Source: a virus (Duplodnaviria > Heunggongvirae > Uroviricota > Caudoviricetes). From it: a stretch of DNA of 48,061 bases. A program made the position numbers and the translations under genes. The DNA is taken from the IMG/VR virus record IMGVR_UViG_3300001199_000002, positions 1 to 48,061 of that record. One strand, 5' to 3'. Below are positions 1-48,061 of the stretch, piece by piece. The notes beneath the pieces are model-generated. The model had not been told where the DNA came from. It saw only the letters and a program-made list of their open reading frames with translations, and ran no database searches. Positions within the stretch are counted from its first letter, which is position 1, and the number at the start of each line of letters is the position of its first letter.

Positions 1-8818: not shown

Positions 8819-9112
8819 ATGGTGTCGTATCCTTAATTTGGAAGTAATCGAATATCTATTTAGATTGATACACTAAACAGAAACGCGCCCATTTAGAGCG
8901 CGTTTCATTCAACAGACGTGTTTACACGCCTGAGGAGATATGGATCACCGTCCTTATCGCGTATACCCCGTATTCGGGTTCTGGTCCACAGCGAGCGAGG
9001 GAAGAGAATTTGGAATCATACGGCTTATCTCCTTTGCAGTGGTTTCTGAAAACGCGGAGGTCTCAAGACCTACCATATAAGTATGGTTCACTAACGTCTA
9101 GTTGTTCTTATT

Positions 9113-9511
9113 TTATGGCAAATCCATTCTTTGGAATGAAGGATTCTCCCAATCAGGACTATCCGTAGTGTAGTAGACACGCTTTATGCCTATGCTAAGG
9201 ATAAAACTATGACACGCCTTGCATGGCTTTGCCATACCAACCTTCCGGTCTCGTCGTGCGCGCACAACAATCAACTCTGCTCCATCTAGCTGCTCTGGTG
9301 TACAACGAATAATCGCATCCATCTCGGCATGAAGCTGTTTCATCTTCGTCTTTGCCAAGGGATGAGTTTTTGGGTTGTTGTAACCGACTGACAATACCCT
9401 CTTCTTCTTTACAACTAGCGCACAAAGCTGATAGTAGCACTCCTTATCTCGATGTGCCGCTGAGGCTAGGTCGAGCCCGGCTTTTACAAACTTTGTGTAT
9501 CTAGATGTCAT
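9113..9511 (-). CDS. Cytidine/dCMP deaminase-family protein
   Basis: GYN...LHAEMDAI...AKPCKAC zinc motifs; ATG overlaps stop of upstream gene. Confidence 0.8.
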   Translation of the reverse strand: MTSRYTKFVKAGLDLASAAHRDKECYYQLCALVVKKKRVLSVGYNNPKTHPLAKTKMKQLHAEMDAIIRCTPEQLDGAELIVVRARRDRKVGMAKPCKACHSFILSIGIKRVYYTTDSPDWENPSFQRMDLP

Positions 9512-10776
9512 TCGAACTTTGCCAGATCGTAAGTCTTGCACGTAGACGGAATGCAGCTAGTACAGTTAGTCGAAAGGAACCAGTGCCAACGTTCGGCAAA
9601 CTCAGGTTGCACATTGTCACCATAGCCATCCGTCACCAGGAAGACAACAGAAGGATATAGCGTACCCTTCTCAGTCTTTATCAAGTGCTGAATGTGTTGC
9701 TCGATGCAAGTAAAGCTCGTGCCGCCGAAACCGTAGAGCTTACCACTCTTCAATGTGGTCTCATAGACACGAGTATCGAAGCAGAACATGCGCACGCGGA
9801 ACTTATCTTCCGGGATCGAAGCTGCCGCCTTGAAAAAACGCTCAGCAAGATGCACGCACGAGCCACTAGTGTCCTGAAAGAACCATACATCGATTCGATC
9901 GCGATACAGAATCGTTTCTTCGACTTCGTTTGGAAGCATCAGTTCGGTCGTCATAGCAGATAGACGACGATTAGGATGAGCCCACTGTTCGATGGTCACA
10001 TCCTTTTCCTTAGCCAAACGACCAAGGACATTTTTGACTACAGTTTCCCACTTCTTCTTCTTAACAACGCGACCAAGAGCGATGATACGCTTCATGGTTC
10101 CAGCAGTCGATCCTGGATTCTGACCAGCTTGTTCAGTTTCCTTGTTGTTAACCTTGTCGCCGATATCTTGGAAGTCTTCCAGTTCTTCCTGCGAAAGCTT
10201 CCTTGCAATCTCGCTGAGGATTTTCTCAGTCAGTTCATCGAGTTGTTCATGGCTGTCAACAGTTTGAGGCTCGCCATGACCACTCTGGGACTTGTCCTTA
10301 TCCTGCTGTGGTTGCTGCTGTTGCTTTTTGAGCAACAACTGGTAGTAGTACTCAAAGCACTGATTGGGTAGAACAGTCTTATCGTCTGGGAAAACCGTAT
10401 CAATCCAGCAATACTTATCCCAATCTTGGATCTTATCACGATTAAAGCCAAAGCCATCGCAAAGGAAGTGATTCACTACGATATCCGCTGCGATGTTTGC
10501 GAGCTTCTTATCCATGTGGCGCATACGCCGACCATGTTCGAAGTAGACGTGAGCGCATTCATGCGCAATGATAAACGTCTTCTTGTAGAGATCGCAATCA
10601 GCCCAGAACTTAGGATTGATCTTGAACTGAATACCCGCACCACTCGTGCGATCAAAAGAGATGCACGCGGTCGGAATCTTCTCGTCTTCAACGAGAGAAC
10701 CAACAGACCAAAACCTTCCAAAGAGAGCATGATGCTGCTCAAGCTCTCTCAGGATTTGAAGGTATTCCTTTTTCAT
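9508..10776 (-). CDS. DUF2201-type metallopeptidase + vWA-like protein
   Basis: AHECAH (HExxH), ANIAADIVVN, C-terminal QDTSGS...GGTSF...VTDG MIDAS. Confidence 0.8.
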   Translation of the reverse strand: MKKEYLQILRELEQHHALFGRFWSVGSLVEDEKIPTACISFDRTSGAGIQFKINPKFWADCDLYKKTFIIAHECAHVYFEHGRRMRHMDKKLANIAADIVVNHFLCDGFGFNRDKIQDWDKYCWIDTVFPDDKTVLPNQCFEYYYQLLLKKQQQQPQQDKDKSQSGHGEPQTVDSHEQLDELTEKILSEIARKLSQEELEDFQDIGDKVNNKETEQAGQNPGSTAGTMKRIIALGRVVKKKKWETVVKNVLGRLAKEKDVTIEQWAHPNRRLSAMTTELMLPNEVEETILYRDRIDVWFFQDTSGSCVHLAERFFKAAASIPEDKFRVRMFCFDTRVYETTLKSGKLYGFGGTSFTCIEQHIQHLIKTEKGTLYPSVVFLVTDGYGDNVQPEFAERWHWFLSTNCTSCIPSTCKTYDLAKFE

Positions 10777-10832
10777 ACACCCTAGTATACCACATAGAAC
10801 GTGGTTGTCAAGCTTCCGGGCAGAAAAGTAGA

Positions 10833-12143
10833 TTACTCGCCAGCGTCTTGACCAGTTTCCACCATTCGATGGAGCATTTCCTTCAACGCCTGTTCACGAG
10901 TAAGACTTCCAGCACTAATACGATCCTGTTGAGGCTTCGTAACACGGAAGCGACGACCATTCGTCAGTCGTTCGAAGTTATCGACAGTCAGATCACCGAC
11001 ACGAACCTTAACCTTATTGAGGATAACGTATTCGTCATCGATATTCTTCTTACCAAGATTACTCAGACCATGCAGCTTTTCCATCATCTTGGCAGAAGTG
11101 CTGAGCGCGTCACGTTCGGTGCGCTGCTTACGAAGCCTCTGTGCTTCGAATCCCTTCTTAAGGGCGTCGGGATAGCTTGCAGCATTATTCAGAATATGAT
11201 CTCCAAGAGAGTCGAACATATCCGCATTGTTGGAAACAAAAGCAACCAACTTAGCGTTGTTTACGCCACTACGAGGCGTCAGTTCCTTCAACAAGACCTC
11301 AGTTGGAACATACTTCGCGAGAGATTGAAGGAATCTCTGTTCCGTGAAAATCGTGTGTTGGACATGCTTAAGGTTGTTGCCATCCATAAGATGGCGTTGA
11401 ACCTCAGCGGGTGTCTTCTTGACCAGATCATTACAGACTTCAAGAGGATCTCCCTTAGACATCGTAGAAACGAAATTGCTAACGTTTGCACGAGCATCAA
11501 GGACATTTCGAGGATCGCCACCGCTATTCAGCACTTGAAGTGCATACTCCAATCGTCGCGGACTGACATACCCCTTCACCTTCTCTTCGAGGCCGAGCCA
11601 CCACTTAACTGCACGCTCGCCTTGTGTGCCAAAGGTGCGCTTGAACCAAGCTGCATTAGGCTCGTTTGGTACGTCAACGTGGATCTGAAAACGATCGATT
11701 TGCGCAGGATCAAGCTTCTCAACGTCGTAAGTGCCATCTTCGTCATCAGGATTGATGGCAGCCCAAACAATCTTGAGATTGTTGAACTTCTTACCGTTGA
11801 TGCTTTTGAACTGGATGAGTTCCATTACCGCATTGCGGATCTTCTTGTGAGCGCGATTCAACTCATCGAAGAAGATAGCTTCAACTTCGTCCGCAGCCAA
11901 ATCGCGTGGACGAACCAAGTCGAGATAGACATTACCCTTCTCGTCAGTCTTTTCCTTAGGGACTCCGATGAAGTCAACCCACGGGTCCATCGTAGATGCA
12001 GAGTAATACTTCCACTTGAGGCCAGCAGCATCAAAAGCTGCCTTAACCATTGCGGTCTTGCCAACACCATGAGCACCCTTCAAAAGGATGTTCATCTTGT
12101 TTTCAACGGCATGCGCAAGGATGTGATCGATGTTCTTGGTCAT
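10833..12143 (-). CDS. MoxR-like AAA+ ATPase
   Basis: Walker A GAHGVGKT, Walker B IFFDELNRA, AAINP, LDPAQIDRF; adjacent to vWA gene. Confidence 0.85.
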   Translation of the reverse strand: MTKNIDHILAHAVENKMNILLKGAHGVGKTAMVKAAFDAAGLKWKYYSASTMDPWVDFIGVPKEKTDEKGNVYLDLVRPRDLAADEVEAIFFDELNRAHKKIRNAVMELIQFKSINGKKFNNLKIVWAAINPDDEDGTYDVEKLDPAQIDRFQIHVDVPNEPNAAWFKRTFGTQGERAVKWWLGLEEKVKGYVSPRRLEYALQVLNSGGDPRNVLDARANVSNFVSTMSKGDPLEVCNDLVKKTPAEVQRHLMDGNNLKHVQHTIFTEQRFLQSLAKYVPTEVLLKELTPRSGVNNAKLVAFVSNNADMFDSLGDHILNNAASYPDALKKGFEAQRLRKQRTERDALSTSAKMMEKLHGLSNLGKKNIDDEYVILNKVKVRVGDLTVDNFERLTNGRRFRVTKPQQDRISAGSLTREQALKEMLHRMVETGQDAGE

Positions 12144-12219
12144 TTGAGTGTTTGGAGTTCTCGTTCGCCAATACTATACCATGTGGTAGTCGGCTTGTCA
12201 AGCTTTCAGGAAGAAAAAA

Positions 12220-12340
12220 TGGCCAGGAGAGGATTCGAACCTCTATCCGTTACGGTTGGTATCGCACCAACATCATACCCGCTATGGAGTACGCGCAATC
12301 TTTCACGCCTCGTATGTTTTTCCGATTAAACTACCCAGCC
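12220..12340 (-). ncRNA. tRNA-like RNA with greatly expanded anticodon region
   Basis: GGCTGGG/CCTGGCC-A acceptor, TAGTTTAATCGGAAAAAC D arm, AGAGG-TTCGAAT-CCTCT T arm, ~70 nt between D and T arms. Confidence 0.6.
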
Positions 12341-12377
12341 GGGTGTGCGGTCGCGCCGAGCGGATATGGTGTTTCGC

Positions 12378-13016
12378 TCATGGATGCGTGTATGGAGTGT
12401 AGATCCTATTCTGTGGATGAATTACATCTGTCTCTGTGACGCGAACTAGCAGTCGGAGTTCGTCACCCTCTGATTGTGCGCCACGATGGAAGAAGGTATC
12501 ATCATATGTGACGAAATGACAATTCGGGATTGTAAAAATCGAAAGAATCATGTCGTCGAGTAGAGCACCAAGCTTCTTGCTGCGTTCTGCGAATGTCCAA
12601 CTAGGATCAATAGGAATATCCAGCGGTGAGTCAAGAAACTGCGTGCGGCAGAACATACTACCTACGAACAAATGGTGCAACTCTGGCTTCTTTTCAATGC
12701 CTTCTGGATTCATTGATCCATCTAGATGCCATCCTGGCAAGCAGGTATGTTGTCCCTTCTTTAGGTCATGCATCTTGACATCCACTAGTACGCGCCTATG
12801 CTTATTCTCAATCGGTGCATGCCTAAGGATTTGTCGCACCAAGTCGCTTTGGCACATATCCATAACGTAATCGTAATCGGCATACTTAAAGGATACAATT
12901 CTCCTTAGAGTATCGTTTAGAAGTCCGCTAGGATCATTCCCCAATGCTGACCACAGGGGATTATCATCCGTGGGGATTTCTAGTCCGATGATTGGTCTGG
13001 TGCGATTGAACAACAT
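12378..13016 (-). CDS. Putative 2OG-Fe(II) dioxygenase-like protein
   Basis: PGWHLDG (HxD), distal FHRG and RLLVR. Confidence 0.6.
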   Translation of the reverse strand: MLFNRTRPIIGLEIPTDDNPLWSALGNDPSGLLNDTLRRIVSFKYADYDYVMDMCQSDLVRQILRHAPIENKHRRVLVDVKMHDLKKGQHTCLPGWHLDGSMNPEGIEKKPELHHLFVGSMFCRTQFLDSPLDIPIDPSWTFAERSKKLGALLDDMILSIFTIPNCHFVTYDDTFFHRGAQSEGDELRLLVRVTETDVIHPQNRIYTPYTHP

Positions 13017-13017
13017 C

Positions 13018-13567
13018 TTAGTCGTGTTCGAAGGTGTCGATGATTGTATCGAACTCTACCCCACCACCAATTGAACCTGGTTTGCGCACGAACATCCATG
13101 ACGTTCCATTGGCGTCATTATCCCAAATCTCAAACTCGTTCGAGTATGAGTACAGGAGGCTACAAGCTTCATGTAGTTCTTGATAGCCTGGAGTTTCCTT
13201 TGCAGTTTTCCAACCAGGAGGTTTACGCGAGAGCAGCTTGGCATATTGTGTATTCGCCAAATCATTGGTGTTTACTTCACCATCATCATATTCAGTCATC
13301 TTGATTGACCGCATCTCTTTCTGAAGTCTGTTGTAGGAACACTCACCAAGCCAATCAGCCTGAGTGTTGATACCCCCACTTGCATGGTTCACCATCGTTG
13401 AAGTTAGGAGCATATCCCTCTACAACGAGGATGTTGACAGTTGGATTTTCCTCAAAGATAGCCACTACAGCTTCTTCGATCTTAGATCGAACCTGACGAA
13501 TAAGTTCGCTCTTGTCAATCTTGTCATTAACACCACGAACTTCCAACAACTTCTTCACCTTACTCAT
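13018..13567 (-). pseudogene. Phage hypothetical gene apparently split by a frameshift in a G5 run
   Basis: ORF 13355-13567 ends shortly after GYAPNFNDGEPC; overlapping ORF 13018-13413 continues in another frame; junction TGGGGGT at 13373-13377. Confidence 0.45.
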
Positions 13568-14165
13568 CTTCAGACTCCTTTGGATTGCACTCTTCTACCA
13601 TCACTTCGACAGTAGGAAGATTATGAAATGGATAGACAGCAATTAGCTTGACTGTTGCATACTCATTACTTCTATCCTCGTTAAGTGGAACGCCCGCAAA
13701 CACTCCATTTGGAGCGAGTGGATCTTTGTTAAAGCCCTTGTAAACCTCAAGGACGTTACGATCCAGATCGACCACATATGCCCATTCACAGAAGAGACTA
13801 TCGTGCGCAAACTCACGGTCATCTCTCAAATCTACTGGGCCTTGCGTCTCGACGAGAATACCTAGGATAGCACGACCCACATTACGATCAAGCTGCCAGA
13901 AGTCTCGCTGATACATTTGCTCCTCTACGCTTCCACAGCGGATAGAATCACCAATGCCGACAGCAGCAAGTCGTTGATCCCATTCTTCGCCAGATACGAA
14001 CCGAATCTCATCTACACGGCTTCGCAGCTTATCGATATTGCCAGGAGTATTCAGGAATTGGAGAATGTCACGACCAGCAGCTTCGGGATATCCATCCCAC
14101 TGCCCATATTGGGCGATACGAAAATCTCCGCCCTTGATGACACACGTTAGATTGCGAGTACCCAT
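13560..14165 (-). CDS. Phage hypothetical protein (MGTR...YGQWDGYP...EWAYVVDL type)
   Basis: Recognisable motif pattern; tightly coupled to neighbours. Confidence 0.65.
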   Translation of the reverse strand: MGTRNLTCVIKGGDFRIAQYGQWDGYPEAAGRDILQFLNTPGNIDKLRSRVDEIRFVSGEEWDQRLAAVGIGDSIRCGSVEEQMYQRDFWQLDRNVGRAILGILVETQGPVDLRDDREFAHDSLFCEWAYVVDLDRNVLEVYKGFNKDPLAPNGVFAGVPLNEDRSNEYATVKLIAVYPFHNLPTVEVMVEECNPKESEDE

Positions 14166-14166
14166 A

Positions 14167-14391
14167 TCAGCGATTGATCCTTACCTTGTAGTGACGATTA
14201 CCAGCAAGCCATGCGAAGAACGCGATGACAATAAGAACGAAGATGATGAAAGCGAGTGGAATCCAGATGGGTGCAAAAACCCACCACCAACTCCAATCGA
14301 TATGTCCGGTCAGTTTGAGACCGAGGAACAAAAGAAAGAGAGCACCGCCCATGCCGATGCCACCACTCGCTGACGAAGATTGATTGCTCAT
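14167..14391 (-). CDS. Small two-TM membrane protein
   Basis: GGIG...LFLGLKLTGHIDWSWWWVFAPIW motif, hydrophobic. Confidence 0.65.
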   Translation of the reverse strand: MSNQSSSASGGIGMGGALFLLFLGLKLTGHIDWSWWWVFAPIWIPLAFIIFVLIVIAFFAWLAGNRHYKVRINR

Positions 14392-14404
14392 GTCTTATTG
14401 TATC

Positions 14405-14854
14405 TCAAATAGATGGATTGTCAACTCTTTTTGCATCAAACTCTGATCCATCTCTAAGAGCTTGAGCAAGTTCACCGTGACAATTAACAGCATAAACACG
14501 CCAACCATCTCGGTAGTTGTAAGCACGAGCCTTACCATATTCCTCAGCTTCTTGGCGAGTAAGGAACACGCGGTCAGTTTCCCAGGTTTCGATTGCGCAT
14601 TCGACATCCCAATCTCCATAAGAGTGCTTGTTTAGCTCTTCATTGGTTAATGTCTCAGCATAATCGCCATCTTCAGTCATAATGGGATTCCCATCATCAT
14701 CTACGGATGCAACTATGCCATCGTCAAAGAAGTCATATCCCTCTGGGACACCAGTGACAATCCATTTACGACGTTGAAACAAAAAGATAGGCGAAGAGGT
14801 AGCTTCATCAAGCGCGCTTTTATCACGAGTGATGAATTGAGACTTAAAAGTCAT
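14405..14854 (-). CDS. Hypothetical protein
   Basis: 149-aa ORF, ATGA-coupled to CCA enzyme stop. Confidence 0.6.
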   Translation of the reverse strand: MTFKSQFITRDKSALDEATSSPIFLFQRRKWIVTGVPEGYDFFDDGIVASVDDDGNPIMTEDGDYAETLTNEELNKHSYGDWDVECAIETWETDRVFLTRQEAEEYGKARAYNYRDGWRVYAVNCHGELAQALRDGSEFDAKRVDNPSI

Positions 14855-16206
14855 TGATTACTCCTAAACCAAGAGATTGCACTATCGAGTGTATCGAAGG
14901 CTCCATCTAGTTGTGCTTCAAACGCCTTATCTAGAACCTTCCCCATATCCGCACCCGGCTTAACACCAAGTTGGATAAGATCCCGCCCCCTAAGGATAGG
15001 CTGTGGCTGCTCAGATTGCACACCCAATCTAGCTGCCGCATCCAACCACGGAAGGAAAGGATTGCCCTTTGGAAGGGGGCTACGACCACTGTGGTCTGCC
15101 TCAATTAGGCGCGAAAGCATGCTGATGTTGCTAGGACGTAGCCGAAGAGCCAGACGCTTAACTGCACGGTCTGTTGGCTGCGCACCAGCATGAACAAGAT
15201 GCGCCATTACCAAAGGCTTAACTTGGTCGATTAGCCACTTAGGCGCACCGATCCGGTTCAAGAAGCTTTCGGCAATAGCTACACCCTCTTCGCAATGTCC
15301 CTTAGCACGCCAACGCCCACCTTCCATCTTGGTGGTTTGAGGCTTAGCCATATCGTGGCATAGCGCGGCAAAGAACAGTACCATCCTACTATCGTTATCT
15401 AGTTGCTCTCTGATTGCGATATCGATCGCTTCTTGGACAACCATAATAGTATGAGTCCAAACCTCACCTTCGGGATGCCACTCGGGATCTTGTGGTACAC
15501 CAATCATCGCGTCAAGCTCAGGGAAGTGCTTGATCCACTCAGTCTCAGTAAGCACCAAAAAGCCATAGAATGCACTACGACCCTTGGTTGCAAACTTCTT
15601 CCACTCTTCCCAGATGCGCTCCTTGGGAAGGAACTCGAACTCACTATGCATAGCACGAGCCATATCCATAGTAGTGCGATCTGCAATCGGACCAGAAAAA
15701 CGTGCAGCGAATTGCATTGCGCGCAGAACACGCAACGCATCTTCCTGAAAAGCCTTTGAAGTAGCACGAAGAACTGGCATCGTAAGATCACGACGACCAT
15801 TGAACGGATCAACGATGGTGCCGTCCTCGCGCATTGCCATCGAGTTGATGGTAAAGTCGCGCCGGGCAGCAGCATCCTCAATCGTCATGTTGGGATCGGG
15901 ATCAATCTTGAAGTCACGATGACCCATACCGATCTTACTCTCACGACGCGGAACACTAACATCCAGTTCGTTGTCGATCTTGATTACGCCGAAGCTCTTG
16001 CCGACGACATCTAGACGAAAGTGTGGTGCGAGTGTGGCAATGATAGCGTCTACGGGCATACCGTAGACTTCGATATCCACGTCCTTGCTCGGGATGCCCA
16101 ACAGGCTATCGCGAACGAACCCGCCGACGATAAGCACATCGCGCGCACCAGCGGCACGCAGCAGCGCCATGATGCTCAGGGCCTTGGTAGGGATCTCGTT
16201 TGTCAT
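14851..16206 (-). CDS. cca: CCA tRNA nucleotidyltransferase with HD domain
   Basis: VGGFVRD...DVDIE, RRDFTINSM, EDALRVLRAMQFAARF, ERIWEE, WHPEG, LCHDMAK; start at ATG 16206 directly after TTGACA...TATACT promoter. Confidence 0.9.
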   Translation of the reverse strand: MTNEIPTKALSIMALLRAAGARDVLIVGGFVRDSLLGIPSKDVDIEVYGMPVDAIIATLAPHFRLDVVGKSFGVIKIDNELDVSVPRRESKIGMGHRDFKIDPDPNMTIEDAAARRDFTINSMAMREDGTIVDPFNGRRDLTMPVLRATSKAFQEDALRVLRAMQFAARFSGPIADRTTMDMARAMHSEFEFLPKERIWEEWKKFATKGRSAFYGFLVLTETEWIKHFPELDAMIGVPQDPEWHPEGEVWTHTIMVVQEAIDIAIREQLDNDSRMVLFFAALCHDMAKPQTTKMEGGRWRAKGHCEEGVAIAESFLNRIGAPKWLIDQVKPLVMAHLVHAGAQPTDRAVKRLALRLRPSNISMLSRLIEADHSGRSPLPKGNPFLPWLDAAARLGVQSEQPQPILRGRDLIQLGVKPGADMGKVLDKAFEAQLDGAFDTLDSAISWFRSNQ

Positions 16207-16389
16207 GACGTAGTATACCTCACTACATCTAGATGTCAAGCTGGTTTTGCGATCTTGACGTATGTAGCTACAGCCTTAGTTCCTTTACGATCGACTTTAA
16301 CAAATCGATATCCTTCTGGTACACAACCAAGAACCATTCCTGCGATACCAGTATACTCGTCTACTGTAAACGTTAGCGTAATCGTTTCG

Positions 16390-16884
16390 TTATCGTCCAT
16401 AGTCATCCTGAAAACGTTCAATGTCATCTTCGCCGAAGTAAGTGCCAGTCTGAACTTCGATGAATGTAGTATCTACGCCCACAGCCTTAGCTCGATGCAC
16501 AACTCCCCGTGGAATAACAGCGATCTGCCCAGGATCAAGCGTCACCGTACATTGCGCATTCTTCTGAGATGGAACGATCTGTAGCACGGAGCATCGGAAT
16601 ACTTCGAGCTTACCCTTAACACAAATCCAAGTTTCACTACGCTTTTGGTGTCGCTGCAAGCTAATGCGCTGCCCAGCCTTGATCGTAATGGTCTTTACCT
16701 TATGATCTGGTGCGTCAACCAATACGGTGTAAGAACCCCATGGACGAACATCACGTCCCTCGTGTTCGCAAGACTCACACCTATGACTCTGTGGAACCTT
16801 ACCTGTCATCACTGTGCATTCAGCTTCATTGCTGTATTTGCAACCGTGCTTATCGCAACAGTGTTCTGTATGAACGTCTTTCAT
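16390..16884 (-). CDS. Cupin, type II mannose-6-phosphate isomerase-like, with Cys-rich N-terminus
   Basis: RPWGSY...SLQRHQKRSETW...HRA...IEVQTGTYFGEDDIERFQDDYGR. Confidence 0.85.
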   Translation of the reverse strand: MKDVHTEHCCDKHGCKYSNEAECTVMTGKVPQSHRCESCEHEGRDVRPWGSYTVLVDAPDHKVKTITIKAGQRISLQRHQKRSETWICVKGKLEVFRCSVLQIVPSQKNAQCTVTLDPGQIAVIPRGVVHRAKAVGVDTTFIEVQTGTYFGEDDIERFQDDYGR

Positions 16885-17031
16885 TTTACCTCAACGATCC
16901 ACTTTGTGTGGATAACAACTAGCTGTCCTGATTCTAGACGTAGCGTCAGAAATGGTTGTTTGCAGAACTGCTCTGTATGCAGGATGGCAAACTTGCCATC
17001 ACAAAAAGACAGTGCTCAGGGTTGCTGAACC

Positions 17032-17637
17032 TCAGGCGGGATCTGAATCTTCATCTTCGTCATCGACGTGAGTCCTACCACTAGTGTCTACAACCAACTT
17101 GCCGTTGATGAAAGCATCGCCACCTTCGTAAGTCAGCACACCATCGAGTTCGATGACAGTGCCAAGGTCTCGACGCATATTGTGCGAGTTGTCATCCCAT
17201 GGGATGAACGCAAACAAACCAGCATCTACACCGAATCCACCAACTTCAAAGCCGGTGCTTGGATTGAAGACGGGATAACCACCGTCTCCATGTGCGGTAG
17301 ACATCACAGGAATCCGCTTACCATCAATCTCAAACAGAGTGATGATAGCGCGACGACTTTCATTGTAGCGCCTCTCAACTTCACGCAATCGTTCTTCGAA
17401 CACCTTATTAGCGTCGAGCATTGCTTGAAGTGCCTCTTTTGGATCTGCAATCTTTTCGATTGCATTGTAGTCAATTGGTGGGATCGCCTTCCGGGATACA
17501 CCAGCTACGTGCTCTTCGTTAGCGAACAGCAGATTGCAAAACTTGGTCCAGTCACTATCACCATAGATGTAACACGGATCGGTGATGAGATATCGTCCCT
17601 TAAGAACGATCGGTTCGTTTGTCTGAATGACTTGCAT
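17032..17637 (-). CDS. Phage hypothetical protein (ITDPCY...TAHGDGGY...VDAG type)
   Basis: Motif pattern; operon context. Confidence 0.6.
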   Translation of the reverse strand: MQVIQTNEPIVLKGRYLITDPCYIYGDSDWTKFCNLLFANEEHVAGVSRKAIPPIDYNAIEKIADPKEALQAMLDANKVFEERLREVERRYNESRRAIITLFEIDGKRIPVMSTAHGDGGYPVFNPSTGFEVGGFGVDAGLFAFIPWDDNSHNMRRDLGTVIELDGVLTYEGGDAFINGKLVVDTSGRTHVDDEDEDSDPA

Positions 17638-17639
17638 GT

Positions 17640-17966
17640 TTACTTTCCCAAGAGTCGGTAGATGGATTGAATACCACGCTCCATATTCTGCCGACCTACA
17701 GGATTGGCAGAATGGATACGCATTTCCAGCTTTGGTTTGAACTCGTATTGAGTAGCAACCATTCGCTCGATTTGATTCACAAGATCATTGCCAGTCGGCA
17801 CGTTGTCGCCCAAGTCATGATCGAGACTCAGGACGATATCGTCACTGCGGCAATACCACGCTTCGATGAGCAGACGCATTGCACTTTCGATGTCTTGAAC
17901 AAGAGTCCATTCGTTCCCATCATTAGGTGGGGTGCGAATATCATCGAGAAAGATGTAAGTAGTCAT
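17640..17966 (-). CDS. Cyclic-phosphate-processing receiver domain protein
   Basis: IFLDDIRTPP...SLDHDLG...IHSANPVGRQNM signature. Confidence 0.75.
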   Translation of the reverse strand: MTTYIFLDDIRTPPNDGNEWTLVQDIESAMRLLIEAWYCRSDDIVLSLDHDLGDNVPTGNDLVNQIERMVATQYEFKPKLEMRIHSANPVGRQNMERGIQSIYRLLGK

Positions 17967-18229
17967 TTCTTTTCTCTTGCCTTAACCGCTCGAATGTGGC
18001 TAAGTGTGTTGTTACGTGCGCCACGTAGGCTTATCACAGCACGCACACTATTGTATACCATAAGTGGGAGTGTGTCAAGTGAAATCGCATAAACGACCCA
18101 CACAAGATTACCCACAAAGAACAGTATCCAACCCCACATCACGATCTTGCGATGGTATGCAGTCGCTAGTAGATTGCCAACTAGCGAGATAGTGCAGGCG
18201 AACCAACCAACTAGATCATGCGGCGTCAT
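17963..18229 (-). CDS. Small membrane protein (PnuC/PQ-loop-like)
   Basis: Three hydrophobic helices, GWILFFVGNLVWVVY. Confidence 0.5.
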   Translation of the reverse strand: MTPHDLVGWFACTISLVGNLLATAYHRKIVMWGWILFFVGNLVWVVYAISLDTLPLMVYNSVRAVISLRGARNNTLSHIRAVKAREKK

Positions 18230-18587
18230 ATGCCTTAACTACTCCACCATTGATTGTGACGTATGATGCAGTCGTAACAGTGGTGAGACTCGTTTCGAGA
18301 ACGAATGTATCCCACTTATAGGGATTGAACTTCACAATCCCAGCACTACGTTGAGCCTTGCAAGTGCCACAGTCTTCGTTTACGTGCCAGGACATCAACT
18401 CGCCCTCGACGAATGCCACAACAGATTTTCGTTTGTTACGACGAATGCGCTCGACACCAGACTTAGACACAATGAACTTTACATCCTTGAGGCTAACGCC
18501 TTCACTGTGCCCAATCACTCGTCTAGTTGTCTTGTCCATTACGGACAAACACTTCTTACGAAGATTGAAGTAGACTCGGACTCTCAT
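18216..18587 (-). CDS. Phage hypothetical protein
   Basis: MRVRVYFNL...F.VS..G..R...K.V.AFV.G...FNPYK pattern. Confidence 0.6.
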   Translation of the reverse strand: MRVRVYFNLRKKCLSVMDKTTRRVIGHSEGVSLKDVKFIVSKSGVERIRRNKRKSVVAFVEGELMSWHVNEDCGTCKAQRSAGIVKFNPYKWDTFVLETSLTTVTTASYVTINGGVVKAYDAA

Positions 18588-19050
18588 TGGTATACCTACG
18601 AAGGATGAGCTTGCCAGTGGACTGGTCACCACACTTGCGACACGCGAGGATTTGAAGCCGCCGACCACCTACGCGGTTGCGACGCCTCTGAATATCCTGT
18701 TGACACACGGGGCAGTGAAGAATGAACTTGTAAGGCATCTCGTATGAGATACTCTTCGTATGCGAGCGCGGAGTTGCACCAAGCTTACGCGCCCACATCT
18801 TCCATTCTGGACCATGCTTGGCAAACGGACCGGCAAGAGCATGCGCAACTTCGTGCCGAATCGTATCCATAATCTCGGCATCAGTACCGTTGAGGATATG
18901 ATGACGCGACAGCTTGATGAGCTTTCTGCTGTACGAGCAGAGTCCGAGTCGGCGCGACCCACGTCCGAGTTTCACCGTCCAACCCTGGCTCACAAGATTG
19001 TGTTCGTTCAGAAGGTTGAGAGTCAACGCCACTGCGGTTCCGAGTTCCAT
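18556..19050 (-). CDS. SprT-like zinc metalloprotease
   Basis: RRLGLC...TIRHEVAHAL...HGPEWK, C-terminal CxxC pairs. Confidence 0.8.
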   Translation of the reverse strand: MELGTAVALTLNLLNEHNLVSQGWTVKLGRGSRRLGLCSYSRKLIKLSRHHILNGTDAEIMDTIRHEVAHALAGPFAKHGPEWKMWARKLGATPRSHTKSISYEMPYKFILHCPVCQQDIQRRRNRVGGRRLQILACRKCGDQSTGKLILRRYTNESPSLLQSS

Positions 19051-19114
19051 GATCTTATGATACCATGATTGGTCTAGTTGTCAAGTCTTTCTCAAAAACC
19101 GCAGCTAGGCGTTA

Positions 19115-20227
19115 TCACTTCACCATGCGACGGATCACCTTACCAGCATTCGCACCTTCATCCACCATCGACTCGGCGCGCGAAGTCTGAGCGGCTTCCC
19201 ATGAGATACCAAGGGAAATTCGCCACACGCTGTATTCGGGACCGCTGGCGTTCTCTGGCAGAAGCGAAGCCTTTACAACCGCCTCAGCCTGAGTCTTAGG
19301 CATATCGAACAGCTTGTTCAGCTTCTCAACAGCCTCATCGAAGGTGTTCGCAAACTGCGTATTCGCAGCAGTGTTGAAAGTCGTCAGATCCTCTTGACGT
19401 GAACCACCAGCGGTGCGTGCAGCTTCACGAATCACGCTAATGTATTCGCGGAAACCGCGAGCGATGTTTCCACGGTGGATGAAACGCTTACGATTCTCGG
19501 TCTTGCGATCCCACATCAAGAACGTGCCGCTCTGTTCGCGGAAGTAGAAAGTGCTGAATCCAAAGCTACGAGCACCAACCTCACTGTTCCAGATCATGAT
19601 GCCTTGGCGCAAGCCACCAAGCTGGTCGTCCATCTGTTGGATATCATCCGTGAAGAAGAATCCGAACGAAGTCTGATCACCACGGAAGAGAGCGGTGCGA
19701 CCCGCACCAAGCAGAGCGCCACAACCCTTACGGGCAACTGCGGGCACAAAACCAGCGGGAATCAAACACTTGTTGACTTCGCTGAACATCGTGTAGTCCC
19801 AAAGGCGCGAGTAGTCCTGACCATTCAGGGCACGAATCCGCTTGTTCGGATCGAGCAACATGATCTTGAACTCACCCATAGCATTCGGGAACAGGGTGTT
19901 GAGGTTGTCGATCGCCAGATCGTTGCGACCATGGAATTGGAGACGACGGACAACATCCGTATCCAGCTTAGCCATACGACAAGCCTGCATCATCGAGTAG
20001 TGCGTCAGCGCATACGGATTCGGGATATCACCAGTGTTCTCGCTCGTCAGAGCGATACCGACCGAATTGCCCAACTCGGCAAACTCGATCTCGTTCGTTT
20101 CGACCGCACGTTCCTTCGAACCCGTCATGTCCTGCTTCGCGCTTTCGAGAAGCTGGTCCATAACGTCGAACTGGGTGTCCGGCGCGCGGTTGAAGATGCT
20201 GGGAAGCTGTTGAGTGCTGTTGTTCAT
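19115..20227 (-). CDS. DUF932/DUF945-like protein
   Basis: RAL...YSRLWD and IWNSEVGARSF...RFIHRG motifs; own sigma70 promoter. Confidence 0.55.
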   Translation of the reverse strand: MNNSTQQLPSIFNRAPDTQFDVMDQLLESAKQDMTGSKERAVETNEIEFAELGNSVGIALTSENTGDIPNPYALTHYSMMQACRMAKLDTDVVRRLQFHGRNDLAIDNLNTLFPNAMGEFKIMLLDPNKRIRALNGQDYSRLWDYTMFSEVNKCLIPAGFVPAVARKGCGALLGAGRTALFRGDQTSFGFFFTDDIQQMDDQLGGLRQGIMIWNSEVGARSFGFSTFYFREQSGTFLMWDRKTENRKRFIHRGNIARGFREYISVIREAARTAGGSRQEDLTTFNTAANTQFANTFDEAVEKLNKLFDMPKTQAEAVVKASLLPENASGPEYSVWRISLGISWEAAQTSRAESMVDEGANAGKVIRRMVK

Positions 20228-20783
20228 GCCCTTACTATACCACGGTAGAGGTAGTTGTCAAGAACTTCGTTCAACTTTTTCACTGTGGCTCTGGCTCGTT
20301 GATGATGATGCAAAACTCAGGAAGCTTAGCGCCAACCGTGTCCAACATTTCTTGTGGTTGTCGATCAAGCGAAATGTCACGCCCCATCTTTCGGCTCAAT
20401 TCGAGTAGATGCTCTAGCGAGTTGATCTCTACAACTGTTACTACGGCCTGATGGGCTTCGTCAAGCCTATAGGTGATACGTTCGGTCTTGAACCCATCTG
20501 GAAGTGCTGGGCAGTAGATATCTAGTTGATTCACTACTCCATCTTCACCTACAAGAAGAGTATCTTCATCAAGATGGTCATTACCACCATAGCCAATTGC
20601 AAACTTCATCGACTGATCCTCGCAAAATCGTACTGATGAAGGATATCCACAGCCTCTTCGATAGATAGACTATTTGCTTCCATCAACGTTCCCTCTTCAA
20701 TGAATAGGGTTTCAGTAGCCCATCGTTTCACGGTATCGACAGAGAAGTGCCCGCGTTCTGGGCGTAGAACGAGAATCATATCG

Positions 20784-21233
20784 TCAGGCTCGGCCTGATC
20801 CAATGATGTAGAGCGCGAGTTGATACTTCTCATACATGCTCTTCTTCTTTTTCCTGTCCAGGTCGGACATGTTGTTCTTGATGTCTTCGATCTTAACAAC
20901 TCGGGCAACCTCGTTGTTCTTTACTCGAAGTAGATATTCAAGGTAGTCTTCGCCATCTCGCTTTGTGATGGCATCCACGGCAGCGATAATTGTTGGATGG
21001 ACGCCAGCCTCGTCAAGATCATGAAATGTGATGACAGTATCCTCCACGACATCGTGTAACCACGCTGTTGCGATTGCAGCTTCGGCAAAGTCCTTACCTT
21101 CGTATCCCTGATCCCTAATCGCCTTAGCGATAGCCACAGGGTGCGCGATGTATGGAGTCTTGCCATCCCATCGAAACTGCCCTTCGTGGGCCTTGGTTGC
21201 AATTTCTCGCGCTAGTTGAACTTGATCTTTCAT
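20784..21233 (-). CDS. HD-domain (p)ppGpp hydrolase-like protein (SpoT-HD/Mesh1 type)
   Basis: AHEGQFR...PYIAHP...AWLHDVVEDT...VKIEDIKNN. Confidence 0.8.
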   Translation of the reverse strand: MKDQVQLAREIATKAHEGQFRWDGKTPYIAHPVAIAKAIRDQGYEGKDFAEAAIATAWLHDVVEDTVITFHDLDEAGVHPTIIAAVDAITKRDGEDYLEYLLRVKNNEVARVVKIEDIKNNMSDLDRKKKKSMYEKYQLALYIIGSGRA

Positions 21234-21733
21234 TGGATTTGAACCCTGATAGCTTCTGAGATAACAGGATTTCCTGATGGCGTTGTAAAGAACACCTGCA
21301 TCGTAAAATCCGCTCCAACTGGAAGCAGACCAACGGTGATCTCACTAGTGCCCATAATATCGCCAGGACCACCGGGCCAACTAGAAACTCTATGTGCGAA
21401 AACATATTGTGTGTAGTCGCCGGGTGGAACAATCCAAAACGTAGGATTAGCAACGAAGATATCGGTTCCAAAAGGATCGAAGTCACCGATAGCAGCGATT
21501 CCCCATTGGTCTAGAGCAAGGAATGGATTAGGTGCATATCCACCGAATGCAGCAATAAACCAATATCCATGGAGGATACCCTGAGTTCCTGCCCAAGCAA
21601 AGCCTGGAGTTTGTGGACGATAAACAGACGTGATACACTGATGTCCCAGCAGCGTTGTATTGGTGTATGTCCTATGAGGATTTTGTCCCACCAATGGTAG
21701 TGCCAAAGACAACACGGCAAGTTGCTTAATCAT
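21230..21733 (-). CDS. Secreted hypothetical protein
   Basis: MIKQLAVLSLALPLVGQ signal-peptide-like N-terminus. Confidence 0.55.
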   Translation of the reverse strand: MIKQLAVLSLALPLVGQNPHRTYTNTTLLGHQCITSVYRPQTPGFAWAGTQGILHGYWFIAAFGGYAPNPFLALDQWGIAAIGDFDPFGTDIFVANPTFWIVPPGDYTQYVFAHRVSSWPGGPGDIMGTSEITVGLLPVGADFTMQVFFTTPSGNPVISEAIRVQIQ

Positions 21734-23377
21734 TGTGCATCCTCTTCATCATCGCTCTTCTGATCGAAACTTTCGTCATCAGTAGAACCTGCTTCTTCGA
21801 GATTACCCATCTCACGCTCTAGATCATCTACCAGAGCCTGATAGACTTCAAGTTGAGTCGCAAGATCATGGCGCGCAACTGTGCTGCGAACCGTGTTCAA
21901 AAGACGCTGCGCAATCTGCTCTGCTTTCATCGGACTTTCTTATTTCTCCTACTAGATGTTACCACGAAATTGTGGCATGTCAAATTGGTTTTCAGCATTC
22001 CAGGAATATCGCTGGTGACAATTGTGCGATAGGAGTCTCGTATGCTAGCTTGTACATAAGCATAGGCTCTGGAACGAAGTGTTTCGAGTAAACCTCTTGT
22101 GACAACCTGTCCATAGAGAGATAGTCTCTAGCGTTACCCTCAACAAGAGGTTGGTTGGCACCTACTAGGTAGAGCACGTAGTAGTTTTCGAACACCTTTA
22201 TTAGGCCCACCGCTCCAACAAACCACATTGGTTTATCTAACACTTGTGCAGTCCGCACTTGAAAGTAGATAGCGGTAGAGATTGTCATACCAACGGTGCG
22301 ATCATTATCTTCTACATGCTTTTTCATTGAGCGCCAAACGCTTGTAATGATAGCATCTCGCATGCCAGAGTATCGTCCACCCAGGTGTAAGTGTAGCTCT
22401 GGATGCATATAGAGCGACACTTCGATCATTCGCAACTCAGACGTGGAACTGGAATGATGCCGTTTCTGATCTGTGATTCAATCACACGAGTCTCTTCGAT
22501 ACCACCCTCTAGGCGATCGATCTTCGTCTTGAGTTCGTTGATCTCATCTTGAAGAGCCTCACGACGTGCTCGTAGATGCCCAATGATCGTCTGAATTGGT
22601 AATTCGGTATTCACACCCACTTCTCCACTGTGTAGTTGATTTCGTAGTGACCACTTTCTGGAATGTAAACCATCGAGTCTTGCGATCCAAGATACGAATT
22701 GATGGTCCAACCATGTTCTTGGTGAGTCTCAAGCAACCACAGTCGGATAGCCGCCTTGCTGGTGTCCTTACCAGTATAGACCACCGTTCGAGCTTCGCGG
22801 TAGTGCTTCTTTCCGACATGTTCGAGTCGGTTAACTTCGCCCTCGCACTCTACTGGTCTGTTAGACAGCATGAATGCAAAGTTCTCTGGCGTCATTTCCA
22901 ATTCTAGGAAGCGAATTCCAGACTCTTCGTCTCTGACGTAGATCATAAACTTCCCATTGGATGAGAGGCCACTGTAGATTTCCATCTTCATCGTTGTGCC
23001 TTCTTCCGCAATGTGTAGCCCATCGACTCAGCGAGTTGCTTGATGATTGCCAACTTCTGATCCTGGTCGCAGTGTGCATGCCCAAGCACAGTACCATAGT
23101 TGCCACCGACAGCCACAATGGCGTGATGATCCGCGTGATGTGTTTCAATCACAGTTGCTGCATTGACATGGTTATGTGCAGAAACATCCTGTGAGCGATA
23201 GTGGCGACCAGTCTTCGGATCGATACCGAGAGATAGCCCAAGAACAGCATCGCGCAACTTCTTACCAAACTGGTTATCGCTTGCGATTTGCTCAAGAGCG
23301 TCATTCATGACGACGACAGTAGTGTTGTATCCCATGACCTTATTGTATCATCTAGATGATGATTGTCAAACGATTTC

Positions 23378-23737
23378 TCACAAACCGTGCTTACCACGCA
23401 ACTGCTCGACGTATTCTTTTGCTTCCTTCAAGCCCTCACCAGTGAGTTCACGTCGCTTTCTGATTCCGTTTAGGTAGTTGCTATGTCCACCTGCGGCATC
23501 TGCCATTGCGCTTAGGATCTGTTCATCCATAGAAAGAGTTACACCTAGCTTATCTAGCGGCTGGGTGTGATACCATTCCAATCGATGCCATTTCACAATC
23601 AACTCACCATCATCCATAGAGACGATGCGTAAGTGTGACTCAGGAACGAATTCGATAGTCGTAACTTTCTCAAAGGTGCGACGATCTCTGATGCCTTCGG
23701 AACCAGATAGGAACTCTACCTCAACTCTCTGAAACAT
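23378..23737 (-). CDS. Protein with C-terminal ribosomal L7/L12-CTD-like motif
   Basis: IRKRRELTGEGLKEAKEYVE resembles the IK.VRE.TGLGLKEAK..VE motif of L7/L12. Confidence 0.6.
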   Translation of the reverse strand: MFQRVEVEFLSGSEGIRDRRTFEKVTTIEFVPESHLRIVSMDDGELIVKWHRLEWYHTQPLDKLGVTLSMDEQILSAMADAAGGHSNYLNGIRKRRELTGEGLKEAKEYVEQLRGKHGL

Positions 23738-24179
23738 CTTGCGCTCCGTTTAGTAGCTCGATTGCTTTGACAACATGCTCATCTTGCAGTCCGTGCTTCC
23801 ACGTAGTTGCAACTAGACGATCTGGAATCTTGTCGAACTCACCAGCACTATCGTCAATTGCAATGAAGCTATCCACGTCTGGACGAGAGTGTAGCCACAT
23901 AAGGATCTCATCGCCACGATTGAAGTATGTAGCGTCGAGCCTTGGCGTCTTATCGATCACCACGTCCCTCAATCCATGTTGGCGAAGTAGAGCCGTAAGT
24001 TGACCGAGTGGATGCAGAATGCGCCATGTGCTGCTAATCACAATCTTGCAGCCCGTAGCATCTACGATCTGATTGATACGCTCAACCATACCACGATCGA
24101 TAGCGTCGCCACGTCGTTGCTCATCGAGCACGAACGCAGAGTTGAGAACGCCATCGATGTCGAGAAAGAGAACCTTCAT
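23721..24179 (-). CDS. HAD-family phosphatase (Swiss Army Knife RNA-repair type)
   Basis: KVLFLDIDGVLN, IVISSTWR, RGDEI..WL, FIAIDD. Confidence 0.8.
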   Translation of the reverse strand: MKVLFLDIDGVLNSAFVLDEQRRGDAIDRGMVERINQIVDATGCKIVISSTWRILHPLGQLTALLRQHGLRDVVIDKTPRLDATYFNRGDEILMWLHSRPDVDSFIAIDDSAGEFDKIPDRLVATTWKHGLQDEHVVKAIELLNGAQDVSES

Positions 24180-24222
24180 GCGCCTATTCTACCACGTTAG
24201 AGGTAGTTGTCAAGCGAATCGC

Positions 24223-25095
24223 TCAGATATCTCGTTCGTCCCTAAGGCCCAGGAAGACTGGGAATCGTGGGATGCCATCAGCAGACAGTTCTTGAAACTT
24301 GAACTTGACTTGCTTACCAATCAACTTCTTCTTGCGCATCCATAGATCCTTGCGCGTCTCGTGATCGAAGCCAGTGCCGATAGAGAACTCTTTGCCGTTC
24401 TTGAGCTTCACATTGAGAGCACCCATCATGTTCTGTGCAACTAGATTCTCTTGATGTGACGAGCGTTCAGTGCGACCAAGCGCGTTGGTAGTTGGGGCGT
24501 TCTGATTCTCATACAATGGCTCCATATCGACAATAGTAGCCTCGTCGTCTTCGAATCGCTTGAGCTTCATCAACTTGGCTTCCTTCATGCTTGAGCGCCC
24601 AAACTTGTATGTTCCATACAGATTGCGCAGCATCAAGCCCTCATAGCCATCAGCGAGCACTTCTTGTTCGATTTCCTCAACTTCGTTTTCGTTGTTGACC
24701 GTAACCTGAGGCACTTCACGAACTCGTTGATTATTGAACTCTGCCACAATTAGCGACAGCTTCATAAGCCGCGTCGAGTATGGCAGTGCGCAATCGTTGT
24801 GATAGTCAAACACTGCATAGTAGAAGTCTGGTTCTCCATCTTCTGACATAACAGCGGACTGCACAGAGTTGAAGTCGCCCTCAACCATGATCTCACCATC
24901 TAGACCATCTAGTTCTGGATGAGCCTCAAGGAACTTCCTAATAAAGGTGTTGGGAATCGGTTTAAGATTCCTCGTGACAGCCTTTCCGTTCAAGATGACG
25001 CAACGGATGCCATCCAACTTAGGCGATGCCAGCAATGGAAACACAAGCTGCTTGATATCTTTGATCGTAGCAGCAAGCATGGGTTTGAATGTCAT
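24223..25095 (-). CDS. ATP-dependent DNA ligase
   Basis: SPKLDGIR, LDGEI, VFD, EGLMLR, KLKRF, OB-fold GTGF...PRFPVF. Confidence 0.9.
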   Translation of the reverse strand: MTFKPMLAATIKDIKQLVFPLLASPKLDGIRCVILNGKAVTRNLKPIPNTFIRKFLEAHPELDGLDGEIMVEGDFNSVQSAVMSEDGEPDFYYAVFDYHNDCALPYSTRLMKLSLIVAEFNNQRVREVPQVTVNNENEVEEIEQEVLADGYEGLMLRNLYGTYKFGRSSMKEAKLMKLKRFEDDEATIVDMEPLYENQNAPTTNALGRTERSSHQENLVAQNMMGALNVKLKNGKEFSIGTGFDHETRKDLWMRKKKLIGKQVKFKFQELSADGIPRFPVFLGLRDERDI

Positions 25096-25342
25096 CAGAC
25101 TGCTCCATAGCCCTTATTAGGGCGACGACGAACCTTGGTTGGCTCCTCAGCGACGCTATTCTTTAGTGCGTCTCCAAGATTGATGATGCTTGGTTCGGTG
25201 ATCTTTTCCTTTACACCTATAGCAGTATCCTGACAGAAGACTGTTGCATCTTCGGTAAGTGTCACTCGATCGCCATTAGGCGCAAGAATAATGGTCCCCT
25301 TGGGAATGGTAAACCACTGACGATTGATTCTGACTTCTTCGT

Positions 25343-25582
25343 TCATGATCCAAGCTCCTTACGCATGATCTCGACACACTTTTCGCAGTTAGCTTTCTGC
25401 ACATCACCCTTAAGGTCCATGCCCATAAGCTTTGCGCCGCACAAAGCAATGGTGCCTTCCTTGGCTGGCATATCCTTCTTTCGCACGATATGCGCCTTGG
25501 GTGGCCAGCATGAGAGACCATCGTCAGTGACAGGTTTAGTTACGGTTTGTGTCATAGCAGTTACTTCTTCTTCACTTCCCAT
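25343..25582 (-). CDS. Small Zn-binding protein (DUF3039-like)
   Basis: AHIV...ALCG...CEKC. Confidence 0.5.
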   Translation of the reverse strand: MGSEEEVTAMTQTVTKPVTDDGLSCWPPKAHIVRKKDMPAKEGTIALCGAKLMGMDLKGDVQKANCEKCVEIMRKELGS

Positions 25583-28500
25583 TCCTTCTCGCCTGCATCG
25601 ACTTTCTCTACGAATCGAGCAAGGAAAGAATCAGCCAGACCATTGATACTACCATGAGAAAGGTAGCGCGCAAGAACAGCCGTTCGGATCTGAGCGAACA
25701 ACTCGCGCGACATAGAGATGCGAATCTCAACATTGTCGGCAGATTGCTTATTCTTGTCACCCAACATGTTCATCATGTCAGTAAGGTCGTCAAACATCTT
25801 CTTGAAATCGTCGTCCATGTTAGTCCAGATAGATCCCTAGTTGAGTTTCACACACCGTCATCACATAACAGGTCCAACAACAGTTGATCCCTTGGTTACA
25901 GTAGTCGTGATAGTGGCTTTCGCATACAAAGCCTCTAGTCTTCACACTTTCTTTGCACTCTTGACAGTTCGTCTGCTTATCACTAGCAGCCTTGAAGGTA
26001 GCTCGTGAAGCCTCAATCTCGGCACGATCGGCAGCGTCTACAATCTTGTCTAGATGCTTCGCGATGCTCCATTGGTGGATACGAAAAAGCTCTAGCGTCT
26101 CTGGTGTGAACTTATGCATTCGACCATCCTTGTAGACCATACTATGCCTTATCCTTTTCCCATTGTTCGCGCCACTCTTTCTCTTCTGCGAGACACCTAG
26201 CCCTAAACTCTTCCCTACCGAGTTCGACGTAGTTCTTAGTAGTCATACCTGACTCGTGCTCAGCAAGAGGAAAGAATCCAGCCTGGAAGACAGTAACCCA
26301 CACCTTATGGGGTGAGGCTAGCGCGATGATATGACAGGCGTTAGTTGTCTTCTCAACATGAGACTTTGCAACAGTCAATGCTGTGCGATAGTCTACATCT
26401 TCAATGAGGAAACAACCTTTCGACTTGACACTAAACTTGTTCATCTTCGTCTAGTTGCCTTAGTGCAATCAGCATTTTGTGAACTTCACCATTCGGATGG
26501 ATAGACACGCCCTGATCTAGGTGATTCGCAAGCGCCCTAATGATCGGCTTCCAACGATCTATGGTTTCTTTCAAGAAGAGTAATCGTGCTTCTTGGTTAT
26601 ACTTTCTCATTGCAGCAAACCATTCTTCATTGAACTCGGCGATGGTTGTCATCTAGTTGTCTCGCTTCCTGCGTTCCTCTTCAAGAATCTCTTCGATGAT
26701 CTCGTCAGCCAATCGCACCTGTTCTGGTAGATCGCTTTCGATGAACTTGATAGCCTCATCTTCCATCTTACAACGGTGGAGTAGCGTATCCATCGAACCA
26801 CGCACATACCACCAACGGTCTAGACCTTGGTAGTAGCGACAGCCATAGCGATTGCTCTTGAGCGGCTTCATTACCTTATGATACACCACAATTCGCGCTA
26901 GTCAAGCCCTTTCAGCAATTTGTCATCGACAATTACTTTGAGCCAGCCCGTATTAGACGATGGCACCCAATAGAGTAGCTTTTCAGCAGCTTGGAGAATT
27001 TCTTTTGTCGTAGATGCTTTGGATGATACCGTGACCAAGCATAAGTAGAATGCTTCACCAACTGGATGCATACGTACAAGCCAACCACTATGACATTCAA
27101 GTGGCTGAACGAACACTCCTGGTGCCATAATCAATCTTAGAGCCTCTTTTGTAAGCACGTCGTGTATATCGGATGGTCTCGTATTAGAGACTACCTCATC
27201 ACTAAGATTGTACAGCACAATGTAACTAGTCATCTAGTTGTCTTCTAATTAGACACTCTCATCATAGGACAGTTCGTCCCAGTTGTCGTCAGCAAGCTTC
27301 TCGTCGCGATGCTTGTCGCATGTCAGCCGCTCTACCTTCTTACGGTTGTGCCATAGTCGGCTAGTTGCTTCGCAGTCGCAGAAGTCACAGTTCCTGTTTT
27401 GGTGTTTCATCGCCTATCCTTCTCTCGTGACCAGTTCACAAGGTTGAACATGAAGATGGCAGCACAGAAGCAGAGAAGTAACGCCCACCCTCCACCAAGT
27501 TGGTAGGCAGCTACGAGTGCGATGATGAAAACAATCATTGTCTAGTTGCCAATGTAGACATCGATGTAACGAGTGCCAACAGGGAAGTCAATAAGGTCAC
27601 CAGTCGTTGTGCCAAAGACCTCCGTTACCCTAGGATTGCCCATCCGATCTGTTGCGCCAGATGCGCCATGCGTAGCATACATAGGCAGTTCGCCATAGCC
27701 CAGATTGGCCAGTTCTTGCAATCGCTTGATGAAGTCGTTGAGTGTCATGGTTGTAGTGTTTCGTTGTCTAGTTGTCGTAGTGCTGAATAGCACTTTCTCC
27801 AAACAACCTCACCATCACTTCACGCTTCCCAAAGTAGCTCCACCGAACTCCCTTGTAGTCCCAGATAGCGATAGGTTCGCCATCCACGTTGTAGCCCCAA
27901 GAGTGTTCGACCTTGCCCGCATCGTCATCGATATTGGGCTTGCCAAGCACTTCACAGATACGCTGGAAGGTGACGTTCAGGTGGCCTTGCTTGTACGAAC
28001 TGATGTGCAGATTAGGAGTGATTTCCATACACACCAGAATACACCATTCGATACAGGAGTCAAGTCTTTCTCACAAATCTGGTTTAGGTGTATCATCGCG
28101 CACGTATCTTAAGTTCTTTTTAGATCAGTGTCGCGTTATGTTGGATATGACACATTGTCATGCCCGATCGGGAAATCGAACGTAAATACAGCAAAGACAG
28201 GCTGTTACGCTAAGTGTCTGGAACCATATACCATAGAGTATAACACTCATATTTAGTAGTATATGATAAGGGGTTTTGGAACTTAAGTGGGCGGTGGCCA
28301 TTAGTCCCTGGAAAGGCGTCGTTAGGTAACACGCACGCACTTACCTAATCCCTGGGCGGTCGTTTCAAAATATGTTCCAGCACAAGCGCAACAAGGCACA
28401 CAACGAACCAGATGATGACTGGCGGACTAAAGAAGGTTGTGGTCATTCGCCCTCTTGTGATTTGAAGAGGAAGCAGACAACTAGCAACGCAGACATAACG

Positions 28501-29171
28501 AGAAGGGCAGCGAAGAAGCAGCACGGCGCTGGGTACAGCAGAGCTAGCAGAACAACTAGAACAAACAGTAGTGCCTTCATTGTCCCTTCCTCTCACGCAT
28601 CGCCTTGATCCTTGCGCGCAGTTCCTCTATGTGGATGATCTTCTCTTTATGTGCAGCGCGGACACTTAGGTAACGCAGCAGGAACATCAGAGGCAGAAGC
28701 ACAGCAGCGGTGCATGCATATGCTACAGTTCCTTGAAGGGCGCAATACCAAATGGCAACTAGAAGGACCAGATTTGTGAGTAAAAGCTCTGTGCTAAGTT
28801 TCATGTGTTTTTGTCTCGTTTCGGCTTGTTCTGCGCGAATATGTCAGCTTATCCCAGGGTGACGAGCAGTCAAGGCGATTTTCGAGAAAGTGCGCTTTAT
28901 GCATAAACAAGATTTGCAGGACAAAAGTGACGTTTGGGACACAACATACCTTAAACGCTTGAGAGAGTTGCTCGCAGCAACGCTTGCGCGTTCTGCTCGA
29001 AGAAGAACGAGAGGCGAGCGTCACCCCAGACAACTAGGTAAGAACATGGTATAGGTGTTCGTGAATGCTAACGCTTACTGCTAAAGTGTTGCGCGCCTCT
29101 GGTACTAAGAACAGAACTTAGAAAGTACTAGAAAGAGTTGACAAGCGCCCAACGTGTGATATCCTACGGGC

Positions 29172-29579
29172 ATGAGCGATAGTCCTCTCACTCGCGCGGA
29201 TCTCGACGCAATGCTTATCCCGGCGGGAGAAGTGTTCGGTCGGATCTTCAAGGCTACGCGCGGTATGTCGCGAGAAGATGCTTTGGTAGTTGCGCAGGAA
29301 ATCCATCTAGGAACCTGGGTGCCACCTCAGCGAGAAGATCGTAGCATGAAGGTGGGCAGCGTATGGGAGTTCTTCGTTAAACTTCCGTTCATCCCATCAA
29401 TGACCGCTCCTAATCCCATGTGGGCGAGCAAGAGCGAAGTTCGTCGAATGATTGAGCAGGGCGCTATCCGTCTTAACTGGCACACAGACTGGAAACCAGA
29501 CGACGAAATGCCGCAGATTATCACCGAGATTACGCTATTCTCAAACGGTCGCCGCTGCACAACTCTCTGGTGTCTCTAG
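29172..29579 (+). CDS. Protein with S4-like RNA-binding motif (TyrRS C-terminal-like)
   Basis: ASKSEVRRMIEQGAIRLN; own TTGACA-17-TATCCT promoter; lone plus-strand gene in the region. Confidence 0.6.
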   Translation: MSDSPLTRADLDAMLIPAGEVFGRIFKATRGMSREDALVVAQEIHLGTWVPPQREDRSMKVGSVWEFFVKLPFIPSMTAPNPMWASKSEVRRMIEQGAIRLNWHTDWKPDDEMPQIITEITLFSNGRRCTTLWCL

Positions 29580-29990
29580 TTGCCAAATATACCAGGAGTC
29601 TAGGGGTCCGACAATATAAGCGTATACGAGCGCAACGTGGCTGCGTGCGCGGCAAAGGCGGAGCCGCCTTGGTGTCTCAAAATGAGACTTACTTGGGTGG
29701 TCGCCGTCCCGCAACGAGACGAACGAGGAAGAAGCCCGCTAGCAACAATGTCAGGACCATGACAAAAGTAGTGTCATTGCCTAGCATTGGCGATGCTGGA
29801 GAAAGCACTTAGCAGCCATCTCCTTCTTCGTGCAACGGCGCACTATTCATAGCGCAATCACTTTGCACTTGATGCACAAGCTCGACGCTCCAATGATCGT
29901 CGCCATACCAATTTGAGGCCCAAAGCTCTGCCTCTTTCCTAGTAACAAACGTTCCGCTGACGATACACACGCCAGCTTCGTAAGTGATGA

Positions 29991-30743
29991 CTACGAACAT
30001 ACGTTCACCATCGTTTGGGGTTTCTTGATACAAAGCCCGCAGCGCGAGCACGAGAAGTTTGCTGGCATATCCTTGCCACGTTCGAACGGGCAGACGGTAG
30101 CGCCAGCGATACGATGCAGAAGGGGCGCAACAACATCGGGATTCTGTCCCTTTGCGATTGCCTTTTTACGCTTCCATTGGTGATTGCCTTGGCGCGCATT
30201 GTGATTCGTGCGGAACACAATATCCTCACGGCGCAACCATTCGGGCGCACTATCGTCAGACGTGAGATAGCACAAACGGTAATCATCCGCATAGGGAACT
30301 TCGGGCATGCCCGTATCCTTATCGACAGACAGATTCACATTCACGTTGCTAAGTGCATTTAGCGACATGATAGCAAACCACAATTCTTCGATACGCCACG
30401 AGCGAGTATACGCATAGAACGTTACGTCCTTGCGCGCTGTCGCGATACGCTTCCACTTCTCGATATACTCCACACTGTGGAAGTCACCGCTAACGTGGAT
30501 ACGGAACTCGCAACCGTGCGGAATGTTGCGGATCATGTAGCGCACGAACTCTGCACTATCGGCGAATTCGTGGTTACGCGCATACTTGCGCCCCACGTTC
30601 GGATAGGCGCTCGCGAGCTTGAACGCATAGCACTTGCTAGCGCACAATTCTGTGGCACCGGGACACGTAACCTTTGCGGGAAGATCGAACGAGTAGCACG
30701 ACGTTTTATCGTTGCCCTCGCTGATATAGGTAAGGTCGGCCAT
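29991..30743 (-). CDS. GP88-like Cys-rich phage protein
   Basis: GNDK...FDLPA..TCPGA...C...CYA...FRIHVSGDF...FYAYTRSW...CP...C..CG.C. Confidence 0.7.
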   Translation of the reverse strand: MADLTYISEGNDKTSCYSFDLPAKVTCPGATELCASKCYAFKLASAYPNVGRKYARNHEFADSAEFVRYMIRNIPHGCEFRIHVSGDFHSVEYIEKWKRIATARKDVTFYAYTRSWRIEELWFAIMSLNALSNVNVNLSVDKDTGMPEVPYADDYRLCYLTSDDSAPEWLRREDIVFRTNHNARQGNHQWKRKKAIAKGQNPDVVAPLLHRIAGATVCPFERGKDMPANFSCSRCGLCIKKPQTMVNVCS

Positions 30744-32133
30744 CGCTCTAGTATACCCTACTTCCTTCTAGTTGTCCAGTATTTCGGTCAGAAACCTTGC
30801 AGAAAGATTCTCAAAATAGGACTTGACAAACCTCCGGGGGTGTGATATACTAGCCTATACTTCAGGAGACCCGTATACCCGCGCTGCAAGCGCGAGACCT
30901 CGCGCTGTTCCGTTGTGCAACGCCGAGCGGGCGCGCTGTCTCAGGTTGAGAACACGCAACTCTCAATCAGAGACGCGGGCAAGTCGCAGTAGTTCTTACC
31001 GATTGCCTTCAAAAGTCTCTCGTTGAGACGAATGGCTTCATCGGGGAAAAGCGATGCATGATCGTCGATCGCGTATAGCGCATACAGTTGCCGAATGATT
31101 TCGCGCCAACTCATCGGCGGTATCCTTGGCACTGCGCGCAGTTACAGACGACGGCAATCACTACTGGTTCGTTTGTCATTGGAGTTAGTTGTTGTGTGGT
31201 CCTTCGTGGTGAAGAGCAAGCGAACAACGGTCACCCGTCCATCCGCTTTCGCAACGCTGTACCACGGCACCCCGACGTTCGGTTGTGACTTCGTGGCTTT
31301 TCGCGTTCGGATACCGATTCTGTAGGTATCTCAGTTCCCGCATGATCGGCCAAGCCGTATAGACTGGACCGATGTAGTGGTCATCGACGTAGAGATACAG
31401 ATTGCGCTTGAGTCTCATCGTTTCCTTTTCGTTCTAGTTGCGATGTAGTATCCTACCACAAGAACAACTAGAGTCAAGAGGAATGTCGTATCTTGTCCCA
31501 TAAGGGGACTAGTCTGCGGCATGGCCAGGATTCTCGAATGGGGATTCGTATTCCTGGAACTCAAGCAATGCCATGTTTACGGCATAGCGAGCATCGGAGT
31601 CGGCAATCTCCGGGCATTCATCTAGTAGCAAATACGTCTCGCCGTTTGGAGCCTTCCAGTCTCGAAGTGAGACCTTATAGGATCGATTGAGACCTTGCGG
31701 ATTCGTGACAAGGATTAGAGCGCGGGGAATCCCGAACTCAGCCATTACGATTCGTGCGCTGTAGTTCACTTGTGCCACCTAGGACAAAAGAAAGGACAAC
31801 GCAAGTCAATGCCATAAGCACGACAAGCGGAATCCACAACGGGGAAAGAATCCAGAATCGCACTAGACTTCCTTCTTACTGGCTTCCACACACGCGATGG
31901 CGTGCGCATCGAAGTCGATTGAGGTAGCGAAGAACTTGCCGCATAGGCTGCACTTGCATGATCCACACATGCTAGAAGCATACCACATATTCGCTAGTTG
32001 TCAAGCGACCCATCACAGATTCCCTATATGAGACAGTATTGGCCCGTTGCGCATGCGCGAGGCGTCGCGCTGTCTCAAAATGATACCACCCACCATCCGT
32101 GCGGGGGATGGCGGGCGTCGTCCGGCTTCCGTC

Positions 32134-32427
32134 TCAGTCTTGGACGATGTAGGTTTCCCCGCTCACCTTGAACGATACGAGCGAGGCGATGTTGACCATC
32201 CGATATTCTCGGCTTGAGACTTCGAATACCGTCAGCAGGAGTTTCGATTTGGGATCGTACGGAAGCTCACCGCCGCGCAGATACTTGCGAACTCCGCGAC
32301 GGCAAACCATTTCGCGCATCGTTCCATCCTTCTTTTGGAAGTAGACGGAAAAGATCCGTCCGCCAGTCTCGTTTTCGAGCCACTGTGCCGCACGTTGGCG
32401 GGGAATGATTTGCACGTTCAGGTTCAT
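32134..32427 (-). CDS. Phage SH3/WYL-like fold protein
   Basis: GRIFSVYFQKKDGTMREMVCRRGV...YRMVN; related to 39610-40044. Confidence 0.55.
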   Translation of the reverse strand: MNLNVQIIPRQRAAQWLENETGGRIFSVYFQKKDGTMREMVCRRGVRKYLRGGELPYDPKSKLLLTVFEVSSREYRMVNIASLVSFKVSGETYIVQD

Positions 32428-32493
32428 GTTTCGGTAGGAGTTAGGGACGCGAGTAGTATACACTACCCGCGCCCCTTTGTCAAGCCCCGTGGC

Positions 32494-32988
32494 TCAGTCG
32501 TCCTGATTCGAGACGCTGCCCGCCTCGATCTCGGCTTCCGTCCGCTCGCCCTCACCGGGCAGAATGTAGAGCCCCGTGGGGAACTCCACGGTCTCGCCCT
32601 TCGCCGCGCGTTCCAGTGCCGCGTTGAGGGTTTCCAGGTCGAACGGCACGCGCCCGTTCGTCTCGATGGCCCGCGCCTTCGCGGTTTCCAGGTCCGCCAG
32701 ACGCTTCTGCGCGTTGGCAATCTTCGTCTCGATGTCGGACACCGCCGGGCTGTTCTCCGTGGCAGCGCGACCGTTCAGCAACGTTGCCGCCGCCTTCATG
32801 GCAGTGTCACGGCGACGGATGGCACGCTTCAGCCGCGTGACCATGTAGGAATCGTCCGCCGTTTCATCGAAGTTGCCGGCAATCTGCGCCTCGATCTTCG
32901 CCAGCTTGAGGCGAAGGGCTTCCGCCATCTGGGCTCGCGTGCGCCGATTCCGCTTGCCACCACCACCATTGTTTTCGTTCGTCGTCAT
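32494..32988 (-). CDS. Coiled-coil hypothetical protein with basic N-terminus
   Basis: KRNRRTRAQMAEAL; AAGGA RBS; heptad-like helices. Confidence 0.65.
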   Translation of the reverse strand: MTTNENNGGGGKRNRRTRAQMAEALRLKLAKIEAQIAGNFDETADDSYMVTRLKRAIRRRDTAMKAAATLLNGRAATENSPAVSDIETKIANAQKRLADLETAKARAIETNGRVPFDLETLNAALERAAKGETVEFPTGLYILPGEGERTEAEIEAGSVSNQDD

Positions 32989-33306
32989 CGTTCTTTTCCT
33001 TTTCGTTTTGGTTGTTGTTTCGGGGAGTCGTTCCCCTCGTTCGCTTGAATCATACCATGCTTTTCGGCAAGGTCAAGGAAAGCGGCAAGAATCTTTTGCA
33101 GGTCTATTTTCAAGAATCTAGCGGTTTTTTACTTGACTACAGATTGCTTGTGTGCTACGCGCGGACGCGCGCAGAAAGAAAGGTGCGAGTCCCACTTTGA
33201 GATTTTACAATTTCGTGGTTGACAAGCTGCGCGATATGTGCTATACTTAGGAGGGAGGACCGTTTTGCATGCGCGAGCCGCTTCGCTGTTTCTCAAAATG
33301 AGAAAA

Positions 33307-33423
33307 TGGTGGAGGCGGTGGGAGTTGAACCCACGTCCAACTAGACAAGTCCCGTTTTGGTACAAAAGCCTTTCGGGATGCGGACTTTCACCGCCGTTCT
33401 AGTTGTCGAAACCCGTCGCCCCC
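33307..33423 (-). ncRNA. Minimal tmRNA-like RNA (tRNA-like domain only, 117 nt)
   Basis: 5' GGGGGCGACGGGTTTCGAC ... GGACGTGGGTTCAACTCCCACCGCCTCCACCA 3'; G3-U70 pair, A73, no D stem. Confidence 0.8.
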
Positions 33424-33804
33424 ATTAGTCCGGCTTATAGACTGGCACAATCCAGGCATCGGTGCCGTTGTTGAACTCTGCGGATTCTTGCGCATCCTCG
33501 CTAGTCTCGAATGGTCCGGTGATAACCAAACCATCGAAGGGGTTGCCGTTCACCACAAGAAAGCCGTTGATTTCGTCGTCCATGGAAGGATTATACACCA
33601 TCCTTATATGGTGTCAAGTCCATTTCGGAAACTACCGCCAGGGCATCCCCGAATGGGATTTCGTATAGGAATGCCAATTTGGCAGCAGCAATCGGCTGGA
33701 CGAAGTTTGTGCTCTGTCTCAGTTCGAGAATGATACGTTCGGCAACACGGTGGATGTCCGCACCTTTGATGATGCGCGCAGCGATTTCTTTGCGGTCCAT
33801 AGCA

Positions 33805-34320
33805 CTACCTTACAAGGGCTTCCATAAACCTAAACTTCTCACGTTCGTAGTTGTCTCGCGTCTTCTCGCCAAGCTCAAGATCATACCCGATATTCCCGTA
33901 ATCGAGTAGGACAAGCGTGCCATCTTTTCTCTTTCCGAGATTGGCACTCTTGATGTCCCCGACAGTGAAGGTATACCCATGTTCCTTCAATGCTGCGTGG
34001 AATCTATCCTCGAACTCTCCCGACTCGTGGCACGAGACGCTCGTATCGAGACGATCCATCACAACGGTGCGCCCATTGCGAGAGATATACAAGGGCTTTG
34101 CCAGGAAGTCACGCATATCCTCGTGAATGAAGATATAGGTGTCCCATTCCAGGACACAATCGGGATCGTTCATGTTCCGAACGCTCTTGAATGCGTACTG
34201 GTCCTTGAGGCGAACATTGCGCCAGCTTCCGCAATTGTCGTAGTCCGCACTTGAGAAACCCTTGTCGTTGTAGGAAAGGGACAACTCTTCGGCAAGGGCA
34301 ATCATTTCTTCTGCGTTCAT
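33805..34320 (-). CDS. Minimal protein-kinase-like protein
   Basis: GSWRNV (Gly loop remnant), YAFK, GDIKSANLG catalytic loop, LVLLDYG. Confidence 0.65.
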   Translation of the reverse strand: MNAEEMIALAEELSLSYNDKGFSSADYDNCGSWRNVRLKDQYAFKSVRNMNDPDCVLEWDTYIFIHEDMRDFLAKPLYISRNGRTVVMDRLDTSVSCHESGEFEDRFHAALKEHGYTFTVGDIKSANLGKRKDGTLVLLDYGNIGYDLELGEKTRDNYEREKFRFMEALVR

Positions 34321-34393
34321 GGTATCGAAGTATACCCTATGCAACTAGAAAAGGCAAGCAATGCACAAAGATCCAATCTCAAAGTGAGACACA

Positions 34394-34410
34394 AGCAACA
34401 AGCGTGCCAA
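34394..34410 (-). promoter_or_regulatory. sigma54 (-24/-12) promoter
   Basis: TTGGCACG-CTTG-TTGCT. Confidence 0.75.
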
Positions 34411-34489
34411 GCCTCGATATGATACGCTATATTGTCTCATTTTGGGACTGTGCGGCATGCGCGAGGCGCTGGGCTGTCTCAGCTTGAGA

Positions 34490-34807
34490 CTATGGCCCAT
34501 CGTATTCGTAGCTGTCGTCGAAGTCATCCGGTGGATCGAAGTCATCGGCAGCGGCATCGAATGCGCTTTCCGATATGGCATCCCATTCCTTTTCGGTCAA
34601 GCGATCGAGAAGGATTTCCAGGGTCGGCGCAAACGTCGGGCATTCACCCTTCGCACCCCAGTATGCTTCGAACTCGTCCCAATCCGAGACGCGCACGGAT
34701 TCCATCTCGCATTCGGGCGGGCTTCCTGGGTAGTCGCGCGTTGCGCGTTCGCCACCGCTCACGCTCACCTCGACCAGCATTCCCTTGTGTTCGATTTCGT
34801 AGCTCAT
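34490..34807 (-). CDS. Highly acidic small early protein
   Basis: 105 aa, D/E-rich tail ADDFDPPDDFDDSYEYD; leaderless sigma70 promoter. Confidence 0.7.
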   Translation of the reverse strand: MSYEIEHKGMLVEVSVSGGERATRDYPGSPPECEMESVRVSDWDEFEAYWGAKGECPTFAPTLEILLDRLTEKEWDAISESAFDAAADDFDPPDDFDDSYEYDGP

Positions 34808-34812
34808 GCCTA

Positions 34813-34841
34813 AGTATACCCTTTTGGCATCTAGTTGTCAA
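34813..34841 (-). promoter_or_regulatory. Consensus sigma70 promoter, leaderless (representative of roughly 20)
   Basis: TTGACA-ACTAGATGCCAAAAGGG(17)-TATACT-TAGGC-ATG. Confidence 0.85.
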
Positions 34842-35104
34842 GTCAGCGATTGTATCCCCGTCTCACAATGAGCTTCCACACGTAGCCACGTTCCCCGACG
34901 TGCGTAGCAATCAGAACGCCATCGGCAATGCGGTAGACGTTGGCAGAGACTTTGCCATCCGACCAGTTTTTCCAATCGATGCGAAACGTAGGCATGCCAT
35001 AGTATACATCTTTTGTTTCTAGTTGTCAAGTCAGTAGTTTTATTTCTTGTCTCTATATGAGACATCACACCTACCACCACGCATGCGCGAGCAGGCTCGC
35101 TGTC

Positions 35105-35713
35105 TCACTTTGGGACCGCCACCCATCCCCGAAAGATATCCGACCAGATGGTACCGATCGGTGCCTTGAATCGAGACTCAAACTCTTCGGTGATTGAGGC
35201 GACCGCAGATACAACGTCGTCGATCGAGATTCCCGCTTTGAGAGCTTCGCGTGCGCCATTGATTTGCGCCCGACGTTCCGTATCCCAATCGATACCAACG
35301 ATAACCGGGTAATCTTTTCCCATTTCGGTATCGTGCGTTGCGTGGTCCCAATCGTGGAAAAACCACGTTTCGTTTTCGCCTTGCCATTGCACGTTCCATT
35401 CCCCGCCGATTTCTGCCATTGCGGCAACCAGAACAATGCCCGAGTCAGCGTCTCGAATCGATACACTCTCTTCGTGGTCTAGGTCCGACAGTTTTTCGGC
35501 AGTCTCTACACCATCGCGAGCTTGTCCATTTTCGATTGCGTCCCCGATTGCTTCGGAAATCGTGCCGAACGTTTCCAGTTTTGGGAATACGACAAAGATA
35601 CGCAACAGATCGGCGACACTCAGTACCCAGCAGCATTCGCCATTGTTTTCGCTTCCGTAATCCTCGACATAGAGGGAAACGTTGAACGTCGCGTTGCCTA
35701 GTTGCTTCTTCAT
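35105..35713 (-). CDS. Hypothetical early protein
   Basis: ORF ends VPK-TGA inside the palindrome; start at MKKQLG after TATACT. Confidence 0.65.
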   Translation of the reverse strand: MKKQLGNATFNVSLYVEDYGSENNGECCWVLSVADLLRIFVVFPKLETFGTISEAIGDAIENGQARDGVETAEKLSDLDHEESVSIRDADSGIVLVAAMAEIGGEWNVQWQGENETWFFHDWDHATHDTEMGKDYPVIVGIDWDTERRAQINGAREALKAGISIDDVVSAVASITEEFESRFKAPIGTIWSDIFRGWVAVPK

Positions 35714-35785
35714 GGCAAAGAAGTATAACACACAAACGCAAGCGAGGCAAGTTTAGCTCTAAGATCCTATCTCATTATGAGACCT

Positions 35786-35802
35786 AGCAATCCTCGTGCC
35801 AA
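35786..35802 (-). promoter_or_regulatory. sigma54 promoter
   Basis: TTGGCACG-AGGA-TTGCT. Confidence 0.75.
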
Positions 35803-35881
35803 GTCTCATTTTGATATGATATATGTTCTCGTTTTGGGACCATGCTGCATGCGCGAGGCGCTGCGCTGTCTCAAGATGAGA

Positions 35882-36145
35882 CTATCCCTCGCAACGATAG
35901 TGCGCGGTCTCGTTATTCGTCGCGTGTGCGACTAGCTCAACAAACCCCGGATCAAAACCTAGGGCGCGCTTTGCTTCGATTGCAAACTCTCGCGCTGGCC
36001 ATTCCATGCCATCCGCCATTTGGAACGTCCCATATACGTGTTCGGTTCCAGCATTGGCAGCAAACTCAGAATGCGTATTGAGTTTGTCGGTGATTTCTCG
36101 CACGGCGCAAGGTCCGCACCAGAAACGGAATCGGAACGTTGTCAT
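35882..36145 (-). CDS. Hypothetical early protein
   Basis: 87-aa ORF; TAG overlaps the palindrome edge. Confidence 0.55.
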   Translation of the reverse strand: MTTFRFRFWCGPCAVREITDKLNTHSEFAANAGTEHVYGTFQMADGMEWPAREFAIEAKRALGFDPGFVELVAHATNNETAHYRCEG

Positions 36146-36818
36146 GCTACCAATCCTCGCAATCTGCGTAGTCTGCCGTTTGTTCTTCGTTCATGCCTAA
36201 GTATACACTAGGCTACGCTAGTTGTCAACTTGCTAGGCTCGAATCGTGGCCCATTCCGGGACGAACACATAGCGATGCACCAGATCATGCATCAAAATGG
36301 GATTGCCCTTCGCTTCCGGGATCGCGCGCAACGGATCGACGACAACGTATAGGGTTTGCGTCGGACACTCAGCGGGAGTAGTCGCGCGAACCTCAGTACC
36401 TTTCGGAATCGTGAACGTGGCAAGGAACATCCTGCCCGTTATTTCTTGGTTCGTCTTTCGCATGTTACATACTACCCTAGTTGTAGGATCGGCAGCAGCC
36501 AACCGAACAGAACTGGCGCAAGGTGTCCCATTGTGGGGCGCGATTCATGATGCCATCCGATTCCCAGCGATAGCGGTATTTCGCGGGCTGGCCACACCAC
36601 GCGCAGGATTTGCGGTCCTGAATCGGGACAGTCTGCCGCATCATGGTCGCACGGGCAAACGGATCGCGTTCCAGTTGTGTCGTTTTCATTGCGTCTAAGT
36701 ATACCTTAAACATCGCCAGATGTCAAGGAAAACGCTACCTATAGCGTCTCATTTTGAGACCTGGATGGCATTGTGTTCGCATGCGCGAGGCACTTCGCTG
36801 TCTCGCTTCGGGAAGATC

Positions 36819-37124
36819 CTAGTTGTTCAGGATTGCTTCGATTGTCTCGTATAGATACTGCGCAGCAGACTCAGACTCGGGACCATTCGAGCACCTGCCC
36901 GGACAGAAACCGCACATGCAAAGCACGCGGTACCAAACCGAGAACTGTCCGTCGTGGTAGTCGTTCCCGATCCAGTATAGCGCTTCCGCAACATCGAAGT
37001 CGGAACCTTCGCCGCCCGTCCGTTCGTGCAACGCCAGTTCCCGCAAGATCAGTTGCCCGCGAGCGTGTTCGGCGAGGATCGGCGCAACGTTGCGCAGGGT
37101 TTCCGAGTAGCGTTTCGTTCGCAT
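36819..37124 (-). CDS. Hypothetical early protein
   Basis: FDVAEALYW..NDYHDGQFS..Y; TATACT 5 nt before ATG. Confidence 0.65.
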   Translation of the reverse strand: MRTKRYSETLRNVAPILAEHARGQLILRELALHERTGGEGSDFDVAEALYWIGNDYHDGQFSVWYRVLCMCGFCPGRCSNGPESESAAQYLYETIEAILNN

Positions 37125-37432
37125 GTTTAAGTATACCCTAGTTTTCGTTCGTGGTCAAGTTTAGCGCTATGTTTTCGGTCCCGATATGAGACGCTATATG
37201 GTCGCTCGCTGGTACGGTTTTTGCATGCGCGAGCTGCCGCGCTGTCTCGTTAGGAGACATCCTCCGAGAACTCCAGTTCCACATTGGGAATCTCGATCGG
37301 GGTATTCATCCCGTCCCAGTGAACAGTCACCGTTCCCTTTTCGAGATTCTCGGCGACTACCGTTCCGGTGTTGAACTCGCTCTTTACTCGCTTTTTCATG
37401 GCACCTAAGTATACCCTAGGTTTCGCTAGTTG

Positions 37433-37645
37433 TCAAGCGGGGAGTTCGTCGAAAACGATATCCTGTCCCAGATTGAGATACCCGTGTTTGTTCTGTGCGA
37501 AGTTGTACACGTACAGCCAACGCTGTCCCATCTTGAGAAACGGGGTTTCGTTTCCACCGCAAGCGGGAACCCACCGATCGGCGCAACCCACTCGCGCGAT
37601 TTCGTAATCCAGTCTCGACTTGAGAACTTCGATCGGGGTTTCCAT
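37433..37645 (-). CDS. Hypothetical early protein (WVPACGGNETPF type)
   Basis: Compact ORF with GAGG RBS formed by the upstream palindrome. Confidence 0.6.
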   Translation of the reverse strand: METPIEVLKSRLDYEIARVGCADRWVPACGGNETPFLKMGQRWLYVYNFAQNKHGYLNLGQDIVFDELPA

Positions 37646-37653
37646 GGTTTGCC

Positions 37654-37854
37654 TCACTTCGAGACGAGATCGCGAACCCGCTTCGCTTCCGCGAAACGCT
37701 TGCCACGTTCCAACATGATGGCAACCCGCTCGGCGGTACTGGCGACCGTTCCCGTTTCGATCGATTCGACCAAAAGGGAAGCGTGGAAGGGGAATCCCTG
37801 CGCGGCGAGTTTGTTCGCTTCGCGTTGGATCTTTGCGAGAACCTTGTCGGACAT
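37654..37854 (-). CDS. Hypothetical early protein
   Basis: Ends VSK-TGA in palindrome; TATACT 5 nt before ATG. Confidence 0.6.
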   Translation of the reverse strand: MSDKVLAKIQREANKLAAQGFPFHASLLVESIETGTVASTAERVAIMLERGKRFAEAKRVRDLVSK

Positions 37855-37986
37855 GCCTAAGTATACCTTGCTAGTTGTCAGAAGTCAAATCATCTACACA
37901 AAAAACAGTCTCTATATGAGACCACCAACCAACGCACAACGCATGCCCGAGCGGGCTCGGTGTCTCAGAACAAGACGCCGCCCGTC

Positions 37987-38262
37987 TCAGACCGGGACGA
38001 TCTTCGCGCGCTTCGCGGCGGCAACCTGATCGGCGAGCTTCTTCGCGAGTTCCCGCCCCTTGTCGGTCAAGGTCAACAGAAACTGCGGACCACGTTCCAC
38101 CGCGCCGATCTTGACCAGGACAGCGACCAGACTCATGAATTCCTCGTATGAGACGTGCGCCATCAAACCAGCGTAGAGAATCCCCTCGCGAACTTCCCCG
38201 GTGGTTTCGTCCAGCGAGGAAATGACGGTCGCGACCAGGACAGCGAGCTTGCTTTCGTTCAT
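37987..38262 (-). CDS. Small winged-helix-like early protein
   Basis: LV.IGAVER...LTLTDKGRELA wing motif; ends VPV-TGA in palindrome. Confidence 0.55.
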   Translation of the reverse strand: MNESKLAVLVATVISSLDETTGEVREGILYAGLMAHVSYEEFMSLVAVLVKIGAVERGPQFLLTLTDKGRELAKKLADQVAAAKRAKIVPV

Positions 38263-38407
38263 GCCCAATTATACCACCTATCTTTCTAGTTGTCAAGTTT
38301 CGACGATCGGAAGTTTACGCATACGTCCCTATATGAGACGCCCATCCGCCCGCATTGCATGCCCGCGCAGGCGCGGTGTCTCATTGCGAGACTTTCCGCG
38401 CTAGTTG

Positions 38408-38701
38408 TCAGAACTCCTCGGATTCAAAGAAGTCCCGTTCCGCTTCGTATTCGGCATCATCCCATCGGGTACCGTCGTCGCCGTAGTCCTCGTCCGTTCC
38501 CATGCCAGCGCTTGCCAGCGCTTCCGCGTCGTCGCTCTGGTCGTCGATGCTCTGGCGTTCCAGGCGGTCGATTTCCGCGAGGAACTCCGCTTCCATGTCG
38601 TCGCCATCGTCGTCGCTCAGATCGTGCAACGGCGGCAGATCGTCGGGCGAAACGGCGGCGTAGTGGTCGGCGGCGAACGTGGTCGAAAGCGGGTCGCTCA
38701 T
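38408..38701 (-). CDS. Highly acidic early protein (ALASAGMGTDEDYG motif)
   Basis: About one third D/E; leaderless-type -10 upstream. Confidence 0.7.
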   Translation of the reverse strand: MSDPLSTTFAADHYAAVSPDDLPPLHDLSDDDGDDMEAEFLAEIDRLERQSIDDQSDDAEALASAGMGTDEDYGDDGTRWDDAEYEAERDFFESEEF

Positions 38702-38772
38702 GCCAGAATCATACCACACAAAAGAAAGGAAGGACGGAATTGCGCGCTATGCAATCTCATTTTGATTCTAGA

Positions 38773-38789
38773 TGCAAAAAGCGTGCCAA
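38773..38789 (-). promoter_or_regulatory. sigma54 promoter
   Basis: TTGGCACG-CTTT-TTGCA. Confidence 0.75.
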
Positions 38790-39188
38790 CTAAACCCAGG
38801 GGCCTCACCAAAGTCCCAATATGAGACCCATACCCCGGACCCTGCGCATGCCCGAGAGGGCGGGCTGTCTCAGAATGAGACAAACCCTCGCAGTCTCAGA
38901 GCGAGACTTTCGCGGGGCTGCCCGTCTCGCGCAAGGCGAAAGCCTCGGCATCGGACAGCATATCGAAGTCCCGTTGTGAGATGTACTGCGCGCGTGGCGC
39001 ACCATCGTACGCGATGTCCCGAATTAGGACCATCCACCGATTCGCGGCGGTCCGGTAGACGCGGGCGCGGGAAACCCGGACGGGCGCGGCGGGCGGTGTC
39101 CAGGTCAGCAGCAGAGTTTGCGTTTCCATCGGTTGCACCATTGTATCACATAGGACGCTAGTTGTCAAGTACTGGCATCCTATAAGTC

Positions 39189-39437
39189 TCAAGCCGAGAC
39201 CGGGAGAAGGATTGCGCTACCTTGCGCCTTGAACACCACGCGACCCCACTTCTCAGTTTGGGAATCCGCGACAACAAACTTGCCAGCGAACTTTCGCGCG
39301 AGTTCTTCGCAGATTGAGAAAAGCGATTCCGTCTCGGTTTGGTACACCGTTACGACGGTTTCGGGAAAGTAGGAAATGATCCCGACGAAACCCGCGCCCA
39401 TGCGGAAGACGTTGCCCGTTACCATTGCGTTGCCCAT
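39189..39437 (-). CDS. Hypothetical early protein
   Basis: Ends VSA-TGA in palindrome; sigma28-like promoter. Confidence 0.6.
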   Translation of the reverse strand: MGNAMVTGNVFRMGAGFVGIISYFPETVVTVYQTETESLFSICEELARKFAGKFVVADSQTEKWGRVVFKAQGSAILLPVSA

Positions 39438-39444
39438 GCTACTA

Positions 39445-39472
39445 TTATCGACATTCTATCTTAGAAACTTGA
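39445..39472 (-). promoter_or_regulatory. sigma28/FliA-type promoter
   Basis: TCAAGTTT-N12-GTCGATAA, 7 nt before ATG. Confidence 0.65.
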
Positions 39473-39609
39473 GAGAGGCAGTCTAGTTGTCTCATTTTGA
39501 GACCTAAGCACATAGCATGCCAAGTACCCACGCAACAGCATAGATTGTCTCATTGTGAGATTTTGCAGCAGAGCAGATGCCATGTACCGCGCACAGCATC
39601 CGCTTTGTC

Positions 39610-48061: not shown

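Follow-up and report, generated by a model that had tools for sequence, protein, structure and literature searches.

A 117-nt tmRNA cut down to its tRNA-like domain in the small-gene array of a large uncultured phage

The entry 'Mycobacterium phage DS6A (TLD only)' was listed by Hudson, Lau and Williams in 2014 as a tmRNA consisting of just the tRNA-like domain (TLD), and titration of SmpB was suggested for it (PMC4131195). A tmRNA database paper of 2025 restates this form as Phage__Mycobacterium.9, says that it inhibits endogenous tmRNA in E. coli and adds CDS-less plastid forms of approximately 65 bp (PMC11915505). Where PMC4131195 cites Mao et al. 2009, a TLD-like molecule is described as a strong inhibitor of tmRNA, perhaps via SmpB titration. 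Tagless tmRNAs are also found in jakobid and oomycete mitochondria (PMC3590771, PMC11915505), and where CDS-less tmRNAs occur together with SmpB in mitochondria, a role in coping with incomplete mRNAs is attributed to them (PMC11915505). Furthermore, a TLD fragment in which the 5′ 25 nt and the 3′ 34 nt are joined by a loop suffices for SmpB binding, as summarised in PMC3985003 from Gutmann 2003 and Bessho 2007. The DS6A locus was read directly in the present study, and at 28478-28560 it displays a P2 stem of 6 bp closing 20 nt, with a score of 43.2 bits. Both the kind of molecule, a phage TLD-only tmRNA, and the leading hypothesis of SmpB titration are already published. The initial annotation of the locus described below cited tagless mitochondrial forms as precedent and not the phage DS6A form of 2014, and it overstated the novelty of the locus because the mitochondrial forms were the only ones it named.

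The window, i.e. the whole stretch of 48,061 nucleotides analysed here, represents the first 48 kb of a viral record of 176,061 bp which has direct terminal repeats and is estimated to be 100% complete. The window harbours, on its minus strand, a mini-tmRNA gene of 117 nt (33307..33423; RNA position p corresponds to window position 33424 - p). A tmRNA covariance-model search, suggested as a check in the initial annotation, established that the Rfam tmRNA model RF00023 covers the RNA from end to end (33423..33307, minus strand; model positions 1-374) and scores 72.3 bits (E 2.6e-26), where the gathering score is 47. Both termini are aligned at high posterior probability, while the 304 interior model positions that represent the pseudoknots and the tag frame are replaced by 48 nt, and no other RF00023 match was obtained across the complete 176-kb genome. 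ARAGORN called no tmRNA, tRNA or tag at the locus in either the window or the whole genome, as is to be expected because this program requires a tag frame and the mini-tmRNA has none. The centroid fold consists of an acceptor stem, an unpaired D-loop analogue, a P2 stem, two hairpins and a T arm. The RNA is a tmRNA cut down to its TLD, without a tag frame.

The acceptor stem is formed by GGGGGCG (33417..33423) and CGCCUCC (33311-33317), and all 7 bp are kept in each of the five homologues, as are the G3.U70 pair (33421/33313) and the sequence ACCA, comprising discriminator A and a genome-encoded CCA (33307..33310), so named for the minus strand on which all elements described here lie. As read from these positions, the alanine identity elements (G3.U70, discriminator A and CCA) are intact. 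The D-loop analogue ACGGGUUUCGA (33406..33416) is unpaired, ends in UUUCGAC, is nearly invariant in the family and aligns at high posterior probability to the tmRNA consensus GAucuGGaUUCGAC; the addition of C33405, with which P2 begins, completes the tmRNA motif GG..UUCGAC. This motif, the GGAC junction and the ensuing T arm GGGUUCNANUCCC correspond to the SmpB-binding surface; they align to the consensus at high posterior probability and hardly vary in the family. The T arm, GUGGG-UUCAACU-CCCAC (33318..33334), has 5 bp with 100% of cells paired, and a U:A pair is replaced by C:G in one homologue (L049). The 5′ strand of P2, CAACUAGA (33398..33405), makes 8 bp with UCUAGUUG (33338-33345), again with every cell paired (100%), and its innermost position is occupied by A:U in two of the homologues and by G:C in the other three. 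P2 joins hairpin 1 and hairpin 2 in a three-way junction which also includes an unpaired linker, CUUG (33346..33349), running from hairpin 2 to the 3′ strand of P2 and identical in all five sequences. Hairpin 1, GCGG-UGAAAGU-CCGC (33380..33394), has a stem that covaries from C:G to G:C and a loop, UGARAGU, that is invariant apart from its R position and which may represent a GNRA tetraloop (GAAA or GAGA) closed by U.G. Hairpin 2, UCCCG...CGGGA (33350..33378), has a stem kept in five of the five homologues and extendable by UUUUG/CAAAA, and a loop of 19 nt; in one of the two subtypes of the family, subtype B, the stem is CCGCG/CGCGG with a register shift of 1 nt, and the loop sequence differs between the subtypes.

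The interior of the mini-tmRNA folds as two simple hairpins in which none of the pseudoknots PK1-PK4 was found. A pseudoknot between hairpin 1 (GAAAG) and the loop of hairpin 2 (CUUUU) was considered and rejected upon inspection of the alignment, the pairing being lost in the homologue L047 and in subtype B. Similarly, no resume codon followed by a tag frame ending in a stop was found, the sole candidate being a speculative frame of 2-6 codons. Since PK1-PK4, resume codon and tag frame are all lacking, the mini-tmRNA cannot perform the mRNA half of trans-translation. These results bear out the structural part of the initial annotation, which had proposed tmRNA-type termini with G3.U70 (now placed on the minus strand and backed by the end-to-end RF00023 match and the fold), an unpaired D loop, a P2-like stem with two small hairpins, GCGG/CCGC and UCCCG/CGGGA (recovered both in the centroid fold and in the consensus that RNAalifold gave for the five homologues), and the absence of an mRNA-like domain.

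The mini-tmRNA shares with the DS6A form that it is encoded by a phage and has a 7-bp acceptor stem with G3.U70, a D-loop analogue, a T arm and a P2 closed by a short insert with neither tag frame nor pseudoknots, and the same role, inhibition of host tmRNA through SmpB titration, can be proposed for both. However, the DS6A form is about 80 nt in length, does not encode its CCA and has the lower score (43.2 as compared to 72.3 bits), whereas the window RNA of 117 nt encodes CCA and carries a 48-nt insert with two hairpins, a three-way junction, an invariant UGARAGU loop and CUUG. The two RNAs exhibit no sequence similarity outside the TLD, and the phage of the window, 176 kb in size and uncultured, is far from the mycobacteriophages. 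With the canonical one-piece tmRNA (RF00023) the window RNA has in common the termini, alanine identity, T arm, D-loop analogue and base of P2, but it is devoid of PK1-PK4, resume codon and tag reading frame. All of the engineered TLD fragment is retained, in nt 1-26 and 79-117, although such fragments are laboratory constructs with a UUCG loop, whereas the window RNA is natural and possesses a larger, conserved closing domain. The jakobid and oomycete mitochondrial tagless tmRNAs and the plastid forms of about 65 bp (PMC3590771, PMC11915505) likewise consist of the tRNA-like part only; in contrast to the viral RNA, which would act on the system of a host, they are vertically inherited and use imported SmpB of the same cell.

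A search with the terminase retrieved two relatives of the phage, a contig of 82 kb (G001) whose terminase is 67% identical and one of 166 kb (G004) whose terminase is 36% identical. G001 contains a mini-tmRNA homologue of 117 nt (68.4 bits), and a motif scan of metagenome contigs yielded three further homologues of 117-118 nt (L047, L048 and L049; 72.6-74.1 bits), so that five sequences, the window included, were available, and these fall into two subtypes. In the alignment of the five, standard pairs fill 92.4% of pair cells, as compared to 39-55% once the partners are shifted against each other by 1-3 columns. Changes of both partners were seen at six pairs, namely 5:68 and 6:67 of the acceptor stem, the innermost pair of P2, one pair in each of the small hairpins and one in the T arm. 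RNAalifold, to which no structure was supplied, returned the same fold from the five homologues, and the subtype-B sequences alone also fold into it. The RNA is conserved while the upstream flank is not (window as compared to L047, L048 and G001). In reference bacterial genomes the family-specific pattern gave no match other than an unrelated one of 64 nt in a Collimonas MAG. The more distant relative, G004 (IMGVR_UViG_3300033074_001674), has no mini form; instead it encodes a full-length tmRNA of 374 nt (37197-37570, corresponding to L041 1501-1874, plus strand; 77.7 bits). This tmRNA has an unusual T loop and was not called by ARAGORN, and by eye a long frame ending in ...GCC GCU GCC UAA (AAA*) can be discerned in it.

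To place the family among other compact tmRNAs, two pattern scans of 2.9 million viral contigs were performed, the matches then being tested for a closed 7-bp acceptor stem and G3.U70. About 29 distinct compact forms of 76-94 nt were obtained from these scans, and there were just four families of at least 110 nt, i.e. L023 (110 nt), the window family (117-118 nt), L006 (125 nt) and L025 (127 nt). Of these, L023 and L025 each form one long extended P2 when folded, and among the pattern-scan forms the three-way junction was found in the 117-118-nt family only. On account of its 117 nt and two hairpins, as compared to the compact forms of 76-94 nt, the window RNA was filed as a long variant. Several matches were discarded as mini forms, these being ordinary full-length tmRNAs (an L005-like group, L003, L014 and L031), a permuted tmRNA (L017) or, for several others, tandem tRNAs. 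Of 32 other viral records bearing a mini-tmRNA, 31 have the compact form as their top-scoring match, at a score above the Rfam cut-off, and in none of the 32 was a full-length tmRNA found alongside the mini form, nor an smpB gene, nor a gene with an RF-1 domain. Judged by this gene content, the mini form is an alternative to the full tmRNA in phages. On a 24.7-kb viral contig of the survey (L033), a match to the Pistol ribozyme (5471-5534, minus strand; 65.5 bits against a cut-off of 34.5) was observed approximately 1.3 kb from an 83-nt mini-tmRNA.

Other identities for the 117-nt RNA were considered and rejected. It is not half of a two-piece (circularly permuted) tmRNA, as its halves lie in normal order within one unit and the genome holds no second RF00023 match, and the permuted tmRNA model RF04321 gave only sub-threshold matches of 14-20 bits over the whole genome. 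Nor is it a tRNA-Ala, being uncalled by ARAGORN and having tmRNA, not tRNA, as the best match within the Rfam clan. The loop of hairpin 1 does not qualify as an anticodon loop, for it has G in place of U33 and its middle triplet varies between AAA and AGA. The smpB gene was not found in the complete 176-kb genome, and any SmpB must consequently be that of the host. The questions raised by the initial annotation of a separate coding piece and of a phage smpB are thereby answered in the negative for the complete genome.

The genome specifies 23 tRNAs as called by ARAGORN, with extra Rfam tRNA matches, and encodes a large terminase, an Rnl1-type RNA ligase and a CCA-adding enzyme. No match to the locus was obtained when 50,697 phage records were searched by blastn, and no cultured phage has a terminase that is more than 24% identical. 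Two of the extra tRNA matches lie on the minus strand of the window and have no ARAGORN call; the first, at 12220-12340 (121 nt, 42.3 bits), suggests an interrupted or intron-bearing tRNA, while the second, at 7586-7657 (72 nt, 34.4 bits), is located beside tRNA-Met and tRNA-Trp. At 3096-3710 (minus strand) a 204-aa homologue of RF1 without domain 1 is encoded, which keeps PET (P-x-T) and GGQ, scores 98 bits for the RF-1 domain and 44 bits for PCRF, and has RF1 as its best PDB matches; it adjoins the gene for the Rnl1-type RNA ligase (1210-2346) and is near tRNAs. A protein of 567 aa with DUF2828 and DUF7788, for which the PHROG label is 'RNA-binding protein', is encoded at 4598-6301 (minus strand). 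The 567-aa protein, the RNA ligase, the RF1-like gene, the tRNAs and the CCA-adding enzyme together suggest an island for RNA repair and quality control.

The mini-tmRNA is situated within a minus-strand array of small genes that extends from about 29.5 to 40.7 kb. In the surrounding 16 kb, 38 sigma70-like sites were counted, many of them TTGACA-17-TATACT, as compared to 12.0 +/- 3.5 in shuffles. The palindrome KTCTCA-N3-TGAGAM occurs in the window in 35 copies, on both strands and nearly all between 29600 and 40750, where 0.76 would be expected. Each cassette of the array was also observed to carry a near-consensus sigma70 promoter. By these sequence features the array looks like an early region read by host polymerase and made up of exchangeable cassettes, of which one holds the mini-tmRNA, and the placement of the RNA in an early region by the initial annotation agrees with its position inside this promoter-dense array. 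Upstream of the RNA, a promoter of the sigma70 type (TTGACA-16-TATAAT, matching the consensus at 12 of 12 positions; 33590..33617, minus strand) most likely drives its predicted transcription. The homologue of this promoter in L047 ends 11 nt before G1 of the RNA, while G001 has a TTGACA-17-TATACT of its own that ends 9 nt before G1, as well as a GC-rich hairpin and T run (terminator) after CCA. Between promoter and RNA in the window lies an acidic ORF of 52 codons (33425..33583, minus strand), the ATG of which sits 7 nt past the -10 hexamer, so placed that its mRNA may be leaderless. Its stop ends 1 nt before G1, so that the mini-tmRNA would be released by 5′ processing, presumably by RNase P. 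The ORF has no PHROG match and was not found at the same site in L047, L048 or G001, where the RNA comes directly after the promoter or an upstream gene, and it is probably a cassette insertion outside the function of the RNA.

A cassette-end palindrome, TTCTCA-AAA-TGAGAA (33290..33304), starts 2 nt after CCA and is conserved behind the RNA in L047, L048 and G001. Two strong plus-strand promoters (TTGACA-17-TATACT with an upstream TG) oppose the direction of the array, at 33219-33306 and 30823-30955, with AGGAG, a GC hairpin and the palindrome downstream of both. The one at 33219 aims into the mini-tmRNA in antisense and could give rise to a small RNA or an antisense transcript; L047, L048 and G001 share its hexamers. 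The plus-strand promoter at 33219-33247 was nevertheless rejected as a dedicated antisense regulator, as the same module is present at 30823 and its 10-codon peptide is not conserved in comparison with L047, and the convergent module looks, from its sequence, like a feature of the cassette array and not of the RNA.

By analogy with the published inhibition data, which pertain to a shorter molecule in E. coli and not to phage infection, we propose that the mini-tmRNA may serve as an early decoy that is charged by host AlaRS and diverts SmpB and stalled ribosomes from host tmRNA, thereby blocking tagging, and we give this proposal about an even chance of being correct. The initial annotation had put forward an SmpB sponge or a tagless rescue RNA, both reasonable as candidate functions. 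In the decoy scheme, host sigma70 RNA polymerase would read the early array, the mini-tmRNA cassette included, and RNase P would most likely cut the mini-tmRNA from the transcript at G1. Charging by host AlaRS would then occur via G3.U70, and host SmpB would bind, such binding being proposed because every nucleotide of the crystallised SmpB-binding TLD fragment is kept. With EF-Tu, the mini-tmRNA would compete against host tmRNA for SmpB and stalled ribosomes, and since it has neither resume codon nor tag frame it would be unable to attach a degradation tag. Host trans-translation would thereby be inhibited during infection, with regard to both tagging and the mRNA decay linked to SmpB-tmRNA. 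The extra conserved hairpins probably make the RNA more stable or provide a contact. A pure SmpB sponge has no obvious need of an invariant G3.U70 and an encoded CCA, a pattern of conservation which hints that charging and ribosome entry matter, and it leaves the conserved 48-nt insert with its UGARAGU loop and CUUG linker unexplained. Furthermore, full-length tag-encoding tmRNAs are present in many large phages (L005, L003 and L031), and the benefit of blocking trans-translation is thus not uniform among phages.

The invariance of the charging elements leads to the main alternative, which we regard as unlikely, if conceivable, i.e. that the charged mini-tmRNA, with host SmpB and EF-Tu, enters stalled ribosomes and accepts the nascent chain without tagging it. 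The resulting peptidyl-Ala-RNA would leave by drop-off and peptidyl-tRNA hydrolase or another route, without a mark for proteolysis, and such rescue would help a phage whose host-shutoff nucleases make many non-stop mRNAs. Charging appears to be selected, since neither the five homologues nor the approximately 29 short forms show any variation in G3.U70, discriminator A or encoded CCA, and the full-length tmRNAs of relatives and other large phages suggest that a capacity for rescue is useful; the role envisaged for mitochondrial CDS-less tmRNAs with SmpB (PMC11915505) is in line with this. However, no release route is evident. No Pth gene was found in the phage genome, and the RF1 homologue at 3096-3710 was rejected as a rescue partner, because the retained PET and GGQ mark it as RF1, with its codon-reading PxT, and not as ArfB; it is absent from G001 and G004. 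A rescue partner supplied by the phage was likewise rejected as a general rule, the RF1 gene being unlinked to the mini form elsewhere, as evident from the 32 other records without an RF-1-domain gene, and there being no Pth and no SmpB. In addition, a similar molecule has been reported to inhibit and not to rescue (PMC4131195, PMC11915505).

RNase R is regulated through tmRNA-SmpB. A second alternative, which we consider rather improbable, is that the RNA acts outside trans-translation by virtue of its tRNA shape, as a decoy or competing substrate for host anti-phage nucleases or RNases whose targets are tRNA or tmRNA, or as a cofactor of a phage protein. The phage invests heavily in tRNA, with at least 23 tRNAs, the Rnl1-type RNA ligase and the CCA-adding enzyme, the conserved insert is a possible platform for protein binding, and there is precedent for phage proteins with t(m)RNA fragments as RNase R-binding cofactors (PMC11662646). 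Against this stands the lack of a consistently linked protein gene, as the upstream neighbour differs by subtype and the 52-codon ORF is found only in the window, and it is the tmRNA-specific features of the TLD, not generic tRNA ones, that are most strictly conserved.

It is very improbable that the RNA is instead the smallest complete tmRNA, with a very short tag frame in the insert that ends at UAG in the 3′ strand of P2. According to such a reading, translation would resume, after alanine transfer, at the invariant CUU within the CUUG linker or else some codons further upstream and would add a hydrophobic end of 2-6 residues (A-L-V or A-L-A), which would be a short tag of its own or allow clean release. 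The candidate frame is ...AAA ACG GGA CUU GUC UAG (...LV*) in the window and CAA AAA ACG CGG CUU GCC UAG (...LA*) in subtype B; frame and UAG occur in five of the five homologues, the A-rich stretch differs at two codons (AAA to AAG and CAA to CAG), both synonymous in frame, and tags of two residues have been reported in some bacteria (PMC11915505). However, there is no pseudoknot and no ARAGORN resume context, the UAG is accounted for by the CUAG palindrome of P2, the four variable sites are too few to show codon-like evolution, and no comparable frame is present in the other long forms L006, L023 and L025. By structural reasoning, moreover, the stop lies 2 nt from the TLD core, and entry into the mRNA channel would unfold the TLD. 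Equally improbable is a functionless RNA, either a decaying full-length phage tmRNA, for which internal deletion would be a plausible origin given the 374-nt tmRNA of the distant relative G004, or an attachment-site fragment of host ssrA, since both ends are intact and in normal order where an attP would carry the 3′ part only, since the length of 117-118 nt, the fold and the compensatory changes are kept in five sequences despite terminases only 67% identical and upstream flanks that cannot be aligned, and since dedicated promoters and a terminator are present. On these comparative grounds the 117-nt RNA is a real, structurally constrained gene and not a remnant.

To our knowledge, the literature mentions phage TLD-only tmRNA mimics only briefly and from a single phage, and no such RNA has been studied in the course of an infection. 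The present analysis adds a family of five sequences with covariation, promoters of their own and one terminator, residing in large uncultured phages, it places such an RNA among what look like early genes read by host polymerase, and it defines a rarer long form with a conserved extra three-way junction. Trans-translation is an antibiotic target, and if the mini-tmRNA does act as a decoy for host SmpB and stalled ribosomes, RNAs of this kind would represent simple, portable natural inhibitors of the process, and the extra domain of the long form could guide the design of more stable or more competitive ones. If tag-free rescue holds true instead, the family would represent a new viral way of recycling ribosomes.
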